In this document: one piece after another, positions 1 through 64,000 of the stretch
Layout: every line of letters starts with the position of its first letter
Numbering within the stretch: the stretch's first letter is position 1
NCBI RefSeq assembly: GCF_044324875.1
Contig: NZ_CP172185.1
Reading direction: 5' to 3' (one strand)
DNA from: Escherichia coli
GTDB taxonomy: Bacteria; Pseudomonadota; Gammaproteobacteria; Enterobacterales; Enterobacteriaceae
DNA length: 64,000 nt
The notes under the pieces: generated by a model
What the model was told of the DNA's origin: nothing
Seen by the model: the letters and a program-made list of their open reading frames with translations, nothing else
Database searches by the model: none
Made by a program: the position numbers and the translations under genes

Positions 1-894
<894 letters not shown>

Positions 895-918
895 TAAACT
901 GTAGCAGGAAGGAACAGC

Positions 919-3591
919 ATGACAGATGTAACGATTAAAACGCTGGCCGCAGAGCGACAGACCTCCGTGGAACGCCTGGTACAGCAATTTGCTGATGCAG
1001 GTATCCGGAAGTCTGCTGACGACTCTGTGTCCGCACAAGAGAAACAGACTTTGATTGACCACCTGAATCAGAAAAATTCAGGCCCGGACAAATTGACGCT
1101 GCAACGTAAAACACGCAGCACCCTTAACATTCCTGGTACCGGTGGAAAAAGCAAATCGGTACAAATCGAAGTCCGCAAGAAACGCACCTTTGTGAAACGC
1201 GATCCGCAAGAGGCTGAACGCCTTGCTGCGGAAGAGCAAGCGCAGCGTGAAGCGGAAGAGCAAGCCCGTCGTGAGGCAGAAGAATCGGCTAAACGCGAGG
1301 CGCAACAAAAAGCTGAACGTGAGGCCGCAGAACAAGCTAAGCGTGAAGCTGCTGAACAAGCGAAACGTGAAGCTGCGGAAAAAGACAAAGTGAGCAATCA
1401 ACAAGACGATATGACTAAAAACGCCCAGGCTGAAAAAGCCCGCCGTGAGCAGGAAGCTGCAGAGCTCAAGCGTAAAGCCGAAGAAGAAGCGCGTCGTAAA
1501 CTCGAAGAAGAAGCACGTCGCGTTGCTGAAGAAGCACGTCGTATGGCGGAAGAAAACAAATGGACTGATAACGCGGAACCGACTGAAGATTCCAGCGATT
1601 ATCACGTCACTACTTCTCAACATGCTCGCCAGGCAGAAGACGAAAGCGATCGTGAAGTCGAAGGCGGCCGTGGCCGTGGTCGTAACGCGAAAGCTGCGCG
1701 TCCGAAGAAAGGCAACAAACACGCTGAATCAAAAGCTGATCGTGAAGAAGCACGCGCAGCAGTACGTGGCGGTAAAGGCGGAAAACGTAAAGGTTCTTCG
1801 CTGCAGCAAGGCTTCCAGAAGCCTGCTCAGGCCGTTAACCGTGACGTTGTGATCGGTGAAACCATCACCGTTGGCGAACTGGCGAACAAGATGGCTGTTA
1901 AAGGCTCTCAGGTCATCAAAGCGATGATGAAACTGGGCGCAATGGCAACCATCAACCAGGTTATCGATCAGGAAACCGCACAGCTGGTTGCTGAAGAGAT
2001 GGGCCACAAAGTTATCCTGCGTCGTGAAAACGAGCTGGAAGAAGCGGTAATGAGCGACCGTGACACGGGTGCAGCGGCTGAACCGCGCGCGCCGGTTGTG
2101 ACCATCATGGGTCACGTTGACCACGGTAAAACCTCTCTGCTGGACTACATTCGTTCAACGAAAGTGGCCTCTGGCGAAGCGGGCGGCATTACCCAGCACA
2201 TTGGTGCATACCACGTTGAAACTGAAAACGGCATGATCACCTTCCTGGACACCCCGGGGCACGCCGCGTTTACTTCAATGCGTGCTCGTGGTGCGCAGGC
2301 AACGGACATCGTAGTCCTGGTTGTTGCTGCCGACGACGGCGTAATGCCGCAGACCATCGAAGCAATCCAGCACGCGAAAGCGGCGCAGGTTCCGGTGGTG
2401 GTTGCAGTGAACAAGATCGATAAACCAGAAGCCGATCCGGATCGCGTTAAGAACGAACTCTCCCAGTACGGCATCCTGCCGGAAGAGTGGGGCGGTGAAA
2501 GCCAGTTCGTACATGTGTCTGCGAAAGCGGGTACTGGTATCGATGAGCTGCTGGACGCTATCCTGCTGCAGGCGGAAGTTCTGGAACTGAAAGCGGTACG
2601 TAAAGGTATGGCGAGCGGTGCGGTTATCGAATCCTTCCTCGATAAAGGTCGTGGTCCGGTTGCTACCGTTCTGGTACGTGAAGGTACTCTGCACAAGGGC
2701 GATATCGTTCTGTGTGGCTTCGAATACGGTCGTGTTCGTGCGATGCGTAACGAACTGGGTCAGGAAGTGCTGGAAGCGGGTCCGTCCATTCCGGTGGAAA
2801 TCCTCGGCCTGTCCGGCGTTCCGGCTGCGGGTGATGAAGTTACCGTTGTACGTGACGAGAAGAAAGCGCGTGAAGTTGCACTCTATCGTCAGGGTAAATT
2901 CCGCGAAGTTAAACTGGCGCGTCAGCAGAAATCTAAACTCGAGAACATGTTCGCCAACATGACCGAAGGCGAAGTTCACGAAGTGAATATCGTCCTGAAG
3001 GCAGACGTACAGGGTTCTGTGGAAGCTATCTCCGACTCCTTGCTGAAACTGTCTACTGACGAAGTTAAAGTGAAGATCATCGGTTCTGGCGTAGGTGGTA
3101 TCACCGAAACCGACGCTACCCTGGCTGCGGCGTCCAACGCCATCCTGGTTGGCTTCAACGTACGTGCTGATGCCTCTGCACGTAAAGTGATTGAAGCGGA
3201 AAGCCTGGATCTGCGTTACTACTCCGTCATCTATAACCTGATCGACGAAGTGAAAGCGGCAATGAGCGGTATGCTGTCTCCGGAACTGAAACAGCAGATT
3301 ATCGGTCTGGCGGAAGTTCGTGACGTGTTCAAATCGCCGAAATTTGGTGCCATCGCAGGCTGTATGGTTACCGAAGGTGTGGTTAAACGTCACAACCCGA
3401 TCCGCGTTCTGCGCGACAACGTGGTTATCTACGAAGGCGAGCTGGAGTCCCTGCGCCGCTTCAAAGATGACGTTAACGAAGTCCGTAACGGTATGGAATG
3501 TGGTATCGGCGTTAAGAACTACAACGACGTCCGCACTGGCGATGTGATCGAAGTATTCGAAATCATCGAAATCCAACGTACCATCGCTTAA
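919..3591 (+). CDS. infB: Translation initiation factor IF-2 (890 aa)
   Basis: Full-length ORF with charged repeat N-terminal region and GTPase motifs ([17 protein letters not shown]); good RBS (aggaagg) upstream. Confidence 0.97.
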
Positions 3592-3603
3592 GGTTGTCTG
3601 GGT

Positions 3604-3690
3604 TGTAGGCCGGATAAGGCTTTTACGCCGCATCCGGCAGCCGTTGCCTGATGCGACGCTCGCGCGTCTTATCAGGCCTACACAGCCCTT
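3604..3690. repeat. REP/BIME-type palindromic element (gccggatg / catccggc units)
   Basis: Inverted copies of the canonical REP core (ggccggataaggc...gccgcatccggca, tgcgacgc...gcgtcttatcaggcctaca) in the infB-rbfA spacer. Confidence 0.6.
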
Positions 3691-3712
3691 TCCACCTGAG
3701 ATTAATTTTAAA

Positions 3713-3733
3713 AGGGGCTATGGCCCCTTTTTT
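3713..3733 (+). terminator. Short GC hairpin plus T-tract just upstream of the rbfA RBS (attenuator-like)
   Basis: aggggc-tatg-gcccct followed by tttttt, then caggag RBS and rbfA ATG. Confidence 0.4.
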
Positions 3734-3749
3734 GTCAGGAGAATTTATT

Positions 3750-4151
3750 ATGGCGAAAGAATTTGGTCGCCCGCAGCGCGTAGCGCAGGAAATGCAAAAA
3801 GAGATCGCTCTCATCCTGCAGCGTGAAATTAAAGATCCTCGTCTGGGCATGATGACCACCGTTTCCGGTGTCGAAATGTCTCGTGACCTGGCGTATGCCA
3901 AAGTATATGTAACGTTCCTCAACGACAAAGATGAAGACGCGGTTAAAGCGGGCATCAAAGCGTTGCAGGAAGCTTCTGGTTTCATCCGCAGCCTGCTGGG
4001 GAAAGCGATGCGCCTGCGTATCGTGCCGGAACTGACCTTCTTCTACGACAACTCGCTGGTTGAAGGGATGCGCATGTCAAACCTGGTGACCAGCGTGGTC
4101 AAACATGACGAAGAACGTCGTGTTAACCCGGACGACAGCAAGGAGGACTAA
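3750..4151 (+). CDS. rbfA: Ribosome-binding factor A (133 aa)
   Basis: Translation [23 protein letters not shown]... matches RbfA; the track ORF starts upstream at 3651 but an internal ATG with RBS gives the canonical length. Confidence 0.93.
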
Positions 4152-5095
4152 TGAGTCGTCCTCGTCGTCGCGGTCGCGACATTAACGGCGTGTTGTTGCT
4201 GGATAAACCGCAGGGTATGTCCAGCAACGATGCGCTGCAAAAAGTGAAACGGATTTATAACGCCAACCGTGCCGGGCATACCGGTGCGCTGGACCCGCTG
4301 GCGACCGGCATGTTGCCGATTTGCCTCGGGGAAGCGACGAAGTTTTCCCAGTACCTGCTGGACTCCGACAAACGCTATCGGGTCATTGCGCGTCTTGGAC
4401 AGCGTACCGATACGTCTGACGCCGATGGACAAATCGTTGAAGAACGTCCGGTAACCTTTAGCGCAGAGCAACTGGCGGCGGCACTGGATACTTTCCGTGG
4501 CGATATCGAACAGATCCCATCGATGTATTCAGCACTGAAATACCAGGGCAAAAAACTGTACGAATATGCGCGTCAGGGCATTGAAGTACCGCGTGAAGCG
4601 CGCCCGATTACCGTTTATGAATTGCTGTTTATTCGCCACGAAGGCAATGAGCTGGAGCTGGAAATTCACTGCTCAAAAGGCACTTATATCCGCACCATTA
4701 TTGATGACCTGGGTGAAAAACTCGGTTGTGGCGCGCATGTTATTTACCTGCGTCGTCTGGCGGTAAGTAAATATCCGGTTGAACGGATGGTGACCCTGGA
4801 ACATCTGCGTGAACTGGTTGAACAAGCCGAACAGCAGAATATTCCAGCCGCGGAGTTACTTGATCCATTACTGATGCCAATGGACAGTCCAGCTTCGGAC
4901 TACCCGGTGGTGAATCTTCCGTTAACGTCTTCTGTTTACTTCAAAAATGGTAACCCGGTTCGTACATCCGGTGCGCCGCTGGAAGGACTGGTTCGCGTTA
5001 CAGAAGGTGAGAACGGCAAGTTTATCGGTATGGGCGAAATTGACGATGAAGGCCGCGTCGCGCCTCGTCGCCTGGTGGTTGAATACCCGGCGTAA
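4151..5095 (+). CDS. truB: tRNA pseudouridine-55 synthase TruB (314 aa)
   Basis: Translation matches TruB; start overlaps rbfA stop (ATGA). Confidence 0.95.
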
Positions 5096-5106
5096 TGTTA
5101 ACCGTC

Positions 5107-5135
5107 TTGCGATAACAGGTCGCTACGAGTAGAAT
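5107..5135 (+). promoter_or_regulatory. Sigma70-type promoter candidate for rpsO (TTGCGA-N17-TAGAAT)
   Basis: Near-consensus -35/-10 hexamers with 17-bp spacing about 110 bp upstream of the rpsO ATG, overlapping the truB 3-prime end. Confidence 0.5.
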
Positions 5136-5147
5136 ACTGCCGCTTAA

Positions 5148-5513
<366 letters not shown>

Positions 5514-5529
5514 TTCTTGCGAGTTTCAG

Positions 5530-5703
5530 AAAAGGGGGCCTGAGTGGCCCCTTTTTTCAAGCTGACGGCAGCAATTCACTGGAAACTAATGTATTGTTGC
5601 TATGAATGATCTTCCGTTGCAGAGGTTCGCGCGGCTAATGAGAGGCTTTACCCACATTGGGCTGGGTTAGGGTTGTCATTAGTCGCGAGGATGCGCAGAA
5701 GAT
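5530..5703 (-). ncRNA. sraG: Antisense sRNA SraG (PsrO) in the rpsO-pnp spacer; position approximate
   Basis: Placement is from recalled K-12 synteny (SraG lies opposite the rpsO-pnp intergenic region); not verified from sequence signals. Confidence 0.4.
5532..5558 (+). terminator. rpsO intrinsic terminator
   Basis: gggggcc-tgagt-ggcccc hairpin followed by tttttt immediately after the rpsO stop. Confidence 0.7.
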
Positions 5704-5759
5704 CGGGTATTAACACCAGTGCCGTAAGGTACTGTCTAAGAAAGAGAAAGGATATTACA

Positions 5760-7895
5760 TTGCTTAATCCGATCGTTCGTAAATTCCAGTACGGCCAACA
5801 CACCGTGACTCTGGAAACCGGCATGATGGCTCGTCAGGCTACTGCCGCTGTTATGGTTAGCATGGATGACACCGCGGTATTCGTTACCGTTGTTGGCCAG
5901 AAAAAAGCCAAACCAGGTCAGGACTTCTTCCCACTGACCGTTAACTATCAGGAGCGTACCTACGCTGCTGGTCGTATCCCGGGTAGCTTCTTCCGTCGTG
6001 AAGGCCGCCCAAGCGAAGGCGAAACGCTGATCGCGCGTCTGATTGACCGCCCGATTCGCCCGCTGTTCCCGGAAGGTTTCGTCAACGAAGTTCAGGTTAT
6101 CGCCACCGTGGTTTCTGTTAACCCGCAGGTTAACCCGGATATCGTCGCGATGATTGGTGCTTCCGCAGCACTGTCTCTGTCTGGTATTCCGTTCAATGGT
6201 CCGATTGGTGCTGCCCGCGTAGGTTACATCAATGACCAGTACGTACTGAACCCGACTCAGGACGAGCTGAAAGAGAGCAAACTGGATCTGGTTGTTGCGG
6301 GTACTGAAGCCGCTGTACTGATGGTTGAATCTGAAGCTGAACTGCTGAGCGAAGACCAGATGCTGGGCGCAGTAGTGTTCGGTCATGAACAACAGCAGGT
6401 TGTTATTCAGAACATCAATGAACTGGTGAAAGAAGCCGGTAAACCGCGTTGGGACTGGCAGCCGGAGCCGGTAAACGAAGCGCTGAACGCGCGCGTTGCT
6501 GCACTGGCTGAAGCTCGTCTGAGCGATGCTTACCGCATCACCGACAAACAAGAGCGTTATGCGCAGGTTGATGTCATCAAATCTGAAACCATCGCGACGC
6601 TGCTTGCTGAAGATGAAACCCTGGACGAAAACGAACTGGGTGAAATTCTGCACGCTATCGAGAAAAACGTTGTTCGTAGCCGCGTACTGGCAGGCGAACC
6701 GCGTATCGACGGTCGTGAAAAAGATATGATTCGTGGTCTGGATGTGCGTACTGGCGTGCTGCCGCGTACTCACGGTTCTGCGCTGTTCACCCGTGGTGAA
6801 ACGCAGGCACTGGTTACTGCAACGCTGGGTACCGCTCGTGACGCACAGGTTCTTGATGAACTGATGGGCGAACGTACCGACACCTTCCTGTTCCACTACA
6901 ACTTCCCTCCGTACTCCGTAGGCGAAACCGGCATGGTCGGTTCTCCGAAGCGTCGTGAAATTGGTCACGGTCGTCTGGCGAAGCGCGGCGTGCTGGCAGT
7001 CATGCCGGATATGGACAAATTCCCGTATACCGTACGTGTGGTGTCTGAAATCACTGAATCCAACGGTTCTTCTTCTATGGCTTCCGTGTGCGGCGCGTCT
7101 CTGGCGCTGATGGACGCAGGTGTGCCAATCAAAGCTGCCGTTGCGGGTATCGCAATGGGTCTGGTGAAAGAAGGCGACAACTACGTTGTACTGTCTGACA
7201 TTTTGGGCGACGAAGATCACCTGGGCGATATGGACTTCAAAGTTGCGGGTTCCCGCGACGGTATCTCTGCATTGCAGATGGATATCAAAATTGAAGGTAT
7301 CACCAAAGAGATCATGCAGGTTGCACTGAACCAGGCTAAAGGTGCGCGTCTGCATATCCTGGGCGTAATGGAACAGGCGATCAACGCGCCGCGCGGCGAT
7401 ATCTCTGAGTTCGCTCCGCGTATCCATACCATCAAGATCAACCCGGACAAGATCAAAGACGTTATCGGTAAAGGCGGTTCTGTTATCCGTGCTCTGACCG
7501 AAGAAACTGGCACCACCATCGAAATCGAAGATGACGGTACTGTGAAAATCGCAGCGACCGACGGCGAGAAAGCGAAACATGCTATTCGTCGTATCGAAGA
7601 GATCACTGCAGAAATCGAAGTGGGCCGCGTCTACAATGGTAAAGTGACCCGTATCGTTGACTTTGGCGCATTTGTTGCCATCGGTGGCGGTAAAGAAGGT
7701 TTGGTACACATCTCTCAGATCGCTGACAAACGCGTTGAGAAAGTGACCGATTACCTGCAGATGGGTCAGGAAGTACCGGTGAAAGTTCTGGAAGTTGATC
7801 GCCAGGGCCGTATCCGTCTGAGCATTAAAGAAGCGACTGAGCAGTCTCAACCTGCTGCAGCACCGGAAGCTCCGGCTGCTGAACAGGGCGAGTAA
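5760..7895 (+). CDS. pnp: Polynucleotide phosphorylase (711 aa, UUG start)
   Basis: Translation from TTG at 5760 ([20 protein letters not shown]...) matches PNPase with RNase PH, KH and S1 domains; upstream in-frame extension of the track ORF is the leader. Confidence 0.93.
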
Positions 7896-7905
7896 GGTTG
7901 CCATT

Positions 7906-7935
7906 TGCCCTCCGCTGCGGCGGGGGGCTTTTAAC
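7906..7935 (+). terminator. Putative intrinsic terminator downstream of pnp
   Basis: GC-rich stem (ccctccgc...gcggggggc) followed by tttt after the pnp stop. Confidence 0.5.
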
Positions 7936-8003
7936 CGGGCAGGACGCCTTGTTAGCAACCGGGAACAGGACGTTCATTCAACCGTGGTCTTCGGGAGTGG
8001 GAA

Positions 8004-8888
8004 ATGAAGCCTTTTTTGCGCTGGTGTTTCGTTGCGACAGCACTTACGCTTGCAGGATGCAGTAATACTTCCTGGCGTAAAAGTGAAGTCCTCGCGGTAC
8101 CATTGCAACCGACTTTACAGCAGGAAGTGATTCTGGCACGTATGGAACAAATCCTTGCCAGTCGGGCTTTAACCGATGACGAACGCGCACAGCTTTTATA
8201 TGAGCGCGGAGTGTTGTATGATAGTCTCGGTCTGAGGGCATTAGCGCGTAACGATTTTTCGCAAGCGCTGGCAATCCGACCGGATATGCCTGAAGTATTC
8301 AATTACTTAGGCATATATTTAACGCAGGCAGGCAATTTTGATGCTGCCTATGAAGCGTTTGATTCTGTACTTGAGCTTGATCCAACTTACAACTACGCGC
8401 ACTTGAATCGCGGGATCGCATTATATTACGGCGGTCGTGACAAGTTAGCGCAAGATGATCTGCTGGCGTTTTATCAAGACGATCCCAATGATCCTTTCCG
8501 TAGTCTGTGGCTTTATCTCGCCGAGCAGAAGCTCGATGAGAAGCAGGCTAAAGAAGTGTTGAAACAGCACTTCGAAAAATCGGATAAGGAACAGTGGGGA
8601 TGGAACATTGTCGAGTTCTACCTGGGCAACATTAGCGAACAAACGTTAATGGAAAGGCTCAAGGCGGACGCAACGGATAACACCTCGCTCGCTGAGCATC
8701 TCAGTGAAACCAACTTCTATTTAGGTAAGTACTACCTAAGTCTGGGGGATTTGGACAGCGCCACGGCACTGTTCAAACTGGCGGTTGCCAACAACGTTCA
8801 TAACTTTGTTGAGCACCGATACGCATTGTTGGAATTATCGCTCCTGGGCCAGGACCAAGATGACCTGGCAGAATCGGACCAGCAATAG
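8004..8888 (+). CDS. nlpI: Lipoprotein NlpI (TPR-repeat, 294 aa)
   Basis: Lipobox LTLAGC near the N-terminus and TPR-like repeats; matches NlpI. Confidence 0.95.
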
Positions 8889-9067
8889 CTGACGTACACA
8901 TCAGCCCGTAATCTTTTTTGATTGCCATCACCTTAACGGGTGAGGGCGTTGTTGTTCGTTAATACACCTACTTTGAGCCGGTTCACACTTTTCAATGAAA
9001 ATTGCTGATCAATTTCATGATGAGTTATGTAGACTGGCCGCCATTAATTTTGAGGCACACGTACTAC

Positions 9068-10957
9068 ATGGCTGAATTCGAAACCACTTTTGCAGATCTG
9101 GGCCTGAAGGCTCCTATCCTTGAAGCCCTTAACGATCTGGGTTACGAAAAACCATCTCCAATTCAGGCAGAGTGTATTCCACATCTGCTGAATGGCCGCG
9201 ACGTTCTGGGTATGGCCCAGACGGGGAGCGGAAAAACTGCAGCATTCTCTTTACCTCTGCTGCAGAATCTTGATCCTGAGCTGAAAGCACCACAGATTCT
9301 GGTGTTGGCACCGACCCGCGAACTGGCGGTACAGGTTGCTGAGGCAATGACGGATTTCTCTAAACACATGCGCGGCGTAAACGTGGTTGCCCTGTACGGC
9401 GGCCAGCGTTATGACGTGCAATTACGCGCCCTGCGTCAGGGGCCGCAGATCGTTGTCGGTACTCCGGGCCGTCTGCTGGACCACCTGAAACGTGGCACTC
9501 TGGACCTCTCTAAACTGAGCGGTCTGGTTCTGGATGAAGCTGACGAAATGCTGCGCATGGGCTTCATCGAAGACGTTGAAACTATTATGGCGCAGATCCC
9601 GGAAGGTCATCAGACCGCTCTGTTCTCTGCAACCATGCCGGAAGCGATTCGTCGTATTACCCGCCGCTTTATGAAAGAGCCGCAGGAAGTGCGCATTCAG
9701 TCCAGCGTGACTACCCGTCCTGACATCAGCCAGAGCTACTGGACTGTTTGGGGTATGCGTAAAAACGAAGCACTGGTACGTTTCCTGGAAGCGGAAGATT
9801 TTGATGCGGCGATTATCTTCGTTCGTACCAAAAACGCGACTCTGGAAGTGGCAGAAGCTCTTGAGCGTAACGGCTACAATAGCGCCGCGCTGAACGGTGA
9901 CATGAACCAGGCGCTGCGTGAGCAGACACTGGAACGACTGAAAGATGGTCGTCTGGACATCCTGATTGCGACCGACGTTGCGGCCCGTGGCCTGGACGTT
10001 GAGCGTATCAGCCTGGTAGTTAACTACGATATCCCGATGGATTCTGAGTCTTACGTTCACCGTATCGGTCGTACTGGTCGTGCGGGCCGTGCTGGCCGTG
10101 CGCTGCTGTTCGTTGAGAACCGTGAGCGTCGTCTGCTGCGTAACATTGAACGCACCATGAAGCTGACCATTCCGGAAGTTGAACTGCCGAACGCAGAACT
10201 GCTGGGCAAACGTCGTCTGGAAAAATTCGCCGCTAAAGTACAGCAGCAGCTGGAAAGCAGCGATCTGGATCAATACCGTGCACTGCTGAGCAAAATTCAG
10301 CCGACTGCAGAAGGTGAAGAGCTGGATCTCGAAACTCTGGCCGCCGCATTGCTGAAAATGGCACAGGGTGAACGTACTCTGATTGTTCCGCCAGATGCGC
10401 CGATGCGTCCGAAACGTGAATTCCGTGACCGTGATGACCGTGGTCCGCGCGATCGTAACGACCGTGGCCCGCGTGGTGACCGTGAAGATCGTCCGCGTCG
10501 TGAACGTCGTGATGTTGGCGATATGCAGCTGTACCGCATTGAAGTGGGCCGCGATGATGGTGTTGAAGTTCGTCATATCGTTGGCGCGATTGCTAACGAA
10601 GGCGACATCAGCAGCCGTTACATCGGTAACATCAAGCTGTTTGCTTCTCACTCCACCATCGAACTGCCGAAAGGTATGCCGGGTGAAGTACTGCAACACT
10701 TTACGCGCACTCGCATTCTCAACAAGCCGATGAACATGCAGTTACTGGGCGATGCACAGCCGCATACTGGCGGTGAGCGTCGTGGCGGTGGTCGTGGTTT
10801 CAGTGGCGAACGTCGTGAAGGCGGTCGTAACTTCAGCGGTGAACGCCGTGAAGGTGGTCGTGGTGATGGTCGTCGTTTTAGCGGCGAACGTCGTGAAGGC
10901 CGCGCTCCGCGTCGTGATGACTCTACCGGTCGTCGTCGTTTCGGTGGTGATGCGTAA
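9068..10957 (+). CDS. deaD: Cold-shock DEAD-box RNA helicase DeaD/CsdA (629 aa)
   Basis: Q-motif, [15 protein letters not shown] and [10 protein letters not shown] motifs; Arg/Gly-rich C-terminal repeats; canonical start [13 protein letters not shown] at an internal ATG of the track ORF. Confidence 0.93.
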
Positions 10958-10982
10958 TCATCGCTGAACAGCGAACACAATC

Positions 10983-11000
10983 TGTAAAATAATATATACA
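10983..11000. promoter_or_regulatory. TyrR-box-like palindrome (TGTAAA-N6-TATACA) upstream of mtr
   Basis: Matches the TyrR box consensus TGTAAA-N6-TTTACA with one mismatch; mtr is a known TyrR/TrpR target. Confidence 0.45.
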
Positions 11001-11030
11001 GCCCCGATTTTTACCATCGGGGCTTTTTTT
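11001..11030 (+). terminator. deaD intrinsic terminator
   Basis: gccccgat...atcggggc hairpin followed by ttttttt. Confidence 0.7.
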
Positions 11031-11039
11031 CTGTCTTTT

Positions 11040-11057
11040 GTACTCGTGTACTGGTAC
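11040..11057. promoter_or_regulatory. TrpR operator-like palindrome (GTACTCGTGTACTGGTAC) in the mtr promoter
   Basis: Resembles the trp operator half-sites (GTACT...AGTAC); located about 55 bp upstream of the mtr ATG. Confidence 0.5.
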
Positions 11058-11110
11058 AGTGCAATGCATAACAACGCAGTCGCACTATTTTTCACTGGAG
11101 AGAAGCCCTC

Positions 11111-12355
11111 ATGGCAACACTAACCACCACCCAAACGTCACCGTCGCTGCTTGGCGGCGTGGTGATTATCGGCGGCACCATTATTGGCGCAGGGATGTTT
11201 TCTCTGCCTGTGGTCATGTCCGGGGCGTGGTTCTTCTGGTCAATGGCGGCGCTGATCTTTACCTGGTTCTGTATGCTGCATTCCGGCTTGATGATTCTGG
11301 AAGCTAACCTGAATTACCGAATCGGTTCGAGTTTTGACACCATCACCAAAGATTTGCTGGGCAAAGGTTGGAACGTAGTCAACGGCATTTCCATTGCCTT
11401 TGTGCTCTATATCCTGACTTACGCCTATATTTCTGCCAGCGGTTCGATTCTGCATCACACCTTCGCGGAGATGTCGCTGAACGTCCCTGCACGGGCAGCT
11501 GGATTTGGTTTTGCACTACTGGTGGCGTTTGTGGTGTGGTTGAGCACCAAAGCGGTCAGCCGGATGACGGCGATTGTGCTGGGGGCGAAAGTCATTACGT
11601 TTTTCCTCACCTTCGGTAGCCTGCTGGGACATGTGCAGCCTGCGACATTGTTCAACGTCGCCGAAAGCAATGCGTCTTATGCACCGTATCTGCTGATGAC
11701 GCTGCCATTCTGTCTGGCATCGTTTGGTTATCACGGTAACGTGCCGAGCCTGATGAAGTATTACGGCAAAGATCCGAAAACCATCGTGAAATGCCTGGTG
11801 TACGGTACGCTGATGGCGCTGGCGCTGTATACCATCTGGTTGCTGGCGACGATGGGCAACATCCCTCGTCCGGAGTTTATCGGCATCGCCGAGAAGGGCG
11901 GTAATATTGATGTGCTGGTACAGGCGTTAAGCGGCGTGCTGAACAGCCGTAGCCTGGATCTTCTGCTGGTTGTGTTCTCAAACTTTGCGGTAGCGAGTTC
12001 GTTCCTTGGCGTAACGCTGGGTTTGTTTGACTATCTGGCAGATCTGTTTGGTTTCGATGACTCGGCTATGGGCCGCTTGAAAACAGCATTGTTGACCTTT
12101 GCACCGCCTGTTGTGGGTGGTTTGCTGTTCCCGAACGGATTCCTGTACGCCATTGGTTATGCTGGCTTAGCGGCTACCATCTGGGCGGCAATCGTTCCGG
12201 CGCTGCTGGCCCGCGCATCGCGTAAACGCTTTGGTAGCCCGAAATTCCGCGTCTGGGGCGGCAAGCCGATGATTGCGCTGATTCTGGTGTTTGGCGTCGG
12301 TAACGCACTGGTGCATATTTTATCGAGCTTTAATTTGCTGCCGGTGTATCAGTAA
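11111..12355 (+). CDS. mtr: Tryptophan-specific permease Mtr (414 aa)
   Basis: Polytopic membrane protein of the aromatic amino acid permease family; translation matches Mtr. Confidence 0.95.
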
Positions 12356-12415
12356 TTGAACGAGCCGGATGAGCAGTTTTCATCCGGCAATAATTCACAA
12401 GTACACGAGATGGTA

Positions 12416-12946
12416 TCAAATAAACCCCTGTTTATTATAAAGTTCTTCAGCGAGAGCTTCCCCGTGCTCATCGAAAAAAGCATCGGCGATAGTTAAATTT
12501 TCTGCCTTAGGATTTGCCGTTATTTTGCTACCATTGGCATCAAATTCGAGCGCGATAGCGGTCTCCGAACCCCACCAGTAATAATAAATTAGCGCAAAAT
12601 TATTTTCCCCTGGCGTAATAAACTTCTCGATTCCCCGCACACAGGCCATGAGTGGCATGAAGATTTCATAGCTCTCTGAGAGAAATATGTGATCCATCGT
12701 GACTATCTGTGTTTCTTTATTAAAGTTGATATGTTCGGCATAAATATTCTTTTCACTTTCACCAGAATTACAAGCTGCAAGATTGTTAAGCATTTTTGCA
12801 GGATCGCCGTACAACCGCTGCTTCTCGATAAACCATGGCAACCAGTCGTCATGGTCTTTGATATTTGTTGCTGGTGAATGGAAAAACTTCTCGAGGTTAC
12901 TCTCGGTAATATGTGCATGAAGAAAAAAGGAAGCCGGTTCACTCAT
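12416..12946 (-). CDS. Hypothetical acidic cytoplasmic protein (176 aa), not recognised
   Basis: Intact ORF with no signal peptide or TM segment; sits in a segment I do not recall from the K-12 mtr-yhbW junction; no family assignment possible by eye. Confidence 0.6.
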   Translation of the reverse strand: MSEPASFFLHAHITESNLEKFFHSPATNIKDHDDWLPWFIEKQRLYGDPAKMLNNLAACNSGESEKNIYAEHINFNKETQIVTMDHIFLSESYEIFMPLMACVRGIEKFITPGENNFALIYYYWWGSETAIALEFDANGSKITANPKAENLTIADAFFDEHGEALAEELYNKQGFI

Positions 12947-13103
12947 AATGATTTTCTCTGGTAATAAGTCGATTTGTTCATTTCTCTGTTTGGCGATGAT
13001 AAAACGATGACTATTTTATAAAAGTACAGAACTGGACCTTTCATCTATTTCATATCATAAGAAAATATATACTTGAACTGGCTCAGAATAAGCGGAATAC
13101 GAA

Positions 13104-13823
13104 ATGGGGCGTAAAGGACTACTTGCTATTGTATTGTTGAGCCTGTTTATCGCCATGATTTTTCAATTTTTCTGGCCTGCCCCACACGATGAACACGTTT
13201 TCCTGCCAGTTGAAAAACCTGTCGCACCGTCTTTAAAAATCATTCATCCTGGTGACCAGTTATTTATCCGCATTCTGAAAGCGGAAGATAAGCTGGAACT
13301 GTGGGCAAGCACCAACAACAAGCCTTACGAACTCTATAAAACCTGGACTATATGCGCGTGGTCTGGTGGCTTAGGGCCAAAACACAAACAGGGGGATGGT
13401 AAAAGCCCGGAAGGTTTTTATGCCACCAACAAAGAGTTGCTTAACCCAAACAGCCGCTATCATCTGGCATTTAATATTGGTTACCCGAATGCTTACGATC
13501 GGGCAAACGGCTACACCGGTGATTTCATTATGGTTCACGGAAACTGCGTTTCGGCGGGCTGCTATGCCATGACCGATGCTGGTATTGAAGAGATTTATCA
13601 ACTGGTGGCGCAGGCGCTGAATAGCGGGCAGAAGAGCGTGCCGGTGCATATCTTCCCGTTTGCGATGGACGAAGAAAATATGCGCCAGGCGCAGGTATGG
13701 CCGGAATATAATTTCTGGCGTATGTTGAAGCCCGGCTATGATTACTTTGAAAAAAATCGCCGATTGCCAACCATCACCGTTGAAAACCGGCGTTATAAAA
13801 TCAGCCCAACAACTCTTCCTTAA
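13104..13823 (+). CDS. YafK/DpaA-like L,D-transpeptidase-fold (YkuD) protein with N-terminal signal/anchor (239 aa)
   Basis: N-terminal hydrophobic segment; strong similarity to my recollection of E. coli YafK (SGGLGPK, GDxKSPEGFY, [14 protein letters not shown], [15 protein letters not shown] with conserved His/Cys, GYDYFE). Confidence 0.75.
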
Positions 13824-14808
13824 CATCCATCGCCAGTTCAAACGAATGCAGGCGCGCCTGGTGATCGAAAATCTGCCCGTTAACCATAATCTCATCGGCG
13901 TCGGTTTCGCGCAGGATCGACTGCAAGCCGTGACGCACTTTCGCTTTATCACCCACCAGCGACATACTCAGCGCCTGCTGCACGCCATACTGCTCGGACG
14001 GTGACCAGAACTGATCCATATTTTGAATCGGCGGCGGCAGTTGCCCGGTTTCGCCACGGCGCAGCTTCACAAAGGCTTGCTGCATTGAGGTAAACAGAAA
14101 TTCAGCGTCGCGGTTGCTGTCGGCGGCGATAATATTGATGCACACCATCGCATACGGTTTTTCCAGCCGTGCCGACGGTTTGAAGTTGCTGCGATAAAGA
14201 TGCAGCGCCTGGAACAACATATCCGGCGCGAAGTGTGAGGCAAACGCAAACGGCAGACCAAGCTGCGCCGCCAATTGCGCGCTGTAAAGGCTGGAGCCTA
14301 ACAACCACACGGGGATTTTCTCGCCATAGCCTGGTACCGGGCGCACATGCGGATTGGGATCGCGGGCGTCAAACCAGTCCACCAGCTCCGCGACATCGCG
14401 GGGAAAATTATCAATATCGCCGCTCATATGACGACGTAGAGCCATCATGGTTCGCTGGTCACTACCCGGAGCACGACCCAGCCCCAAATCGATTCGCCCC
14501 GGATAGAGCGTATTAAGCGTGCCGAACTGTTCGGCGATCACCAATGGTGAGTGATTAGGCAACATCACGCCGCCAGACCCCAGATGCAGCGTAGTGGTAT
14601 TCGCCGCCAGATAGCCAATCAAAACTGATGTTGCAGCACTGGCAATGCCGGTCATATTGTGGTGTTCCGCCAGCCAGTAGCGATGATAGCCGCGCTTTTC
14701 AGCCAGACGGGCGAGGTCGAGAGAGTGGGAGAACGCTTCTCGCGCTGAAGAACCTTCGGGAATGGGGGCCAGATCGAGTAGCGAAAACGCAATGGTTTTA
14801 TCAGTCAT
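13801..14808 (-). CDS. yhbW: Luciferase-like (LLM-class) monooxygenase YhbW (335 aa)
   Basis: Translation matches YhbW; stop overlaps the 3-prime end of the preceding + strand ORF. Confidence 0.93.
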
Positions 14809-14811
14809 AAC

Positions 14812-14881
14812 AGCTCACTTTGTTACCGATTAATCTTTAATACTGCATTAAAGAGTAGTTAAAGTTGTTAACAAAGTGAGC
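14812..14881. promoter_or_regulatory. Nested inverted repeats in the ubiV-yhbW spacer
   Basis: Perfect 14-bp arms (agctcactttgtta / taacaaagtgagct) separated by about 42 bp, with an inner ctttaat...attaaag palindrome. Confidence 0.4.
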
Positions 14882-14888
14882 TATTTAC

Positions 14889-15767
14889 TTACGCTTGCAG
14901 CTCCAGCCCGGCCAGCCGACGCCAGTAGCCGTTACAATCGCTGTTTGCCGTCAACGGCAGTGGCGCAGCGCCATTTTCATTGGCGCGGAAGGCGTCGAGT
15001 ATCGCGAAAGTGTCAGTACCCTGCGGTGACAGGCGGACCACATCAACCAGCCCCTGCATGGATGCCAGCTCGTTACCGAGGTTGTAAACGTAGCCGCTCA
15101 TGGTCTGAATGCCGTTGAGTACAAACACTTGTTGGTTTTCCTGCGACAGCACGTTGCGCCCGTTCGGATACTTAATGCAGCAGGTTTCGCACTCATCTTT
15201 CGGGCGGTCTTCCGAACGCGCGGTAAAGCAGCGGGCGGAGTAGGCCAGCGGCAGATGACCGTAGCTCAGGACTTCCACTTCAAACTGGTTGCGAATGCCC
15301 AGCTCATCGCACTGATTAAGCAGATTCACCAGCCAGTCGCGGGAAAGCTCCACCGGCATACACCAGCGCATCATGCCCTGTTTGAGCAATATTTTCAGTG
15401 TCACCGCGTTGTAGCAGTTCAGCGCGTGCCCGGCGACGAACGGCAGTTTGCGTTCAGCGCACATATTCACCACGCCGAGATCGCTGGCTTCAATCAGAAA
15501 CTCACCGTTCTCAACATAGCGTTTCAGTTCGCCCAGTTCAGAGGATGCCTGCACCAGCGCCAGCGTGGAGAGCACAATCTGCTTACCACTTCCGGCGAGT
15601 GATTTTGCCATCTCCAGCCAGTCGCCAACTTTGGTTGCCCGGCGCTTGCTGCATACCGCTTCACCAAGATAAATCACGTCGGCGCTGCTGGCGGCGGCCT
15701 GCTGATAAAATTCTTCCAGCGTCTCTTTTGGCCAGTACCACAGCACTGGCCCTAAGGAATATTTCAT
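14889..15767 (-). CDS. ubiV: O2-independent ubiquinone biosynthesis protein UbiV (U32 peptidase family, 292 aa)
   Basis: Translation MKYSLGPVLWYWPKE... matches YhbV/UbiV; start chosen at internal ATG to give canonical length. Confidence 0.9.
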   Translation of the reverse strand: MKYSLGPVLWYWPKETLEEFYQQAAASSADVIYLGEAVCSKRRATKVGDWLEMAKSLAGSGKQIVLSTLALVQASSELGELKRYVENGEFLIEASDLGVVNMCAERKLPFVAGHALNCYNAVTLKILLKQGMMRWCMPVELSRDWLVNLLNQCDELGIRNQFEVEVLSYGHLPLAYSARCFTARSEDRPKDECETCCIKYPNGRNVLSQENQQVFVLNGIQTMSGYVYNLGNELASMQGLVDVVRLSPQGTDTFAILDAFRANENGAAPLPLTANSDCNGYWRRLAGLELQA

Positions 15768-15775
15768 TGCTTTTC

Positions 15776-16771
15776 TCACTGCCATTTACGGTGATACGCG
15801 CCAAGGGTGGTCTGCGTGCCTTCGGACATCGACCCGAGCGTCTCCATCCACGCGCTTTGCGGTACGAAGTTTTGCGGATCGGCCTTACAACGGTCGATAG
15901 CCTGACGCCAGACTTTCGCCACCTGGCTGACATACGCCGGGCTACGCTGGCGGCCTTCAATTTTCACCGAAGCAATATTCGCCGCCATTAACTCCGGCAG
16001 CAGTTCCAGGGTATTGAGACTGGTGGGTTCTTCCAGCGCGTGATAGCGCTCGCCGTCCACCAGATAACGCCCTTTACACAGCGTCGGATAACCTGCGTTT
16101 TCGCCATCCTGATAACGGTCGATCAGCACTTCGTTCAGGCGGGATTCCAGCCCCTGCGGCGTTTGTTGCCAGCGCACGAAACGGGCCGGAGAACACGCAC
16201 CCACAGTGTTGGGCGACTCACCCGTCAGATACGACGACAGATAGCAACGCCCTTCCGACATAATGCACAGGCTGCCGAAAGCAAACACTTCCAGCGGGAC
16301 AGGTGTGACCCGAGCCAGTTGTTTCACCTGATGAATCGACAACACGCGCGGCAGCACCACGCGTGCAACGTCAAAATGGCGATGATAAAAGTTAATCGCC
16401 TCTTCATTGGTCGCCGAAGCCTGCACCGATACGTGACGTTCAATATGCGGGTAACGTTCGGCGGCGTACTCCAGCATGGCGAGGTCGGCGAGGATCAGCG
16501 CGTCGGCACCCAGCTGCGCCGCCATATCCACGGCGCGCTGCCAACGGGCGTAACCGTCCGGATGCGCAAAAGTGTTAATCGCGATGTGAAGTTTGCGGCG
16601 ATGTTGATGGACAAAACTCACCGCTTCCTGCAATTTTTTCTCGGTAAAGTTAAGGCCGGCGAAGTGACGGGCATTAGTATCATCTTTTAGCCCGATATAA
16701 ACAGCATCTGCGCCGTTTTCGATGGTCGCCTTAAGCGCCGGGAGATTTCCGGCAGGGCAGAGCAGCTCCAT
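15776..16771 (-). CDS. ubiU: O2-independent ubiquinone biosynthesis protein UbiU (U32 peptidase family, 331 aa)
   Basis: Translation MELLCPAGNLPALKAT... matches YhbU/UbiU; immediately upstream of ubiV. Confidence 0.9.
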   Translation of the reverse strand: MELLCPAGNLPALKATIENGADAVYIGLKDDTNARHFAGLNFTEKKLQEAVSFVHQHRRKLHIAINTFAHPDGYARWQRAVDMAAQLGADALILADLAMLEYAAERYPHIERHVSVQASATNEEAINFYHRHFDVARVVLPRVLSIHQVKQLARVTPVPLEVFAFGSLCIMSEGRCYLSSYLTGESPNTVGACSPARFVRWQQTPQGLESRLNEVLIDRYQDGENAGYPTLCKGRYLVDGERYHALEEPTSLNTLELLPELMAANIASVKIEGRQRSPAYVSQVAKVWRQAIDRCKADPQNFVPQSAWMETLGSMSEGTQTTLGAYHRKWQ

Positions 16772-16979
16772 AATTTTTCCTGAAGGTTGCGCTATCAAAG
16801 CGCAAAAATGTTAACGAACTGGGATTTTAGTTAACCTTGCTGCGACAATTTTTGATTTAAGGCAGTTAAAGTTGTATTGGTGGTAGCAGCAATTTCATAT
16901 GGAATTGTTGATTTATACCGCTATGTTATTTTTCTGATATGGCAAAATAGGATGATTGTTGAAACAGGGAGTAAAACTC

Positions 16980-17504
16980 GTGTTGGATAAACTGCGTTCC
17001 CGTATTGTGCATTTGGGGCCATCTCTGTTGAGTGTACCGGTAAAACTGACGCCATTTGCGCTAAAACGCCAGGTTCTTGAGCAGGTCCTAAGCTGGCAAT
17101 TCCGTCAGGCGCTGAATGATGGCGAGCTGGAGTTTCTTGAAGGCCGCTGGTTAAGTATTCATGTGCGTGATATTGACCTGCAATGGTTTACCTCGGTGGT
17201 GAATGGCAAACTGGTCGTTAGCCAGAACGCGCAAGCTGATGTGAGTTTTAGTGCCGACGCCAGCGATCTGCTGATGATTGCGGCGCGTAAACAAGATCCG
17301 GATACGCTCTTCTTCCAGCGTCGGCTGGTAATTGAAGGCGATACGGAGCTGGGGCTGTATGTGAAAAACCTGATGGACGCCATTGAACTGGAGCAAATGC
17401 CGAAAGCCTTACGCATGATGCTGCTGCAACTGGCGGATTTTGTTGAGGCGGGAATGAAAACCGCGCCTGAAACCAAACAGACATCGGTAGGTGAACCATG
17501 CTAA
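16980..17504 (+). CDS. ubiT: SCP2-domain lipid-binding protein UbiT (YhbT), likely GTG start
   Basis: Divergent from ubiUV; translation (M)LDKLRSRIVHLGPSLLSVPVKLTPF... matches YhbT; RBS aggga precedes GTG at 16980; the track ORF begins 24 nt upstream. Confidence 0.85.
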   Translation: MLDKLRSRIVHLGPSLLSVPVKLTPFALKRQVLEQVLSWQFRQALNDGELEFLEGRWLSIHVRDIDLQWFTSVVNGKLVVSQNAQADVSFSADASDLLMIAARKQDPDTLFFQRRLVIEGDTELGLYVKNLMDAIELEQMPKALRMMLLQLADFVEAGMKTAPETKQTSVGEPC

Positions 17505-18001
17505 TTCGAGTAGAAATTCCCATTGATGCGCCGGGTATTGATGCCCTGCTGCGTCGTTCATTCGAAAGTGATGCGGAAGCGAAGCTGGTTCACGATCTGC
17601 GTGAAGATGGCTTTCTGACGTTGGGGCTGGTGGCGACAGATGACGAAGGTCAGGTCATTGGCTATGTGGCATTTAGTCCGGTTGATGTGCAGGGCGAAGA
17701 CCTGCAATGGGTCGGCATGGCACCGTTGGCGGTTGATGAAAAATACCGTGGACAGGGGCTGGCACGCCAACTGGTCTATGAAGGACTCGATTCGCTTAAT
17801 GAGTTCGGCTATGCCGCAGTGGTGACGCTGGGCGATCCGGCGCTGTACAGTCGTTTCGGCTTTGAGCTGGCGGCGCATCACGATCTGCGTTGCCGCTGGC
17901 CGGGCACTGAAAGCGCCTTCCAGGTACATCGTTTAGCGGATGACGCGCTGAACGGCGTAACCGGTCTGGTTGAGTATCACGAGCATTTCAATCGCTTTTA
18001 A
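17498..18001 (+). CDS. yhbS: GNAT-family N-acetyltransferase YhbS (167 aa)
   Basis: Translation matches YhbS; start overlaps ubiT stop; 3-prime end overlaps the convergent yhbQ end. Confidence 0.85.
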
Positions 18002-18290
18002 TCTCCGGGGTTTGCAGGCTGCTCAACAGCTCTGCAAACCCTGCGCCTTCCGCTACCAGACGCTCTTTTTGCCGTTTGGTCAGTTGCTTAACGCGATATT
18101 CCGCCCGTAGTGCCAGCGAACGATCGCCCACTGGCGCGGAAAACGCCAGCGTTAGTTCTCCTTTCCCGCGCAGTGCTTTCGCCCCTTTGCCGCTTTGGTG
18201 CTGCTGATAGCGGCGTTCGACATCTGTGGTGATCCCGGTATAAAGCTTATTGTCGGCGGTACGGATCAAGTAAAGAAACCAGGGTGTCAT
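17988..18290 (-). CDS. yhbQ: GIY-YIG nuclease superfamily protein YhbQ (100 aa)
   Basis: GIY-YIG signature ([23 protein letters not shown]). Confidence 0.9.
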
Positions 18291-18340
18291 CGTCTGCGTC
18301 GCATGTTAAGGTCAGGCCCACAGTATAAAAGAGAACAGCA

Positions 18341-18763
18341 ATGGAAACACTCACCGCCATCAGCCGTTGGCTGGCAAAACAACATGTTGTCACCTGGTGT
18401 GTGCAGCAGGAAGGGGAACTCTGGTGCGCTAATGCCTTTTATCTTTTTGATGCGCAGAAAGTCGCCTTCTACATTTTGACGGAAGAAAAAACGCGCCACG
18501 CGCAGATGAGTGGGCCGCAGGCGGCAGTTGCCGGAACGGTAAACGGTCAGCCGAAAACGGTAGCGTTAATTCGCGGCGTGCAATTTAAAGGCGAGATCCG
18601 CAGGCTTGAAGGTGAGGAAAGCGACCTCGCACGCCACGCGTACAATCGTCGCTTTCCGGTTGCCAGAATGCTGTCGGCCCCGGTGTGGGAAATCCGGCTT
18701 GATGAAATCAAATTCACCGACAACACGCTGGGCTTTGGTAAAAAAATGATCTGGCTACGTAAC

Positions 18764-18784
<21 letters not shown>
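18341..18784 (+). CDS. yhbP: UPF0306 protein YhbP (147 aa)
   Basis: Translation matches YhbP. Confidence 0.9.
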
Positions 18785-19294
<510 letters not shown>

Positions 19295-19295
19295 A

Positions 19296-20045
<750 letters not shown>

Positions 20046-20117
20046 TTATTCCCAAGAATTGATAGTGAGCGTAATATTCACGCGCTCAATTATCATAACT
20101 TATTCCTGGGGAATGCT

Positions 20118-21158
20118 ATGACTGGTCAGTCTTCATCTCAGGCGGCAACGCCCATTCAGTGGTGGAAACCCGCGCTTTTCTTTCTCGTTGTCATTGCTGG
20201 TCTCTGGTATGTGAAATGGCAACCTTACTACGGCAAAGCGTTTACTGCTGCCGAAACCCACAGTATCGGTAAATCTATCCTTGCGCAGGCGGATGCTAAT
20301 CCGTGGCAGGCGGCGTTGGATTACGCGATGATCTATTTCCTCGCGGTATGGAAAGCGGCGGTGCTGGGGGTGATCCTCGGTTCGTTGATTCAGGTGCTGA
20401 TCCCGCGTGACTGGTTGCTGCGTACGCTTGGGCAATCGCGCTTTCGCGGCACGCTGCTGGGAACGCTGTTTTCGCTGCCGGGTATGATGTGTACCTGCTG
20501 TGCGGCTCCGGTCGCGGCGGGAATGCGTCGCCAACAGGTATCGATGGGCGGGGCGCTGGCATTCTGGATGGGGAATCCGTTGTTAAACCCGGCGACGCTG
20601 GTGTTTATGGGGTTTGTCCTCGGCTGGGGCTTTGCCGCGATTCGTCTGGTGGCGGGGTTGGTGATGGTATTGCTGATTGCGACGCTGGTGCAAAAATGGG
20701 TGCGTGAAACACCGCAAACGCAGGCACCGGTCGAAATTGACATACCGGAAGCGCAGGGCGGGTTTTTTAGCCGCTGGGGCAGGGCACTATGGACGCTTTT
20801 CTGGAGTACGATCCCGGTTTACATCCTTGCGGTACTGGTGTTGGGTGCCGCTCGCGTCTGGTTATTCCCCCATGCCGATGGTGCTGTCGATAACAGCCTG
20901 ATGTGGGTGATTGCGATGGCGGTAGCGGGATGCTTGTTTGTCATTCCCACGGCGGCAGAAATTCCAATTGTACAAACGATGATGCTGGCAGGCATGGGAA
21001 CCGCTCCGGCGCTGGCATTGTTGATGACGCTCCCGGCGGTGAGTTTGCCGTCACTGATTATGCTGCGCAAAGCGTTCCCGGCGAAAGCCTTATGGCTGAC
21101 AGGGGCGATGGTGGCAGTGTCTGGTGTGATTGTCGGCGGGTTGGCGCTGTTGGCCTAA
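20118..21158 (+). CDS. yraQ: Permease-family inner membrane protein YraQ (346 aa)
   Basis: Polytopic membrane protein; translation matches YraQ. Confidence 0.9.
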   Translation: MTGQSSSQAATPIQWWKPALFFLVVIAGLWYVKWQPYYGKAFTAAETHSIGKSILAQADANPWQAALDYAMIYFLAVWKAAVLGVILGSLIQVLIPRDWLLRTLGQSRFRGTLLGTLFSLPGMMCTCCAAPVAAGMRRQQVSMGGALAFWMGNPLLNPATLVFMGFVLGWGFAAIRLVAGLVMVLLIATLVQKWVRETPQTQAPVEIDIPEAQGGFFSRWGRALWTLFWSTIPVYILAVLVLGAARVWLFPHADGAVDNSLMWVIAMAVAGCLFVIPTAAEIPIVQTMMLAGMGTAPALALLMTLPAVSLPSLIMLRKAFPAKALWLTGAMVAVSGVIVGGLALLA

Positions 21159-21192
21159 GATGTTGGATGCTCCTGAATACAGCACTGGACGG

Positions 21193-21230
21193 TCCCCTCT
21201 CCCCTTTGGGGAGAGGGTTAGGGTGAGGGG
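21193..21230. repeat. GC-rich palindromic element (box C-like; cccctctcccc...ggggagaggg...gggtgagggg)
   Basis: Perfect roughly 10-bp inverted repeat rich in C/G downstream of yraQ; resembles dispersed GC-rich intergenic palindromes of E. coli. Confidence 0.4.
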
Positions 21231-21279
21231 AACAGGTCGGCTAAGGTGTGAATATTTACTTCAACGACCGATCAATGGC

Positions 21280-21855
21280 TTATTTAATAAACGTAAACGC
21301 CGTGGTTACCCGCTTCACGCCGCTTACCCGGCTGGCAATATCTGCCGCCGCTTTCGCTTCACGTTCAGTCACTAGTCCCATCAGGAACACTTCACCGTTT
21401 TCGGTGGTCACTTTCACGTTGGACGATTTCACCAGGTCGCTGGTTAAGAGCTGCGAACGCACTTTGGTGGTGATCCACGTATCGTTAGACGCTTCGCCCA
21501 GACCAATCGGCTGGCCCTGACGAATCTCGTTATACACTTCGTTGGCACCGTCTACGCCCATAGCAATCTGTTTGGCGCGAGCCGAAAGTTCAGCGTTTGG
21601 TGACTGCCCAACCAGCAGCACTTTGCCCTGATACGCCGTGACATTAATACGGGTTTCTTTCTTAATCTGTTCGTCTTTCGACAATGCGCTGTTTACGCGC
21701 ACTTCCAGGGTACCATCGTCCACCTGGGTGCCGACACTGCGTGGGTCAGTTGCGGCTTTGGTACCTACAGCAGCGGTACCCACTACGGCAGCGGCAACAC
21801 AACCTTGCAACAGCAGCGCGGAAAGAAGGACTGCGATTGGCGATAATGCCTTCAT
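21280..21855 (-). CDS. dolP: Outer-membrane lipoprotein DolP (YraP), dual BON domain (191 aa)
   Basis: Lipobox LLQGC and two BON-like repeats; matches YraP/DolP. Confidence 0.92.
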   Translation of the reverse strand: MKALSPIAVLLSALLLQGCVAAAVVGTAAVGTKAATDPRSVGTQVDDGTLEVRVNSALSKDEQIKKETRINVTAYQGKVLLVGQSPNAELSARAKQIAMGVDGANEVYNEIRQGQPIGLGEASNDTWITTKVRSQLLTSDLVKSSNVKVTTENGEVFLMGLVTEREAKAAADIASRVSGVKRVTTAFTFIK

Positions 21856-21864
21856 GTATTCTCC

Positions 21865-22455
21865 TTAAACATCCTGGTGAGGGAAAAGCGTGTTATCGAT
21901 CAGATCGCACAGGCAATTTACCGTCAGCATATGCATTTCCTGAATGCGAGCACTACGATGCGAAGGAATGCGGATCTCCACATCCTGTGGCCCTAACAAA
22001 CCTGCAAGTTCACCGCCGTCATAGCCGGTTAATGCCACAATGGTCATATCACGCGTAACGGCAGCTTCTACCGCTTTTACAATATCGCGGCTGTTGCCAC
22101 GGGTGGAAATGGCTAACAATACATCTCCCGCATGACCCAGCGCCCGCACCTGTTTTGCATACACTTCATCATGTAAGCGATCGTTGGCAATCGCCGTTAA
22201 GACAACATTATCAGTATTTAGTGCAATGGCAGGTAAGCTGGGCCGCTCCGTTTCGAAACGGTTGATCATGCTGGCAGCAAAATGCTGTGCATTGGCAGCG
22301 GAAGTTCCATTACCACAACAGAGGATTTTGTTGCCATTGAGCAGAGACTGAACCAGCGTCATAGCTGCACGCGAGATGGCATCCGGAAGCGCCTCTGCCG
22401 CCGCAATTTGAGTTTGAATGCTTTCAGTGAAGCAAGCTTTAATTCTTTCTTGCAC
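21865..22455 (-). CDS. diaA: DnaA initiator-associating protein DiaA (SIS domain, 196 aa)
   Basis: Translation matches DiaA (phosphoheptose isomerase-like SIS fold). Confidence 0.93.
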
Positions 22456-22474
22456 GCTAATCCTTAAACCTTAA

Positions 22475-22870
22475 TTATGAGTGGTCATTAAAGGCATCCT
22501 TAATCCACTCAACCTCATTCCCGGTGAAGGCTACCACATCGAACCGGCAATCCACAGTATCAAAACTCCCATTATGACGCGCGAGCCACAAGCGGGCAGT
22601 CTGTAATAATTTGTGTTGTTTGCTGCGGGTCACACTGGCTGCCGCGCCGCCATAAAGCGCAGAGCGGCGGTAACGCACCTCGACAAAAACGGTGGTCCGG
22701 CCTTCACGCATTATCAGATCGATCTCGCCGCCACGCTCGTTCACGTTAGCGGCGATAAACCGCAGTCCTTTGCCTTCCAGCCAGCGACGCGCTTGTGCTT
22801 CCCACGCATCGCCGGTCTGTTTGGTGGTTAACTGGCGGGGACTACCTGACCTTGTTGGTACTGTAGCCAT
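22475..22870 (-). CDS. yraN: UPF0102 protein YraN (131 aa)
   Basis: Translation matches YraN; 5-prime end overlaps the lpoA 3-prime end. Confidence 0.85.
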
Positions 22871-24864
22871 GATAACTTCCTGTTAATCACGCAATCCGGG
22901 TTAGCCGTCAGACTTCCGGTATTACCGTTGATTTCAAAACCCTGAACCTGGCGCATTTGTGAGAAATGATTTGCCAACGACCAGGCATCGACGCCCATCG
23001 CATACATGCGAGCCAGCGAATAATCGTTGTTCACCGCGCTGAGCGCCTGCTGCATTAACGGCAGATTACCGCCTGCCAGCATCGGGATTTCGCTGTACTG
23101 CAAGCCTTCCATCTCCAGACGGAAATCCGGGCCTGCGGTGCCTTGTGCGCTGCGGGAACTGGCGTACAGCGTTGCACCGCTCTGGCTACCGTTACGCATG
23201 GCGATCATCGGTTTGATAAAAGCGATTTCACCCGGCGTTGCCACAATGTAGACCGCATCGACACGACCGCCATTATTGGTGAACTGGTCATCGGTTGGCG
23301 TGGTTTGCAGCGTTGGATTGTTGGTCGTCATGCCGGAGTCGGTTGTCGCTCTGGGAGTAATCGGGCTACCCGTTAAAGCAATACCAGAACCGCCGTTAAC
23401 ACCCGCGCGTAATTCGCTGGTGGAACCAAATTTTTGTTGCAGAACGGTGCCGCCACCCAGTTTCTGCCACTCTTGCGCAAACGCATTGGCTACGCGATCG
23501 CCCAATGAACTGCGCGGGATCAGCACCAGCGGCGCTTGTTTACCCTGGTCACGAATATGACGCGCTGCATCGCGCGCTTCGTCTTCCGGCGAAAGCGCGA
23601 AGTAACAAATATTGACGCGGTTTTCGATATTCTCCGGCTGGTTCAGTGCCAGCACGTTCAGCGGAGTGTTGCTCTTCAGCAACTCTTCAACGTTATTTTT
23701 CAGCAACGGACCGACCACAATACTCGCGCCATCCTGCTGAACCTGGCTTAAGATCTGGCTAAGTGGTTGTGATGAGGTATCGTAGATTTTCAGCTCTGCG
23801 GATGGATTTGCGGGTGCGCTTACCGCTGCGGTGCTTGTCGCCGGGGCGCTTACAGGCACCGGCTGGGCCGCAGGCTGTTCACCGGTCAGATCGCTAACCG
23901 AGGCTTGTGCCGGGCTGGCAACGCCATCCACGGTTTGCGGCTGAGGTTGTTCTGCTACGTCTGCGGCAGGTGCGGCAGCTACCTGGGCCGCCACTGGCTG
24001 AGTGCCGATATTTTTCGCCGCTTCAAAGCCTTGCTGAATAGTGCGACCAAATACCGCTGCCTGGCCATTCAGTGGCAACAGCAGGGCGATTTTGTTGGTC
24101 GATGCGGGTTTAAACGCTTTTACGTTGACCAACTGCGTTGGCAGCATTTTCGCGCCCGGGTTGTTCGGATAACGTTTCTGCCAGTCGGCGATCCCGGCTT
24201 TCATCATGTCGGGATCGTTACGGTTATCAAACCAGATGCGCTGCAGATCCAGCCAGCCTTGCAGAATATTTTCGTCGGCATTGATCACCAGCGTATTCGC
24301 CTGTTCCTGAGTCATGGAGGAGAGCGCCTGCCAGGTGGCGTCAATATTCTGCTGCTTTTCTTTCGCACCGAGCAGCGGTTCCTGAGCAATTAACGCGCGC
24401 AGTAAATCAATGGAAGGACGCCCCTGGCTGGCATCGATTTTTGCCTGCCAGTAACGCGCTTGCTGGTTTTGTTCTAAATCTGCAGGTGTGATTTTCGCCA
24501 GCAAGTTTTGCGCGCCAGCAAAATCTTTCTGCGCCAGTTTAATCTCTGCCGCCAGCAGTGTTTTCTCGCGACGCTGAGAATCGTTCAGTTCTTGCGGTAG
24601 TTGGTTAAACAACTCCACCGCCTGTCCGGTTTTACCTTCTTTCACCAGTGCACGAATGGCGAGTAATTGCCAGTTGATCCTGGTATCATCAGAACTTTGC
24701 TGCATCTGTTGCAGGTAAAAGGCAGAATCAGCCTGCGCCGTGCCCTGCATATAAGCAGTGGACTGATCGGGAGTATGGGTGCCACAACCGGCGAAAATCA
24801 GGGCTGCCAGAACAACAGGCAGACAACGCGCGGCTTTCAAACGAGAAAATGTTGAGGGTACCAT
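22828..24864 (-). CDS. lpoA: Penicillin-binding protein activator LpoA (678 aa)
   Basis: Lipobox LIFAGC, TPR-like N-domain, Pro/Ala/Gln-rich linker and C-terminal substrate-binding-like domain; internal ATG chosen for canonical length. Confidence 0.9.
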
Positions 24865-24928
24865 AATGTATCCAGTGATATTTTTTTTACGCAATGCTCA
24901 ATATTAAATCGGCAATACGGACGACACA

Positions 24929-25792
24929 ATGAAACAACACCAATCGGCGGATAATTCTCAGGGCCAGCTTTACATTGTACCGACGCCAATCGGCAATCTG
25001 GCGGATATCACCCAGCGTGCGTTGGAGGTATTACAGGCCGTTGATCTGATTGCCGCCGAGGATACGCGTCACACCGGTTTATTGCTGCAACATTTTGGGA
25101 TTAATGCTCGGTTGTTTGCGCTGCACGACCATAACGAACAACAAAAAGCCGAAACGCTGCTGGCGAAGCTGCAAGAGGGGCAAAACATTGCGCTGGTTTC
25201 CGATGCCGGAACGCCGCTAATTAACGATCCTGGCTACCATCTGGTGCGTACCTGCCGTGAAGCGGGGATTCGCGTGGTGCCGCTACCCGGGCCGTGTGCT
25301 GCTATCACTGCGTTAAGCGCCGCGGGTTTACCATCCGATCGTTTTTGTTATGAAGGCTTTTTACCTGCCAAATCAAAAGGCCGCCGTGATGCGCTAAAAG
25401 CCATTGAAGCGGAGCCGCGCACGCTGATTTTTTATGAATCTACCCACCGTCTGTTAGATAGCCTGGAAGATATCGTTGCGGTATTAGGCGAATCCCGCTA
25501 CGTGGTTCTGGCGCGTGAGCTGACCAAAACCTGGGAAACCATTCACGGCGCGCCCGTTGGCGAGCTGCTGGCGTGGGTCAAAGAAGATGAAAACCGTCGC
25601 AAAGGCGAAATGGTACTGATTGTCGAAGGCCATAAAGCACAGGAAGAAGACTTACCCGCCGATGCCCTGCGCACGCTGGCGCTGTTGCAGGCAGAACTGC
25701 CACTGAAAAAAGCGGCGGCGCTGGCAGCAGAAATTCACGGCGTGAAGAAAAATGCGCTGTATAAGTATGCACTGGAGCAGCAGGGAGAGTGA
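24929..25792 (+). CDS. rsmI: 16S rRNA (cytidine1402-2-prime-O)-methyltransferase RsmI
   Basis: Tetrapyrrole-methylase-fold protein; translation matches YraL/RsmI. Confidence 0.92.
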
Positions 25793-25841
25793 TTACAGGC
25801 GTCGCAGCAGGAATAGCGTTGCAACGCCTGTAGCAGGCGAG

Positions 25842-26609
25842 TTAACGACGACACATCTCATCAATCATGCATGTGAAATAGTTATGCAGCCATAAAAATG
25901 AAGCCGGGATAGCGGTAGAGACTTTAGCCGTGAGAAAACGTTCTGTCGCATCCTGCTTTCCTTCGCCAGTCACCAGTAACAAAACTTCGCGGGCATTGAG
26001 AATATCCTTCAGGCCTAAGGTGATCCCACGAGTCACGGGACGGCCCGCAGTTTTTAACATCTCATGTTGCTGTGTTCTGGCATCAAGTTGACTGATATGG
26101 CAGGCCGGTTGCAGGTTTTCTCCCGGTTCGTTCAGCCCAAGATGACCGTTTTTCCCCAATCCGAGAACGCATAAATCCAGACCGCCTTTGCGCGCAATCA
26201 GGTTCGTTACCCGTTCGCACTCTGTCTCATTTATCTCTTCGGAGCGAAAGCTGATGAGTTGGTCTTCACGCAGCCCCAGCGGCTGCACGATATGCTGTTG
26301 TAGGAAAGTTTCGCAGGTGCCAGGCATCGTTAATGGCAGATCCACCCATTCGTCGAGCTTCACGAAGGTGAGCTGGCTGACATCAACCTGCTGCTGGTGG
26401 ATTTTTTCTACCAGATAATGATACGTCAGTAATGGCGTGGCTCCGGTCGCCAGGCAAATCACGGCATCCGGTTTGCTACGGATCACGGCCAATAAATATT
26501 CGCTGGCACGTTCACTTAACGCCATATAGTTTTCAACTTGCTGAAGGGTTTGCACAGGATGAAATTCCTTAAGTAAAGAGGCACCACCAGACGCAGTGCC
26601 TCGTTCCAT
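25842..26609 (-). CDS. agaI: Galactosamine-6-phosphate isomerase/deaminase AgaI
   Basis: NagB-family fold; last gene of the agaSYBCDI operon; N-terminal start not verified. Confidence 0.85.
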   Translation of the reverse strand: MERGTASGGASLLKEFHPVQTLQQVENYMALSERASEYLLAVIRSKPDAVICLATGATPLLTYHYLVEKIHQQQVDVSQLTFVKLDEWVDLPLTMPGTCETFLQQHIVQPLGLREDQLISFRSEEINETECERVTNLIARKGGLDLCVLGLGKNGHLGLNEPGENLQPACHISQLDARTQQHEMLKTAGRPVTRGITLGLKDILNAREVLLLVTGEGKQDATERFLTAKVSTAIPASFLWLHNYFTCMIDEMCRR

Positions 26610-27401
26610 TTACAAAATTCCGAATGCGGAACAAACAATAGAGAGCACAAAAGTCACGCCGATTAACAGCACCGGATGCGCTTTTTTCACCCGCAGGAAG
26701 TAATACATCAGCAGGGTGTAGGCCATCGGTAAAATATTCGGGAAGACTTTATCGAAGAAATCCTGCTGCAGCGCGACGCTGTGGGTACTGTCGATGTCAA
26801 ACGATGTCACCACGTTAATATGAACATACGAAGCGATCAGCCCGCCGATTACCGTGATCCCGAGGATGGTTGCCGAACGGGCAATCATCTGCGAGTTCTC
26901 TCGCACTTTATCGATCGCCTTCACGCCGACTGAATAACCGACGTGGGTCCAGCCGACGCGCAGGAAAAAGATAAGCAGGTAAACGGCGAAAAATAGAATC
27001 GGCCCCAGCAAGTTTCCCTGGCTGGCAAATGATGAGCAAATTCCCGCCATAATCGGCAATAAGGTAAACCAGAAAATCGCATCGCCAATCCCGGCGATTG
27101 GGCCAAACAGTGCTACTTTGAGGCCTTTAATGGTGTCGCGGTTTTCTCCTTTTTCTTCCATCGAAATTAATAACCCCATCAGGAATCCGACCAGATTCGG
27201 GTGGGTATTAATAAATTCGAGGTTATCTTTCATCGCCGCGCTTAGGCCCGGTTTGTCGTCCTTATAAATCTTTTTCAGGATCGGCAACATCGCCCAGGTA
27301 AAACCGCCCGCCTGCATCCTTTCGTAATTAAAGCTCGCTTGCAGCAGTGACGAACGAAAGCCCAGACGGGTGATATCTTTTTTACTGATTTCAGATCCCA
27401 T
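26610..27401 (-). CDS. agaD: PTS galactosamine-specific EIID component AgaD (263 aa)
   Basis: Mannose-family IID membrane protein; internal ATG (MGSEISKKDI...) chosen; track ORF extends upstream into agaC. Confidence 0.88.
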   Translation of the reverse strand: MGSEISKKDITRLGFRSSLLQASFNYERMQAGGFTWAMLPILKKIYKDDKPGLSAAMKDNLEFINTHPNLVGFLMGLLISMEEKGENRDTIKGLKVALFGPIAGIGDAIFWFTLLPIMAGICSSFASQGNLLGPILFFAVYLLIFFLRVGWTHVGYSVGVKAIDKVRENSQMIARSATILGITVIGGLIASYVHINVVTSFDIDSTHSVALQQDFFDKVFPNILPMAYTLLMYYFLRVKKAHPVLLIGVTFVLSIVCSAFGIL

Positions 27402-28194
27402 TGCTGTAGTCCTCTTCTTCATTTTTACTGGCAACGGGCTGCGGTTGCGCTTGCTGCCGGGATTTCGCATTGAAAAACTCATACACCGCAAAGCCTGCGC
27501 CCAGTACGGCAACCGGCAACAGGTTGCTGACCTGGATGTAGCAAACAAACAGGAAACCGGCGATCAGGTAAGGGATATATTGCGCTTTGAACATCACGCG
27601 CAGCAGCAAGCCAAAACCAACGGCAGGCAGAATACCGCCAGCCACTTCAAAGCCGTGGGTCAGCCAGGCGGGCATCGCTTTCACCAGCGCCTGCATCGCC
27701 CCCTGTGCCAGGTAAGTACAGAGGAAAGCAATCACCGCATACGCTGAAGCGACGATGAGCATCGTTGTCCAGTTAAGTCGGGAAAACGCTGCCGTATCCG
27801 CCTCTTTTGCGCATTTATCGGCTTTGGTCATAAATAATGAGAAAGCGGAATAGAAGAACAGAATGACGTACTGCATTAACAAACTAAACGGCAGGCCAAG
27901 ACCAATTGCCGTTTTGGCATCAACGCCCGTAGACCATGCAATGACAGTGGTCATCAGACCCGCCATAATCGGGTTGGGCGGCTGAACACCACCTGCAGGG
28001 GTTAATCCGGCGAAAGCCAACTCTGTCAGACCACCGGTAATTAAGCCAGTCTGAATATCACCGAGAATAGCGCCAGTTAGGGTACAAACGATTATCGGGC
28101 GGAATAAAAATAAGGCTTCCAGCCAAAAATCAATCCCCAGAACGAAAACTAACGCCGCCAGGGATAATCCCTGAAGTAGGGTTATTTCATGCAT
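27391..28194 (-). CDS. agaC: PTS galactosamine-specific EIIC component AgaC (267 aa)
   Basis: Mannose-family IIC membrane protein. Confidence 0.9.
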   Translation of the reverse strand: MHEITLLQGLSLAALVFVLGIDFWLEALFLFRPIIVCTLTGAILGDIQTGLITGGLTELAFAGLTPAGGVQPPNPIMAGLMTTVIAWSTGVDAKTAIGLGLPFSLLMQYVILFFYSAFSLFMTKADKCAKEADTAAFSRLNWTTMLIVASAYAVIAFLCTYLAQGAMQALVKAMPAWLTHGFEVAGGILPAVGFGLLLRVMFKAQYIPYLIAGFLFVCYIQVSNLLPVAVLGAGFAVYEFFNAKSRQQAQPQPVASKNEEEDYSNGI

Positions 28195-28232
28195 TTTTAT
28201 TACCTCAAACCAATATTAAGGCGATTTTAGAT

Positions 28233-28709
28233 TTAGTCAGGGATTTGTTCTTTTTGATCGCCAGGGACGTCCTGAATGAAAACATTCACGCCACGTTGTT
28301 TAATAAAACGTAAGTCCGTGAGATCCTGGTCATCGACATAAACTTTACTGCTGATTTGCTTTTTCCCTTCCGAGAAATGCATATTGCCGACGTTGACATC
28401 TTTCAGGTCAATACCACCTTCTACCAATTTACGTACCGTTTGTGGCGTACGGCAAATCAGGAAGATCTTTTGATGCGGTGCAGCTTTGCCGATGACGTTA
28501 ATGGTTTTTTCGATAGTAAAGAAACGAATGCCAAAGCCGTAGGTTTCTGCGGTAATACTCATTAATTTCTGTTGAATATCATCGTTAGCGACAACATCAT
28601 CCACAACTACCAGCAGATTTGCACCGATGGTAGATGTCCAGGTCACGCCAACCTGACCGTGAACCAGACGGTTATCAATACGGGTTAAGAGAATATTTGG
28701 ACTGCTCAT
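28233..28709 (-). CDS. agaB: PTS galactosamine-specific EIIB component AgaB (158 aa)
   Basis: Mannose-family IIB (MSSPNILLTRIDNRLVHGQVG...). Confidence 0.9.
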   Translation of the reverse strand: MSSPNILLTRIDNRLVHGQVGVTWTSTIGANLLVVVDDVVANDDIQQKLMSITAETYGFGIRFFTIEKTINVIGKAAPHQKIFLICRTPQTVRKLVEGGIDLKDVNVGNMHFSEGKKQISSKVYVDDQDLTDLRFIKQRGVNVFIQDVPGDQKEQIPD

Positions 28710-28875
28710 TGTGTAATCCTCACCATAAAGTTGAATAATATAATTTTTTTAAATATATTATTGTTGCGATATTTTACTGATGTATTTATTAAGGTTTAGT
28801 TATCTCCTTTACCATTAAGGCACTCCCCGATATTAATCGGGAAGTACATTGGGATAAATCATAAAAAACTAATGA

Positions 28876-29748
<873 letters not shown>

Positions 29749-30903
29749 TTATGCCTGCCACGGATGAATGATTACGCCTTGCACCACGCGGTTAACGGTG
29801 CCACTGGCTGATGGGGTATCCGGCGTATTGCCCATGTGCAGCGACTGCATCAGTGCAAACGTCTGGGCGTACATCAGGAAGCAAAATGCCTGCTCAACGT
29901 CGATAAAGTGACGTGACGGTGGCAGGATGATATGTGGACCGGCAGCGACGATGTCGCTGCTTTCCGCGGCGATGGCGATTACACGCATTGCCTGGTTGTC
30001 ACGGCGAAGTTCAGCCAGCAGATCAAGATCATACTGACGGGTGTAAGGGTGGCTGGAGACAAATACCACCACCAGCGTTTCGTTATCGACCAGCGATTTC
30101 GGGCCATGACGGAATCCGGTCGGGGAATCATAAAAGGCCGCCAGTTTACCCGCCGTCAGTTCCAGTACTTTCAGCGCCGACTCGCGTGCTGCGCCCTGTA
30201 AGCCACCGCTGCCGAGATAAACGATCCGTTTCCACGGTGCGTAACCAAACACACCTTCGCTGAAATCGCCCAGTGAGGTCAGGATCGCCTGGCAACGATC
30301 CGCCACGTCGCGGAAGCTCTGGCTGTTGATCGTCTCAGGTGCGAAAACCGCGAGGCAGCTGGCCATCATGGTGGTAATGCTGCTGGTCATCGCAAAGCCG
30401 CGATCGTGCGTTTCTGCGGGCATCAGCAGGGCAAACGCGTTGTCGCTGTTGATCGCGTTTTGGTAAAGAGCGCCCGCTTCGTTGCAGGTGATCGGCAGGT
30501 GATAGCACTCGGGTACAAATTGATTTGCCAGTTCCACGGCGGCGACGCTTTCCGGGCTGTTGCCGGATCGACCGAAGGAGATCAACAGCAGTGGATGAGC
30601 TGGATTCAGGTAGTCCATCGGATTGGTGACCAGATCGGTGGTCGGTACGGCGCTGAAGTTTTTACCGGTATGGCTGGCGAGCCACGGCGCGATGATGTCA
30701 CCGATAAATGCCGAGGTTCCGGCTCCGGTCAGGATTACCCGCAGATTCTCTTTGCGCAGTAACGGTTCAAGGAAGTTATTGAGCGCGGAACGTAGCGCGT
30801 CGATGTTGGTGAGTGAACGGATCCATGCGCGAGGCTGATGGCGGATCTCTTCTTCAGTCCATGTACCGGTTGCGGCAGCAGCAGGGGTGTAATTTTCTGG
30901 CAT
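29749..30903 (-). CDS. agaS: SIS-domain galactosamine-6-phosphate deaminase/isomerase AgaS (384 aa)
   Basis: Tandem SIS domains; first gene of the agaS operon. Confidence 0.92.
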   Translation of the reverse strand: MPENYTPAAAATGTWTEEEIRHQPRAWIRSLTNIDALRSALNNFLEPLLRKENLRVILTGAGTSAFIGDIIAPWLASHTGKNFSAVPTTDLVTNPMDYLNPAHPLLLISFGRSGNSPESVAAVELANQFVPECYHLPITCNEAGALYQNAINSDNAFALLMPAETHDRGFAMTSSITTMMASCLAVFAPETINSQSFRDVADRCQAILTSLGDFSEGVFGYAPWKRIVYLGSGGLQGAARESALKVLELTAGKLAAFYDSPTGFRHGPKSLVDNETLVVVFVSSHPYTRQYDLDLLAELRRDNQAMRVIAIAAESSDIVAAGPHIILPPSRHFIDVEQAFCFLMYAQTFALMQSLHMGNTPDTPSASGTVNRVVQGVIIHPWQA

Positions 30904-31122
30904 AACTCAATCCTTAGTCTGATGAACTTGACGTCGGGCGTTGTCGCTTTCGCTTACCTTTCGTTTCATTTCATTTGGTGATGTCTTTCGTTGATTAAAA
31001 TCTATAGAAAAGAAACTGAAAGTTCAATGGAGAAAAAAGAAATAAAACGAAATTTGTGATCGTTGAAAGAAAAGACAAGGGAAGATTAAAGAATTGCATG
31101 ATGACGTTGCTATGTGCACCGA

Positions 31123-31180
31123 TTGCCGGATGCGGCGTACCGTAGGTCGCATAAGACGCGTCAGCGTCGCATCCGACACC
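31123..31180. repeat. REP-type palindromic element in the agaA-agaS spacer
   Basis: gccggatgcggcg...cgtcgcatccgaca inverted REP cores. Confidence 0.5.
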
Positions 31181-31253
31181 GCTGCACAGATCAAAAAGAA
31201 AGAAAAAGAAAGGCCTTACGGGGGAAGTGAAGGCCCAATAAAGGAGCAAACCA

Positions 31254-32408
31254 TCAAAACGAAGCTAATTGACCCTGAATCCAGATTTGTTGCACATGCA
31301 GCCCGCTATCCAGCGCAACGACGCTGGCGCGTTTGCCCGGTTTAAGCGATCCCAGAACATCATCAACACCCAGCATACGCGCCGGATGCAGCGACGCCAT
31401 ATGGATGGCTTCCGCAGGCGTTACGTCCGTCAACTCGACCATATTGCGCACTGCCGCATCAACAGACAGCGTACTGCCCGCCAGTCCACCGGACGCGGTA
31501 CGGACAACGCCACCGTGCATCTGCACTTCTTCGCCACATAACGTATAGCGACCATCCGGCATCCCGGCTGCCTGCATCGCGTCGGTGATCAGCACGATTC
31601 TCTCTTTTGCACAGCAACAACACAGCGACATCGCCGCCGGATGCACATGATGACCATCGGCTATCAGTTCCAGCCAGGCGCGCTTGTCCGTTAATCCCGC
31701 GCCAACCATTCCCGGTTCGCGGTGATGTAAACCTGTCATCCCGTTATAGCAATGCACCAGGCCGTCGGCACCAGCGTCAAACGCGGCACGGGTTTGTTGC
31801 CAGGTCGCCGCGCTATGCCCCAGCATCACCCGTACGTTTTGCTGTTTAAGATGGCGGATGGCCTGCAATGCCCCTTCTTTTTCCGGTGCCAGCGCTACCA
31901 CGCGCAAGGTGTGCTGAGAAACGGCAATCAATTGATCCAGCTCGGCAATTTCCAGCTCGCGAAACAGCTCCGGCGGATGCGCGCCTTTATTCTGCGGCGT
32001 GAAGTACGGTCCTTCGAGATAACTCCCCAGTACTTGCGCACCAGGTCCGCCGCGTTGGCAACGTTGAGCAATACGTTTCAGCGCCGCATGAATGGTATTA
32101 AGCGGCGCGGTTACGGTGGTCGGTAACCAACTGCCGACACCTTCGCGTGCCTTGTGCATTGCCAGCTTGTCGAGCACATCCGGCGCGTCATCCATTACAT
32201 CAACGCCCGCACCACCGTGTACATGGGTGTCGATGTAAGCGGGGCAGAGCAGTTCCGCATCGCGTTCAGTCACGCCCACTGGAATCGGTTCGATTGCTGC
32301 GATTACACCGTCAGCAATACGCAACTGATGGTCATCGAGCCATCCCTCTTCAGTCAGCAGCCTTCTGGCGCGCAAAACGGGTGTCATATTCCTTCCTCGA
32401 CCGGACAT
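31254..32408 (-). CDS. agaA: N-acetylgalactosamine-6-phosphate deacetylase AgaA, full length
   Basis: NagA-family amidohydrolase with metal-binding His motifs; full-length here (K-12 carries a truncated agaA as I recall); start may be an internal ATG. Confidence 0.88.
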   Translation of the reverse strand: MSGRGRNMTPVLRARRLLTEEGWLDDHQLRIADGVIAAIEPIPVGVTERDAELLCPAYIDTHVHGGAGVDVMDDAPDVLDKLAMHKAREGVGSWLPTTVTAPLNTIHAALKRIAQRCQRGGPGAQVLGSYLEGPYFTPQNKGAHPPELFRELEIAELDQLIAVSQHTLRVVALAPEKEGALQAIRHLKQQNVRVMLGHSAATWQQTRAAFDAGADGLVHCYNGMTGLHHREPGMVGAGLTDKRAWLELIADGHHVHPAAMSLCCCCAKERIVLITDAMQAAGMPDGRYTLCGEEVQMHGGVVRTASGGLAGSTLSVDAAVRNMVELTDVTPAEAIHMASLHPARMLGVDDVLGSLKPGKRASVVALDSGLHVQQIWIQGQLASF

Positions 32409-32818
32409 TCTTCATGGCAGCGGCCTAACTCGTCCACCAAACTGGTCAGCCCACGGTGTCCACACTCCAGCGCCTGCACACGGAACTCTTCACCGCTTAA
32501 CCCTTCGCGCTCCAGCACCATCTCCAGTAGCAGTTGCAAATTGGTGCCGGTGATCACTTCACAGCCCGGTTTTTGCATCGCCAGCGTTGAAGCTACGCGA
32601 AACGGCGTGCCGCCCAGCAAATCTGTCAGAAAAACAATGCCGTCTTCACAATCCAGTTGGGCGAAGGCCTCTTCAAGCTGCGATGTAAGCAGCGCGGTGC
32701 TTGAGGTTTCCGGAAAATCGATGGCGATAAACTGCGATTGCTCGCCGAGGATTTGCTTCATTGCTTTTTCCATGCCGCTGGCAAATCCGCCATGCCCTGT
32801 CAAAATAATACTTAACAT
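32384..32818 (-). CDS. agaF: PTS N-acetylgalactosamine-specific EIIA component AgaF (144 aa)
   Basis: Mannose-family IIA domain (MLSIILTGHGGFASG...). Confidence 0.85.
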   Translation of the reverse strand: MLSIILTGHGGFASGMEKAMKQILGEQSQFIAIDFPETSSTALLTSQLEEAFAQLDCEDGIVFLTDLLGGTPFRVASTLAMQKPGCEVITGTNLQLLLEMVLEREGLSGEEFRVQALECGHRGLTSLVDELGRCHEECPVEEGI

Positions 32819-32835
32819 CTAATACCTCATTGTAT

Positions 32836-33720
32836 TTAAAGGAAATGACAGAATTTACCGACGATACCGAGAACCACGGTAACTGCAATCAGGCGCAGCG
32901 GACTCCAGCCGCGGCGTACCAGCCAGAACATGGTCAGGGTGTAGACCAGCGGTAAGAAGGCAGGCATCAGTTTGTCGATAACATCAGCCTGTAACTTAAC
33001 CACTGCATCGCCAGCGGTGATTTCCAGCGTGGTGCTTAAACGAACATAGGTTGCTACCAGCGCGCCGATTACCGTCATCCCAACGATTGACGCAGCATGG
33101 CCGACTTTTTTGGTATTCGCTTTAATGAGTGGAATCGCCGCCACGCCCATGCGGTAAGCATAATGCGCCAGACCAAAACGCAGCCCCAGGTGTACCACGT
33201 TAAACAGCACAATAAAGACGACTGCGCCAAGAATAGAGCCTTGTAGCGCGAGGCTTGCGCCTATCCCGCCACAAATCGGCAGTAGCGTTAGCCAGAACAT
33301 CGCATCGCCAATCCCGCCGAGCGGCGCACCGACGGCAATTTTGGTGCTCTGAATACTGTTAACGTCCTGCTTAGAACGCTCCATCGCAAGGATAATGCCG
33401 ATAACAAACGTCACCAGAAACGGATGGGTATTGAAGAAACCCATATGCCCTTTCATGGCGCGCGCCAGGTCGCGTTTATTAGTGTGGATCTTTTTCAGAG
33501 CAGGCAGCAGACCGTACAACCAGCCAGAAGCCTGCATACGTTCGTAGTTAAAAGACGCTTGTAACAGCATGGAACGCCAGGCGACGCGGTTGATATCTTT
33601 TTTCGTCAGCTCTGCGCCAATGCTCTGATCTTCATAAACGTTTTCATTAACGCCTGTCAGCAGTGTTTCTTCGTTTTCACTGACGTTCGGCAGGGTGGTT
33701 TGATTAGATGCCATCTTCAA
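32836..33720 (-). CDS. agaE: PTS N-acetylgalactosamine-specific EIID component AgaE
   Basis: Mannose-family IID membrane protein, paralogous to agaD. Confidence 0.88.
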   Translation of the reverse strand: MKMASNQTTLPNVSENEETLLTGVNENVYEDQSIGAELTKKDINRVAWRSMLLQASFNYERMQASGWLYGLLPALKKIHTNKRDLARAMKGHMGFFNTHPFLVTFVIGIILAMERSKQDVNSIQSTKIAVGAPLGGIGDAMFWLTLLPICGGIGASLALQGSILGAVVFIVLFNVVHLGLRFGLAHYAYRMGVAAIPLIKANTKKVGHAASIVGMTVIGALVATYVRLSTTLEITAGDAVVKLQADVIDKLMPAFLPLVYTLTMFWLVRRGWSPLRLIAVTVVLGIVGKFCHFL

Positions 33721-34483
33721 ATTCCTCTTTCTGTGCCGCAGGTTGAGTCGGTTCAGGAGATTTACGCAGCAGGTCGATCAGCGCCATCGCCAGCGCGGCG
33801 GCAGCAATAGCCAGCACCGGTAACTTGAGCCAGGCTGCGGCAACAAAGCCCAGGATGAAGTAGGGGATGTAGACGTTTTTCATCATGATTTTCAGCAGCA
33901 CGGCAAAACCGATTGCTGGCATGATGCCGCCCGCGACGCCGAGGCCGTCGATTAATCGTTGCGGCAGGACATCAATGATGGTTTTGGCATGTTCTGCGCC
34001 GAAGTAGATAGGCAGGAAAGCGCAGAGAAAATAGAAAGTGCCGAGTGCCAGCAGTGCCAGATAGTTCACGCGTTCAATGCCGTGTGTATCGGCGTTCTCC
34101 GCCATCCGGTCGCAGCGGGACATTACGCCAGACATCACCGAGAACAGGAAGGTAATCCCCATCTGTACTGCGACAGCGAAAGGTACGGCGACACCGACCG
34201 CGACATCGGGTTTCACGCCAGTAGTAATGGCAAACGCCGTGCCGACGATAGTACCGATAATCACGTTAGGCGGTTGTGCGCCTGCCAGCGGGGCCAGCCC
34301 CATCCACACCAGTTCCAGCGTACCGCCGGTTAAAATACCGGTATGCAGATCGCCAAGTACCAGCCCGACTAACGGGCCGAGGACCACCGGGCGGTGCATA
34401 TGGGTTAAGCCGTTAAACATATCCAGGCCAGCGATAAAGGCGATAATGCCCAACGCGAATGCCTGCAACAGACTGATTTCCAT
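33704..34483 (-). CDS. agaW: PTS N-acetylgalactosamine-specific EIIC component AgaW, full length (259 aa)
   Basis: Mannose-family IIC membrane protein, paralogous to agaC. Confidence 0.88.
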   Translation of the reverse strand: MEISLLQAFALGIIAFIAGLDMFNGLTHMHRPVVLGPLVGLVLGDLHTGILTGGTLELVWMGLAPLAGAQPPNVIIGTIVGTAFAITTGVKPDVAVGVAVPFAVAVQMGITFLFSVMSGVMSRCDRMAENADTHGIERVNYLALLALGTFYFLCAFLPIYFGAEHAKTIIDVLPQRLIDGLGVAGGIMPAIGFAVLLKIMMKNVYIPYFILGFVAAAWLKLPVLAIAAAALAMALIDLLRKSPEPTQPAAQKEEFEDGI

Positions 34484-34493
34484 GATGAATCCC

Positions 34494-34967
34494 TCAAAGT
34501 AATTTAAAGAGGTCCACAGCAGGCTCTGTCGGGACGCCCTGAACGAAGCATTCCACCCCAGCGGCTTTCAGGTCGTTAAATGCTGCGATATCGCCCGCAT
34601 CCACAGAAACCGTTTTGGCGATTTGTTGCTTGCCATTGGCGTAGTGCATATTGCCAACGTTAATGCGATTCACCGGAACGCCACCTTTCACCAGCGTCAG
34701 GAAATCGGCAGGTGTTTTACAAACCAGCAGGATTTTCTGTCGATCGGCGGCGCGATGAATGTTGTCGATGACTTTTTGCAGCGTCCAGAAACGTACGGCG
34801 ATCCCTTCTGCCAGTACCATTTCCATCAGGTTTTGTTGTACCGGATCTTCGGCAACCTCATCGTTGGCTACCAGCACCAGATTTGCCCCCGCAAATCCGA
34901 CCCACTGAACGCCGACCTGACCGTGAATCAAGCGTTCATCAATCCGGCTTAAAACAATATTTGGCAT
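34494..34967 (-). CDS. agaV: PTS N-acetylgalactosamine-specific EIIB component AgaV (157 aa)
   Basis: Mannose-family IIB (MPNIVLSRIDERLIHGQVG...); internal ATG chosen. Confidence 0.88.
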   Translation of the reverse strand: MPNIVLSRIDERLIHGQVGVQWVGFAGANLVLVANDEVAEDPVQQNLMEMVLAEGIAVRFWTLQKVIDNIHRAADRQKILLVCKTPADFLTLVKGGVPVNRINVGNMHYANGKQQIAKTVSVDAGDIAAFNDLKAAGVECFVQGVPTEPAVDLFKLL

Positions 34968-34989
34968 AGCGTGTTCCTCTTTGTTTTGC

Positions 34990-36270
34990 TTATTGGCCTT
35001 CACAGGCTGTGTGGTACTGCGCCAGGATGTCCTGAATATGGTTGATAATGAGTTCCCGTGGCGTCGGTTGCAGCTTGCCGGAGCGAACTTTCACGTATTG
35101 CAGCGGCAGATACTGGCTGATGAGCGGTAGCGGAATTGGTGAATCCGCCAGATTACGAACCAGATGAGCGAAAGCGTCATCAATCTGGCTGTCCGGCCAG
35201 TAATAGCGCACGCGATCCGAGTAGCTATAACCACGCGCCAGGCGACGTGCGTTGCCGTCACCGTGGTAGTGGCTTTGCCAGTATTCCGGGCGGTCGAGCA
35301 TCACGTTTTCCAGCACCTGACGCAGACCGGAACAGGCTTTCGCTGGTACCAGTTCTTCTTCAATCGCCGCCAGAGAGAACAGAGCTTCACGCAGGGCGAA
35401 GGTCAGCGCCGGGCCAACTTTCAGAATGGCAAAGTGGTCAATCACCAGCTGGCGCAGCGATTGCGGCGTTTGATAATCGGTAGAGTGCGCTTCGAAAATC
35501 AGCGTTTCGTAGTTTTCGACCATCTGGCTTAAGGCGCTCGCTTTGGCGGGCTGATAATCAATAACGTTGGTGTGATCGAATTCGACGCCGGGTTGAACCA
35601 CCAGGGCAATGATGCGTGACCAGATGGCATTCAAACCTTGCTTTTCAAAGGCGTGACGATGGGCTTCCAGCGTGGCGCGGGCGGCATCCGGCGTGGTGAC
35701 CGCCAGCTCGCTTAAGGTTTCATGCGCGCCGCCAGGTACCGGTACTTCGGTACCAATGACATACTCCAGATCGGCTTCGCCAAAGTGTTCAAGACAGGTT
35801 TCTTCCGCCACTTTCGCCAGACGTGCGGCGCGTTCAGCCACGATGTCATCAGTTAAGGGAATTGGATCGTCCTGACAGGACATGCTGCAATCAAGGTGAA
35901 TTTTTTTGAATCCTGCCGCCACGTAGCTTTTAATCAAATCATCGGCATTGGCCATTGCCTGAGCGGCTGGCAGGTTTTGCCAGCGGTTTGGCCCCAGATG
36001 GTCGCCACCCAGAATCAACGCATCCTGTGGGAAATTCAACGAGTCGGCGAGCTGACAAACAAAGCCGCGAAAATCGGCGGGCGTCATTCCGGTATAACCG
36101 CCGAACTGGTCCACCTGATTGGAGGTTGCTTCAATCAGTAACGGCGTTTGGTTTGCACTGGCGTAGCGGATTGCAGCTTCCAGCACCAGCGGATGTGCGG
36201 AACAAACGGCATAAATCCCATTTGTTTTGCCCTCTTTGTGCTGTCTCACCATTTCTGTCAGATGTTTCAC
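34990..36270 (-). CDS. kbaZ: Tagatose-6-phosphate kinase-like protein KbaZ/AgaZ (426 aa)
   Basis: GatZ/KbaZ family; first gene of the agaZVWEFA operon. Confidence 0.92.
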
Positions 36271-36518
36271 TTTCCTCTCCAGTTCAGATTACTGCGATAT
36301 TAATCTTTCGTTTTGTTTCAGTTGATACTGCGCCATGGTGAGATAAAAATAAAACGAAAGATAATAGTTTTCTGATCTGATTCACAAAAGAAACATAATG
36401 AAAGCCACTGAAACGAGAGTAGCTTGCGCCAATGGGTAAGGTGGGCTTGCATTTGCTTAATAGAAAGGCGTTAATAGGCAAAACGAAATGAAACGAAAGT
36501 TTTACGAAAGGACTTACT
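36271..36518. promoter_or_regulatory. Divergent kbaZ/agaR control region with repeated AgaR-operator-like motifs
   Basis: Multiple copies of (a)aacgaaag / ctttcgttt-type repeats (aaaataaaacgaaag, atgaaacgaaag, tacgaaag), typical of DeoR-type AgaR operators. Confidence 0.55.
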
Positions 36519-37328
36519 ATGAGTAATACCGACGCTTCAGGTGAGAAGCGAATGACAGGCACCAGCGAGCGACGAGAACAGATCATTCAGCGTCTGCGAC
36601 AGCAAGGGAGTGTGCAGGTTAACGATCTGTCGGCATTGTATGGCGTATCTACTGTGACGATCCGCAACGATCTGGCGTTTCTGGAAAAGCAGGGGATCGC
36701 TGTGCGTGCCTATGGCGGCGCGTTGATCTGCGATAGCACGACGCCGCCAGTCGAGCCATCAGTGGAAGATAAAAGCGCGCTGAACACCGCGATGAAACGC
36801 AGCGTTGCGAAAGCTGCCGTTGAGTTGATTCAGCCAGGTCATCGGGTGATCCTCGATTCCGGGACCACCACTTTTGAGATTGCTCGTCTGATGCGCAAGC
36901 ACACTGACGTAATTGCGATGACCAACGGTATGAACGTGGCTAATGCGTTGCTGGAAGCGGAAGGCGTTGAGCTGCTGATGACCGGCGGGCATTTGCGCCG
37001 TCAGTCGCAATCTTTTTACGGCGATCAGGCTGAGCAATCGCTGCAAAATTACCACTTCGATATGCTGTTTCTTGGTGTAGATGCGATCGATCTGGAGCGC
37101 GGCGTCAGCACGCATAATGAAGATGAAGCCCGTTTAAACCGCCGGATGTGCGAAGTTGCGGAACGGATCATCGTGGTCACCGATTCCAGTAAATTCAATC
37201 GTTCCAGTTTACATAAGATCATTGATACTCAACGTATCGACATGATCATTGTTGATGAAGGCATTCCTGCGGATAGCCTGGAAGGGCTGCGAAAGGCTGG
37301 GGTTGAAGTGATTCTGGTCGGGGAGTGA
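36519..37328 (+). CDS. agaR: DeoR-family transcriptional repressor AgaR (269 aa)
   Basis: N-terminal HTH and C-terminal DeoR sugar-binding domain; divergent from kbaZ. Confidence 0.93.
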
Positions 37329-37382
37329 GAAAGGGTGCCCGCTGGTCAACACGAATGCGTTCGGCGGGCATTGTGAATACCA

Positions 37383-37847
37383 TCAATCGGTTTCTTCTGT
37401 CTCTCGGGTGAGGGTTTCCCAGTCGGCAGGAGGATGTCCTCTTTTTAACATTTTGCTGAATACGGTATAAGCATCTGTTTTTTTACCGTAGGTGCGCAGA
37501 GTGTTTTCATCGTTCATCCATCCCAGAATGATGACTTTCTCTTTTTCACTATAACGAAAGAAGAGACGATAACGACCAGCACCAAATTTTACCCGTGACC
37601 AGTCTTTATTTTTCCCAGAGCCTAACGACTTGCCATGACGGAATGCCGGTGATGATGGATTGACCGTGATATGCTCCTCAATCACTTTATGGACTACCGC
37701 CAATAACTTTGTGGCGGCTTTTCTCTGATAATTTTCAGGATCTTTTCCCTTTAATGTCTCGACTTCGGCAACTAAAGCGTCGTAGGTTTCCTGAAAACAG
37801 GGATGAGCATATAGCGCCCAACCATTAACCCTTTGTGGAAAATCCAT
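37383..37847 (-). CDS. yhaV: Type II toxin YhaV (ribosome-dependent mRNA interferase, 154 aa)
   Basis: Translation matches YhaV; start overlaps prlF stop (ATGA). Confidence 0.93.
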   Translation of the reverse strand: MDFPQRVNGWALYAHPCFQETYDALVAEVETLKGKDPENYQRKAATKLLAVVHKVIEEHITVNPSSPAFRHGKSLGSGKNKDWSRVKFGAGRYRLFFRYSEKEKVIILGWMNDENTLRTYGKKTDAYTVFSKMLKRGHPPADWETLTRETEETD

Positions 37848-38182
37848 TATTCGTCGTCGCCAATCTCATCATCAATGTTGACGTCCATGCCAGCGACAAG
37901 TTTCTTTCCTTGTTGAATGTTGAATGGACGAGTTTTTTGCGGGTTGTTCTGGATATCTGCATCCAGAAAACGCAAAAATGCATTCATAGTATGATCCTCC
38001 TGTTCATCTCCCAGTCGGCACATAAATACTTGCCCATCAGGCAGAATTTCGTAATGAATGCTGTCCTGGCCTGGCTTCAGTTTTAAGGCCTCACGCACTG
38101 GCGCGGGGATAGTTGTTTGTCCGCGTATCGTGACCTTTGATTCAGTGGTCAGTACAGCGTGAGAGCGAGCATTAGCGGGCAT
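37847..38182 (-). CDS. prlF: Type II antitoxin PrlF/SohA (AbrB-fold, 111 aa)
   Basis: Translation matches PrlF; acidic C-terminal tail DDEIGDDE. Confidence 0.93.
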   Translation of the reverse strand: MPANARSHAVLTTESKVTIRGQTTIPAPVREALKLKPGQDSIHYEILPDGQVFMCRLGDEQEDHTMNAFLRFLDADIQNNPQKTRPFNIQQGKKLVAGMDVNIDDEIGDDE

Positions 38183-38281
38183 GATTCACTGTCCTTTTAC
38201 AGCCTGTTTTCTGCTCAAATTATAAGCTTGAACTAAGGTAATGCAAATGCATTATTAATGGACGTGGGGACTTTAAACAAT

Positions 38282-38308
38282 AAAAACATGGCACTAAGGC
38301 CATGTTTT
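38282..38308 (-). terminator. garD intrinsic terminator (hairpin with T-tracts on both strands)
   Basis: aacatggc-actaa-gccatgtt perfect stem flanked by T-runs on both strands, downstream of the garD stop. Confidence 0.55.
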
Positions 38309-38330
38309 GCGAGGGACGTTCCAAAAGAAA

Positions 38331-39902
38331 TCAGGTCACCGGTGCCGGGTTAAACACCGCCAGCTGGTTATGCAGCCCCCATTGATCCGAGAAGGTTTTC
38401 TTTTTCCCGCTGGCGACGTCGAGAATAAAGTGGAACAACTTCCAGCCCACCTCTTCAATGCTCTCTTCGCCGGTAGCGATAGTGCCCGCGTTAATATCCA
38501 TTAAATCAAACCAGCGGTTCGCCAGCTCGGTGCGGGTTGCCATTTTAATGACGGGTACCGCCATCAAGCCGTACGGCGTACCACGGCCGGTCGTAAACAC
38601 TTGCACGGTGATACCCGAAGCCACCTGTTGCGTGCCACAGACAAAATCGCTGGCTGGCGTCGCGGCGTAAATTAATCCGCGTTTAGTCGGGCGTTGACCG
38701 GGCGACAGCACTTCAACAATTGCACTTTTACCTGATTTAGCAATGGAGCCGAGTGCCTTCTCTACCACGTTTGCCAGACCGCCTTTCTTGTTGCCCGGCG
38801 AAGGGTTGGCGCTACGGTCGGTTTTTCCCATATTGAGATAGTTATCGTACCACTCCATCTCCTCCAGCAGCCGTTTGCCGACCTCTTCGTTCACTGCGCG
38901 TGGTGTCAGCAGATGGATCGCGTCACGCACTTCCGTGACTTCTGAAAACATCACCGTTGCGCCGCAGCGCACCAGTAGATCAGACGCATACCCAACCGCC
39001 GGGTTTGCCGTTACGCCAGAAAACGCATCGCTACCGCCGCACTGCATGCCGACAACCAGTTCTGAAGCCGGACAGGTTTCTCGCTGCCGTTGATTCAGTT
39101 TGTGCAAATGGCGTTCGGCGACCTGCAAAATATCCTCGACCATGGACTGAAAACCGACATGTTTTTCATCCTGCAAACTGACAATGCTGGCGCTTTCTAC
39201 TGGAATAGCTTGCACATCATCCGTTCCAGTCAGCAGGCGCTCAGGCTGCAACTTTTCACAACCCAGACCAATCACCATTACTTCGCCGCCAAAGTTAGGG
39301 TTCAGCGAAATATTGTGAATGGTACGAATAGGCACAACTGCCGCCGGTGCGTTAATCGCCACGCCACAACCGTACAAATGATTCAGCCCCACCACGCCAT
39401 CGACGTTCGGGTATTTCGGTAGCAGATCGCGTTCAATGATTTTTACTACATAGTCCACCACGCCTGCCACACAGTGGACGCTGGTGGTGATGCCGAGCAG
39501 GTTTTTGGTGCCCACGCTGCCATCGGCATTGCGATAGCCCTCAAAGGTGTATCCTTCCAGCGGCGGTAAGGGTGCCGGGACTTTGGTTGCCAGTGGCAGC
39601 GTGTGTAACGGTGGCGCTTCCGGTAGTACAACCATTGATTCGTCGATCCAGCTTCCGCGTGGGATTGCGCGCACGGCGTAACCAATCACTTCGCCATAAC
39701 GAATAATTTCACCATTAGCCGGAATGTCCAGCAATGCGACTTTATGCCCCTGGGGAATATGTTCAATTAATTCCAGCCCATCCGGAAAACGCGTTCCTGC
39801 TTTCAGGCCATTATCATTAACAATAATTGCCACATTATCTGTGTCGTGAACTTTTATATAAAACGCAGTTGGCGTTTCTTGTCTGATTTCGATGTTGGCC
39901 AT
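38331..39902 (-). CDS. garD: D-galactarate dehydratase GarD (523 aa)
   Basis: Translation matches GarD (SAF domain plus dehydratase domain). Confidence 0.95.
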
Positions 39903-40276
39903 TGTGCAATATTCTCCAGCCAGGGGTTATTAAAATGAGGACCTTGTCTCATTTAAAAATAAATGACTTCATTGGGTGAAATAAGAATGTCAGGAGTTTA
40001 AACGCAGAAATGTGATCAATGTCAATCATTTCAGGGATTGCAGTGCCGCCCGGTAAGGTAAAGCGCAAATCTGTGCTTTAGCGCGCAACCTTATGTGCAT
40101 ATGCTCAAAATAATATTTAAATAGTACTGATTAAATTAGCATTTGCACAATGATTATTATTCTCCCGCTGCTTATACTAATTCCCGAGTTCATTGTCGTA
40201 ACGGCATAAATAAAACTCATAAATAACACCTTCCCCATAATAATAAAAATCAGCATAAGTACCCGAGGTAAATAAA

Positions 40277-41611
40277 ATGATTCTGGACACCGTTGACGTA
40301 AAAAAGAAAGGCGTGCATACCCGCTATTTAATATTACTGATTATTTTTATTGTTACCGCCGTTAACTACGCCGATCGTGCAACGCTGTCTATTGCTGGTA
40401 CCGAAGTGGCAAAAGAGTTGCAGTTAAGTGCGGTTTCGATGGGTTACATCTTCTCCGCTTTTGGCTGGGCCTACCTGCTGATGCAAATCCCCGGCGGCTG
40501 GCTGCTTGATAAGTTTGGTTCGAAAAAAGTTTACACCTACAGCCTCTTTTTCTGGTCGCTATTCACCTTCCTGCAAGGCTTTGTTGATATGTTCCCGCTG
40601 GCCTGGGCAGGGATCTCCATGTTCTTTATGCGCTTTATGCTGGGGTTCTCGGAAGCGCCATCATTCCCGGCGAACGCCCGTATTGTCGCCGCCTGGTTCC
40701 CAACGAAAGAACGTGGTACTGCCTCCGCCATCTTTAACTCGGCGCAATATTTCTCGCTGGCGCTCTTTTCGCCGCTGCTTGGCTGGCTGACTTTCGCCTG
40801 GGGCTGGGAGCACGTCTTTACCGTTATGGGGGTAATTGGTTTTGTGCTGACGGCGCTGTGGATCAAGTTGATTCATAACCCGACAGATCACCCACGTATG
40901 TCTGCGGAAGAGCTGAAGTTTATCTCAGAAAATGGCGCGGTGGTCGATATGGACCATAAAAAGCCGGGCAGTGCGGCAGCAAGCGGTCCCAAACTGCATT
41001 ACATCAAGCAATTGCTCTCTAACCGCATGATGCTGGGCGTATTTTTCGGACAATATTTTATCAACACCATCACCTGGTTTTTCCTCACCTGGTTCCCAAT
41101 TTATCTGGTGCAGGAAAAAGGCATGTCGATTCTGAAAGTGGGTCTGGTCGCCTCGATTCCGGCACTGTGTGGCTTTGCGGGCGGCGTGCTGGGAGGTGTC
41201 TTCTCGGATTATCTGATCAAACGCGGTTTGTCCCTGACCCTGGCACGTAAGCTACCGATTGTGCTGGGAATGTTGCTGGCTTCCACCATCATCTTATGTA
41301 ACTACACCAACAACACCACGCTGGTGGTCATGCTGATGGCGCTGGCTTTCTTTGGCAAAGGATTTGGTGCGCTGGGCTGGCCGGTAATTTCTGACACCGC
41401 GCCGAAAGAGATTGTTGGCCTCTGCGGCGGCGTCTTTAACGTCTTTGGCAATGTTGCCTCCATTGTCACTCCACTGGTGATTGGTTATCTGGTAAGTGAA
41501 CTGCACTCCTTCAATGCAGCACTGGTTTTCGTGGGATGTTCAGCGCTGATGGCGATGGTCTGCTACCTCTTTGTAGTTGGCGACATTAAACGTATGGAAT
41601 TGCAGAAATAA
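40277..41611 (+). CDS. garP: MFS galactarate/glucarate transporter GarP (444 aa)
   Basis: 12-TM MFS anion:cation symporter family. Confidence 0.93.
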   Translation: MILDTVDVKKKGVHTRYLILLIIFIVTAVNYADRATLSIAGTEVAKELQLSAVSMGYIFSAFGWAYLLMQIPGGWLLDKFGSKKVYTYSLFFWSLFTFLQGFVDMFPLAWAGISMFFMRFMLGFSEAPSFPANARIVAAWFPTKERGTASAIFNSAQYFSLALFSPLLGWLTFAWGWEHVFTVMGVIGFVLTALWIKLIHNPTDHPRMSAEELKFISENGAVVDMDHKKPGSAAASGPKLHYIKQLLSNRMMLGVFFGQYFINTITWFFLTWFPIYLVQEKGMSILKVGLVASIPALCGFAGGVLGGVFSDYLIKRGLSLTLARKLPIVLGMLLASTIILCNYTNNTTLVVMLMALAFFGKGFGALGWPVISDTAPKEIVGLCGGVFNVFGNVASIVTPLVIGYLVSELHSFNAALVFVGCSALMAMVCYLFVVGDIKRMELQK

Positions 41612-41626
41612 GCAAAGGTATAAGCG

Positions 41627-42397
41627 ATGAATAACGATGTTTTCCCGAATAAATTCAAAGCCGCACTGGCTGCGAAACAGGTACAAATTGGTTGCTGGTC
41701 AGCACTCTCTAACCCGATTAGCACTGAAGTTCTTGGTTTGGCTGGGTTTGACTGGCTGGTGCTGGATGGCGAACATGCGCCAAACGATATCTCCACGTTT
41801 ATTCCGCAGTTAATGGCCCTGAAAGGCAGCGCCAGCGCGCCAGTAGTGCGAGTGCCGACCAACGAGCCGGTAATTATTAAGCGTCTTCTGGATATCGGTT
41901 TCTATAACTTCCTGATTCCTTTTGTAGAAACAAAAGAGGAAGCAGAGCAGGCGGTGGCATCAACCCGTTACCCACCGGAAGGCATTCGCGGCGTCTCCGT
42001 TTCTCACCGCGCCAATATGTTTGGCACCGTGGCGGATTATTTCGCTCAGTCGAACAAGAACATCACCATTCTGGTCCAGATAGAAAGTCAGCAGGGCGTA
42101 GATAACGTCGATGCCATTGCCGCTACCGAAGGCGTAGACGGTATCTTCGTCGGCCCCAGCGATCTGGCTGCGGCATTAGGCCATCTCGGCAATGCCTCGC
42201 ACCCGGATGTACAAAAAGCAATTCAGCATATTTTTAACCGTGCCAGTGCGCACGGCAAACCCAGCGGTATCCTCGCACCGGTCGAAGCCGATGCGCGTCG
42301 TTATCTGGAATGGGGTGCGACGTTTGTGGCTGTCGGCAGCGATCTCGGCGTCTTCCGCTCTGCCACTCAGAAACTGGCTGATACCTTTAAAAAATAA
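41627..42397 (+). CDS. garL: 2-dehydro-3-deoxy-glucarate/galactarate aldolase GarL (256 aa)
   Basis: HpcH/HpaI aldolase family; translation matches GarL. Confidence 0.95.
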
Positions 42398-42432
42398 CCA
42401 CCACCGCAACAAGAGAGATGATTGATATGACT

Positions 42433-43317
42433 ATGAAAGTTGGTTTTATTGGCCTGGGGATTATGGGTAAACCAATGAGTAAAAACCTTCTGAAAGCAGG
42501 TTACTCGCTGGTGGTTGCTGACCGTAACCCAGAAGCTATTGCTGACGTGATTGCTGCAGGTGCAGAAACAGCCTCTACGGCTAAAGCGATCGCTGAACAG
42601 TGCGACGTCATCATAACCATGCTACCAAACTCCCCTCATGTGAAAGAGGTGGCGCTGGGTGAGAATGGCATTATTGAAGGCGCGAAGCCTGGTACGGTAT
42701 TGATCGATATGAGTTCTATCGCACCGCTGGCAAGCCGTGAAATCAGCGAAGCGCTGAAAGCGAAAGGCATTGATATGCTGGATGCTCCGGTGAGCGGCGG
42801 TGAACCGAAAGCTATCGACGGTACGCTGTCAGTGATGGTGGGCGGCGACAAGGCTATTTTCGACAAATACTATGATTTGATGAAAGCAATGGCGGGTTCC
42901 GTGGTGCATACCGGGGAAATTGGTGCAGGTAACGTTACCAAACTGGCGAATCAGGTCATTGTGGCGCTGAATATTGCCGCGATGTCAGAAGCGTTAACGC
43001 TGGCAACCAAAGCGGGCGTTAACCCGGATTTGGTGTATCAGGCAATTCGCGGTGGACTGGCGGGCAGTACCGTGCTGGATGCCAAAGCGCCGATGGTGAT
43101 GGACCGCAACTTCAAGCCGGGCTTCCGTATTGATCTGCATATTAAGGATCTGGCAAATGCGCTGGATACTTCCCACGGCGTCGGCGCGCAACTGCCGCTC
43201 ACAGCTGCGGTTATGGAGATGATGCAGGCAGTGCGAGCAGATGGTTTAGGAACGGCAGATCATAGCGCCCTGGCGTGCTACTACGAAAAACTGGCGAAAG
43301 TCGAAGTTACTCGTTAA
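42433..43317 (+). CDS. garR: Tartronate semialdehyde reductase GarR
   Basis: GFIGLGIMG NAD-binding motif; start uncertain among in-frame ATGs at 42418, 42427 and 42433. Confidence 0.9.
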   Translation: MKVGFIGLGIMGKPMSKNLLKAGYSLVVADRNPEAIADVIAAGAETASTAKAIAEQCDVIITMLPNSPHVKEVALGENGIIEGAKPGTVLIDMSSIAPLASREISEALKAKGIDMLDAPVSGGEPKAIDGTLSVMVGGDKAIFDKYYDLMKAMAGSVVHTGEIGAGNVTKLANQVIVALNIAAMSEALTLATKAGVNPDLVYQAIRGGLAGSTVLDAKAPMVMDRNFKPGFRIDLHIKDLANALDTSHGVGAQLPLTAAVMEMMQAVRADGLGTADHSALACYYEKLAKVEVTR

Positions 43318-43413
43318 TGACGTCGTGCCCGGATGGCGTATTGCAATCCGGGCCTGGAATCCAGGCCGAATAAGAGAAACGCCCTCCGGCGTCATGTGGT
43401 AACAGGCATAGGT

Positions 43414-44559
43414 ATGAAAATCGTAATCGCCCCAGACTCTTATAAAGAAAGTTTATCTGCCAGCGAGGTTGCGCAGGCGATAGAAAAAGGATTTCGGGAA
43501 ATTTTTCCTGATGCACAGTACATTTCTGTTCCGGTTGCCGACGGTGGCGAAGGAACGGTGGAAGCGATGATTGCAGCCACCCAGGGTTCCGAACGTCACG
43601 CCTGGGTTACAGGGCCGCTGGGCGAGAAAGTGAATGCCAGTTGGGGGATCTCCGGCGATGGCAAAACCGCGTTTATTGAAATGGCGGCGGCCAGTGGGCT
43701 GGAGCTGGTACCTGCGGAAAAACGTGATCCACTCGTGACCACTTCACGCGGCACAGGCGAGTTAATTCTGCAGGCGCTGGAGAGCGGCGCGACAAACATT
43801 ATTATCGGCATTGGCGGTAGCGCTACAAATGATGGCGGTGCAGGCATGGTACAGGCGCTGGGGGCGAAATTATGCGACGCCAACGGCAATGAAATTGGTT
43901 TTGGCGGCGGTAGTCTTAATACTCTGAATGATATTGATATTTCCGGCCTCGATCCCCGCTTAAAAGATTGCGTCATTCGCGTCGCTTGTGATGTCACCAA
44001 TCCGCTGGTGGGCGATAACGGTGCATCGCGCATCTTTGGCCCACAAAAGGGAGCCAGTGAAGCGATGATTGTTGAGCTGGACAATAACCTCTCTCACTAT
44101 GCCGATGTCATTAAAAAAGCGCTGCATGTTGATGTGAAAGATGTCCCCGGCGCAGGAGCTGCGGGTGGTATGGGCGCGGCGCTGATGGCGTTTCTTGGTG
44201 CGGAACTGAAAAGTGGTATTGAAATCGTCACGACGGCGCTGAATCTGGAGGAACATATTCACGATTGTACGCTGGTGATCACCGGTGAAGGGCGTATTGA
44301 CAGCCAGAGTATTCACGGCAAGGTTCCGATTGGCGTCGCAAACGTGGCGAAAAAGTACCATAAACCGGTGATTGGCATTGCGGGTAGCCTGACCAATGAT
44401 GTTGGCGTTGTACATCAGCATGGCATTGATGCGGTCTTCAGCGTATTGACCAGCATTGGTACGTTGGACGAAGCATTCCGCGGGGCTTATGACAATATTT
44501 ACCGTGCTTCACGTAATATCGCCGCGACACTGGCGATTGGAATGCGCAACGCGGGGTGA
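43414..44559 (+). CDS. garK: Glycerate 2-kinase GarK (381 aa)
   Basis: Glycerate kinase family (MKIVIAPDSYKESLSA...); internal ATG chosen. Confidence 0.9.
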   Translation: MKIVIAPDSYKESLSASEVAQAIEKGFREIFPDAQYISVPVADGGEGTVEAMIAATQGSERHAWVTGPLGEKVNASWGISGDGKTAFIEMAAASGLELVPAEKRDPLVTTSRGTGELILQALESGATNIIIGIGGSATNDGGAGMVQALGAKLCDANGNEIGFGGGSLNTLNDIDISGLDPRLKDCVIRVACDVTNPLVGDNGASRIFGPQKGASEAMIVELDNNLSHYADVIKKALHVDVKDVPGAGAAGGMGAALMAFLGAELKSGIEIVTTALNLEEHIHDCTLVITGEGRIDSQSIHGKVPIGVANVAKKYHKPVIGIAGSLTNDVGVVHQHGIDAVFSVLTSIGTLDEAFRGAYDNIYRASRNIAATLAIGMRNAG

Positions 44560-44591
44560 CAAGGGCGCGCAAACCCTCTATACTGCGCGCC

Positions 44592-44968
<377 letters not shown>

Positions 44969-44977
44969 GTTTTACGT

Positions 44978-45005
44978 AAAAACCCGCTTCGGCGGGTTTT
45001 TGCTT
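44978..45005 (+). terminator. rnpB intrinsic terminator
   Basis: aaaacccgc-ttcg-gcgggtttt hairpin followed by a T-tract. Confidence 0.7.
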
Positions 45006-45074
45006 TTGGTGCACAGGGTAAGATGAATAAATATCTACGGTATTAATAATAGACTTTGTAAGAAATTATTAAGT

Positions 45075-46277
45075 CTATATTGCATTTAAAAGGTCGTAAT
45101 CATACGTATAGTCCTCTCTGGTAAAATATTGCTTCTCTGAGTTATAAGCTTCATATGTGTTATATTTTACGACCTCAAAGCCATTGTCTGGAGAATTTTT
45201 GTCTTTCTCGATTGTATTATCTGGAAGGAATTCCTCTGAGCTAGAGTCCTCTATGTTTAAATCTGTATTGTAATTAATTTTTGGAACGATTAGATAAGCA
45301 TTTTCTTTGACTCTTTCATAATCTTTAATGATTATATCGATGTAATAATCTATTTTTTCTAATGAGAACACTTTCATCTCTGGCAATTTAATTCTGCTCA
45401 AGTAATTGTTAATTTTCGATGAGCTTTTATATATTTCTTTTGTTAATTCATTTTCTAATTGATCTGTTAGAGTTGCTCTTGGTATAGATTCTATAATTGC
45501 AAGCCTCATAATTTTTAATTGTTCTTCGGTAATATCTCCAAGCGCATTTAAACAACTTTCGACAAGCTTAATTTTTTCTTCAGAATACATATCGTTAATG
45601 CTTGTTATAACAGGCGTTATTTTTAGCAAATAATCCCATGAGATTGTGGCGTTTTGTTTTGAGCTAACGAAATTTACCTGAAACATGTTGGCATTAGTAA
45701 AATCTGTGTCATCCAATTTAAAAGGATTTAAAATTGTATTGGCCATATGTTTATCTGTAAAATCATAAAGTTCTAAATCGACATTCCGTAAGTCCAGAGA
45801 GGATAGATCAACTATACCTCCAGTCCCACAACTAAAGATTACGTTCAACCTCCTGATTTCATTGTAAATGTCTTTCAATGGGCAATTAACATTGATATTG
45901 CCTGTGGATATTTCCTGGTTTTTTAACGGTTCATTAATGGTAAGTTCACAGGTATTGTCTGATCGTTGAATAATTCGGGCGTTATAACCAAAAAAATCCA
46001 TACGAAGAGACGAATCATTATAAAGAATTACATTTTGTAAGTACGCTAATTCTTTTTGAAAATCACCAGTGATAACACATTTCCCACCTGGTTGTAACGC
46101 GTTAAGTAAAGTGACCATTTCAATAGAGGTCTGTTTTAGTTTTTCTATGCCTGGTGCTAGTGCTTCGAGGTTATTTCCTATGGGGCTTTCAGGAAGGTCA
46201 TTCATTTTTCGACGGGCTAAATCACTACTAATATCATTACCAATTGATGAAACAGGGGACATTATTTTATCCTTCAT
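45075..46277 (-). CDS. yhaC: Uncharacterised protein YhaC (AT-rich gene)
   Basis: Long Asn/Ile/Lys-rich ORF in a low-GC segment; synteny with K-12 yhaC; start may be the internal ATG at 46262. Confidence 0.8.
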   Translation of the reverse strand: MKDKIMSPVSSIGNDISSDLARRKMNDLPESPIGNNLEALAPGIEKLKQTSIEMVTLLNALQPGGKCVITGDFQKELAYLQNVILYNDSSLRMDFFGYNARIIQRSDNTCELTINEPLKNQEISTGNINVNCPLKDIYNEIRRLNVIFSCGTGGIVDLSSLDLRNVDLELYDFTDKHMANTILNPFKLDDTDFTNANMFQVNFVSSKQNATISWDYLLKITPVITSINDMYSEEKIKLVESCLNALGDITEEQLKIMRLAIIESIPRATLTDQLENELTKEIYKSSSKINNYLSRIKLPEMKVFSLEKIDYYIDIIIKDYERVKENAYLIVPKINYNTDLNIEDSSSEEFLPDNTIEKDKNSPDNGFEVVKYNTYEAYNSEKQYFTREDYTYDYDLLNAI

Positions 46278-46852
46278 AAATAATCAATAAAAATCATTAT
46301 TAAAATGATCGGGTGAAAAAAAGAGAATTTGCCAACAATCTGAAGGAATGGAGGTTTTATTAAAGTACGTAGGGGGGTTAAGATGGCTTCTTTTCGGGTG
46401 AATTTTGCACAATACTTAGAAATCGTCTCCTTAATACACTCCAGCCCTTTTTTATTGACGGCTGAGCAAGTACATTGTTCGCCAAAAGGTGCAAAAGTGC
46501 CTACATCTAATGTTTGTATGATATAATCGTCATGTTCTCCTGTAGAAATATCTATGATGAATGGACTCATATTTTCCGGTTGGATTCGAATCATGACAGA
46601 AGGAACATCGCCTTGATAGAAGTTCAATGCAGTAATTGCAGATAATACTCTCCGCAGTTCATTACTTATACTGTATATTTTATTAACGTCATTGGTGGAG
46701 ACAATTTCTGCAAACTTTCTTTTTACCGTCCAATAATCAATATTTCTGTTGTGATTGTTAACCACTGCGTGCATTGGCGGGATTGAAGGGTGAAAAATAT
46801 GTGCAATTGGGAAGCCTTTCATTGATGCCTGCCTTGTCATCATGACAAACAA
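46274..46852 (-). CDS. yhaB: Uncharacterised protein YhaB
   Basis: ORF immediately upstream of yhaC in a low-GC segment; start codon uncertain (several in-frame Met near the N-terminus). Confidence 0.75.
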   Translation of the reverse strand: MFVMMTRQASMKGFPIAHIFHPSIPPMHAVVNNHNRNIDYWTVKRKFAEIVSTNDVNKIYSISNELRRVLSAITALNFYQGDVPSVMIRIQPENMSPFIIDISTGEHDDYIIQTLDVGTFAPFGEQCTCSAVNKKGLECIKETISKYCAKFTRKEAILTPLRTLIKPPFLQIVGKFSFFHPIILIMIFIDYL

Positions 46853-47077
46853 TAATAGATGCTTATTTTCCTAGCACGGCACTTTCGCACTATCAAAAAA
46901 CGCTCATTTACCCGGCATTACAGTAAACGAAGCAACATTCTGTGGCCTACGCCGATCAAAAGCTCTGTGAAAATTCCCCTTGTTGTCTTTGGCTGACCTT
47001 ATCGCGGCGACCAGCAATTATTCGTTTTGTGATCCTCAACACAAAATGCTATTCGTCACCTATGAGGGGAGAAGAAT

Positions 47078-47434
47078 TTATGGAAAACGATTGCATTCAC
47101 AAAATGACGTCCTGTCAGAAGAGAAAAAGTTGACGTTAATCAATTGTTCGAGATGATCAATACCTGTATTCGAAATTTTAACATATTGATAAAATAAATG
47201 TTTGTTCTCCAACAAATAGCGTGAAAAAATGTGACGTGCCGCATTATTTATCGCTGAAAATGATTTATTTATAATAAAATTTGAGAACTTGCTCATTAAA
47301 TTTAACTCAAAATTTGCCTGGTAATTATCCGGTAATTGCTTGAAATATGGTCTCAGCCCCTTTTTTGTATTAACCACATAACGAATGATGTTATCGCCAT
47401 AAAATATGGTTATCCCCGTCATTTTTTTTGACAA
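47078..47434 (-). CDS. tdcR: Putative tdc operon activator TdcR (length/start uncertain)
   Basis: AT-rich ORF divergent from tdcA, at the position of tdcR; the true product is probably shorter than the 118-aa track ORF. Confidence 0.5.
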   Translation of the reverse strand: MSKKMTGITIFYGDNIIRYVVNTKKGLRPYFKQLPDNYQANFELNLMSKFSNFIINKSFSAINNAARHIFSRYLLENKHLFYQYVKISNTGIDHLEQLINVNFFSSDRTSFCECNRFP

Positions 47435-47531
47435 AAATCAGGGTTTATGCTGATTTTTATACTTTAACTTATTGATATATAAAGATATTTAATTGGAATA
47501 ACGATGCCCTGGAAAGTATTGAAAGTTAATT

Positions 47532-47547
47532 TGTGAGTGGTCGCACA
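47532..47547. promoter_or_regulatory. CRP-binding-site-like palindrome (TGTGA-N6-GCACA) in the tdc promoter region
   Basis: ttgtgagtggtcgcacat about 70 bp upstream of tdcA; the tdc operon is known to be CRP-dependent. Confidence 0.5.
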
Positions 47548-47610
47548 TATCCTGTTCATTTCATTTTGATACACTTCATGCCGTCAATGAGGTAATTAAC
47601 GTAGGTCGTT

Positions 47611-48549
47611 ATGAGCACTATTCTTCTTCCGAAAACGCAGCACCTGGTAGTCTTTCAGGAAGTCATTAGAAGTGGCTCTATCGGCTCGGCTGCAAAAGAA
47701 TTAGGGTTAACTCAACCGGCCGTCAGCAAAATCATTAACGATATTGAAGATTATTTTGGCGTGGAATTAGTGGTGCGGAAAAATACCGGTGTAACATTAA
47801 CACCTGCCGGTCAATTGTTACTCTCCCGTTCCGAATCCATTACCCGTGAAATGAAAAATATGGTTAATGAGATAAGCGGTATGTCTTCTGAGGCGGTGGT
47901 GGAAGTCTCATTTGGTTTTCCTTCATTGATTGGTTTTACTTTTATGTCCGGGATGATCAACAAGTTCAAAGAGGTGTTCCCGAAAGCGCAGGTTTCTATG
48001 TATGAAGCGCAACTGTCTTCGTTCTTACCGGCAATCCGCGACGGTCGACTGGATTTTGCGATTGGTACGTTAAGCGCAGAAATGAAGCTTCAGGATTTAC
48101 ATGTTGAGCCGCTGTTCGAGTCCGAGTTTGTGCTGGTAGCCAGTAAGTCCCGAACATGCACCGGCACCACCACGCTGGAGTCGTTGAAGAACGAACAGTG
48201 GGTGTTGCCACAAACCAATATGGGGTACTACAGCGAGCTACTTACTACGTTACAAAGAAATGGCATCAGTATTGAAAACATCGTTAAAACCGACTCAGTC
48301 GTGACAATTTATAATCTTGTTCTCAATGCTGATTTCTTAACTGTAATTCCTTGTGATATGACATCACCTTTTGGTTCAAATCAATTTATTACTATTCCGG
48401 TTGAAGAAACATTACCTGTGGCACAATATGCCGCGGTATGGTCGAAAAATTATCGTATTAAAAAAGCAGCATCGGTTTTGGTGGAATTAGCCAAAGAGTA
48501 TTCATCTTATAATGGGTGTAGACGAAGGCAATTAATTGAAGTTGGTTAG
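47611..48549 (+). CDS. tdcA: LysR-type transcriptional activator TdcA (312 aa)
   Basis: N-terminal HTH (GSIGSAAKELGLTQPAVSKII) and LysR substrate-binding domain. Confidence 0.93.
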   Translation: MSTILLPKTQHLVVFQEVIRSGSIGSAAKELGLTQPAVSKIINDIEDYFGVELVVRKNTGVTLTPAGQLLLSRSESITREMKNMVNEISGMSSEAVVEVSFGFPSLIGFTFMSGMINKFKEVFPKAQVSMYEAQLSSFLPAIRDGRLDFAIGTLSAEMKLQDLHVEPLFESEFVLVASKSRTCTGTTTLESLKNEQWVLPQTNMGYYSELLTTLQRNGISIENIVKTDSVVTIYNLVLNADFLTVIPCDMTSPFGSNQFITIPVEETLPVAQYAAVWSKNYRIKKAASVLVELAKEYSSYNGCRRRQLIEVG

Positions 48550-48647
48550 TTATTTGTTTTTATTTAAACATAAATAATCCACCTGTCTGTTTTGCAGGTG
48601 TCGGTTACGGTTACCTACATATTTAATTCAGGCTAAGAGGTTTTATA

Positions 48648-49637
48648 ATGCATATTACATACGATCTCCCGGTTGCTATTGATGACATCATTGAAGCAAA
48701 ACAACGACTGGCTGGGCGAATTTATAAAACAGGCATGCCTCGCTCCAACTATTTTAGTGAACGTTGCAAAGGTGAAATATTCCTCAAATTCGAAAACATG
48801 CAGCGTACCGGTTCATTTAAGATTCGTGGCGCATTTAATAAATTAAGTTCACTGACCGATGCGGAAAAACGTAAAGGTGTAGTGGCCTGCTCTGCGGGCA
48901 ACCATGCGCAAGGGGTTTCCCTCTCCTGCGCGATGCTGGGTATCGACGGTAAAGTGGTGATGCCAAAAGGCGCGCCGAAATCCAAAGTAGCGGCAACGTG
49001 CGACTACTCTGCAGAAGTCGTTCTGCATGGTGATAACTTCAACGACACTATCGCTAAAGTGAGCGAAATTGTCGAAATGGAAGGCCGTATTTTTATCCCA
49101 CCTTATGATGATCCGAAAGTGATTGCTGGCCAGGGAACGATTGGTCTGGAAATTATGGAAGATCTCTATGATGTCGATAACGTGATTGTGCCAATTGGTG
49201 GTGGCGGTTTAATTGCTGGTATTGCGGTGGCAATTAAATCTATTAACCCGACCATTCGTGTTATTGGCGTACAGTCTGAAAACGTTCACGGCATGGCGGC
49301 TTCTTTCCACTCCGGAGAAATAACCACGCACCGAACTACCGGCACCCTGGCGGATGGTTGTGATGTCTCCCGCCCGGGTAATTTAACTTACGAAATCGTT
49401 CGTGAATTAGTCGATGACATCGTGCTGGTCAGCGAAGATGAAATCAGAAACAGTATGATTGCCTTAATTCAGCGCAATAAAGTCGTCACCGAAGGCGCAG
49501 GCGCTCTGGCATGTGCTGCATTATTAAGCGGTAAATTAGACCAATATATTCAAAACAGAAAAACCGTCAGTATTATTTCCGGCGGCAATATCGATCTTTC
49601 TCGCGTCTCTCAAATCACCGGTTTCGTTGACGCTTAA
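48648..49637 (+). CDS. tdcB: Catabolic threonine dehydratase TdcB (329 aa)
   Basis: PLP-dependent fold type II with SFKIRGA lysine motif. Confidence 0.95.
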
Positions 49638-49655
49638 TTAATTCGTTGAGGATAG

Positions 49656-50990
<1,335 letters not shown>

Positions 50991-51015
50991 TCCGTAACTC
51001 AGGATGAGAAAAGAG

Positions 51016-52224
51016 ATGAATGAATTTCCGGTTGTTTTGGTTATTAACTGTGGTTCGTCTTCGATTAAGTTTTCCGTACTCGATGCCAGCGACTGTGAAG
51101 TATTAATGTCAGGTATTGCCGACGGTATTAACTCGGAAAATGCATTCTTATCCGTAAATGGGGGAGAGCCAGCACCGCTGGCTCACCACAGCTACGAAGG
51201 TGCATTGAAGGCAATTGCATTTGAACTGGAAAAACGGAATTTAAATGACAGTGTGGCCTTAATTGGCCACCGCATCGCTCACGGCGGCAGTATTTTTACC
51301 GAGTCCGCCATTATTACCGATGAAGTCATTGATAATATCCGTCGCGTTTCTCCACTGGCACCCCTGCATAATTACGCCAATTTAAGTGGTATTGAATCGG
51401 CGCAGCAATTATTTCCGGGCGTAACTCAGGTAGCGGTATTTGATACCAGTTTCCACCAGACGATGGCTCCGGAAGCTTATTTATACGGCCTGCCGTGGAA
51501 ATATTATGAAGAGTTAGGTGTACGCCGTTATGGTTTCCACGGCACGTCGCACCGCTATGTTTCCCAGCGCGCGCATTCTTTGCTGAATCTGGCGGAAGAT
51601 GACTCCGGCCTGGTTGTGGCGCATCTTGGCAATGGCGCGTCAATCTGCGCAGTTTGCAACGGTCAGAGTGTTGACACTTCAATGGGAATGACGCCGCTGG
51701 AAGGCTTGATGATGGGTACCCGCAGTGGTGATGTCGACTTTGGTGCGATGTCCTGGGTCGCCAGCCAAACCAACCAGAGCCTGGGTGACCTGGAACGCGT
51801 AGTGAATAAAGAGTCGGGATTATTAGGTATTTCCGGTCTTTCTTCGGATTTACGTGTTCTGGAAAAAGCCTGGCATGAAGGTCACGAACGCGCGCAACTG
51901 GCAATTAAAACCTTTGTTCACCGAATTGCCCGTCATATTGCCGGACACGCAGCCTCATTACGTCGCCTGGATGGAATTATATTCACCGGCGGAATAGGAG
52001 AAAATTCAAGTTTAATTCGTCGTCTGGTCATGGAACATTTGGCTGTATTAGGCGTAGAGATTGATACAGAAATGAATAATCGCTCTAACTCCTGTGGAGA
52101 GCGAATTGTTTCCAGTGAAAATGCCCGTGTCATTTGCGCCGTTATCCCAACCAACGAAGAAAAAATGATTGCTTTGGATGCCATTCATTTAGGCAAAGTG
52201 AACGCGTCCGCAGAATTTGCATAA
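51016..52224 (+). CDS. tdcD: Propionate kinase TdcD (402 aa)
   Basis: Acetate/propionate kinase family ([16 protein letters not shown]...). Confidence 0.9.
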
Positions 52225-52257
52225 TTTAGTTGAAGTATTGTAGAGAGATTATTTTTC

Positions 52258-54552
52258 ATGAAGGTAGATATTGATACCAGCGATAAGCTGTACGCCGACG
52301 CATGGCTTGGCTTTAAAGGTACGGACTGGAAAAACGAAATTAATGTCCGCGATTTTATTCAACATAACTATATACCGTATGAAGGTGATGAATCTTTTCT
52401 CGCCGAAGCGACGCCAGCCACCACGGAATTGTGGGAAAAGGTGATGGAAGGCATTCGTATTGAAAACGCAACCCACGCGCCGGTTGATTTCGATACCAAT
52501 ATTGCTACCACCATTACCGCTCATGATGCGGGATATATTAACCAGCCGCTGGAAAAAATTGTTGGCCTGCAAACGGATGCGCCGTTGAAACGTGCGTTAC
52601 ACCCGTTCGGTGGCATTAATATGATTAAAAGTTCATTCCACGCCTATGGTCGTAAAATGGACAGTGAATTTGAATATCTGTTTACCGATCTGCGTAAAAC
52701 CCATAACCAGGGCGTATTTGATGTTTACTCACCGGATATGCTGCGCTGCCGTAAATCTGGCGTGCTGACCGGTTTACCAGATGGCTATGGTCGTGGGCGC
52801 ATTATCGGTGACTATCGCCGCGTAGCGCTGTATGGCATCAGTTATCTGGTGCGTGAACGCGAACTGCAATTTGCCGATCTCCAGTCTCGTCTGGAAAAAG
52901 GCGAGGATCTGGAAGCCACTATCCGTCTGCGTGAGGAGCTGGCAGAGCATCGTCATGCGCTTTTGCAGATTCAGGAAATGGCGGCGAAATATGGCTTTGA
53001 TATCTCTCGCCCGGCGCAGAATGCACAGGAAGCGGTGCAGTGGCTCTACTTCGCTTATCTGGCGGCAGTGAAATCGCAAAATGGCGGCGCGATGTCGCTG
53101 GGGCGCACGGCATCGTTCCTCGATATCTACATTGAGCGCGACTTTAAAGCTGGCGTACTCAATGAGCAGCAGGCACAGGAACTGATCGATCACTTCATCA
53201 TGAAGATCCGTATGGTACGCTTCCTGCGTACACCGGAATTTGATTCGCTGTTCTCCGGCGACCCAATCTGGGCGACGGAAGTGATCGGCGGGATGGGGCT
53301 GGACGGTCGTACGCTGGTGACCAAAAACTCCTTCCGCTATTTGCACACCCTGCACACTATGGGGCCGGCACCGGAACCTAACCTGACCATTCTTTGGTCG
53401 GAAGAATTACCGATTGCCTTCAAAAAATATGCCGCGCAGGTGTCGATCGTCACCTCTTCCTTGCAGTATGAAAACGACGATCTGATGCGTACTGACTTCA
53501 ACAGCGACGATTACGCGATTGCCTGCTGCGTCAGCCCAATGGTGATTGGTAAGCAAATGCAGTTCTTTGGTGCACGCGCTAACCTGGCGAAAACGCTGCT
53601 GTACGCAATTAACGGCGGGGTGGATGAGAAGCTGAAGATTCAGGTTGGGCCGAAAACGGCACCGCTGATGGACGACGTGCTGGATTACGACAAAGTGATG
53701 GACAGTCTCGATCACTTCATGGACTGGCTGGCGGTGCAGTACATCAGTGCGCTGAATATCATTCACTACATGCACGACAAGTACAGCTACGAAGCTTCGC
53801 TGATGGCGCTACACGATCGTGATGTCTATCGCACCATGGCGTGCGGCATCGCGGGCCTGTCGGTGGCGACGGACTCCCTGTCTGCCATCAAATATGCCCG
53901 CGTGAAACCAATCCGTGACGAAAACGGCCTGGCGGTGGACTTTGAAATCGACGGCGAATATCCGCAGTACGGTAACAACGACGAGCGCGTAGACAGCATT
54001 GCCTGCGATCTGGTTGAACGCTTTATGAAGAAAATTAAAGCGCTGCCAACCTATCGCAACGCCGTCCCTACCCAGTCGATTCTGACTATCACTTCTAACG
54101 TGGTGTACGGCCAGAAAACCGGTAACACGCCAGACGGTCGTCGTGCGGGTACACCGTTCGCACCGGGCGCTAACCCGATGCACGGTCGTGACCGCAAAGG
54201 TGCGGTAGCCTCGCTGACGTCGGTGGCGAAACTGCCGTTCACCTACGCCAAAGACGGGATCTCGTACACCTTCTCGATCGTGCCTGCGGCGCTGGGCAAA
54301 GAAGATCCAGTACGTAAAACCAACCTTGTCGGCCTGCTGGATGGGTATTTCCACCACGAAGCGGATGTCGAAGGCGGTCAACACCTCAACGTCAACGTAA
54401 TGAATAGGGAAATGCTGCTGGATGCCATCGAGCACCCGGAAAAATATCCTAACCTGACAATCCGTGTCTCTGGCTACGCCGTGCGCTTCAACGCACTGAC
54501 CCGTGAACAGCAACAGGATGTTATTTCACGTACTTTTACCCAGGCGCTCTGA
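52258..54552 (+). CDS. tdcE: 2-ketobutyrate formate-lyase / pyruvate formate-lyase TdcE (764 aa)
   Basis: Glycyl-radical enzyme; C-terminal RVSGYAV glycyl radical motif. Confidence 0.95.
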
Positions 54553-54565
54553 CGCCGGAGGATGT

Positions 54566-54955
54566 ATGAAAAAGATTATCGAAACGCAACGTGCCCCAGG
54601 CGCAATCGGCCCTTATGTTCAGGGCGTTGATTTAGGCAGCATGGTCTTCACCTCCGGGCAAATTCCGGTTTGCCCACAAACCGGTGAGATCCCGGCTGAT
54701 GTGCAAGATCAGGCGCGTTTAAGCCTCGAAAACGTCAAAGCGATCGTGGTTGCTGCCGGGCTGAGCGTGGGCGATATCATCAAGATGACCGTGTTCATCA
54801 CCGATCTGAATGATTTTGCCACCATCAACGAAGTCTATAAGCAGTTCTTCGATGAGCATCAGGCGACCTACCCGACCCGGAGCTGTGTACAGGTCGCGCG
54901 TTTGCCGAAAGATGTGAAGCTGGAAATTGAAGCCATCGCAGTACGTAGTGCGTAA
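54566..54955 (+). CDS. tdcF: RidA-family enamine/imine deaminase TdcF (129 aa)
   Basis: YjgF/RidA fold (MKKIIETQRAPGAIGPYVQG...); internal ATG chosen. Confidence 0.9.
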   Translation: MKKIIETQRAPGAIGPYVQGVDLGSMVFTSGQIPVCPQTGEIPADVQDQARLSLENVKAIVVAAGLSVGDIIKMTVFITDLNDFATINEVYKQFFDEHQATYPTRSCVQVARLPKDVKLEIEAIAVRSA

Positions 54956-55026
54956 AGCCTCGTGAGCGGGACGGTCGCAAGGTCGTTCCGCTCCACTTCA
55001 CTGAACGGCAATCCGAGGGTGTGGAT

Positions 55027-56391
55027 ATGATTAGTGCATTCGATATTTTCAAAATTGGGATTGGTCCCTCCAGTTCGCATACCGTGGGGCCAATGAATGC
55101 CGGAAAAAGTTTTATTGATCGGCTGGAAAGTAGCGGCTTATTAACCGCGACGAGCCATATTGTGGTCGATCTGTACGGGTCGTTGTCACTGACGGGCAAA
55201 GGCCATGCCACGGATGTCGCCATTATCATGGGACTGGCAGGAAACAGTCCGCAGGATGTTGTCATTGATGAGATCCCTGCATTTATAGAGTTAGTAACGC
55301 GCAGCGGGCGGCTGCCAGTGGCATCTGGTGCGCATATTGTTGATTTTCCTGTAGCAAAGAACATTATCTTCCATCCCGAAATGTTGCCTCGCCATGAGAA
55401 CGGAATGCGGATCACTGCCTGGAAGGGACAGGAAGCGCTATTAAGTAAAACCTATTACTCTGTCGGCGGCGGGTTTATTGTCGAAGAAGAACACTTCGGC
55501 CTGTCGCACGATGTCGAAACGTCCGTACCTTACGATTTCCACTCAGCAGGTGAACTGCTGAAAATGTGTGATTACAACGGCCTGTCTATATCTGGTCTGA
55601 TGATGCACAACGAGCTGGCGCTGCGCAGCAAAGCGGAAATTGACGCAGGGTTTGCCCGTATCTGGCAAGTGATGCATGACGGTATTGAACGCGGGATGAA
55701 CACTGAAGGCGTGCTGCCTGGTCCGCTCAATGTGCCGCGTCGTGCCGTAGCGCTGCGTCGTCAGCTGGTTTCCAGCGATAATATCTCTAACGATCCGATG
55801 AATGTCATCGACTGGATCAATATGTACGCGCTGGCGGTTAGTGAAGAAAACGCAGCTGGCGGGCGCGTGGTGACGGCACCGACTAACGGTGCGTGCGGCA
55901 TTATTCCGGCAGTGCTGGCTTATTACGATAAGTTCCGTCGTCCGGTAAACGAGCGGTCAATTGCCCGCTATTTTCTGGCAGCGGGGGCTATTGGCGCGCT
56001 GTATAAAATGAACGCCTCCATCTCTGGCGCGGAAGTCGGCTGTCAGGGGGAGATTGGCGTGGCCTGTTCAATGGCGGCGGCAGGGTTAACTGAACTCCTG
56101 GGCGGCAGTCCGGCGCAGGTGTGCAATGCGGCGGAAATCGCGATGGAGCATAACCTTGGGCTGACCTGCGATCCGGTTGCCGGACAGGTACAAATCCCGT
56201 GCATTGAACGTAATGCCATTAATGCCGTGAAAGCAGTAAATGCCGCACGGATGGCGATGCGCCGCACCTCGGCACCGCGTGTTTCACTCGATAAAGTGAT
56301 CGAGACGATGTATGAAACCGGCAAAGATATGAACGATAAATACCGCGAAACATCACGCGGAGGACTGGCCATTAAAGTGGTCTGCGGCTGA
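55027..56391 (+). CDS. tdcG: L-serine dehydratase TdcG (454 aa)
   Basis: Fe-S L-serine dehydratase family ([23 protein letters not shown]...); second ATG chosen. Confidence 0.9.
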
Positions 56392-56414
56392 CATTGCTGT
56401 CAGCTTTCATCCTT

Positions 56415-56441
56415 GGGTGCACAAATGTGCACCTTTTTTTG
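56415..56441 (+). terminator. tdc operon intrinsic terminator
   Basis: ggtgcac-aaat-gtgcacc hairpin followed by tttttttt after the tdcG stop. Confidence 0.65.
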
Positions 56442-56664
56442 TGATCTGCCGCAAATAGAGAATGAATATTCTCTTGCGATTAATTTAGTAGAAAATTCTT
56501 ATCCATCTCCGTTATTTCAAAGTCTTGATTGTGAAGATTTTCTCTGACCTCGCGCGTATCATTTCTTTATTCTAATAACTCGCCTGCAAAAACGTAGACC
56601 GCATATCGCCTTGATGCGGCTCGGAAAAAAATAATAAGCCCTACAAAATATTGAGCGAGAAATT

Positions 56665-57996
56665 ATGGAAATTGCATCGAATAAAGGCGTCATTGCAGAC
56701 GCTTCGACCCCGGCGGGTCGTGCTGGAATGAGTGAGAGCGAGTGGCGAGAAGCGATCAAATTCGACAGTACTGACACAGGCTGGGTGATTATGAGTATCG
56801 GGATGGCGATTGGCGCGGGGATTGTTTTTCTCCCGGTGCAGGTCGGTTTGATGGGATTGTGGGTATTTTTGCTCTCATCGGTGATTGGTTACCCGGCAAT
56901 GTATCTGTTTCAGCGGTTGTTTATTAATACGCTGGCAGAATCACCAGAATGTAAAGATTACCCGAGTGTCATTAGCGGTTATTTAGGTAAAAACTGGGGC
57001 ATCCTGTTAGGTGCGCTCTATTTCGTAATGCTGGTGATTTGGATGTTCGTCTATTCCACCGCCATCACCAACGATAGTGCTTCCTACCTGCATACCTTCG
57101 GCGTGACGGAAGGGTTGCTGTCAGACAGTCCCTTTTATGGTCTGGTACTGATTTGCATTCTGGTGGCGATCTCCTCACGCGGCGAGAAATTGTTATTCAA
57201 AATTTCGACGGGCATGGTGCTGACCAAGCTGCTGGTGGTCGCGGCGCTGGGCGTGTCGATGGTGGGAATGTGGCATCTGTATAACGTCGGTTCGCTACCG
57301 CCGCTGGGGCTGCTGGTGAAAAACGCCATTATTACGCTGCCGTTTACCCTGACGTCGATTCTGTTTATCCAGACGTTAAGCCCGATGGTGATCTCTTATC
57401 GCTCGCGGGAAAAATCAATTGAAGTGGCGCGGCATAAAGCATTGCGGGCAATGAATATCGCGTTTGGCATTTTGTTTGTCACCGTCTTTTTCTACGCCGT
57501 GTCGTTCACGCTGGCGATGGGACATGACGAAGCGGTAAAAGCCTACGAGCAGAATATTTCCGCGTTGGCGATTGCCGCACAGTTTATTAGCGGTGACGGC
57601 GCAGCGTGGGTGAAAGTGGTCAGCGTCATTCTCAATATCTTTGCTGTAATGACTGCATTCTTTGGCGTCTATTTAGGCTTTCGCGAAGCAACGCAAGGGA
57701 TCGTAATGAACATCCTGCGTCGCAAGATACCTGCCGAGAAGATTAACGAAAATCTCGTTCAGCGCGGCATCATGATTTTCGCCATTTTGCTGGCCTGGAG
57801 CGCCATCGTACTGAACGCCCCGGTGTTGAGCTTCACCTCTATCTGTAGCCCGATTTTCGGCATGGTAGGGTGCCTGATCCCGGCGTGGCTGGTTTACAAA
57901 GTACCGGCATTGCACAAATACAAAGGGATGTCTCTGTACCTGATTATCGTCACTGGTTTGTTGCTTTGTGTTTCTCCGTTCCTGGCATTTTCTTGA
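56665..57996 (+). CDS. cyuP: Cysteine/serine transporter CyuP (YhaO, 443 aa)
   Basis: HAAAP-family transporter paralogous to TdcC/SdaC; translation matches YhaO. Confidence 0.9.
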   Translation: MEIASNKGVIADASTPAGRAGMSESEWREAIKFDSTDTGWVIMSIGMAIGAGIVFLPVQVGLMGLWVFLLSSVIGYPAMYLFQRLFINTLAESPECKDYPSVISGYLGKNWGILLGALYFVMLVIWMFVYSTAITNDSASYLHTFGVTEGLLSDSPFYGLVLICILVAISSRGEKLLFKISTGMVLTKLLVVAALGVSMVGMWHLYNVGSLPPLGLLVKNAIITLPFTLTSILFIQTLSPMVISYRSREKSIEVARHKALRAMNIAFGILFVTVFFYAVSFTLAMGHDEAVKAYEQNISALAIAAQFISGDGAAWVKVVSVILNIFAVMTAFFGVYLGFREATQGIVMNILRRKIPAEKINENLVQRGIMIFAILLAWSAIVLNAPVLSFTSICSPIFGMVGCLIPAWLVYKVPALHKYKGMSLYLIIVTGLLLCVSPFLAFS

Positions 57997-58023
57997 TTTA
58001 CCTGAAATTTTAAGGTTTTTAAT

Positions 58024-59334
58024 ATGTTTGATTCGACTTTAAATCCGTTATGGCAGCGTTACATCCTCGCCGTTCAGGAGGAGGTAAAACCGGCGCTGGG
58101 GTGTACTGAACCGATTTCACTGGCGCTGGCAGCGGCGGTTGCTGCGGCTGAACTGGAAGGTCCGGTTGAACGTGTAGAAGCCTGTGTTTCGCCAAATCTG
58201 ATGAAGAACGGTCTGGGCGTCACCGTTCCCGGCACGGGAATGGTGGGGCTGCCGATTGCGGCGGCGCTGGGAGCGTTAGGTGGAAATGCTAACGCCGGGC
58301 TGGAAGTGCTGAAAGATGCAACTGCGCAGGCAATTGCCGATGCCAAAGCACTGCTGGCGGCGGGGAAAGTCTCAGTTAAGATCCAGGAACCTTGCGATGA
58401 AATCCTCTTCTCACGCGCCAAAGTCTGGAACGGTGAGAAGTGGGCGTGTGTCACCATTGTCGGCGGGCATACCAACATTGTGCATATTGAGACGCACAAT
58501 GGTGTGGTGTTTACCCAGCAGGCGTGTGTGACAGAGGGCGAGCAAGAGTCGCCGCTGACGGTGCTTTCCAGGACGACGCTGGCTGAGATCCTGAAGTTCG
58601 TCAATGAAGTCCCGTTTGCGGCGATCCGCTTTATTCTCGATTCTGCGAAGTTAAATTGTGCGTTATCGCAGGAAGGTTTGAGCGGTAACTGGGGGCTGCA
58701 TATTGGTGCGACGCTGGAAAAACAGTGCGCGCGCGGTTTGCTGGCGAAAGATCTCTCTTCATCCATTGTGATTCGTACCAGCGCGGCATCCGATGCGCGT
58801 ATGGGCGGCGCTACGCTTCCGGCAATGAGTAACTCCGGCTCGGGTAACCAAGGGATCACCGCAACAATGCCTGTGGTGGTGGTAGCAGAACACTTCGGAG
58901 CGGATGATGAACGGCTGGCGCGTGCGCTGATGCTTTCGCATTTGAGCGCGATTTACATCCATAACCAGTTACCGCGTTTGTCTGCGCTTTGTGCCGCAAC
59001 GACCGCAGCAATGGGGGCCGCCGCCGGGATGGCATGGCTGGTGGATGGGCGTTATGAAACCATTTCGATGGCGATCAGCAGTATGATCGGCGATGTCAGC
59101 GGCATGATTTGCGATGGTGCGTCGAACAGCTGCGCGATGAAGGTTTCGACCAGTGCTTCGGCTGCGTGGAAAGCGGTGTTAATGGCGCTGGATGATACCG
59201 CCGTGACCGGCAATGAAGGGATTGTGGCGCATGATGTTGAGCAGTCGATTTCCAACCTGTGTGCGTTAGCAAGCCATTCGATGCAGCAAACGGATCGGCA
59301 GATTATCGAGATTATGGCGAGCAAGGCCAGATAA
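58024..59334 (+). CDS. cyuA: Anaerobic L-cysteine desulfidase CyuA (YhaM, UPF0597, 436 aa)
   Basis: Translation matches YhaM; directly downstream of cyuP. Confidence 0.9.
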
Positions 59335-59351
59335 ACGCCAGGTTTTGGGTA

Positions 59352-59458
<107 letters not shown>

Positions 59459-59466
59459 ACCTGTCT

Positions 59467-59631
59467 TTACGCGGTAGCTTCATCCTCGGCTAAACGCGTT
59501 TCAGCATCCGCGACGATGGCTTCCAGCTCGCTCAACATCTCTTCATAGCCAAAATTATTGGCGGTGCGAGCAGGTTCTTTCGCCACCACGGGCTTCACTG
59601 GCTGACGCTTTTTGGCCGATTTTTTACTCAT
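59467..59631 (-). CDS. yhaL: Small protein YhaL (54 aa); not in the supplied ORF track
   Basis: Hand translation of the reverse strand gives MSKKSAKKRQPVKPVVAKEPARTANNFGYEEMLSELEAIVADAETRLAEDEATA with stop; position and sequence fit yhaL. Confidence 0.8.
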   Translation of the reverse strand: MSKKSAKKRQPVKPVVAKEPARTANNFGYEEMLSELEAIVADAETRLAEDEATA

Positions 59632-59653
59632 CATCATCTCCCTGTAAAAACAA

Positions 59654-60355
59654 CTAGACAGGCAAATCTATCAGCAAAGCGCGCAGTGGGGAATCGGCAA
59701 CCAGCGTAATGTTAGCCTCGTCACGAATAAACGCCCCATCACCGCAGGTTAGCGCCGCTTTCTCTTCATGATGCGTAAGCGCATGAAATTTCCCGTGAAT
59801 CGATTGCAAATACGCGCGTGGCCCATGCAACTGGAAATTCGCACTTTCGCCTTTGTCGAGCACGATATGGTGCAGCCACACTTGTTGGCGTAATTGCAGG
59901 CTTCCCATCGCACCCTCTGGCGAGGCGATTAATTGCTGCTTGTCCATATTAAGCGCCAGCTTTTGAATCAGCGGATTCTCTCGCTGCGGGCAGGCATCCA
60001 GCCAAAGCTGCATTCGCGTTAACGGTTTGTCTTTGCTGAGATTGTGTTCGCTATAGCTGACACCCGGCTGGGTAGAGAGCAGCAACGCCTCACCGGAGCT
60101 GGCCTGAACATGATTGCCTTCGCTGTCGCGATACTCTGCTTCTCCATCCAGAATCACATTTAAAATATCGACTTTGGGATAGGTTCGCGGCTGAAAGGCG
60201 GCACCTGGGGCCAGCACTTCCTGGTTAAGCACGCGCAGGGAGGCATAGCCTAACAATTTCGGGTCGAAGTAGTGTCCAAAGGAAAAAGTATACCGGGCCT
60301 GCAACCATCCGTAGTCTGCTTGTCCACACTGCCTGGCAGTTCGGGTAGTAATCAT
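59654..60355 (-). CDS. yhaK: Pirin-like bicupin protein YhaK (233 aa)
   Basis: Translation matches YhaK; divergent from the LysR regulator yhaJ. Confidence 0.92.
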   Translation of the reverse strand: MITTRTARQCGQADYGWLQARYTFSFGHYFDPKLLGYASLRVLNQEVLAPGAAFQPRTYPKVDILNVILDGEAEYRDSEGNHVQASSGEALLLSTQPGVSYSEHNLSKDKPLTRMQLWLDACPQRENPLIQKLALNMDKQQLIASPEGAMGSLQLRQQVWLHHIVLDKGESANFQLHGPRAYLQSIHGKFHALTHHEEKAALTCGDGAFIRDEANITLVADSPLRALLIDLPV

Positions 60356-60459
60356 AATTCTTGACCTCTCTTTACTTCCTTTTATGGTAAGGGGCTGGAC
60401 GCTACATTGTTAGCCAGATATTCTGCCCGGTATGTTCAAATTTCCTGAATGAGAACGAA

Positions 60460-61356
60460 ATGGCCAAAGAAAGGGCATTAACGCTGGAAGCACTACGGGT
60501 TATGGATGCGATCGATCGCCGGGGCAGTTTTGCGGCGGCGGCGGATGAGCTGGGACGCGTGCCTTCCGCACTTAGCTACACCATGCAAAAACTGGAAGAA
60601 GAGCTGGATGTGGTGCTGTTTGACCGCTCGGGCCATCGCACCAAATTCACTAATGTCGGGAGGATGTTGCTGGAGCGAGGGCGCGTTTTGCTGGAAGCCG
60701 CAGATAAACTGACTACCGATGCGGAAGCCCTCGCGCGCGGTTGGGAAACGCATCTCACCATTGTGACCGAGGCGCTGGTACCGACACCTGCCTTTTTCCC
60801 GTTAATCGACAAACTGGCGGCAAAAGCCAATACCCAACTGGCAATCATCACCGAAGTGCTGGCAGGGGCGTGGGAACGGCTGGAGCAGGGGCGGGCGGAT
60901 ATTGTTATCGCGCCGGATATGCATTTTCGCTCCTCGTCGGAGATCAACTCGCGCAAGCTCTATACGTTAATGAACGTCTACGTTGCCGCGCCTGATCACC
61001 CGATTCATCAGGAGCCGGAACCGTTATCTGAAGTGACGCGCGTGAAATATCGTGGAATTGCGGTGGCGGATACCGCTCGTGAGCGCCCGGTATTGACCGT
61101 ACAGCTACTGGACAAACAGCCGCGTTTAACGGTGAGCACGATTGAAGATAAACGTCAGGCATTACTGGCGGGGCTTGGCGTGGCGACGATGCCGTATCCG
61201 ATGGTCGAAAAAGATATCGCGGAAGGGCGGTTGCGTGTCGTCAGCCCAGAATCGACCAGCGAGATCGATATTATTATGGCCTGGCGTCGTGACAGTATGG
61301 GGGAAGCGAAATCCTGGTGTCTGCGGGAAATTCCCAAACTTTTTAGCGGAAAATAA
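60460..61356 (+). CDS. yhaJ: LysR-family transcriptional regulator YhaJ (298 aa)
   Basis: N-terminal HTH (GSFAAAADELGRVPSALSYTMQKLE) and LysR effector domain. Confidence 0.9.
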   Translation: MAKERALTLEALRVMDAIDRRGSFAAAADELGRVPSALSYTMQKLEEELDVVLFDRSGHRTKFTNVGRMLLERGRVLLEAADKLTTDAEALARGWETHLTIVTEALVPTPAFFPLIDKLAAKANTQLAIITEVLAGAWERLEQGRADIVIAPDMHFRSSSEINSRKLYTLMNVYVAAPDHPIHQEPEPLSEVTRVKYRGIAVADTARERPVLTVQLLDKQPRLTVSTIEDKRQALLAGLGVATMPYPMVEKDIAEGRLRVVSPESTSEIDIIMAWRRDSMGEAKSWCLREIPKLFSGK

Positions 61357-61373
61357 TATTTGTTATTGTTAAT

Positions 61374-61402
61374 AAAAAGGGGCGAAATATCGCCCCAATT
61401 TT
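61374..61402. terminator. Bidirectional intrinsic terminator between convergent yhaJ and yhaI
   Basis: ggggcg-aaatat-cgcccc hairpin flanked by A-run upstream and T-rich sequence downstream. Confidence 0.6.
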
Positions 61403-61406
61403 AATA

Positions 61407-61763
61407 TTAATTTGAACCAAACTTCGGATCGTTTCCGTAACGATTGCTGCCAGAATTGCCCTCTAAACAGGCAAATACAAACAGAACTAACCAGCCAATG
61501 ATCGGTACCAGATAGAGAAGCGCCCACGCACCTGAACGGTCAGTATCATGCAGACGACGAACGCACAGAGCAATGACCGGAATGATTGTTGCTGCCAGGT
61601 AAATGAGAGAAAGGAATGGAAACTCTAAACCTAAAATCAATTGAATGACATTGATAATAGCGCCGACGATGGCGTTAATCAGAGTAAACATCCAGTACTC
61701 TTTACGACGTGCGCGACCAGAGAAACCAACATAATTTTTTAATACGGCTAAATACCACTGCAT
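61407..61763 (-). CDS. yhaI: DUF805 inner membrane protein YhaI (118 aa)
   Basis: GRARRKEYW...RLHDTDRSG DUF805 signature; paralogous to yhaH. Confidence 0.88.
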   Translation of the reverse strand: MQWYLAVLKNYVGFSGRARRKEYWMFTLINAIVGAIINVIQLILGLEFPFLSLIYLAATIIPVIALCVRRLHDTDRSGAWALLYLVPIIGWLVLFVFACLEGNSGSNRYGNDPKFGSN

Positions 61764-61961
61764 AAAAACATCCCTTTAATTAAAAGTGACGAAAGTCTAT
61801 TCCGGGGATGGAGTAAATGCTATTCGTATCTTTCTTTTTCGGATGTTATAAAGGTTTTGATATTTAAGATAAATATATGGTTATTTTTTATATGTAATTT
61901 ATATAACGACATTGAAATATTTTAAATAAACATTAGTAAATTATTCATTCATCAACATGAT

Positions 61962-61991
61962 GATAAAAGCCGGATGAGTCAGACATCCGGC
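61962..61991 (-). terminator. Putative yhaH intrinsic terminator
   Basis: gccggatg...catccggc hairpin followed by a T-rich run on the minus strand. Confidence 0.5.
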
Positions 61992-62004
61992 GAGGAGATT
62001 TGTT

Positions 62005-62370
62005 TTAAGGTTCCAGTTTTGGATCTGGTCCAAAGCGGTTTTCGCCTGGCGTACCCGCCTGGCAGTTAAAGACGATGATAATAAGCCAGCCGATAAACGG
62101 GATTAAGAACAGCAGTGCCCACCACGCCGAGCGGTCGGTGTCGTGCAGGCGGCGGAACTGAACCGCCCACCACGGTAAAAACACCAGAATACCGTAGATT
62201 GTCGTCAGGATGCCTTCGCCACCGGCACGTTGCCAGCCTAACATTTTATCCAGTAGCCCCAGCACGAACGTAAAGATGATGTTGACCAGAATAAACATCC
62301 AGTACTCTTTGCGCCGCGCACGACCCCGGAAACCGACATAATTTTTTAGTACTTTCAGATACCAGTCCAT
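62005..62370 (-). CDS. yhaH: DUF805 inner membrane protein YhaH (121 aa)
   Basis: MDWYLKVLKNYVGFRGRARRKEYW... DUF805 signature; internal ATG chosen. Confidence 0.85.
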   Translation of the reverse strand: MDWYLKVLKNYVGFRGRARRKEYWMFILVNIIFTFVLGLLDKMLGWQRAGGEGILTTIYGILVFLPWWAVQFRRLHDTDRSAWWALLFLIPFIGWLIIIVFNCQAGTPGENRFGPDPKLEP

Positions 62371-62510
62371 TTTTGCCTCAATTTTGCTCAATCACTTGTT
62401 TTTAAAGCAGCAAATTAAGAATAGACGTGAATGAAATGGCAGTAAATATTCGTTCAAGGAATTAATAAAGTGCCGTGAAGGCGCGCTAAGACTGATGACA
62501 AGCGCAAAAT

Positions 62511-62608
62511 CGCCAGATGCGCTACGCTTATCTGGCCTACGCGGCATTGTAACATATTGAATATAAACGTTTTGTAGGTTGGAGAAAACGTTCACGCCGC
62601 ATCCGACA
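62511..62608. repeat. REP-type palindromic elements
   Basis: gccagatgcgctacgcttatctggcctac and gttcacgccgcatccgaca REP-like units between yhaH and yqjG. Confidence 0.55.
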
Positions 62609-62661
62609 TAAATAACACGCACTTAGCTAATAATCAGAGGCACCTCGTAAGGTGCCTTTTT

Positions 62662-63648
62662 TTAACCGAAGCGAACATCTCGTCCATGCGGTTCATCGAG
62701 ATCCTGCCACGGACCAATTGAAATAATCCCCGTAGGGTTGATGGTCTTATGGCTGCGGAAGTAGTGATTACGGATGTGATCGAAATTGACAGTTTCGGCA
62801 ATCCCCGGCATCTGGTAGATATCGCGCAGGAAACCATACAGATTCAGGTAATCGCTGATGCGGTGCTTATCACACTTGAAGTGGGTGACATACACCGGAT
62901 CAAAACGCACCAGCGTGGTCCACAGGCGAATATCGGCTTCGGTTAGCTGGTTGCCGGTCAGGTAACGATGCTGGCCTAAAATCTGCTCCAGTCGCGCCAG
63001 CGATTCAAACACTTTCACTACCGCCTCGTCGTAGGCTTGCTGGCTGGTGGCAAAACCGGCTTTATACACGCCATTGTTAACGGTGTCATAAATCCAGCCG
63101 TTAAGTTCGTCAATTTTCGTTTGCAGGGCTGATGGGTAGTAATCACCCGCTTTCGCGCCCAGCGCATCAAACGCAGTATTGAACATGCGGATGATTTCTG
63201 CTGATTCGTTGCTGACGATGGTGTGGTTCTTTTTGTCCCACAGCACGGGAACAGTAACTCGTCCGCTGTAGTGTGGATCGGCGTGGAGATAAAGCTGATA
63301 CAGAAATTCATGTTGATAGAGCGTATCTCCGGTTGCTCCCGGAAAACTGTCATCAAAGGTCCAGCCGTTTTCCAGCATCAGCGGGTTCACTACGGAAACG
63401 GAAATAAACGGTTCCAGTCCTTTGAGTTTACGCATGATCAGCGTGCGGTGCGCCCACGGGCAGGCGAGTGAAACATAGAGATGATAACGATCTTTCTCTG
63501 CGATAAAACCGCCTGTGCCAGTGGGGCCTGGCGCGCCATCGGCAGTGAGCCAGTTATGAAATGCGGAAGCTGAACGTTGAAATTTACCGCCGGTAGATTT
63601 GGTATCGTACCAGGTGTCATGCCAGACGCCGTCAATCAGTTGACCCAT
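62662..63648 (-). CDS. yqjG: Glutathionyl-hydroquinone reductase YqjG (Xi-class GST, 328 aa)
   Basis: CPWAHR active-site motif; internal ATG (MGQLIDGVWHD...) chosen. Confidence 0.9.
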   Translation of the reverse strand: MGQLIDGVWHDTWYDTKSTGGKFQRSASAFHNWLTADGAPGPTGTGGFIAEKDRYHLYVSLACPWAHRTLIMRKLKGLEPFISVSVVNPLMLENGWTFDDSFPGATGDTLYQHEFLYQLYLHADPHYSGRVTVPVLWDKKNHTIVSNESAEIIRMFNTAFDALGAKAGDYYPSALQTKIDELNGWIYDTVNNGVYKAGFATSQQAYDEAVVKVFESLARLEQILGQHRYLTGNQLTEADIRLWTTLVRFDPVYVTHFKCDKHRISDYLNLYGFLRDIYQMPGIAETVNFDHIRNHYFRSHKTINPTGIISIGPWQDLDEPHGRDVRFG

Positions 63649-63717
63649 ATTTCTCTCCTCCAATAGCAAAAACGAGGAGTTTCCTCCTCGTTTTTTATCG
63701 TTAAGTATAGCGCGTGC

Positions 63718-64000
63718 TTACCACTTTTTATTCAGCAGGCGGTCGATGCTATACGCGCCCGGACCGGTAATTGCCAGCAGCAGGAATCCGCCAGAAATTG
63801 TCAGGTTTTTCATGAACATCAGCGAGTTGACGCCTTCAGCAAAGTTGCTGTGAAATAAAAATGCCGTCAGCAGCGTAAAGCCCGCAGTAAACAGGGCTGT
63901 GGTGCGAGTCAGGAAACCGAACAGGATTGCCAGACCACCACCAAACTCAAGCAGAATCACCAGCGGCAGCATAAAGCCTGGGACACCCATCGCTTCCATA
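63718..64000 (-). CDS. yqjF: DoxX-family inner membrane protein YqjF, C-terminal part (5-prime end outside window)
   Basis: Hydrophobic DoxX-like C-terminal segment; ORF runs off the window edge. Confidence 0.8.
   Translation of the reverse strand, partial: MEAMGVPGFMLPLVILLEFGGGLAILFGFLTRTTALFTAGFTLLTAFLFHSNFAEGVNSLMFMKNLTISGGFLLLAITGPGAYSIDRLLNKKW

Follow-up and report, generated by a model that had tools for sequence, protein, structure and literature searches.

A hairpin between infB and rbfA of Escherichia coli as the very probable intrinsic terminator t3 of the metY-rimP-nusA-infB transcription unit

What role can a terminator-like structure play inside a polycistronic unit, a few nucleotides in front of the ribosome-binding site of one of its genes? 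The question is raised by a short G+C-rich hairpin followed by a run of T residues that separates infB from rbfA in a stretch of 64,000 nucleotides of Escherichia coli DNA (contig NZ_CP172185.1 of assembly GCF_044324875.1), analysed here as a whole and referred to as the window. Our analyses identify this hairpin, very probably, as t3, a canonical Rho-independent (intrinsic) terminator that belongs to the E. coli metY-rimP-nusA-infB transcription unit. The element has already been described, and the value of the present work lies in its confirmation, not in any novelty. As a terminator that is partly read through, t3 would set the amount of the ribosome-maturation factor RbfA and of the tRNA pseudouridine synthase TruB relative to IF2 and NusA, and a part in the cold-shock response has been ascribed to it.

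The locus is a common one in the species, with 601 bases round the hairpin finding a match in 5425 of 5426 complete E. coli genomes at a top identity of 99.8%. According to the list of open reading frames and to the annotation of E. coli strain N3 and K-12, the gene order is nusA (3' part)-infB-rbfA-truB-rpsO-pnp, and the hairpin lies between the infB stop codon (3589-3591) and the rbfA ATG (3750). The mechanical list of reading frames runs the rbfA frame further upstream to an ATG at 3651 (3651-4151), across both the REP repeats and the terminator. Support lies with the annotated start at 3750, which is preceded by a conserved Shine-Dalgarno sequence; the GGAG of the latter is invariant in an alignment of 69 sequences. 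A promoter scan of the window returned no promoter-like site between infB and rbfA. Further downstream, the same scan reported a promoter-like site for rpsO at 5107-5135, and an Rfam search placed the S15 leader (RF00114) at 5186-5300 with 117.6 bits and SraG (RF00082) on the minus strand at 5530-5701 with 162 bits.

The window reads AAAAGGGGCTATGGCCCCTTTTTT from 3710 to 3733, i.e. AAAA-GGGGC-UAUG-GCCCC-UUUUUU. RNA folding returned one hairpin only, in which A3710-C3718 pairs with G3723-T3731 round the TATG loop, giving a stem of five G-C pairs and up to four A-U pairs (nine base pairs at most) closed by four nucleotides. The 50-nt stretch 3700-3749 folds at -13.5 kcal/mol, the G-C core alone at -8.7 kcal/mol. 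Two hallmarks of intrinsic terminators, a G+C-rich stem-loop (about 5-14 bp, loop of 3-8 nt) and a U run immediately 3' of the stem, are thus present, and this run ends 3 nt 5' of AGGAG and 16 nt before the rbfA ATG. The original prediction, made from the sequence, had placed the hairpin between a REP element and the rbfA ribosome-binding site, as the features on either side bear out (Table 1). It had also described a 6-bp GC stem followed by six T residues, 15 nt upstream of the rbfA start; the six T residues and the position just 5' of rbfA hold good, while the stem has five G-C pairs (adding a sixth, U-G, would shrink the loop to 2 nt) and the distance from the last T to the ATG is 16 nt.

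Table 1. Features of the infB-rbfA-truB region, in window coordinates
Feature	Position	Strand	Basis	Remark
infB (IF2)	919..3591	+	ORF list; annotation of near-identical strain N3 and of K-12	gene 5' of the hairpin, where its transcripts end
inverted REP pair (BIME)	3608..3678	+	Rfam RF02564 (naRNA4), 78.7 bits, gathering score 59.5	variable accessory outside the conserved core
A tract	3710..3713	+	sequence, fold	can pair with U residues 1-4 of the tract and so lengthen the stem
5' arm of terminator stem, GGGGC	3714..3718	+	sequence, fold	same in all 56 variants from 81 sequences
loop TATG	3719..3722	+	sequence, fold	
3' arm of terminator stem, GCCCC	3723..3727	+	sequence, fold, variant table	
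terminator U6 (T6) tract	3728..3733	+	sequence	directly after C3727
expected RNA 3' ends	3735..3737	+	K-12 peaks transferred by alignment	by homology with K-12
rbfA Shine-Dalgarno AGGAG	3737..3741	+	sequence	on read-through transcripts only
rbfA	3750..4151	+	ORF list; N3 and K-12 annotation; translation verified	first gene 3' of the terminator
truB	4151..5095	+		next after rbfA

The surroundings of the hairpin are those of t3: it lies between infB and rbfA in the same gene order, and the spacer aligns with that of K-12. Brandi et al. (2019) placed two terminators of the operon, t1 and t2, ahead of rimP and a third, t3, 'just upstream of rbfA' (PMC6511841). According to these authors, a rimP-nusA-infB RNA of about 4.8 kb ends at t3 and lacks rbfA, and an RNA of about 6.7 kb, detected by all four of their probes, reads through t3 into rbfA; the rbfA probe sees only this read-through RNA (band 'a'), and mRNA levels follow the order nusA > infB > rimP > rbfA, infB being about twice as abundant as rbfA (PMC6511841). 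Further evidence comes from the tables of a TRS study of 2023 (Supplementary Data 2 and 3), in which a minus-strand 3' terminus of K-12 is listed at 3313188-3313197, the printed sequence being ...AAAAAGGGGCUAACAGCCCCUUUUUUGUCA; its peaks lie at 3313191-3313193 (-), its class is 'Alternative primary in TU' of infB, its local-readthrough statistic is 0.85-0.98, and its corrected p values are as low as 1e-218 or 0 (PMC10687069). Mapped on the K-12 sequence, the peaks 3313193/2/1 (-) are U, C and A, 2-4 nt past the U6 run, and by alignment they correspond to window positions 3735-3737, 8-10 nt past the last stem pair. Published tables therefore place in vivo RNA 3' ends just after the U run of the K-12 orthologue, so that the mapping of 3' ends near 3733, which had been proposed as a check on the hairpin, is in effect available for K-12 (PMC10687069). 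In the E. coli Term-seq list of Adams (2021), the interval 3311708-3318213 contains no 3' end on the minus strand (PMC7815308). Since that list also omits t1 and t2, both of which TRS detects, at 3318061 and 3318023 (PMC7815308, PMC10687069), we read this absence as low sensitivity at the locus and not as a contradiction. The proposal of a partial terminator or attenuator within the operon, tuning rbfA-truB relative to infB, is accordingly supported by the t3 transcripts and the K-12 3' ends, and also by conservation across 80 species.

We infer that release proceeds by the intrinsic mechanism in the window strain. During transcription of 3714-3733 by RNA polymerase, a GGGGC-UAUG-GCCCC hairpin would form in the nascent RNA directly behind the U6 tract. 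Owing to the weak rU:dA hybrid, the transcript would be released near 3735-3737, about 7-10 nt beyond the stem and just ahead of the rbfA ribosome-binding site. The shortness of the stem, whose core amounts to about -9 kcal/mol, would make termination incomplete and plausibly lies behind the leakiness of t3. The polymerases that read through would be the only ones to supply rbfA-truB mRNA, and would supply part of the rpsO-pnp mRNA. In this mechanism t3 may be pictured as a fixed 'valve' that keeps rbfA-truB mRNA lower than infB mRNA.

The conservation of the hairpin was followed in 80 rbfA loci, one per Enterobacteriaceae species, in 79 of which the infB-rbfA spacer was readable; species counts refer to 80 sequences (these 79 loci and the window), and the table of variants to 81 sequences comprising 56 distinct variants. 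A hairpin of the same design occurs just 5' of the rbfA Shine-Dalgarno sequence in all 79 readable loci, in the window and in K-12. The pairs were counted in a structure-anchored table, preferred to a MAFFT/RNAalifold alignment in which the G6 clade stood two columns off register and only four pairs were obtained. By this count the C-G pair and four G-C pairs are unchanged in 56 of 56 variants. The next two positions outward (stem positions 5-6) are A-U in 43-46 variants and G-C in 9-13, so that, where G-C stands in place of A-U, both sides of the stem have changed. Some variants carry an optional inner U-A or U-G pair, and 32 different loop sequences occur among the 80 Enterobacteriaceae sequences. 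The tail is kept as well: in 67 of the 80 species, six or more of the 8 nt that follow the C run are T. Where the tail is poorer (GTTTTG, GATTTG), the stem has seven G-C pairs and reaches -15 kcal/mol, a trade-off that would be expected of terminators. The retention of both stem and T run across 80 species fits a functional terminator.

These data on the tail also bear on a different interpretation of the 3' ends. The hairpin could be an element of RNA stability that blocks 3'-to-5' exonucleases and protects infB mRNA, the ends then being those of longer transcripts trimmed back to it; 3'-end mapping alone cannot separate termination from trimming, and the TRS method is one of read-start enrichment (PMC10687069). 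REP elements, moreover, adjoin the hairpin in the window. Such elements are classically tied to mRNA protection. A barrier to exonucleases, however, needs neither the U tract that most species keep nor the compensation of a poorer one by a stronger stem, and the K-12 ends are mapped at the canonical distance past the stem, which together make this interpretation very unlikely in our judgement.

A second use of the conserved sequence can be imagined on the other side of the termination point. Hardly any variation is seen from the T run through to the ATG, and the proximity of the U run to AGGAG could mean that the hairpin and the U-rich stretch 5' of the Shine-Dalgarno sequence serve rbfA translation on read-through mRNA, as a landing platform for the ribosome (protein S1) or as a 5' structural insulator, in which case their conservation would reflect translation and not termination. 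We regard this as unlikely, although it would be compatible with termination as a possible second function. In 26 of the 80 species (L005, L007, L008 and others) an additional 5-9 nt, e.g. TCTTTATTC, is found between the T run and the Shine-Dalgarno sequence with the hairpin kept, which argues against a tight structural requirement; the G-C stem has no obvious role in S1 binding, and transcripts demonstrably end at t3 (PMC6511841, PMC10687069). Among the 80 species, C run and ATG are separated by either 21-23 or 27-30 nt, a bimodal distribution.

At a greater distance, seven loci with RbfA only 50-63% identical were inspected, and a G5-6C...GC5-6 hairpin was found between infB and rbfA in three of them. 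These three (L089, L091 and L092, with RbfA 55-56% identical) carry GGGGGC-TTTG-GCCCCC, GGGGGC-TTAT-GCCTCC and GGGGGGCTTGG...CCAAGCCCCCC, respectively, with T tails that are weak or interrupted. No hairpin was found in the infB-rbfA spacers of the other four, i.e. L088 (assembly GCA_000754265.1), L093 (whose spacer measures 9 nt), L094 and L095.

The hairpin is the sole constant feature of an otherwise very plastic spacer, whose length ranges from 62 to 289 nt among the Enterobacteriaceae loci. Escherichia carries a REP pair and most genera carry a single REP of the GCCGGG...CCCGGC type; ERIC-like palindromes are present in several, and 13 species, with spacers of 62-69 nt, have no repeat and still have the hairpin. 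Across the fetched loci (L003-L082) the spacer appears as a hot spot of repeat insertion, always 5' of the hairpin. Elements with CACCCCGGTCACATAGTTATCTATGCTCCCGGGG, which we take to resemble ERIC, were seen in nine of the loci (L007, L013, L016, L021, L039, L040, L048, L051 and L057). The REP pair of the window scores 78.7 bits on the plus strand and 50.4 on the minus strand against RF02564; the naRNA4 'sRNA' family thus matches this REP pair, and that of K-12 too.

The presence of this REP pair at 3608-3678 invites the suggestion that the REP/BIME repeat acts as an antiterminator or is itself the terminating element. Indeed, Naville and Gautheret (2010) clustered the upstream regions of gatY, rbfA and cvpA as BIME-containing candidate attenuators and marked possible antiterminators (PMC2965389). 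The changing repeat content of the spacer (a REP pair, another single REP, an ERIC-like element or none), set against a hairpin that is always present, makes the suggestion extremely improbable, as does the restriction of the AGCCCTTT segment, which could pair with the 5' arm, to Escherichia and a few relatives. As an antiterminator candidate this segment was rejected. In the minimum free energy fold of 3585-3760 its CUUUC stays unpaired, and GGCCUACAC/ACACAGC, directly 5' of it, pairs elsewhere, toward the infB end, closing the BIME. An apparent long-range helix between upstream CCACCCGGCA or CCTGA and the Shine-Dalgarno region, seen in folds of 60 nt, was also rejected, because in most genera the upstream partner forms the 3' half of a REP stem and because the E. 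coli CCACCUGAG segment pairs toward the infB end in the longer fold. No conserved alternative structure in which the 5' arm of the terminator would be sequestered was found, the sequence 5' of the hairpin being variable, and every 60-nt upstream segment from the Enterobacteriaceae loci folds into the terminator hairpin.

Variation within E. coli respects the stem. Over 3690-3760, at least three alleles occur in 5425 genomes, 473 of which are identical to the window, 163 intermediate at about 96% and about 4788 K-12-like. The window therefore carries a minority allele, GGGGC-UAUG-GCCCC, as against GGGGCU-AAC-AGCCCC in K-12 and most genomes; the predicted core stabilities are -8.7 and -9.5 kcal/mol, respectively, and all the alleles inspected retain the stem. 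A natural disruption of t3 was encountered in strain 22AH104 (L086, NZ_AP043972.1 614100-615900), where an IS4-family element of about 1.3 kb lies inside the terminator hairpin and parts rbfA from infB. Its transposase is on the opposite strand, its junctions are at 368-379 and 1664-1675 of L086, and the target duplication is 12 bp long (GGGCTATGGCCC).

The weakness of the stem leads to a refinement of the intrinsic-terminator explanation that would not replace it. A core of -8.7 kcal/mol in so short a stem is of the kind expected to be sensitive to factors, and t3 might be a conditionally regulated attenuator in which CspA, CspC and CspE melt the stem after a temperature downshift, letting polymerase into rbfA-truB-rpsO-pnp, and NusA strengthens termination. 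In keeping with this, rbfA is cold-induced (PMC6511841), and Bae et al. (2000) are credited in later papers with the finding that CspA, CspC and CspE reduce intrinsic termination in the metY-rpsO operon and raise the expression of nusA and rbfA. Against it, the northern blots of Brandi et al. (2019) from before and after cold shock give no sign of a relevant change in read-through, and those authors ascribe the induction to new promoters and mRNA stabilisation (PMC6511841); overproduction of CspD, moreover, brought no rise in nusA or rbfA. Regulation of this kind is a tentative possibility, somewhat doubtful on balance, and we retain the intrinsic terminator t3 as the explanation that it would modify.

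How unusual such a structure is depends on what is counted. The shuffle z-score of the 50-nt fold is modest (-1.86), because any G4C/GC4 composition folds well. A strict scan for at least five consecutive G/C pairs, a loop of 3-8 nt and at least five T within the next six bases returned five distinct sites in the 64 kb, the t3 hairpin among them, against 0.31 +/- 0.58 expected from 100 dinucleotide shuffles. The rpsO terminator at 5535-5551 is another of the five. Two further sites may be mentioned, one at 44983-44996 (CCCGC-TTCG-GCGGG), which has T runs on both strands and looks bidirectional, and one on the minus strand at 61379-61396 (GGGGCGATATTTCGCCCC-T5), a G4C-type stem at an unrelated terminator. 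A simple terminator scan of the window did not report the hairpin at 3710-3733, probably because extension of the stem into A-T pairs consumes the T tail, and terminators whose A tract lets the stem run into the T run may be missed systematically by scans of this type.

The invariance of the G4C/GC4 core suggested one further thought, namely that the core exceeds what stability alone would require: a single factor (NusA or Csp proteins) might recognise it as a common signature at three 'valves' of the rimP-nusA-infB-rbfA-truB-rpsO-pnp cluster and tune them together. The thought stems from the lack of any G-U or A-U replacement in the stem of 56 variants despite loops saturated with change, and from the recurrence of the core at about 55% RbfA identity together with its resemblance to the rimP-leader t2 and the rpsO terminator. 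If true, it would couple the output of ribosome-assembly factors to the levels of transcription factors. We hold it to be highly improbable, and the candidacy of the GGGGC...GCCCC stem as an operon-specific signature is weakened by the occurrence of the same stem type at the unrelated terminator at 61379-61396.

Set beside known terminators, the window hairpin is closest to K-12 t3 itself, which has the same place between infB stop and rbfA start and the same layout of A tract, G4C stem and U6, and matches the window base for base from the 3' arm up to the rbfA ATG; the allele on the loop side alone differs. Within the same operon, t2 of the rimP leader (RF01770) is, like t3, a short hairpin of a G run and a C run followed by a U run, and a leaky internal terminator. 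The K-12 t2, GGGCU-UUA-GGCCC-U7, is one G-C pair shorter than the common Enterobacteriaceae t3, GGGGCU-UAU-GGCCCC-U6, and t1 and t2 lie in the 5' leader upstream of rimP, whereas t3 is internal and intergenic. The RF01770 model found no match at 3700-3750 even at E <= 1 (gathering score 47 bits), as opposed to 102 bits for the true K-12 leader. A GGGc...gCCC signature is also stressed by Naville and Gautheret (PMC2965389). The likeness of t3 to rimP t2 and to the rpsO terminator is probably generic, given that a G4C stem also stands at the unrelated site on the minus strand. The gene cluster also holds the rpsO terminator (5535-5551), which shares the overall design of t3 (an AAAA tract, then GGGGCC-TGAGT-GGCCCC-T6) and is also partly read through; unlike t3, it has a stronger stem (-13.0 kcal/mol), follows the last gene of its own unit and overlaps the region of the antisense sRNA SraG.

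Follow-up and report, generated by a model that had tools for sequence, protein, structure and literature searches.

The short interval between rpsO and pnp in Escherichia coli raises the question of how signals on two opposite strands share one stretch of DNA, and which of the two strands carries the structure that selection has kept. In the window analyzed here (64,000 nucleotides of an E. coli genome, numbered from its first letter), the gene order on the plus strand is infB-rbfA-truB-rpsO-pnp-nlpI, according to both the open reading frame list and the K-12 annotation. When positions 5480-5800 were aligned to E. coli K-12 MG1655, 319 of 321 positions were identical, with zero indels; this alignment was the check proposed in an earlier sequence-only reading of the locus, and it places sraG at 5745->5530. 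The only differences from K-12, T for A at 5658 and G for A at 5660, both fall in the apical loop of the pnp leader hairpin and alter no predicted pair, and the allele that carries them is common in the species. With an 801-nt query surrounding the spacer, identity is 100% in many E. coli genomes and 99% or higher in 5412 of 5425. Window positions (w) convert to K-12 coordinates as K12 = 3316928 - w, a map derived from annotation coordinates. The spacer is the standard, well-studied E. coli version, and the feature it carries is already known. The best joint explanation, which we regard as nearly certain, is that we are looking at the rpsO-pnp intergenic control region of E. coli, with overlapping signals on both strands; we found no evidence that contradicts the rpsO-pnp/SraG assignment. 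Sequence identity, structures, covariation, and the family match were computed in this analysis, and cleavages, transcript ends, and regulatory effects are taken from the literature on the same sequence.

Table 1. Genes, signals, and RNA elements of the rpsO-pnp region, in window coordinates
Feature	Position	Strand	Details and basis
rpsO CDS (ribosomal protein S15)	5244..5513	+	stop TAA 5511-5513; ORF list, K-12 and PGAP annotation
Conserved block GAGTTTCAG	5521..5529	+	just upstream of T1; likely RNase E cleavage site
Bidirectional Rho-independent terminator (T1 for rpsO, T for sraG)	5530..5557	both	fold, terminator scan, literature
P2 promoter region and transcription start	5562..5605	+	candidate -10 TAATGT 5587-5592; start probably at ~5601-5605
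Leader hairpin R (RNase III substrate, PNPase autoregulation)	5607..5705	+	apical loop 5655-5662; MFE, covariation, literature
Small second leader hairpin, CAGUGCC-GUAA-GGUACUG	5717..5734	+	MFE and centroid structures
pnp ribosome-binding site	5748..5762	+	SD AAGGAT 5748-5753; UUG start 5760-5762
pnp CDS (polynucleotide phosphorylase, 711 aa)	5760..7895	+	TTG start; ORF list, K-12 and PGAP annotation
sraG (psrO), 216-nt primary antisense transcript	5530..5745	-	K-12 b4449 mapped; cRT-PCR in PMC5029454
SraG core, roughly the old 174-nt annotation (SraG-S)	5530..5701	-	Rfam RF00082
SraG 5' extension, 42 nt	5704..5745	-	complement of the pnp leader segment immediately 5' of the SD
Candidate PSraG -10 hexamer TAATAT	5752..5757	-	6 nt upstream of +1 (5745); between pnp SD and UUG

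For comparison with relatives, we used a DNA-pattern scan with pnp codons 9-24 and one genome per species, which returned at least 120 loci from an arbitrary sample of taxa. Among the matches listed, rpsO lies directly upstream of pnp in 116 of 120 loci, and TTG occupies the pnp start position in all 112 Enterobacterales loci, whose spacers are 239-398 nt long. In four Aeromonas loci, also among the matches listed, the spacer measures about 153 nt and the pnp N-terminus differs. Rfam SraG matches were found in each of the 19 Enterobacterales loci tested, at 83-176 bits and always antisense to pnp, and in none of the Aeromonas loci among the matches listed. The full-spacer MAFFT alignment contains many insert columns (880); the sub-alignment of the leader hairpin is clean. 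In some Enterobacteriaceae, inserts of about 100 nt separate T1 from P2, and we considered whether these are ERIC elements; no spacer among the matches listed matched either ERIC primer with up to 4 mismatches, and the idea was set aside.

The two strands meet most literally at the end of rpsO. Folding and a terminator scan confirm the rpsO terminator hairpin that had been noticed from the sequence. Its stem (5535-5540 with 5546-5551, around a loop at 5541-5545) reads GGGGCC-TGAGT-GGCCCC at 5535-5551, so that 6 bp, all of them GC, are followed by UUUUUU on the plus strand (TTTTTT at 5552-5557) and by the weaker tract CUUUUCU on the minus strand, where the A-run AAAA at 5530-5533 is the complement of the SraG U-tract. 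The hairpin folds at -19.9 kcal/mol on the plus strand and -15.7 kcal/mol on the minus strand. In line with these features, T1 and the sraG terminator have been described as one bidirectional terminator to which SraG 3' ends map (PMC5029454). The consensus terminator scan calls the 5535-5551 hairpin as a minus-strand terminator. The earlier statement that neither promoter nor terminator signals were visible for the antisense RNA therefore needs amending as to the terminator, while its promoter half agrees with our scans, as described below. Both stem and T-run are near-invariant across 110 distinct Enterobacterales spacers among the matches listed, and the 8 nt that follow the stem contain a mean of 5.96 T on the plus strand versus 4.31 on the minus strand across taxa among the matches listed. 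Just upstream of the hairpin, positions 5522-5527 are at least 95% conserved in the 110 Enterobacterales spacers among the matches listed. RNase E is reported to cut upstream of T1 (PMC5029454), and GAGTTTCAG is likely the site of the cleavage that initiates rpsO mRNA decay.

Beyond the terminator, the plus strand carries the promoter and leader of pnp. Across the 110 spacers among the matches listed, the block ACTAATGTATTGTTGC at 5585-5600 is conserved, including the P2 -10 region at 5586-5599. Promoter scans of 5000-6000 and 5700-6200 returned only an rpsO P1-like site and no sigma-70 consensus match for P2 or PSraG, so the positions of both promoters rest on the literature and on inference. 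Back-calculation of the P2 start from the RNase III geometry gives 5601, and back-calculation from a 234-nt P2-to-RNX1 in vitro fragment, taken to end at ORF nucleotide 79, gives 5605; the start probably lies between these two values, with an uncertainty of about 4 nt.

The long structured leader ending at a UUG start, which the sequence-only reading had described, is clearly present: positions 5598-5775 fold at -62.4 kcal/mol with z = -3.86, none of 200 shuffles folds as well, and the TTG at 5760 agrees with the K-12 and PGAP annotations. The segment 5603-5710, which spans hairpin R, folds at -47.6 kcal/mol, and the two arms of this hairpin, TTCGCGCGGCTAATGAGAG and TTGTCATTAGTCGCGAGGATG, are almost invariant in the 110 spacers among the matches listed. 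Cuts by RNase III in hairpin R, at +39 and +77 counted from P2, trigger PNPase-dependent decay of pnp mRNA (PMC5029454). Using 2-nt 3' overhangs and the 38-nt spacing, we place the cuts near 5640/5641 (RIII1) and 5678/5679 (RIII2); the leader remaining after these cuts would be 81 nt long. In the rnc/WT RNA-seq data of Gordon et al. (2017, PMC5371410), a peak at K-12 position 3311286 carries the label psrO, and pnp is named as the gene affected; the peak converts to window position 5642, inside hairpin R, assuming U00096.3 coordinates, an assumption that fits the label. What had been called an "RNase III autoregulation site" thus exists, as the literature and this peak indicate, although the wording was loose: it is an RNase III processing site on which the autoregulation of PNPase depends. 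The small second hairpin is poorly conserved in sequence across taxa among the matches listed, and 4 of the 6 SD positions are conserved at 95% or more in the 110 spacers among the matches listed. At this ribosome-binding site, a 30S toe-print has been observed 15 nt from the pnp UUG, and CsrA binds the processed pnp leader at two sites, one of them over the SD (PMC5029454).

On the opposite strand, K-12 sraG (b4449, 3311183..3311398) maps to 5745->5530 of the window with 214 of 216 nt identical, and its +1, -10 region, and terminator are identical in the window. The RNA read from 5745 to 5530 folds at -62.3 kcal/mol (z = -3.54). Rfam RF00082 matches 5701->5530 with 162.2 bits (gathering threshold, 50; E = 1.5e-29) over model positions 1-177 of 177, and this match sits between the end of rpsO at 5513 and the start of pnp at 5760, in an orientation opposite to both. 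A plus-strand SraG match (20 bits, E = 0.86) was dismissed as the palindromic hairpin seen from the other side. The family match, the b4449 mapping, and published work (PMC5029454) bear out the presence of antisense SraG in the spacer. Its extent had been given as 5530-5700; the 3' end stands, but the 5' end lies at 5745, and ~5700 reflects the superseded 174-nt annotation. This correction of SraG from ~5700->5530 to 5745->5530 (216 nt) is one of two useful outcomes of the analysis. Fontaine et al. (2016, PMC5029454) give the primary SraG transcript a length of 216 nt and a start 42 nt upstream of the earlier 174-nt annotation, the start being confirmed by a -10 mutation that lies close to the pnp SD and abolishes the 216-nt RNA; SraG species of ~216 and ~190 nt were seen in K-12 strains by Northern blot and cRT-PCR. 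The +1 is T at 5745, in agreement with the "underlined T" in a figure legend of the same paper (PMC5029454). An antisense transcript of ~216 nt from 5745->5530 is predicted in the present strain as well. TAATAT, read 5757->5752 and lacking a good -35, is the candidate PSraG -10 and fits the published remark that the -10 mutation is near the SD. Separately, we observed a 58-aa minus-strand open reading frame, 5824->5648, that begins upstream of the SraG +1.

Published experiments describe what SraG can do to the message it overlaps. The 30S toe-print disappears and pnp mRNA falls with full-length SraG but not with a version that lacks its first 42 nt, so these 42 nt are required for both effects (PMC5029454). 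SraG alone is cut by RNase III at mirror-image sites, and the SraG-pnp duplex gains new RNase III sites (PMC5029454). Mutation of the SraG promoter raises pnp mRNA and PNPase only ~1.3-fold, and SraG abundance is low (PMC5029454); on these two grounds, the antisense arm of pnp control is quantitatively weak. SraG has also been reported among ProQ-associated cis-antisense RNAs (PMC5391140), and it binds Hfq with a sub-nanomolar to nanomolar Kd (PMC5029454). Such Hfq binding would suit an RNA that acts mainly in trans on unlinked mRNAs, with the pnp overlap incidental, as reported in Yersinia pseudotuberculosis, where SraG is said to regulate YPK_1206-1205 and to alter 16 proteins. In E. coli, however, ten predicted targets and total protein labeling were unchanged and deletion of Hfq was without effect, and the Yersinia target operon has no homologues outside the genus (PMC5029454). 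We therefore consider a mainly trans-acting role very improbable.

We also considered which strand carries the selected structure. The hairpin R alignment comprises 53 species drawn from the matches listed, and its RNAalifold consensus has 27 pairs, of which 9 show compensatory double changes. In this alignment, 96.8% of the hairpin R cells are paired, compared with 37-48% in slid controls, and none of 500 shuffles reaches the covariation score. Read as antisense RNA, the same cells pair at only 79.3%. Cells that pair only on the sense strand, as G·U, number 258, versus 7 A·C cells that pair only as antisense (53 species among the matches listed), and several of the G·U pairs, such as 5634·5683 and 5644·5673, are conserved, becoming A·C mismatches on the antisense strand. 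The mean free MFE is -48.3 kcal/mol for the sense and -31.1 kcal/mol for the antisense RNA, the sense fold being the more stable one in all 53 species among the matches listed. As a control for the bias that comes from defining the structure on one strand, the count was limited to pairs common to both E. coli MFE structures in 109 sequences among the matches listed; the sense strand still leads, 139 to 31. The T-tract asymmetry at the terminator leans to the same strand. We conclude that the leader hairpin shows covariation, that selection acts on its pnp (sense) strand, and that sense-strand elements account for the conservation behind the strong Rfam SraG scores.

These results bear most directly on the possibility that the selected element is the sense-strand control region only (the rpsO terminator, P2, and the RNase III hairpin). 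SraG would then be a low-level antisense by-product with little control over PNPase, born from an AT-rich SD-to-start spacer that resembles a -10 box, and what the Rfam SraG family captures would be, for the most part, the pnp leader in mirror image. The G·U excess, its bias-controlled version, and the uniformly more stable sense folds are what such a view expects, as is a minus-strand U-tract both weaker and less conserved than its plus-strand counterpart. Conservation is low across 5694-5747, and nowhere in the spacer is it lower than in the complement of the functional 42 nt at the SraG 5' end (110 spacers among the matches listed). At the candidate PSraG -10, T(-12) is kept in 110 of 110, the key A(-11) in only 43 of 110, and T(-7) in 104 of 110 sequences among the matches listed, figures that are confounded by overlap with the pnp SD-to-start spacer and so cannot be interpreted either way. 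The small effect of the promoter mutant and the failure to find trans targets in E. coli (PMC5029454) also favor a by-product. Yet the 216-nt transcript is real and promoter dependent in E. coli, SraG blocks the pnp toe-print in vitro, its overexpression lowers pnp mRNA, and an older mutation defective in autoregulation maps to the SraG -10 (PMC5029454). Binding to Hfq (PMC5029454) and association with ProQ (PMC5391140) likewise speak against a by-product. Nor does the poor conservation of 5704-5745 count against function, because antisense pairing remains perfect whatever the sequence. Weighing both sides, we judge the sense-only explanation unlikely, and prefer a control region that includes a weak antisense arm.

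Outside E. coli, most Rfam SraG matches reflect the rpsO terminator and the pnp leader seen from the opposite strand and are not independent evidence of an sRNA, and the sense-strand constraints that explain the conservation mean that it adds no support for an antisense function. It is possible, though somewhat doubtful, that the database "SraG" across Enterobacterales is mostly the reverse complement of the rpsO terminator plus the RNase III hairpin of the pnp leader, with the antisense RNA a lineage-restricted or marginal add-on. If this is true, covariance-model assignments at this locus say nothing about the existence of the sRNA. In any case, an Rfam SraG match in Enterobacterales is not proof of an expressed antisense RNA, and beyond the species in which SraG RNA has been detected it is no evidence of one; this caution for annotation is the second useful outcome. 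The comparative result is a caveat rather than a discovery, and it offers no argument against the mechanism in E. coli.

Taken together, the features of the spacer and the published experiments indicate how the two strands operate in E. coli. Transcripts from the rpsO promoter would end at the T1 hairpin (5530-5557) or continue past it into pnp, and P2 would start a monocistronic pnp mRNA at ~5601-5605; both pnp transcripts would fold into hairpin R (5607-5705). RNase III would cut both arms of R, and PNPase would then remove the short 5' strand still base-paired with the leader. Removal of this strand would expose the pnp message to RNase E and to CsrA-mediated translational repression, and PNPase would in this way restrict its own production from UUG 5760. 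On the other strand, a weak antisense promoter, situated between the SD and start codon of pnp, would fire at 5745, and the resulting 216-nt SraG would end at the same hairpin, used in the other direction. Pairing of SraG with the pnp leader would be perfect; the first 42 nt of SraG, covering the region that abuts the SD, would prevent 30S loading, and the duplex would create new RNase III sites. The net antisense effect would be a modest reduction of pnp expression.

The locus is a textbook example of a major exoribonuclease controlled post-transcriptionally in several layers; it carries little weight as a discovery. It matches E. coli K-12 sraG (b4449, psrO; RF00082) in locus, strand, extent, terminator, and promoter region, and differs only by the substitutions at 5658 and 5660. 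With the rpsO-pnp RNase III autoregulation leader studied by Portier, Regnier, and co-workers (PMC5029454), it shares the same hairpin, near-invariant arms, UUG, and SD, with no substantive difference; the cut positions given here are calculated ones. Antisense or intergenic RNAs also occur at the equivalent rpsO/pnpA locus in Listeria (RliD) and Enterococcus (ref41), compared here by description only, and RliD is reported to lack high sequence homology with SraG (PMC5029454). The pairs AsflhD/flhD and GadY/gadXW likewise combine perfect complementarity to a 5' untranslated region with RNase III cleavage of the duplex. Unlike in those systems, the pnp leader is an RNase III substrate even by itself, and SraG shares its terminator with the upstream convergent gene.

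The pnp leader hairpin cleaved by RNase III is among the conserved parts of the rpsO-pnp spacer that we compared among loci. Its arms (window positions 5626-5648 and 5672-5693) are nearly invariant throughout Enterobacterales, and this conservation far exceeds what base pairing alone would need. Between positions 5480 and 5800 the window and K-12 differ solely at 5658 (T/A) and 5660 (G/A); both substitutions lie within the apical loop of the hairpin, and the allele that they form is common to many E. coli genomes. The 3' arm contains the motif AGGAUG, a plausible candidate for the upstream of the two sites bound by CsrA, the repressor of pnp translation, because it would be single-stranded once RNase III and PNPase have processed the leader. 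At the hairpin apex, Dickeya oryzae (L022, 1524-1681) carries an insertion of about 50 nt, with the conserved arms kept.

In some Enterobacteriaceae (Kluyvera, Pseudocitrobacter and Enterobacter sp.), an insert of about 100 nt separates the bidirectional rpsO terminator, T1, from the -10 region of the second pnp promoter, P2. TATAAT is the P2 -10 in three insert-bearing loci (L041, L050 and L085), and the inserts gave no match to ERIC primer sequences. In Erwiniaceae (Pantoea, Erwinia, Tatumella and Winslowiella), an additional 60-77 nt adjoins the rpsO stop codon and precedes T1; this segment is predicted to fold into a hairpin, at -13 to -27 kcal/mol. In Aeromonas (L017, L032, L099 and L108), rpsO adjoins pnp across a spacer of just 153-156 nt, TTG is absent at the position of the enterobacterial start, and L108, the single Aeromonas locus searched, had no match to the Rfam model of the antisense sRNA SraG.

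An rpsO-pnp locus of enterobacterial type was also observed in a contig labelled Martelella alba (L087, NZ_SZPQ01000001.1), with the conserved leader hairpin and an S15 that is 91% identical to that of E. coli. Martelella alba is an alphaproteobacterial name, and the label looks taxonomically wrong.

Positions of additional RNA elements in the window and of extra segments in rpsO-pnp loci
Feature	Location	Strand	Remarks
S15 leader (Rfam RF00114)	window 5186-5300	+	117.6 bits; overlaps rpsO start
naRNA4 (Rfam RF02564)	window 3608-3678	+	78.7 bits; infB-rbfA spacer
RNase P RNA, bacterial class A (Rfam RF00010)	window 44592-44968	+	318.6 bits
T1-P2 insert	L011, L041, L050, L085		between equivalents of window 5558 and 5600
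Erwiniaceae extra segment	L057 1718-1793		equivalents in L014, L029, L068, L110, L027

Among the other RNA elements of the window, the naRNA4 match has a similar counterpart in E. albertii (L005, 4039-4109). The S15 leader is the autoregulatory element bound by S15, and matches to it lie upstream of rpsO in the other scanned loci as well.

Follow-up and report, generated by a model that had tools for sequence, protein, structure and literature searches.

The chromosome of Escherichia coli 042 carries two divergent genes between the core genes mtr and yhbW that are absent from K-12, and the question raised by this locus is whether the gene pair has been inserted there, and what its two products may do. 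The window that was analysed, meaning the whole 64-kb stretch of DNA, matches the genome of E. coli 042 (NC_017626.1) with 100% identity in a megablast comparison with complete E. coli genomes. An initial annotation, made from the letters of the sequence, described two intact ORFs on opposite strands with a shared AT-rich control region of 157 bp, placed between the stops of mtr and yhbW, and interpreted them as an accessory insert with a possibly undescribed function. The described layout is correct in all its parts (Table 1). Both reading frames are intact in the ORF list, the control region has a GC content of 31.2% as compared to 50.9% in the whole window, and the 3' end of ldt239 overlaps convergently with the last 23 bp of yhbW (13801-13823). 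Also the islet genes are low in GC, with 41% and 47%, which is 10-13 points lower than the 53-56% of the flanks.

Table 1. Coordinates of the features at the mtr-yhbW locus (positions in the window)
Feature	Position	Strand	Remarks
mtr (tryptophan permease)	11111..12355	+	left core flank; ORF list and RefSeq annotation of 042
Variable segment	12356..13804		1,449 bp, 43.3% GC; megablast breakpoints and empty-site sequence
GC-rich hairpin, stem 9-10 bp	12364..12388		in the interval from the mtr stop to the orf176 stop; candidate bidirectional terminator
orf176	12416..12946	-	176 aa; RefSeq WP_001294022.1, 'hypothetical protein'
Divergent intergenic region	12947..13103		157 bp, 31.2% GC; presumed promoters for orf176 and ldt239
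ldt239	13104..13823	+	239 aa; RefSeq WP_000532753.1, 'L,D-transpeptidase family protein'
yhbW (luciferase-like monooxygenase)	13801..14808	-	right core flank; ORF list and RefSeq annotation

The distribution of the segment in E. coli was determined by megablast with positions 12300-13900 as query and 5,426 complete E. coli genomes as panel. Of these genomes, 183 (3.4%) carry a 1,434-bp core of the segment, with identities of 93.7-100% and in each case as a single chromosomal copy, and the flanking sequences match in 5,332 of the 5,426 genomes. In islet-free genomes, the homology ends at position 57 of the query and restarts at position 1506, and it is by these junctions, together with the reading of an empty-site spacer, that the borders of the variable segment were set. 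In K-12 MG1655, mtr and yhbW are adjacent, as the initial annotation had it, and separated by a spacer of 117 bp, and in the empty-site strain TUM14771 the spacer from the mtr TAA up to the TAG stop of yhbW has 116 bp. The YhbW protein of TUM14771 is the same as that of 042 (WP_000130380.1), and its gene ends with TGA in the islet strains versus TAG in the empty ones. The empty-site spacer holds a palindrome, GCCTGATGCG...CTTATCAGGCCTA, whose motif occurs also at 3646-3680 of the window and which we take to be a REP-like repeat. With its absence from K-12 and its presence in a small minority of genomes, the islet is indeed strain-variable, and the presence/absence polymorphism can be regarded as established.

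Annotations were retrieved for 042 and for four further E. coli genomes with the islet, and in all five the islet resides at the same locus. Its neighbours in the RefSeq annotation of 042 are exclusively core genes (deaD, mtr, yhbW, ubiV and ubiU), with no integrase or IS element seen among them, and there is no tRNA gene within positions 1-30000, in agreement with the earlier statement that none of these elements flanks the pair. Direct repeats at the junctions were searched for, and only short ones of a length and identity as they occur by chance were detected, and no target-site duplication. The only match in a plasmid collection was a mis-filed chromosome record of 4.9 Mb, and a phage collection gave two matches, both fragments of roughly 50% identity; neither gene was found on a plasmid or a phage in these collections. 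The locus thus has no integrase or transposase, no tRNA or att target, no flanking repeats and no phage or plasmid copy, by which a mobile genomic island would be recognised.

What is not borne out in this form is the polarity that the term "insert" implies. From mtr to yhbW, the same succession of an orf176 homolog and a YkuD gene also occurs in an assembly of Salmonella enterica, on four metagenome contigs of an enterobacterial taxon, in Superficieibacter electus, and at three loci of K. oxytoca-group genomes, for which tblastn showed an intact homolog. The positional conservation of the pair is thereby established as well. Both ORFs are conserved in other genera at 58-78% amino-acid identity. 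At the DNA level, the islet genes of the other genera are 68-77% identical to those of 042 and the flanks 80-85%, with synonymous sites saturated in both, which is compatible with a vertical descent of fast-evolving genes, without proving it. A scan of the GTDB species representatives matched only Superficieibacter, because the representative genomes of E. coli and Salmonella lack the islet. The Salmonella reference, which we assume to be LT2 as the GTDB representative, thus apparently lacks the islet, as far as can be said from the missing match in this one representative.

Not only the genes but also a hairpin between the stops of mtr and orf176 has been kept at this site. It has a fold energy of -18 to -19.6 kcal/mol with z values of -3.5 and -3.8, occurs as a single copy within the window, and is conserved in Salmonella, in the enterobacterial metagenome taxon and in Superficieibacter, in the latter with one compensatory change from A-U to G-C. 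The hairpin is a candidate for a bidirectional terminator that a simple terminator scan misses because it has no T-run. A structured RNA at the locus was considered separately and rejected, as Rfam gave no match at E<=1 within 12200-14000. Since the same pair and the same hairpin are found at the same site in other taxa, the occupancy of the mtr-yhbW interval is old. The gene pair is an old occupant of this interval in Enterobacteriaceae, and it is the empty, REP-like-filled site of most E. coli strains that looks like the derived state.

The relation between the islets of E. coli and Salmonella is of a different kind. The islet is 92-96% identical between the two at the DNA level as compared to 83-86% in the flanks (mtr, yhbW and ubiV), and dS is 0.19-0.23 in the islet genes versus 0.75-0.94 in mtr and yhbW. 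The identity of the Salmonella islet thereby falls inside the range of the islet diversity within E. coli, and the tract of high identity, which extends from ~12320 to ~13870, matches the islet edges. As the islet is so much closer than the flanks, both in identity and in dS, the segment has crossed between E. coli and Salmonella, and this version of it has been laterally exchanged between both species. Within E. coli, five islet copies have pairwise identities of 93.4-99.2%, a spread that matches the one seen in the adjacent flanks, and the islet is therefore not recent in this species.

The history that accounts best for these data would begin with a pair that has long been resident between mtr and yhbW in Enterobacteriaceae. 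In most E. coli strains, the pair would have gone missing, with a spacer that carries a REP-like repeat in its place, and the E. coli and Salmonella versions would have been swapped, presumably through recombination between the homologous sequences of the conserved flanks. Later recombination within the species may then have trimmed the foreign flanks back to the borders of the indel. It is rather probable, though far from certain, that the locus is a genuine strain-variable, non-mobile chromosomal islet of two genes that has this history, and whose genes have the roles outlined below.

The strongest competitor of this history is a true insertion, which is in essence the reading of the initial annotation. 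Here, E. coli would have been ancestrally empty, and a minority lineage would have received the 1.45 kb by homologous recombination via mtr and yhbW, with Salmonella or another enterobacterium as the donor. A prevalence of just 3.4% and a GC content 10-13 points under that of the flanks would fit such an acquisition, and so would the low dS of about 0.2 between the E. coli and Salmonella islets, as compared to the flanks, and the end of the high-identity tract at the islet edges. It is a serious possibility but an unlikely one, because there is no integrase, IS, tRNA or target-site duplication, because the pair and the hairpin occupy the identical site in three other enterobacterial groups, and because islet copies that differ from each other as much as their flanks do are not recent arrivals; moreover, the transfer between E. 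coli and Salmonella could have run in either direction. Both histories are partly compatible in that an old site may have been re-seeded laterally.

It could also be argued that the pair is a decaying remnant, silenced and without current function, that is heading for deletion. It has been lost from about 97% of E. coli, ldt239 has an internal stop in PCN033, where it is a pseudogene, and is flagged incomplete at the C-terminus in SC434, which indicates that ldt239 is dispensable, and the AT-rich regulatory region has no consensus promoter, as a simple promoter/terminator scan did not find a match to the sigma-70 consensus in the 157 bp. The same region is conserved to 92-98% in most islet-bearing strains and in Salmonella, and only in strain 2017-02-2CC to 79%. 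The coding sequences speak against decay. With dN/dS values of 0.07-0.12 for orf176 and 0.14-0.20 for ldt239, over dS values of up to 0.23, purifying selection acts on both genes, neither ORF is interrupted in E. coli 042, 2017-02-2CC, SCU-113 or Salmonella, and both have been maintained in other genera at the amino-acid identities given above, which makes a mere remnant very unlikely.

As to the functions, the initial annotation had predicted a secreted protein resembling peptidoglycan enzymes and an unassignable cytoplasmic protein, and both descriptions agree with what was found. The suggestion of an undescribed function stands for the 176-aa protein, but it cannot be upheld for ldt239, whose paralog DpaA is a characterised enzyme. 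The best family for ldt239 is NF040599 (LdtF_DpaA_YafK) of NCBIfam, with an E-value of 1.2e-75 and 253.7 bits over profile positions 6-224 of 242, and as the curated equivalog cutoff of this family is 365 bits, ldt239 can be assigned to it as a relative in the YafK/DpaA subfamily but not be called an equivalog. The match to PF03734 (YkuD) is weak but significant (i-Evalue 1.8e-6, residues 89-169), and PADLOC gave no family at E<=1. The closest solved structure is PDB 8ikr (E 1.6e-64), which is termed 'YkuD domain-containing protein' and whose aligned sequence matches E. coli DpaA; ldt239 aligns end to end with this single-domain crystal structure. To K-12 DpaA, ldt239 is 51% identical over 196 aa. 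The assignment to this family is thus established, and from its sequence ldt239 is a YkuD-fold protein of the YafK/DpaA subfamily that is predicted to be exported.

The roles of individual residues have been described for DpaA, including that of Ala145, which occupies the position of an Arg in true LD-transpeptidases (PMC10653827; PMC8263019). Lys83, Gln86, Arg108, Tyr109, Met133, the HG motif, Cys143 and Ala145 of DpaA are all kept in ldt239, in which Cys153 and Ala155 align with Cys143/Ala145 in the HG...C loop IHGDCVSIGCYA. Two positions in the neighbourhood differ. Lys130 of DpaA is an Asp in ldt239, which reverses the charge at this place in the substrate cleft, and Tyr131 is a Phe, by which the aromatic packing is kept and the hydroxyl lost. 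In DpaA, Lys83 is essential, and mutants in Tyr109 or Tyr131 retain <5% activity (PMC10653827); Lys83 and Tyr109 are conserved in ldt239. As the equivalog cutoff is not reached, it cannot be assumed that ldt239 has the substrate of DpaA.

Core dpaA is present in 5,423 of the 5,426 complete E. coli genomes (99.9%), and ldt239 is thus an extra copy beside it. A published conservation survey of DpaA also points to such cases, as its 2,451 matches in 2,310 genomes (PMC8263019) imply that there are genomes with several DpaA-like proteins. Outside the syntenic group, the closest relatives of ldt239 are found in Budviciaceae, Leminorella and Snodgrassella, and in the two Budviciaceae and Leminorella genomes examined the gene is located downstream of atpC, without an orf176 homolog.

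The N-terminus of ldt239, read by eye, has a hydrophobic run of about 19-20 residues and then Pro-Ala-Pro, and a signal-peptidase site is not clearly recognisable. The protein may accordingly be pictured as a Sec-exported cysteine amidase that is possibly anchored in the inner membrane. Most likely, ldt239 would be a DpaA-like hydrolase that cleaves amide bonds at the L-centre of meso-DAP within stem peptides of the peptidoglycan. Its substrate might be the link between Lpp and peptidoglycan, a Gly at position 4, or a different protein attached to the peptidoglycan. What we infer here comprises the enzymatic activity, the substrate, the topology and the expression.

The formation of cross-links by ldt239 appears unlikely. 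It is true that the YkuD domain (PF03734) and the RefSeq name would also be expected of a bona fide L,D-transpeptidase that forms 3-3 cross-links or attaches Lpp to the peptidoglycan, but the E-value of the DpaA family is far better than that of the YkuD Pfam match, the conserved Arg of LD-transpeptidases is replaced by Ala as in DpaA, and the alignment with the single-domain DpaA structure covers ldt239 from end to end, so that such a function is highly improbable. The RefSeq name 'L,D-transpeptidase family protein' thus probably implies the wrong chemistry.

The product of orf176 is a 20-kDa acidic protein (pI 4.7) without a signal peptide. It has few close homologs, all of them in Enterobacterales, and a profile search with a threshold of E<=1e-3 yielded 131 representative clusters, each with a length of about 180 aa. 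Its AFDB relatives reach into other Proteobacteria and Bacteroidota; the AFDB50 matches are all uncharacterised, and two AFDB relatives are labelled 'SMI1/KNR4 family'. The family has several conserved motifs, namely an N-terminal MSEPSS, DWxxW, YD, FSEN and IYxYxWG. The fold is confidently predicted and has no solved relative. Among 60 family members, none matched a Pfam family at E<=1e-3, SMI1/KNR4 and Imm included, nothing significant was obtained with NCBIfam and PHROGs, no PADLOC family at E<=1, and in the PDB neither the sequence search nor the profile search gave more than noise (e.g. fragments of protein G or a designed repeat protein). By its sequence, orf176 is thus best described as a cytoplasmic protein of an unclassified family.

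Among the neighbourhoods of distant orf176 homologs that were examined, there is no recurrent neighbour gene. Tandem paralogs of Saezia lie beside a type I R-M system, the copy of Corticimicrobacter lies beside hipBA, and that of Sphingobacterium is part of an array of unannotated small genes. A functional coupling of orf176 and ldt239 was rejected, since the two genes are paired at mtr-yhbW only, the orf176 homolog of Chania has no YkuD neighbour, and the Budviciaceae have the ldt239 relative without orf176. Orf176 would accordingly be a co-resident of the locus and no obligate partner of the amidase. Also a toxin-immunity module composed of the two proteins was rejected, because the amidase has a Sec-type N-terminus and orf176 has none and would thus be in the wrong compartment. 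An immunity-protein-like role of orf176 is conceivable, in which it would be an orphan from a polymorphic-toxin system, with the locus serving as a small islet for defence or competition, but while its small, acidic and cytoplasmic nature, the low-GC variable locus, the accessory contexts of the distant members and the 'SMI1/KNR4 family' labels would fit, the absence of any Pfam SMI1/KNR4 or Imm match in 60 members and of a PADLOC match, and the lack of a toxin gene beside any homolog examined, make this reading highly improbable.

A literature search with four RefSeq protein accessions retrieved no paper. If ldt239 is active, there would be a second DpaA-type enzyme in the EAEC prototype 042 and the other islet strains, which make up about 3% of E. 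coli, in some Salmonella and in the K. oxytoca group, and this would bear on the regulation of outer-membrane tethering and of links between peptidoglycan and proteins, as well as on the reading of dpaA/yafK mutant phenotypes in islet strains. One could go further and see in ldt239 the founder of a separate DpaA-like amidase clade, perhaps with a tether to the inner membrane and with a substrate other than Lpp (e.g. another peptidoglycan-linked protein or non-canonical stem peptides near the membrane), which might serve a phylogroup-restricted envelope remodelling, for example in EAEC 042, with orf176 as a new fold family of unrelated cytoplasmic function; this is speculative and, as a whole, rather unlikely. 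The orf176 family itself is well folded and conserved, and lies outside the coverage of Pfam, NCBIfam and PDB. The islet is no new kind of system, as ldt239 belongs to a characterised enzyme family, and it overturns nothing in the current understanding. The value of the mtr-yhbW locus is rather that of a small and clear case in which an ancient presence/absence allele has been kept and exchanged across species without a mobile element.

In this regard, the locus can be compared with the small non-mobile chromosomal islets of E. coli that alternate with REP/BIME spacers, with which it has in common the convergent core flanks, the absence of mobility genes, and the nature of a presence/absence allele that has a REP-like spacer as its other state. 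It differs from them in that its filled allele is common to other genera at the same position, and in that this allele is present in Salmonella at an identity far above that of the flanks. On the side of the enzymes, the YkuD LD-carboxypeptidases Csd6, Pgp2 and Bd1075 share the fold with ldt239, with weak sequence matches (E 2e-6 to 3e-4), and are hydrolytic enzymes rather than transpeptidases, as is predicted for ldt239, but they are multidomain proteins and much more distant, and the aromatic D-Ala pocket residue Trp158 of Csd6 is a Met in ldt239, as it is in DpaA. DpaA (LdtF/YafK; P0AA99; 8ikr) is by far more similar, with ~240 aa, a single domain of the YkuD fold, an export signal at the N-terminus, 51% identity to ldt239, the same set of residues around Cys143 and the HG motif (Lys83/Gln86/Arg108/Tyr109/Met133), and the same Ala at the LD-transpeptidase Arg position. 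It is set apart from ldt239 by the 365-bit equivalog cutoff that the latter does not reach with its 253.7 bits, by the exchanges of Lys130 to Asp and of Tyr131 to Phe, by the longer N-terminal hydrophobic stretch of ldt239 with no obvious signal-peptidase site, and by a 22-residue C-terminal tail of DpaA that is missing from ldt239. Whereas dpaA is a core gene (99.9% of genomes), ldt239 is accessory (3.4%), and it has its nearest relatives not in the DpaA of E. coli but in the K. oxytoca group, Budviciaceae and Snodgrassella.

The two genes of the islet, the variable segment between mtr and yhbW, do not decay together. In E. coli PCN033, the DpaA paralog (a YkuD-fold protein of the YafK/DpaA subfamily) has an internal stop, and in isolate SC434 RefSeq marks it as a pseudogene, incomplete for want of the C-terminus. 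The adjoining gene orf176, encoding a 176-aa protein, is intact in both strains, and thus the decay of either gene is independent of the other.

Islet-bearing strains also differ in sequence. E. coli 2017-02-2CC shares 94-97% identity with E. coli 042 in both islet coding regions and only about 79% in the divergent intergenic region, which may have been replaced or may be a fast-evolving regulatory region. The synonymous divergence of the flanking genes mtr and yhbW is high (dS 0.12-0.26 against the compared loci L011-L013, with 2017-02-2CC as L011 and SC434 as L013), whereas ubiV, the next gene outward, is less diverged among the islet-bearing E. coli compared (96.6-98.4% DNA identity, versus 94.7-98.2% for mtr/yhbW), a pattern suggestive of recombination or of old islet-linked alleles.

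The DpaA paralog matches phrog_17304 (4.2e-66), a PHROG family of unknown function, so that YafK-like proteins have a place in a catalogue of phage or prophage proteins. When the phage collection was searched directly by tblastn, only two records matched, both unannotated and at 47-51% identity; one is a fragment of 2.9 kb. For the orf176 family, the sole hint at an accessory or defence-island setting comes from Saezia sanguinis, where a tandem pair of paralogs (174 and 177 aa) adjoins a DUF6882 protein and a type I restriction-modification system.

Coordinates of the features discussed
Feature	Record	Position
Second copy of the empty-site palindrome motif	window	3646-3680
mtr and yhbW, as compared for dS	window	11111-12355, 13824-14808
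Perfect hairpin (9-10 bp) separating the mtr stop from the convergent orf176 stop	window	12364-12388
DpaA paralog	window	13104-13823
Dip in the composition profile (GC 0.42) downstream of the ubiV/ubiU region	window	16650-16949
mtr-yhbW spacer without islet	TUM14771 (L002)	1555-1670
Divergent intergenic region	2017-02-2CC (L011)	4086-4242
DpaA paralog, flagged as incomplete	SC434 (L013)	4244-4960
DpaA paralog, internal stop	PCN033 (L014)	4244-4963
Tandem orf176-family paralogs	Saezia sanguinis (L019)	6430-7534

The hairpin downstream of mtr is kept in several genera, and the Superficieibacter copy carries a compensatory change; a simple terminator scan of the sequence did not call it because it has no T-run.

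In islet-free E. coli, as read in TUM14771, the mtr-yhbW spacer contains a REP-like palindrome, GCCTGATGCG...TTATCAGGCCTA, which we take to be a REP. The motif has a second copy in the window, and therefore the alternative allele of the mtr-yhbW site appears to be a repeat element of the REP/BIME type.

Follow-up and report, generated by a model that had tools for sequence, protein, structure and literature searches.

The 80-base spacer that separates ubiV from yhbW in Escherichia coli, analysed here within a window of 64,000 nucleotides (the whole stretch of DNA under study, from contig NZ_CP172185.1), is a conserved long hairpin and not a terminator; plausibly, if not quite probably, it blocks the translation of yhbW only on RNA entering from the ubiUV operon. 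With the same reserve, the spacer may be described as the control region of yhbW, in which each arm of the hairpin has a function of its own and the complementarity between them has been preserved.

The two genes are co-directional, in the order ubiU-ubiV-spacer-yhbW, and since both are encoded on the minus strand the spacer is read there from the ubiV stop to the yhbW start. In the sense of the genes, 6 nt separate the ubiV stop from arm A (AGCTCACTTTGTTA), a loop of 43 nt leads on to arm B (TAACAAAGTGAGCT), and GTT and the ATG of yhbW follow (Table 1). The gene names given in an initial annotation of this DNA are correct: yhbW lies at 13801-14808 and ubiV from 14889, both on the minus strand, with ubiU upstream. 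That annotation did not mention the orientation that ubiV and yhbW share. The ubiUV operon is activated by FNR in anaerobiosis (PMC10470549).

Table 1. Position of the elements of the ubiV-yhbW spacer and of the genes that flank it, in window coordinates.
Feature	Position	Strand	Description
ubiV CDS	14889..15767	-	last gene of the FNR-activated ubiUV operon (PMC10470549); source of any read-through RNA
ubiV stop codon TAA	14889..14891	-	precedes the 14-bp arm by 6 nt and the G of GCTC by 7 nt
Polymorphic insertion point	14882..14883	.	~125-bp ERIC exactly here in ~26% of complete E. coli genomes, just outside arm A
Arm A (upstream, ubiV-proximal), AGCTCACTTTGTTA	14869..14882	-	anti-Shine-Dalgarno: GCUCAC pairs with GUGAGC
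Marbox-like 15-mer GCTCACTTTGTTAAC, forward relative to yhbW	14867..14881	-	candidate MarA/SoxS/Rob/RamA site, putative class II promoter
Inner 19-bp palindrome CTTTAATGC-A-GTATTAAAG	14835..14853	-	most conserved loop block; holds the -10 candidates TTTAAT (14852-14847) and CAGTAT (14845-14840)
yhbW transcription start zone, predicted	14829..14840	-	inside the loop; deduced from the -10 candidates
Arm B (downstream, yhbW-proximal), TAACAAAGTGAGCT	14812..14825	-	yhbW ribosome-binding region
yhbW start codon ATG	14806..14808	-	3 nt past the stem
yhbW CDS	13801..14808	-	luciferase-like monooxygenase, MsnO8-family LLM oxidoreductase; NF007802 equivalog, 733 bits

The perfect 14-bp inverted repeat on which the initial annotation had focused is real: as the window is written, AGCTCACTTTGTTA at 14812-14825 is fully complementary to TAACAAAGTGAGCT at 14869-14882, with 43 nt between them (roughly 42 in that annotation), and the arms extended to 14809-14825 and 14869-14885 pair at 16 of 17 positions. 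The enclosed palindrome that had been described as 7 bp long is also present, with CTTTAAT and ATTAAAG at 14835-14841 and 14847-14853, but across its centre it measures 19 bp (9-1-9, with one G/T mismatch). The whole spacer is quasi-palindromic and its outer stem reaches 17 bp. No other perfect 14-mer inverted repeat within a 200-nt span exists in the 64-kb window, where 0.07 are expected by chance (100 first-order Markov simulations, 4% of which contained any such repeat); inverted repeats with an exact seed of 12 nt number only two in the whole window, and a search of the window for a second copy of the arm at up to two mismatches found none. When both strands were folded as RNA, the minus, gene-sense strand gave -28.8 kcal/mol (z = -4.3; none of 200 shuffles matched this stability) and the plus strand gave -27.2 kcal/mol (z = -3.1).

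The nature of the element has been approached by comparison with known classes. The repeat does lie, as had been proposed, at the end of ubiUV and in the control region of yhbW, and the remark that it does not resemble typical intrinsic terminators holds. The suggestion that it nevertheless terminates ubiUV transcription fails for a canonical intrinsic terminator: a scan returned 0 sites, the 3' arm continues into GUUAUGACUG and the stem into GUUAUGACUGAUAAAACC with no U-tract directly 3', only 5 of the 14 stem positions are G/C (36% GC) and the loop spans 43-117 nt among species. The supplementary tables of an aerobic Term-seq study of E. coli (PMC7815308), which are possibly incomplete, hold no entry for yhbW, yhbV or ubiV. 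Nor is the element a dispersed repeat (REP/BIME, ERIC or MITE), since sensitive blastn places it only once per genome in 5423 of 5426 E. coli genomes. A known RNA family was likewise rejected, the sole match in Rfam 15 being mir-1285, a spurious hairpin whose 27 bits fall short of the gathering threshold of 56; in the window and in the species with long leaders alike, Rfam returned nothing beyond such a sub-threshold miRNA-like hairpin. As for a dimeric regulator site, which had also been suggested, only the inner 19-bp palindrome may be one. The outer arms are ruled out as a dimer operator because their spacing varies from 43 to 117 nt; moreover, some substitutions affect one arm without the other, and arm A alone is conserved as a full, protein-site-like 15-mer, beyond the paired core. 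A pair of inverted marboxes was rejected across species: scored as a marbox, arm B in reverse complement ranges from -11.7 to +10.0 bits, although it is the top match in a RamA-bound fragment of Klebsiella pneumoniae.

The downstream arm coincides with the site at which ribosomes would load on yhbW. The Shine-Dalgarno sequence GUGAG (14818-14814) lies within arm B, 5 nt before the AUG, and it is covered by the 3' arm of the hairpin. Partition functions calculated for read-through RNA give a probability of 0.000-0.002 that the Shine-Dalgarno is unpaired in 14 of 17 species, with a probability of pairing to arm A of ~1.0; for RNA that begins in the loop, the same probability rises to 0.2-0.7 in 13 of those 14 species, the exception being Franconibacter (0.03). 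The outer stem also forms in K. pneumoniae, which was folded by minimum free energy only. Providencia, Brenneria and Erwinia, which have no clear upstream arm, nevertheless retain ACAAAGTGAG, and in the last two genera a terminator-like hairpin follows ubiV, arm B is kept and arm A is unrecognisable.

The upstream arm can be related to the promoter of yhbW. This gene belongs to the MarA/SoxS/Rob/RamA regulon, and in E. coli, Salmonella and K. pneumoniae it is induced together with the mar, sox, rob and RamA regulons without its neighbours (PMC4310594, PMC6561319, PMC3139621); YhbW increases 77-fold with vanillin, even without soxS (PMC6561319). RamA binds in EMSA to a 261-bp fragment and activates transcription from it in vitro, a result that is not site-resolved and that belongs to K. 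pneumoniae, not to E. coli (PMC4310594). This fragment was mapped here to positions 1412-1672 of the K. pneumoniae locus L215, where it takes in 33 nt at the end of ubiV, the spacer with both arms and 83 nt of yhbW. The fragment and the regulon induction together indicate a nearby stress promoter that belongs to yhbW itself. The position of this promoter can be narrowed down by natural insertions of 100-210 nt (ERIC or REP) that lie between the ubiV stop and arm A in ~26% of E. coli, in Salmonella, in E. albertii and in some Citrobacter, with the hairpin and everything between the start of arm A and the ATG left intact. Because the insertions are found directly upstream of arm A, the promoter most likely begins at arm A, and a promoter confined to this intact segment cannot transcribe arm A.

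Arm A overlaps both a marbox-like 15-mer and a -35-like TTGTTA (14874-14869). The 15-mer, GCTCACTTTGTTAAC, is invariant in Escherichia, Salmonella, Citrobacter, Enterobacter, K. pneumoniae, Cronobacter, Atlantibacter and Pluralibacter. With a position weight matrix (PWM) built from 87 ChIP-seq marboxes it scores 7.0 bits, the best value in the spacer. This places it within the highest 0.11% of window positions but, relative to the 87 ChIP sites, only at the 6th percentile, and such a score is reached by chance in ~17% of 80-bp regions; the score is constant at 6.9 in most genera. The site also agrees with the degenerate consensus AYnGCACnnWnnRYYAAAY at 11 of 14 positions, a comparison that was dropped as evidence because matches with three mismatches are about as frequent as chance predicts (142 found against 136 expected). 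It is absent from the results of the published MarA screen and of Salmonella ChIP-seq. In the -10 candidate CAGTAT, the A and T at positions -11 and -7 are invariant columns, and a start near 14832, as predicted from this invariant hexamer, would place the centre of the marbox at about -41, which corresponds to class II geometry (-36 to -55; PMC12052159). From these sequence features we infer that arm A is the upstream edge of a MarA/SoxS/Rob/RamA-dependent yhbW promoter, formed by a weak forward marbox that overlaps TTGTTA. The inner palindrome may, in addition, be the operator of some dimeric regulator. A mini-ORF in the loop (ATG CAG TAT TAA) was considered and rejected, given that Pluralibacter, Franconibacter and Buttiauxella no longer have its ATG and that its length is not conserved. 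In the supplements of six studies (PMC12052159, PMC10268841, PMC7815308, PMC6131387, PMC11092163, PMC6212723), no mapped yhbW start, 3' end, ubiV-yhbW read-through or RNase III cleavage was found.

The conservation of the repeat was followed in at least 12 Enterobacterales loci from a contig scan, in contigs encoding the genes and in one K. pneumoniae chromosome, together with further loci from a metagenome pattern scan that was conditioned on TTGTTAAC...TGCAGTATTA. The repeat is kept across Enterobacteriaceae, with a loop of 43-44 nt (43 nt in E. coli) or, in other genera, of 92-117 nt. The fact that both arms are kept despite this change in loop length fits RNA pairing and not a protein site that depends on spacing. 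Substitutions in one arm are tolerated and are mostly G.U-compatible on the gene-sense strand: the 13-bp core has 14 wobble cells in the sense direction versus 4 in the antisense direction, with 93.7% and 90.2% of pairing, respectively, and one stem position runs from A:U through G.U to G:C, the last of these in Mangrovibacter. This excess of wobble carries an opportunity-corrected p of ~0.27, arm B being purine-rich, so that A-to-G changes are wobble-compatible by default. Covariation is not significant, as the 90.6% of cells that are paired is reached by 47 of 500 shuffles and the covariation score by 102 of 500, and only two pairs have changed on both sides. Most arm positions are invariant in the core genera and therefore say nothing about pairing; the consensus folding of 22 close orthologues is equally uninformative, because the stem never varies. 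Pairing is degraded in Klebsiella sp. BIGb0407, in Tenebrionibacter and partly in Mangrovibacter, and in Cronobacter, Entomohabitans, Mangrovibacter and Klebsiella sp. the distal part of the stem shows arm B changes that are not compensated. The inner palindrome is compensated in Cronobacter (TTCAT/ATGAA) and broken in Salmonella (TATGACAAG).

A mechanism can be proposed in which the ribosome site of yhbW would be buried specifically on read-through RNA. The -10 element and the start of the gene's own promoter would lie in the conserved block of the loop, and a start inside the loop would yield an mRNA without arm A, on which the ribosome site would be open. Read-through RNA from anaerobically induced ubiUV would carry both arms, given that no terminator is predicted between the genes, and its hairpin (about -29 kcal/mol) would bury the Shine-Dalgarno, so that YhbW would not be made from such RNA. 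Another way of describing this arrangement would be fold-back inhibition of read-through transcripts. It is possible, rather than probable, that one 14-nt sequence is used twice, as the activator site and -35 of yhbW in DNA and, in RNA, as an anti-Shine-Dalgarno on ubiUV transcripts only, in such a way that the promoter of origin decides translation. A similarly tentative proposal is that the element could correspond, on the chromosome and in dual-coded form, to the fold-back inhibition of transposons and would insulate an O2- and stress-related enzyme from its FNR-driven neighbour.

The same hairpin could also act in a different manner, with translation on read-through RNA limited to coupling with the translation of ubiV. 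In this alternative, which we consider distinctly unlikely, the ribosome site of yhbW would remain closed until a ribosome at the ubiV stop unwinds the base of the stem (GCUCAC:GUGAGC); the hairpin would join the stop and start codons, and YhbW would be made in step with UbiV anaerobically, besides the product of the stress promoter. A ribosome covers and unwinds roughly 9 nt past a stop codon in its A site, and long-range hairpins couple the rpmI-rplT and the MS2 coat-replicase genes. The GCTC is found 3-7 nt from the ubiV stop in 60 of 68 orthologous loci, a distance at which a terminating ribosome would melt the base pairs in question; furthermore, it is the very 5' end of arm A that pairs with the Shine-Dalgarno, and ubiV-yhbW synteny extends as far as Erwinia and Brenneria. 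However, the short spacer may merely reflect a compact genome, and coupling is dispensable because ERIC or REP insertions between the stop and arm A are tolerated. It is unlikely, too, that the hairpin has no function at the RNA level, arm A being kept as a DNA promoter element only (marbox and -35), arm B as a ribosome-binding region only, and their complementarity being left over from an ancient inverted duplication, or else fortuitous and since frozen by purifying selection on each arm. This possibility is favoured by the invariance of the arms in the core genera, where conservation cannot separate the models, by the covariation statistics, by the retention of arm B alone in Providencia, Brenneria and Erwinia and by its uncompensated distal changes. 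On the other hand, a perfect complement of 13-14 nt between independent elements is very unlikely to arise by chance (0.07 per 64 kb), the A:U, G.U, G:C series and the sense-strand wobble excess point to pairing, and a hairpin of -29 kcal/mol over the Shine-Dalgarno must affect any RNA that has both arms.

The hairpin might instead serve the 3' end of the ubiUV transcript, as a terminator or pause site devoid of a U-tract, as a REP-like barrier to 3' exonucleases or as an RNase III site. REP and ERIC elements are known to stabilise RNA, and both have been inserted at the same place in other lineages; a stable stem that begins 6 nt past the ubiV stop, within a quasi-palindromic spacer and with up to 17 bp, would suit such a function. 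Yet we judge this improbable, since there is no U-tract or terminator-like match, the stem is AT-rich, the loop is very long and the Term-seq tables of E. coli (PMC7815308, possibly incomplete) list no 3' end for ubiV or yhbW, and since it would not account for the fact that, whatever the genus, the ribosome site of yhbW falls on the 3' arm. Highly improbable is the idea that the palindromes are there for proteins, with the outer arms as inverted marboxes or half-sites, or with the inner palindrome as the operator of a dimeric repressor placed on the -10 and start. MarA-family proteins bind asymmetric sites as monomers, which speaks against the outer arms, as does their variable spacing. The reverse complement of arm B is the best marbox match (10.0 bits) in the K. 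pneumoniae RamA fragment, but it is not conserved as such across species, in contrast to the steady score of arm A. The inner palindrome, for its part, is strongly conserved with 8 of 9 matches and is compensated in Cronobacter, but it is broken in Salmonella, to our knowledge it corresponds to none of the operator motifs described for E. coli, and a -10 region would account for the block just as well. The rise in YhbW with vanillin without soxS (PMC6561319) does leave room for another regulator.

If the burial of the ribosome site on read-through RNA is true, the locus would offer a clean example, in E. coli K-12, of translation that depends on the promoter of origin, in which the RNA itself, with no terminator, would cancel the effect of operon read-through into a downstream gene under different control, and the sequence responsible would also serve as a promoter element. 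This would explain why ubiUV and yhbW can lie only 80 bp apart without a terminator, how yhbW, which is among the strongest mar/sox/rob targets (77-fold with vanillin), stays off anaerobically, and why no place other than outside the arm tolerates ERIC and REP insertions. A practical consequence is that anaerobic RNA-seq values for yhbW mRNA may not mirror the levels of the YhbW protein. Hairpins that sequester a ribosome site are a well-known principle and the advance is, to that extent, a modest one.

Among known systems, intrinsic terminators and REP/ERIC hairpins resemble the yhbW element in being stable stem-loops right past a stop codon, between co-directional genes. They differ from it in that the yhbW hairpin is single-copy, with no U-tract, an AT-rich stem and a very long loop; real ERIC and REP units adjoin it in some lineages. 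The class II marbox promoters of micF, fumC and lpxC P2 (PMC12052159) would share with yhbW a forward, asymmetric site that overlaps the -35, centred at about -41 from the predicted start, and a weak core promoter, and the membership of yhbW in the regulon is supported experimentally; by contrast, GCTCACTTTGTTAAC departs from GCAnnWWnTGnnAAA at 3 of 10 positions and was not recovered by the published screen or by ChIP-seq. The likeness to rpmI-rplT and to MS2 coat-replicase resides in a downstream ribosome site that is paired with the end of the upstream cistron and that can be opened by a ribosome translating that cistron, whereas the yhbW hairpin tolerates insertions of 100-210 nt between stop and stem in many lineages and is predicted to have a promoter of its own inside the structure. 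Fold-back inhibition of read-through transcripts was reportedly described for IS10/Tn10 and IS50/Tn5 by Davis, Simons and Kleckner in 1985 and by Schulz and Reznikoff in 1991. As in IS10 and IS50, the 3' arm at yhbW is the ribosome-binding site and the 5' arm lies upstream of the gene's own start, which here is a predicted one; as in those elements, too, only RNA from outside would form the hairpin, so that outside transcription would go untranslated. The yhbW element is set apart by its location in a chromosomal housekeeping or stress locus, not in a transposase gene, by a 5' arm that appears to double as activator site and -35, and by the source of the outside transcription, which at yhbW is a defined and oppositely regulated operon, the FNR-driven ubiUV.

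The 80-base spacer between ubiV and yhbW carries an inverted repeat that is real, conserved and non-random (see table). The central 14 nt of its outer arms are perfect complements in the repeat search, as the initial annotation had claimed, and this is the sole perfect 14-mer inverted repeat spanning up to 200 nt in the 64-kb window, where 0.07 are expected and only 4% of Markov simulations yield any; no further copies of the arms were found there. The 7-bp palindrome (ctttaat/attaaag) that had been described in the AT-rich stretch between the arms is present within a 43-nt loop, but it extends further, forming across its own centre a 9-1-9 palindrome of 19 bp with one G/T mismatch. Folding of both strands, proposed as a check, gave stable structures on each, of -28.8 kcal/mol (z = -4.3) for the gene-sense strand and -27.2 kcal/mol (z = -3.1) for the opposite, plus strand. 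Just one more inverted repeat in the window has an exact 12-nt seed, at 36303-36318 / 36347-36362 (ATCTTTCGTTTTGTTT / AAATAAAACGAAAGAT; 16 nt, 94% complementary, 28 nt apart).

Genes and repeat elements of the ubiV-yhbW region, in window coordinates
Feature	Coordinates	Strand	Description	Basis
yhbW	13801-14808	minus		ORF + NCBIfam equivalog
ubiV	from 14889	minus		ORF + NCBIfam equivalog
ubiU		minus		ORF + NCBIfam equivalog
Outer arms	14809-14825 / 14869-14885		17 nt, 94% complementary, 43 nt apart	repeat search
Inner pair	14831-14841 / 14847-14857			repeat search
Spacer	14809-14888 region	plus	cat-aac-AGCTCACTTTGTTA-ccgattaat-CTTTAAT-actgc-ATTAAAG-agtagttaaagttgt-TAACAAAGTGAGCT-atttac-tta
Spacer, gene sense		minus	...GCG TAA gtaaat AGCTCACTTTGTTA acaactttaactactCTTTAATgcagtATTAAAGattaatcgg TAACAAAGTGAGCT gtt ATG act gat

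RefSeq annotates the same genes in identical E. coli DNA, and the same spacer sequence in K-12 MG1655 (3303368-3303447) has no annotated features. The upstream arm (arm A, 14869-14882) begins 6 nt 3' of the ubiV stop, a distance of just 3-7 nt in 60 of 68 loci, and the downstream arm (arm B, 14812-14825) holds the only Shine-Dalgarno-like sequence of the spacer, GUGAG, with the AUG 5 nt downstream. Arm B is the ribosome-binding region of yhbW, and the spacer is the yhbW control region, in which the presumed upstream edge of the promoter is complementary to the ribosome site.

Conservation was evaluated on 41 distinct orthologous spacers, obtained by a genome scan, exact-protein look-ups (Salmonella, Cronobacter, Franconibacter, Buttiauxella, Atlantibacter, Entomohabitans, Enterobacter, Providencia, Pluralibacter and Tenebrionibacter) and a metagenome pattern scan; a later addition was K. 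pneumoniae, taken from a chromosome that had been deposited in a plasmid collection. In PLSDB, two K. pneumoniae records, CP125156.1 (5.37 Mb) and NZ_CP129771.1 (692 kb), carry chromosomal ubiU-ubiV-yhbW DNA, and at least the first, "plasmid unnamed2", appears to be a misfiled chromosome. No variation of the core stem GCTCACTTTGT / ACAAAGTGAGC is seen in Escherichia, Salmonella, Citrobacter, Superficieibacter, the Enterobacter cloacae group, K. pneumoniae, Atlantibacter and Buttiauxella; Pluralibacter has a single difference, which gives a G.U pair. The Escherichia, Salmonella, Citrobacter and Enterobacter type has a short loop (43-44 nt). A long one (92-117 nt), with a conserved structured insert, is seen in Cronobacter, Franconibacter, Entomohabitans, Atlantibacter, K. 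pneumoniae and two Enterobacter species. Either form keeps both arms; conservation across Enterobacteriaceae, which had been proposed as a check, is thus found, and a protein site with fixed half-site spacing is excluded.

In many genera the yhbW leader contains a conserved insert of about 80 nt, flanked by the TGCAGTATTAAA block and the ribosome-site arm (comparison loci L003 2395-2480, L008, L085 1395-1480, L086, L089, L088, L116, L155 and, in K. pneumoniae, L215 1500-1573). It runs from CAGCTTTYCYGGC through a variable GC-rich apical hairpin to CYGGAAGAAGACCTTCAATCTGATGAC-NNN-GCTG, with a stem that is CTGG/CCAG in some genera and CCGG/CCGG in others. It has no Rfam match and, among the loci examined, was seen only upstream of yhbW; it could be an undescribed structured leader.

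Published observations place yhbW in the MarA/SoxS/Rob/RamA regulon. The gene is activated by RamA in K. pneumoniae, as shown by EMSA and a 6.9-fold effect on in vitro transcription (PMC4310594), its expression falls 3-fold in a Salmonella ramA deletion (PMC3139621), and in E. coli exposed to vanillin YhbW, listed as a SoxS-regulon member, rises 77-fold (PMC6561319). The neighbours ubiU and ubiV are absent from these regulon lists, so that yhbW must have a promoter of its own. The RamA EMSA and transcription primers map to 1412-1431 and 1653-1672 of the K. pneumoniae locus L215, a fragment that takes in 33 nt from the end of ubiV, the spacer and 83 nt of yhbW, and the RamA-dependent promoter is within it.

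The arm A 15-mer GCTCACTTTGTTAAC scores 7.0 bits on a matrix made from 87 marboxes found by ChIP-seq (Table 1 of PMC10268841). No other match in the E. coli spacer is better, and the score ranks among the top 0.11% of window positions but only at the 6th percentile of real sites, which taken by itself is weak evidence; matches to the classical degenerate consensus are no more frequent than expected by chance. This site is neither in the published MarA screen nor among the Salmonella ChIP-seq peaks. The 15-mer is invariant in most genera, and the reverse complement of arm B scores from -11.7 to +10.0 between species; arm A alone is conserved as a complete protein-site-like sequence. It lies in forward orientation and contains a -35-like TTGTTA. 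With its flank, it also forms a perfect 10-bp palindrome, TTGTTAACAA (14869-14878, minus), which includes an HpaI site, is invariant in most genera and overlaps the -35/marbox. The most conserved loop block contains CAGTAT, in which the A at -11 and the T at -7 never vary; this predicts a start near 14834-14829, so that the marbox would be centred at about -41, as in class II promoters (-36 to -55; PMC12052159). No mapped yhbW start site was found in the published data searched.

Insertions point to the same region. An ERIC element of about 125 bp lies directly upstream of arm A in 1412 of 5424 complete E. coli genomes (about 26%), inserted at 14882/14883, between arm A and the ubiV stop (L001 2625-2750 and L002 4070-4195, for example). 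It contains GTGAATCCCCAGGAGCTTACATAAGTAAGTGACTGGGGTGAACG, which matches the ERIC1R and ERIC2 primer sequences, and its end lengthens the stem to 17 perfect pairs (CACAGCTCAC...). E. albertii has ERIC plus further DNA upstream of arm A, and a REP/BIME-like unit (GCCTGATAAGCGTAGCGCCATCAGGC) occupies the same slot in Salmonella (L083/L084, about 1320-1425) and some Citrobacter (Citrobacter-like metagenome contigs L113, L138, L169, L192 and L200), which makes this position an insertion hot spot. Since in all these lineages the DNA from arm A through to the ATG is intact, a surviving promoter would have to begin at arm A, and we infer that transcription starts downstream of it, inside the loop. In E. 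coli M19 (NZ_CP010221.1; L002 2833-4000), an IS110-family transposase insertion deletes the 5' end of yhbW; its junction is inside arm B, near 14815, and the rest of the hairpin and ERIC remain.

Other identities were considered. The reading as a ubiUV terminator fails in its canonical form: the consensus scan found no intrinsic terminator in the spacer, the stem has a G+C content of 36%, the loop spans 43 nt and GUUAUGACUG lies 3' of the stem. A role of the hairpin as a stabiliser or processing site of the ubiUV 3' end is a further rival. A known RNA family was rejected (the Rfam match, to a miRNA hairpin, is sub-threshold), as was a dispersed repeat, since sensitive blastn gives a single copy in each of 5423 of the 5426 complete E. 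coli genomes, at 95% identity or more in all but one. A mini-ORF in the conserved loop block (ATG CAG TAT TAA, Met-Gln-Tyr-stop; 14848-14837, minus) was taken as coincidental because its ATG is not conserved in Pluralibacter, Franconibacter and Buttiauxella and its length varies. The outer arms are not the dimeric regulator site that had been proposed, being retained around loops of 43-44 and of 92-117 nt. Among protein-binding palindromes the inner 19-bp element is the sole serious candidate; in Cronobacter one change in it is compensated, and in Salmonella it is broken.

One rival explanation is that each arm is conserved independently and has no RNA role. The stem is invariant in all 22 close sequences, and the RNAalifold covariation signal is therefore nil in that group. 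In the wider set, single-arm substitutions are mostly G.U-compatible on the gene-sense strand: A to G facing U in arm A (Franconibacter, Entomohabitans, Klebsiella sp. BIGb0407, Tenebrionibacter) or arm B (the Enterobacter clade, Atlantibacter, Pluralibacter, the K. pneumoniae / L116 type), and C to U facing G (Cronobacter, Entomohabitans, Pluralibacter); in Mangrovibacter one position is fully compensated, G:C. Paired cells make up 90.6% of the stem alignment, a value that shuffles reach in 47 of 500 cases, and two pairs are changed on both sides; the covariation is matched by 102 of 500 shuffles. The 13-bp core is 93.7% paired with 14 wobble cells in sense and 90.2% with 4 in antisense, and arm B, being purine-rich, has transitions that are wobble-compatible by default. 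Selection on pairing is thus suggested rather than demonstrated by these alignments; the chief argument for it is that chance is very unlikely to have produced, or kept, a perfect complement of 13-14 nt between two elements with nothing else in common.

FNR activates ubiUV over the range from microaerobic to anaerobic conditions (PMC10470549). Nothing terminator-like was found at the ubiUV-yhbW boundary, and RNA reading through from ubiUV would contain both arms. In partition functions of this RNA, the Shine-Dalgarno pairs with arm A at a probability of about 1.0 (unpaired 0.000-0.002) in 14 of 17 species; in loop-initiated RNA it is 20-70% unpaired in 13 of those 14 (3% in Franconibacter). 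The outer stem also forms in K. pneumoniae (MFE only). The hairpin would thus block yhbW translation on read-through RNA only, and the stress-promoter mRNA, started in the loop, would be spared. Translational coupling is a possible variant, in which a ribosome terminating at ubiV would open the stem base and expose the Shine-Dalgarno. The ubiV stop adjoins the stem, and it is the extreme 5' end of arm A that pairs with the Shine-Dalgarno; however, ERIC and REP insertions are tolerated, which argues that coupling is at least dispensable.

Arm B (ACAAAGTGAG) persists in Providencia, in a different genomic context, and in Brenneria and Erwinia, and arm A is not clear there. The last two have a terminator-like hairpin after ubiV, a pattern that agrees with insulation of yhbW, on the basis of two genera only. 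A separate hairpin directly 3' of the ubiV stop is seen in Brenneria (L012), Erwinia (L011) and Klebsiella sp. BIGb0407 (L010), where pairing of the upstream arm with the yhbW ribosome site is weak or absent; the Brenneria hairpin, ATGGGCAG...CTGCCCAT with a T-run after it, is a canonical terminator.

Taken together, occlusion specific to read-through RNA is the best-supported explanation, which we hold tentatively, at slightly under even chances, given its predicted start site, presumed read-through and putative marbox; with the coupling variant included, it becomes somewhat more likely than not. Fold-back inhibition is known in IS10 and IS50, and the proposed silencing of yhbW on read-through RNA would follow the same logic.

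Follow-up and report, generated by a model that had tools for sequence, protein, structure and literature searches.

Gene overlaps and a 3' stem-loop around yhbS in the ubiT-yhbS-yhbQ cluster of Escherichia coli

Gene order and features around yhbS

The gene yhbS (hqbA) lies in a tightly packed cluster in the window, by which we mean the whole stretch of E. coli chromosomal DNA that was analysed (64,000 nucleotides; contig NZ_CP172185.1 of assembly GCF_044324875.1). Gene coordinates were obtained from the open reading frame listing and the sequence itself, together with the RefSeq annotation of E. coli CFSAN018748, which is 100% identical over 1.7 kb around ubiT-yhbS-yhbQ and whose annotation was carried over to the window. 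At an identity of at least 95% the region is found in 5,424 of 5,426 complete E. coli genomes. The features are collected in Table 1.

Table 1 Features of the ubiT-yhbS-yhbQ region (window coordinates).
Feature	Position	Strand	Basis or remark
ubiU	15776-16771	-	RefSeq annotation
ubiU-ubiT divergent control region	16772-16979		Annotation and sequence comparison
ubiT (yhbT) CDS	16980-17504	+	GTG start; TAA stop 17502-17504
yhbS Shine-Dalgarno AGGTGA	17489-17494	+	Inside the last ubiT codons
yhbS (= hqbA) CDS	17498-18001	+	167 aa; TAA stop 17999-18001
yhbQ CDS	17988-18290	-	100 aa; stop TGA = complement of 17988-17990
p19/RNase III duplex	18000-18023	both	Matched by eye; K-12 has A, the window G, at 18018
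Stem-loop, 16 bp	18006-18043	+	Begins 5 nt past the yhbS stop; all of it within yhbQ codons
Untranslated stretch with C>G	18044-18200	+	C/G 1.25-1.7 over ~150 nt, antisense to yhbQ; candidate Rho loading region
yhbS mRNA 3' terminus	18050-18051	+	Coordinate transfer from the yhbS CDS; 3' UTR ~50 nt
yhbP	18341-18784	+	RefSeq annotation
yhbO	18764-19282	-	RefSeq annotation

UbiT carries an SCP2 domain (Pfam) and is an accessory factor in anaerobic ubiquinone synthesis. YhbS is a GNAT acetyltransferase (Pfam) whose crystal structure (4RS2) spans residues 2-167, and as an acetyltransferase that binds Hfq it now bears the name HqbA (PMC10710024). YhbQ is a GIY-YIG nuclease with its Pfam domain at residues 4 to 76; the stem-loop and the convergent overlap analysed below sit in the tail formed by residues 77 to 100. 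Comparison of published primers and text with the sequence identified the TTGAT motifs at 16852-16856 and 16908-16912, upstream from ubiT, as the halves of the Fnr sites mutated in PMC10470549. A scan of positions 14000-22000 against Rfam (E≤1) produced two chance-level matches only, and none at the gene junctions.

Overlapping neighbours are common in this genome. Co-oriented overlaps elsewhere in the window are found for rbfA/truB, yrbN/deaD, yraN/lpoA, and nagA/agaF, and two of the nine convergent pairs in the window overlap, both of them within the yhb cluster. Since E. coli has a total of 586 co-oriented and 75 convergent overlapping pairs (PMC4161906), the two yhbS overlaps are not unusual; they are real, conserved, and ordinary tight packing. 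The yraN/lpoA overlap of 43 nt (22828-22870) is far above the usual 1-8 nt and may be an issue of start codon annotation.

Some further features were recorded in passing. The second convergent pair of the cluster, yhbP/yhbO, shares 21 nt (18764-18784) and does so in 36 loci, with 15 nt in 13 loci and a 68-nt gap instead of an overlap in Mixta. On the yhbP strand, antisense to yhbO, a region of Rho termination has been published at MG1655 position 3299102 (approximately 19154 in the window); it lies about 370 nt into yhbO, much of which is therefore covered by transcripts from yhbP. The divergent starts of yhbQ and yhbP are 50 nt apart (18291-18340; 49-54 nt in 75 of 82 loci), which means that their promoters must overlap each other or the adjoining coding sequences; within this spacer a ATGTTAAGGT motif is conserved, and a TATAAA / TAGCAT hexamer is -10-like on both strands. 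Farther away, between mtr and yhbW (11402-13643), the transposase gene of IS621 (IS110 family) is split by an inserted ISEc31 of the IS3 family, and the laboratory-strain version of the mtr-yhbW region that we examined is shorter by the amount of annotation that the insertion accounts for. In the aga cluster (26610-27402 and 32838-33716) the PTS IID gene is annotated as two overlapping coding sequences, likely the result of a frameshift, whereas agaE carries an internal stop and is a pseudogene.

The overlaps at the two ends of yhbS

The initial annotation had proposed that the start of yhbS overlaps the stop of ubiT by 7 nt, and both the sequence and the RefSeq annotation bear this out, the shared bases being ATGCTAA at 17498-17504. 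The junction reads GGTAGGTGAACC ATG CTA ATT, with the yhbS ATG at 17498-17500 followed by the out-of-frame ubiT stop, and the core GG of the Shine-Dalgarno sequence is placed 6 nt before the ATG. An in-frame TGA at 17492-17494, within the Shine-Dalgarno sequence and one codon upstream from the ATG, makes a more upstream yhbS start impossible. Reading the sequence by eye we saw no in-frame ATG, GTG, or TTG before approximately codon 40, and a downstream start would therefore lose the N-terminus, which is conserved from residue 1 in the junction alignment of 80 species and is also present in 4RS2. With three of the four boundaries being stop codons and the fourth, the yhbS ATG, blocked by the TGA, there is no alternative start or stop that removes the overlaps.

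Conservation was followed in a scan of species-representative genomes, giving 80 Enterobacteriaceae loci with YhbS identities of 81-100%. The stop positions suggested by the initial annotation also stood in the alignment: of the 81 loci that could be scored at the ubiT/yhbS junction, 80 have the 7-nt overlap, which is also found in Erwiniaceae, and 77 of 82 loci share 14 nt between yhbS and yhbQ. A search for YhbS homologues returned matches that were all at least 79% identical, and the more distant Mixta and Aliivibrio loci were instead found through the representative genomes. The sequence TAGGTGA-N3-ATG is kept in nearly all 80 species (one locus has TGGGTGA), and the ubiT tail just upstream varies; the last ubiT codons thus look constrained by the ribosome-binding site of yhbS. 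The third base of the yhbS Leu-2 codon is only A or G in all species (CTA, CTG, TTA, or TTG), so that the ubiT stop stays TAA or TGA. In a Mixta locus with YhbS 67% identical (Mixta/Pantoea type) the junction is ATGTTAA and the 7-nt overlap is kept, and in an Aliivibrio-type locus (YhbS 52% identical) ubiT and yhbS overlap by 11 nt with no adjoining yhbQ. From these two loci the ubiT/yhbS junction is older than the convergent overlap. In one locus, from Trabulsiella guamensis, ubiT (region 2483-2656 of that locus) appears to end early, with an in-frame stop approximately 350 nt before the yhbS ATG, while yhbS and yhbQ are intact; a ubiT pseudogene or a tblastn match broken in two could account for this.

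RT-PCR has shown that ubiT and yhbS form one transcription unit and both respond to Fnr, and YhbS has no role in ubiquinone synthesis (PMC10470549). The induction of ubiT by Fnr is approximately 35-fold, and HqbA is abundant aerobically while UbiT is barely detectable, for which a start site or promoter inside ubiT has been suspected (PMC10710024). Coupling by termination and reinitiation is predicted for distances from -8 to +10 nt, the commonest overlaps being 4, 1, and 8 nt (PMC10666635). Here the ubiT stop lies 4 nt beyond the first base of the yhbS ATG, and a ribosome that ends ubiT could restart on yhbS. Because yhbS has its own, strong Shine-Dalgarno sequence it could also be translated independently, and the aerobic production of HqbA with barely detectable UbiT indicates that yhbS translation is not strictly dependent on ubiT translation. 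Translational coupling from ubiT to yhbS, which we infer from the layout of the junction, would thus be at most optional.

At the other end of yhbS, the proposed 14-nt overlap with convergent yhbQ was likewise recovered from the sequence and the RefSeq annotation, at 17988-18001. The yhbS gene ends CAT TTC AAT CGC TTT TAA; the yhbQ stop is the antisense of T-C-A across the codons for Phe164 and Asn165, and the yhbS stop is in turn the antisense of the yhbQ codons for Ile-Lys. The His-Phe-Asn-Arg sequence at the YhbS C-terminus is conserved, and the Phe164 codon (TTC or TTT) matches a yhbQ stop of TGA or TAA, so the shared bases vary only in ways that are neutral for both genes. In this frame an antisense stop arises from any Phe codon when the next codon begins with A, which explains where yhbQ ends without selection on the overlap. 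There is no intergenic space for yhbQ; its frame continues to the first antisense stop, the one made by the conserved Phe164-Asn165, and the 14-nt coding overlap is fixed in this way. The exceptions are three Citrobacter loci with 4 nt (a 1-nt insertion), a Buttiauxella locus with 22 nt, and a Franconibacter locus with 25 nt; in Mixta the overlap is 20 nt.

Longer YhbS proteins also occur in the databases (P0006, P0001, and P0010; 218-236 aa) owing to loss of the stop. One Salmonella enterica form, with 26 member sequences, reads HFNRF-K through a TAA to AAA change and is 51 aa longer, running antisense through yhbQ. The long E. coli forms, each known from a single contig, seem to stem from 1-nt changes in the T4 run that precedes the stop, possibly through sequencing error.

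A stem-loop within yhbQ and the 3' end of yhbS mRNA

Shortly after the yhbS stop the DNA contains a palindrome with the perfect core GGGTTTGCAG / CTGCAAACCC. Its fold has a minimum free energy of -27 kcal/mol (z -6.3) on the yhbS-sense strand and of -25 kcal/mol (z -4.2) on the other strand. The stem is rich in G+C, as in an intrinsic terminator, but it is followed by UGCGCCUUCC, with no U tract directly after it on either strand and a T5 run only 22 nt further on. Lacking the U tract, it was missed by a consensus promoter and terminator scan, which found no terminator for yhbQ either. When 1.8 kb of each locus was scanned in sliding 45-nt segments (approximately 585), the segment beginning at the yhbS stop was the most stable one in 17 of 82 loci and within the top 2% in 35 of 82. 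The folds downstream of the yhbQ, yhbP, and yhbO stops were no better than shuffles (z -0.35, -0.86, and +1.34, respectively), and the structure is thus specific to the yhbS 3' end.

Covariation of the stem was analyzed in the 35 distinct sequences with an intact LQTP tail of YhbQ, aligned without gaps and anchored on codons. Paired cells amounted to 81.5% vs at most 48% for slid partners, both sides had changed in nine of 15 pairs, and the covariation score was reached by none of 500 shuffles, a statistic that is inflated by kinship among the species. The stem changes are nevertheless spread over several genera, in which the stem sequences themselves differ (Buttiauxella, Franconibacter, and Atlantibacter). 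A UA to CG pair change is present in both Citrobacter and Atlantibacter, and the second base of a Gly/Ala/Ser/Thr codon covaries with the third base of a Thr codon (GC to CG). Against synonymous recodings of the same protein, the native sequence was the more stable one (p≤0.05) for 25 of the 35 sequences when folded as yhbS-sense RNA and for 15 of the 35 when folded as yhbQ-sense RNA, and the yhbS-sense fold was the more stable of the two strands in 25 of 35. It appears from these comparisons as if the stem-loop is a selected element.

Two other origins for the palindrome were considered and rejected. It could be a by-product of a conserved YhbQ tail peptide, which is countered by the recoding control and by the covariation between nonsynonymous and synonymous sites. 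It could also serve the yhbQ mRNA; however, it lies inside the open reading frame and precedes the yhbQ stop by 16 nt, so that trimming of the yhbQ mRNA back to the stem would leave no stop, and it is the yhbS-sense strand that folds more stably and more often beats the recodings.

The stem is absent from Enterobacter, Klebsiella, and Kluyvera, where the QTP codons are deleted, and it is consequently not indispensable; several loci of these genera have other GC-rich palindromes 26-50 nt further in. In the Mixta locus a hairpin followed by TGAGTTTTT, with five U residues, is found at the same place inside yhbQ, and the Aliivibrio locus has a terminator-like hairpin with a T-rich tail approximately 10 nt after the yhbS stop, which is truly intergenic there. 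Judged by these distant loci, a 3' stem-loop is a long-standing feature of the yhbS transcript that in Enterobacterales has been written into the tail of yhbQ. As far as we have found, a covariation-supported hairpin inside yhbQ has not been described earlier, and we regard it as a fresh instance and not as a new kind of element.

The 3' end of the yhbS transcript has been mapped. A published TRS study lists a steady-state "primary" terminus for yhbS at MG1655 position 3300206/7, with the coding sequence at 3300255-3300758 and p ~1e-31 (PMC10687069 Supplementary Data 2-4). Transferred to the window, the transcript ends approximately 49 nt into yhbQ and 7-8 nt after the stem. The Term-seq tables of Adams et al. 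hold no 3' end labelled yhbS, yhbQ, or yhbT, and their bicyclomycin data show no Rho region at the yhbS 3' end, where expression may be too low for detection; the SMRT-Cappable-seq supplements do not mention the locus. Rho-terminated transcripts are known to acquire precise ends just after stable stem-loops without U-rich sequence, through trimming by PNPase and RNase II (PMC6061677). The stable stem without a U tract and its precise end fit this pattern and the C-rich stretch lies downstream, for which reason we consider it most likely that Rho would terminate yhbS transcription within the yhbQ antisense region and that exonucleases would then trim the transcript back to the hairpin. Alternatively, the hairpin may act as a weak, U-poor intrinsic terminator.

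Antisense pairing, alternative explanations, and comparison with known systems

The initial annotation had further suggested that the yhbS and yhbQ mRNAs are antisense to each other at their 3' ends, and this was already documented in the literature together with double-stranded RNA. Beside the mapped yhbS 3' end, the pairs yhbQ-yhbS and yhbO-yhbP belong to a list of 165 convergent pairs whose transcripts overlap in at least 50% of 58 MG1655 transcriptomes (ExcludonFinder, PMC12288877). Huang et al. report a perfect 22-nt duplex, CAGUCUGCAAACCCCGGAGAUU / UCUCCGGGGUUUGCAGACUGCU, named "yhbQ yhbS" and present at 6.85 and 3.21 RPM by strand (PMC7373196 Table S3). It is one of the RNase III products captured with p19, which binds only perfectly paired sense/antisense duplexes (PMC7373196). 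In vivo the two RNAs do form a duplex, which RNase III cuts. Positions 17988-18050 are where the stable yhbS mRNA is complementary to yhbQ, a stretch of no fewer than the final 63 nt of the yhbQ open reading frame, stop included.

From the position of the duplex, the cut on the yhbS strand would fall right after the stop and remove the protective hairpin, and the cut on the yhbQ strand would fall 10 nt before the stop and leave a stop-less message. The duplex is scarce (3-7 RPM) and one of thousands, convergent overlaps being generally poor sources of p19-captured RNA (PMC7373196). The mutual interference that the initial annotation considered possible is a reasonable proposal. HqbA is described as highly expressed (PMC10710024), and none of the data sets searched showed a 3' end for yhbQ. 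The rarer RNA should suffer more from pairing, so yhbQ is the partner expected to be damped; we predict a modest and mainly one-way damping of this weaker partner, and any effect at the protein level is likewise something we infer. Deletion of yhbQ or yhbP on a yhbS plasmid left the yhbS overexpression phenotype nearly or wholly unaltered.

Taken together, the arrangement is best explained, with a probability of roughly 0.6, as ordinary packing in which an Fnr-regulated operon junction adjoins a fixed convergent overlap and an apparently selected yhbS 3' hairpin, with a predicted modest damping of yhbQ. One objection, that a start or stop has been wrongly assigned and the genes do not truly overlap, is hardly credible. 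Short overlaps do sometimes arise from miscalled start codons, and no locus-specific support for this was found; stop codons that the sequence itself sets take part in each overlap, the yhbS ATG has the preceding TGA, the conserved Shine-Dalgarno sequence, and the conservation of residue 1 described above, and the inspected RefSeq records give the same coordinates throughout a region that nearly every complete E. coli genome contains. An overlap selected for mutually exclusive expression of ubiT-hqbA and yhbQ, with transcriptional interference and RNase III acting as a switch, is unlikely; an example would be that YhbQ, a DNA-damage nuclease, is silenced under anaerobic induction of ubiT-hqbA by Fnr. 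Such a role would agree with the listing of yhbQ-yhbS as an excludon, a class whose pairs are less co-expressed in single cells, with the RNase III duplex, with the strong Fnr induction of ubiT, and with an arrangement and overlap kept from Escherichia to Mixta. This conservation is, however, fully explained by the Phe-Asn at the YhbS C-terminus and the lack of an earlier stop, and the overlap length drifts (4, 20, 22, and 25 nt). The hairpin moreover ends most of the stable yhbS RNA 49 nt into yhbQ, limiting interference, and the plasmid deletion of yhbQ left the yhbS phenotype with little or no change.

We attach a low probability to an interleaved organization, in which ubiT-yhbS would be read through yhbQ antisense into yhbP, and yhbO through yhbP antisense into yhbQ, the four small genes being co-regulated in two opposed sets. 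Noncontiguous operons of this kind are represented by the menE-menC/ytkD type of S. aureus. The conserved order ubiT+ yhbS+ yhbQ- yhbP+ yhbO- would suit it, as would yhbQ and yhbP starts only about 50 nt apart, the lack of a canonical terminator after yhbS or yhbP, and the region within yhbO where Rho terminates transcription of the yhbP strand. Against it, the primary yhbS 3' end is mapped at +49 and not past yhbP, the conserved yhbQ-yhbP spacer with its -10-like hexamers (seen by eye) suggests separate promoters, and ExcludonFinder gives only three noncontiguous operons in E. coli, yhb not among them (PMC12288877). Equally improbable to us is an oxygen-responsive version, where Fnr-driven ubiT-hqbA transcription would leak through the hairpin, silence yhbQ by antisense and RNase III action, and feed yhbP; if it were true, the hairpin, encoded by covarying codons of the YhbQ tail, would determine how much transcription stops and how much reads through.

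There is little here beyond bookkeeping, with the overlaps annotated, the operon published, and the antisense pair catalogued. The practical side is that the same 65 nt hold the last 21 yhbQ codons, the yhbS stop, the yhbS 3' hairpin, and the RNase III site, so a clean yhbQ deletion takes away the 3' end of the hqbA mRNA and a C-terminal hqbA tag breaks yhbQ. The locus is also a small and clear example of the RNA structure of one gene being maintained by covariation inside the coding sequence on the opposite strand, and shaping the YhbQ tail.

The yhb arrangement falls into types already known, with an operon junction whose overlap allows coupling, a convergent excludon present in the catalogue, and a 3' stem-loop of the protective sort. 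Like the coupled pairs trpB-trpA and menD-menH (PMC10666635), ubiT and yhbS are on one mRNA (PMC10470549) with the stop within -8 to +10 nt of the start and the Shine-Dalgarno sequence inside the upstream reading frame; unlike the -4, -1, and -8 classes of that study the overlap is 7 nt, and UbiT and YhbS are not known subunits of one complex. The yhbS/yhbQ pair resembles other convergent excludons (PMC12288877) in having tail-to-tail neighbours on opposite strands, overlapping transcripts, and double-stranded RNA cut by RNase III, but in this pair the coding sequences themselves overlap, which makes the transcript overlap obligatory and not conditional. With noncontiguous operons such as mpaA-ycjG-tpx of E. 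coli the cluster shares same-strand genes parted by an opposite-strand gene and antisense transcription across it, whereas the yhbS 3' end is mapped before yhbP and a ubiT-yhbS-yhbP transcript is putative. The closest likeness of the yhbS 3' end is to the protective 3' stem-loops of Dar and Sorek (2018, PMC6061677), with a stable stem lacking a U-rich tail, a precise end just after it, and C-rich sequence downstream. In contrast to those cases, the yhbS stem-loop sits in the coding sequence of a convergent gene, its Rho dependence is presumed, and its covariation ties nonsynonymous sites of YhbQ to synonymous ones.

Follow-up and report, generated by a model that had tools for sequence, protein, structure and literature searches.

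Judged by its sequence, the GC-rich palindrome between the convergent genes yraQ and dolP, in the 64-kb stretch of Escherichia coli DNA analysed here (the window), is a copy of a long-known dispersed repeat, variously called BoxC, PIT, TMECO (here of type A) and HPG1, and is not a new element. We put the probability at about 0.85 that it is a dispersed BoxC type A copy consisting of an A half and a spacer, a structure-prone passenger with neither a promoter nor a terminator role. Most likely it would have no dedicated function for yraQ or dolP; as a passenger in hypervariable intergenic DNA, it probably contributes to the variability around it. What we add to the known family is modest, namely the split of the locus into REP and BoxC alleles and the half-composite anatomy of this copy.

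Identity and anatomy of the element

To what family does the palindrome belong? The published TMECO consensus is 5'-CCCTCNCCCN3-6GGGNGAGGGN3GGGNGAGGG[GTC-]-3' (Holder et al. 2015, PMC4666352), and TMECO is equated in that paper with the earlier BoxC (Bergler 1992) and PIT (Hoyne et al. 2000). The yraQ–dolP core, CCCTCTCCC-CTTTG-GGGAGAGGG-TTA-GGGTGAGGG-G, fits this consensus exactly: the regular expression matches at 21195-21229 and the final bracketed base, G, falls at 21230. The second loop is TTA (table 1), the published mark of type A (PMC4666352). The G-quadruplex motif HPG1, dGGGAGAGGGTTAGGGTGAGGG (Kaplan et al. 2016, PMC5100583), is present verbatim as the 21-mer GGGAGAGGGTTAGGGTGAGGG at 21209-21229, the C arm ending at 21204. 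From the consensus fit, the type A loop and the HPG1 21-mer we therefore conclude that this is a BoxC/PIT/TMECO element, and the label 'box C-like' given in an earlier note made from the sequence alone was well chosen.

Table 1. Positions in the 64-kb window of the two genes, the block between them and the parts of the BoxC unit.
Feature	Position	Strand	Basis or remark
yraQ (permease)	20118-21158	+	ORF list; name from RefSeq annotation of matching loci
dolP (yraP)	21280-21855	-	ORF list; name from RefSeq annotation of matching loci
Intergenic block, 'BoxC allele', 121 bp	21159-21279		between convergent yraQ and dolP
Conserved 5' flank of the BoxC unit, cagcactggacGGTC	21180-21194	+	comparison of 11 oriented K-12 copies; alignment
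C-rich arm, CCCTCTCCCC, pyrimidine strand of hairpin	21195-21204	+	10/10 Watson-Crick pairs
Loop 1, TTT	21205-21207	+	
First G-rich arm, GGGGAGAGGG, purine strand of hairpin	21208-21217	+	10/10 Watson-Crick pairs
Loop 2, TTA, marker of TMECO type A	21218-21220	+	type definition PMC4666352
Second G-rich arm, GGGTGAGGGG, candidate third strand	21221-21230	+	triad listing; alternative pairing
G-quadruplex motif GGGG-AGA-GGG-TTA-GGG-TGA-GGGG	21208-21230	+	includes HPG1 21-mer GGGAGAGGGTTAGGGTGAGGG
3' extension, AACAGGTCGGCTAAGGTGTGAATATTTAC, 29 nt	21231-21259	+	homologous to central spacer of composite BoxC pairs
Residual 20 nt ahead of dolP stop codon	21260-21279	+	includes GACCGATC, 21266-21273

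The sequences around the core point the same way. For comparison we took ten K-12 loci from table 1 of Holder et al., with eleven copies, the fabI/envM copy among them. All eleven, and the yraQ–dolP copy, have in common the flanks GYGCAC...RRNCGGTC upstream and GAACAG or GAAAAG downstream; those of the yraQ–dolP copy itself read ...CGGTC and GAACAG. The K-12 fabI–ycjD copy differs from the yraQ–dolP core at 2 of 35 positions and has the flanks ...ACGGTC upstream and GAA downstream in common with it. It was from a locus near envM/fabI that BoxC was first described (Bergler 1992, as cited in PMC4666352). At core position 6 the yraQ–dolP copy has T where the commonest K-12 form has G, a difference of one base. 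A G mismatch occupies this position in 13 of the 15 K-12 type A copies; with T in its place the usual G.A mismatch becomes a pair, and the stem of 10 bp is perfect.

The hairpin lies 37 nt past the yraQ stop codon and 63 nt past that of dolP. The program find_repeats reports a perfect 10-nt inverted repeat, 21195-21204 against 21208-21217, with the 3-nt loop TTT, and this bears out the perfect GC stem of roughly 10 bp that the earlier note had placed downstream of yraQ: all ten pairs form, and the motif quoted, tcccctctcccctttggggagagggttagggtgagggg, lies at 21193-21230, inside the interval 21185-21235 assigned to it. The program also reports a second pairing option, 21193-21203 against GGGTGAGGGGA at 21221-21231 (91% complementary), so that the element has three arms and not two. 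The description as a simple hairpin was thus right about the stem and overlooked the third, G-rich arm, which defines the family and makes the element a candidate for both a triplex and a G-quadruplex.

Within the window the 36-mer core occurs once (0.00 expected in shuffles), no further copy being found with up to 3 mismatches allowed, and of canonical G-quadruplex motifs the 64 kb has, both strands considered, only that of the element. No Rfam family reached its gathering score in a covariance-model scan of 20000-22500. The only match in that scan, whalefall-1, was rejected, since 15.1 bits against a gathering score of 37 (E = 2) is chance level. Ordinary REP units, of the GCCGGATGCGGCG and CTTATCCGGCCTAC types, lie at about 3605-3680, at 31125 and at 59425-59446. 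The sequences at these three places are unrelated to the yraQ–dolP element, as the earlier note had said, and the REP consensus (GCC[GT]GATG[CA]G[GA]CG ... CTTATC[CA][GT][GA]CCTAC) has no match in 21159-21279.

How widely is the element dispersed? We searched 5426 complete E. coli genomes with a 55-nt query (21186-21240). It matched 5417 of them, in a median of 17 places per genome (range 1-32), so the motif is not unique in its genome and its dispersal in E. coli, asserted in the earlier note, is borne out. In K-12 derivatives the query matched 20 places, which agrees with the published K-12 inventory of 23 TMECO copies at 18 sites (PMC4666352). The yraQ–dolP copy is intergenic, lying between two stop codons.

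Other collections were searched as well. Only seven records of the phage collection match, several or most of them mislabelled chromosomal fragments. The 174-kb records of the Campylobacter phages A18a and A11a each contain three matches to the BoxC core at about 93% identity, which one would not expect in such a host and which may be due to contamination or misassembly. In the plasmid collection 809 records match; many of these are chromosomes entered as plasmids, or large replicons of Klebsiella, Rhizobium, Sinorhizobium and Azospirillum. Rhizobium contributes 116 plasmid records, Sinorhizobium 76 and Azospirillum 46, with 80-95% identity to the 55-nt query, so that three-arm G/C-rich motifs of a related kind are found well outside the Enterobacteria.

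How much of the spacer is repeat? Its extent is about 80 nt, roughly 21180-21259, made up of the 5' flank, the 36-nt three-arm core and the 29-nt tail. An identical 36-mer is listed for E. coli 042 in table S8 of Holder et al. (PMC4666352), and in that genome it lies between yijF and gldA within a composite pair: an A core, a 28-nt spacer and an inverted type B core. The tail at 21231-21259 matches the spacer of this pair at 22 of 29 positions, counted by hand position by position, and it aligns also with the spacer of the K-12 fepB–entC pair. At yraQ–dolP the B half is absent. The likeness of the tail to a pair spacer suggests that the copy is the A half and spacer of a former pair, from which the inverted B half is missing. 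Beyond the tail, GACCGATC is an inverted copy of the 5'-flank motif GATCGGTC seen at K-12 zntA–tusA, and the residual 20 nt may be the outer flank of the lost B half. This reading of a lost half is based on the 29-nt spacer similarity and an 8-nt motif; the partial-deletion 'palindrome effect' described by Holder et al. (PMC4666352) fits it. That a single type A copy can carry the spacer of an A–B pair suggests that singles arise by loss of one half.

Two alleles of the yraQ–dolP spacer

If the repeat is found in nearly every E. coli genome, how often is it found at this site? The full 121-bp BoxC spacer is present in 428 of the 5426 complete genomes (7.9%), and its right-hand 50 nt occurs in exactly the same 428, once each. 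Nearly all of the remaining genomes (about 5000) have yraQ and dolP separated by an unrelated REP-pair spacer of 113 or about 204 bp, to which the BoxC spacer gives no alignment. K-12 is among the strains with the REP version, and its 23 TMECOs all lie at other sites. The number of REP units at the locus is one in K-12, two in MB1 and in the GTDB E. coli representative, and at least three in the E. albertii representative. Because E. albertii and most E. coli have REPs here, the REP state is probably the ancestral one in Escherichia.

The two alleles are homologous as far as ...CTGTTG, late in yraQ, and again from the second base of the dolP stop codon onward, so that they differ in the final codon of yraQ and in the stop codon of each gene: the C-terminus of YraQ is LLA-stop in the BoxC allele and LLF-stop or LLV-stop in REP-allele strains, and dolP ends in TAA in the former and TAG in the latter.

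From where might the BoxC block have come? In the dolP loci of 80 other species the right-hand spacer has no match, the BoxC core apart. A BoxC-like element lies just after dolP in 6 of these 80 (Enterobacter sp. kpr-6, Phytobacter massiliensis, Enterobacter sp. Ag1, Enterobacter sp. Cy-643, Cedecea neteri and Serratia sp. H1w), in varying positions and orientations, a rate not clearly above chance for genomes with many BoxC copies. Within about 150 bp the dolP–yraQ spacer of Enterobacter sp. kpr-6 (2077-2226 of the locus) has three elements: a type B TMECO in inverted orientation, a unit CCCTCTCCC...GAGAGGG that is a hairpin only and lacks the third arm, and a type A TMECO. A tblastn search of the 1.5 kb downstream of dolP finds no yraQ in E. 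albertii, Citrobacter and Salmonella arizonae, and yraQ stands beside dolP in E. coli, Enterobacter, Klebsiella, Kosakonia and Phytobacter; yraQ is thus variably present next to dolP.

The yraQ–dolP locus has a parallel. Between adk and hemH, 2917 genomes have the K-12 spacer, with BoxC and an intrinsic terminator, and about 2500 have an unrelated allele that is 104 bp shorter. The shorter spacer has a different hairpin (GCAGATCTGC...GCAGGTCTGC). When K-12 is compared with O157 and PA45B, the difference is again the exchange of a whole block from the stop codon onward, as at yraQ–dolP, and not a clean insertion. The zntA–tusA copy of BoxC is nearly fixed, being found in 5412 genomes.

Is the block then held in place by selection? 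In 414-417 of the 428 carriers the BoxC spacer is at least 99% identical, and over 721 bp, flanks included, at least 99% identity is retained in only 9 genomes. Five carriers compared directly have 0-1 differences in the spacer, 13-44 of 1032 positions in yraQ (up to 4.3%) and 4-15 of 573 in dolP. In a sample of eight carrier strains, two of which were picked because they were variant, 3 of 121 spacer positions segregate as against 56 of 1076 in the flanking genes, a difference that is not significant (Poisson P = 0.13). A near-invariant BoxC block amid a divergent yraQ could mean selection on the block; the pattern is suggestive and not statistically significant. yraQ is unusually polymorphic among the strains compared, and its neighbour diaA differs at only 1-9 of 591 positions. 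Strain AF39 matches the window without a difference over 721 bp and is divergent outside, and this looks like a recombination mosaic.

TMECO loci have been described as hypervariable (Holder et al., PMC4666352). That the motif causes the local variability is a matter of correlation, drawn from one paper and two loci here (yraQ–dolP and adk–hemH). These observations would accommodate a spacer that is a long-standing cassette of two versions, REP pairs in 92% of genomes and half-composite BoxC in 8%, with breakpoints at both stop codons and a BoxC version almost constant even where the adjoining yraQ differs by 3-4%, and whose pattern reflects selection or directed exchange, or local recombination driven by BoxC, rather than history. 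We think this unlikely. Were selection or directed exchange at work, structured repeats of unrelated sequence would serve as 3'-end modules, each able to stand in for the other and passed whole from lineage to lineage; under the alternative, BoxC itself would drive local recombination. We favour a passenger copy of BoxC at a locus of high variability.

Termination, mobility and folding

Could the hairpin serve the ends of the two transcripts? The earlier note had suggested a terminator. A bidirectional terminator, or a stem-loop protecting the 3' ends of the convergent yraQ and dolP mRNAs as REP pairs would in other strains, has some appeal: a very stable 10-bp GC hairpin would be present in both transcripts, no other terminator-like site lies in the spacer, the alternative allele has REP pairs at the same place, and six of the 80 other species have a BoxC-like element just after dolP. 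But that last frequency is near chance occupancy for genomes with tens to more than 100 copies. A scan of 20900-21500 found 0 promoter-like and 0 terminator-like sites, and neither strand has a U-tract after the stem, the 3' sequence being TTAGGGTG on the plus strand and ACCGTCCA on the minus strand. PIT elements block DNA polymerase in vitro and, as far as their account in PMC4666352 goes, have neither promoter nor terminator activity and no effect in vivo (Hoyne & Maher 2002).

What happens to transcripts that run into a BoxC element? To answer this, we consulted the curated K-12 Term-seq tables of Adams et al. 2021 (PMC7815308) for eight BoxC loci and for the K-12 dolP–yraQ spacer. The adk 3' end, at 497,939/40, directly follows the U-tract that completes an ordinary intrinsic terminator and is 61 nt past BoxC #6 (497,843-497,878), so adk transcripts read through the element. 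Likewise, a Rho termination region lies at 3,504,972 downstream of frlR, 80 nt past BoxC #15, and frlR transcripts read through. No curated 3' end falls on any of the eight K-12 BoxC loci or in the K-12 dolP–yraQ spacer, although at weakly expressed loci a missing 3' end is weak evidence. Read-through and the lack of 3' ends on BoxC loci argue against both a terminator and a barrier to 3' exonucleases, and we regard either role for the yraQ–dolP copy as improbable. The other function that had been proposed, a protein-binding site, is unsupported: no binding protein is described in the BoxC, PIT, TMECO and HPG literature that we examined.

If the element is a passenger, did it arrive by transposition? 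In favour of a miniature mobile element, MITE-like or REPIN-like, the repeat is multi-copy, is confined to intergenic DNA and varies in copy number between strains from 1 to 32; the G mismatch common to 13 of 15 K-12 type A copies suggests a master sequence from which they were copied, and the exact 36-mer recurs at yijF–gldA in 042. Yet no target-site duplication was seen at the boundaries of the yraQ–dolP block, and neither there nor at adk–hemH is there a clean pair of filled and empty sites; since whole blocks are replaced at both polymorphic loci, an insertion junction cannot be defined. Terminal inverted repeats are lacking apart from the internal palindrome, the element is essentially absent from phages (the seven records include several chromosomal fragments), and we know of no partner transposase. 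Holder et al., too, found no link to mobile elements (PMC4666352). Insertion by transposition we accordingly consider unlikely, and a passenger remains our preferred reading.

How might such an element fold? Between the C arm and the first G arm 10 of 10 Watson-Crick pairs can form, and the third arm, read antiparallel to the purine arm, offers 10 of 10 triads that the class II purine motif permits (8 G.G, 1 A.A, 1 T.A). In double-stranded DNA, if the copy behaves as its family does, it would stay duplex. Were the G-rich strand to become single, the C arm would pair with the first G arm through ten Watson-Crick pairs, and the second G arm could then lie on the purine arm via the G.G, A.A and T.A triads to give an intrastrand purine-motif triple helix; a G-quadruplex of three tetrads would be a competing fold. 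Type A oligonucleotides form the intrastrand triplex rather than the G-quadruplex by CD and NMR, with a Tm of 82 C, and turn into duplex when the complementary strand is added (Holder et al., PMC4666352). In vivo DMS footprinting at a K-12 copy detected no stable triplex (PMC4666352), so the structure may never form in cells. An oligonucleotide with the perfect stem and the exact yraQ–dolP sequence does not appear in the main text of that paper. For the sister motif HPG2, CD shows a G-quadruplex that depends on K+ and a hairpin that depends on Mg2+ or Li+ (Kaplan et al., PMC5100583). The fold behaviour is thus established for the BoxC family, and the yraQ–dolP copy is a candidate triplex or G-quadruplex.

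In RNA the choice would narrow to hairpin or G-quadruplex, for purine-motif triplexes do not form in RNA according to literature cited in PMC4666352. On both strands the centroid structure predicted for the intergenic RNA is the hairpin, at about -21 kcal/mol, as against -12.6 kcal/mol for the RNA G-quadruplex (ViennaRNA). The fold of the full spacer RNA has z = -0.29 on the plus strand and -2.29 on the minus strand, so beyond the hairpin nothing is notable.

A regulatory switch among G-quadruplex, hairpin and duplex that tunes transcription of the neighbouring genes, as in the HPG1 model, is very improbable in spite of the exact HPG1 21-mer with its four G-tracts and 3-nt loops and of the ion-dependent folds of HPG2, since NMR of TMECO oligonucleotides fits a triplex and not a G-quadruplex, the duplex always prevails once the complementary strand is there, the hairpin is predicted to be the more stable in RNA, the place of the element is 3' of both genes and away from any promoter, and the copies hold no consistent position relative to genes.

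Relation to known repeats

What does the finding amount to? The family was described in 1992 and restudied in 2000, 2002, 2015 and 2016 with no proven job, and one more copy matters little in itself. Its annotation is settled as BoxC/TMECO type A, neither terminator nor REP. The spacer is a presence/absence marker that divides E. coli 8% to 92%, with a possible use in typing, and the REP and BoxC versions are natural alleles with which one could test whether BoxC does anything.

Like a Rho-independent terminator, the element forms a stable, GC-rich stem-loop shortly after the end of a gene; unlike one, it has no U-tract, and read-through is documented at K-12 copies. REP and BIME elements are likewise GC-rich palindromic intergenic repeats, and REP pairs fill the same spacer in 92% of E. 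coli genomes and in E. albertii. However, their sequence is unrelated, and REPs have no third arm and no potential for a G-quadruplex or triplex. For REPs a transposase family of their own (RAYT) and protein partners are known; for BoxC we know of neither.

With HPG1 the comparison is one of names. The 21-mer is identical and is preceded by a C-rich region, there is no difference in sequence, and we regard the two as the same element, although the regulatory role proposed for HPG1 in PMC5100583 finds no support in anything found here. Composite BoxC pairs differ in that the yraQ–dolP copy has the A half and spacer only. Against the type A copies of K-12 two differences stand out, a perfect stem in place of the G mismatch of 13 in 15, and a site that in K-12 holds REP pairs and is not among its 23 copies. 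The yraQ–dolP element resembles BoxC/PIT/TMECO type A in that it has the exact consensus, the TTA loop and the flanks, and in that it is intergenic, multi-copy and seated at a locus that varies from strain to strain.
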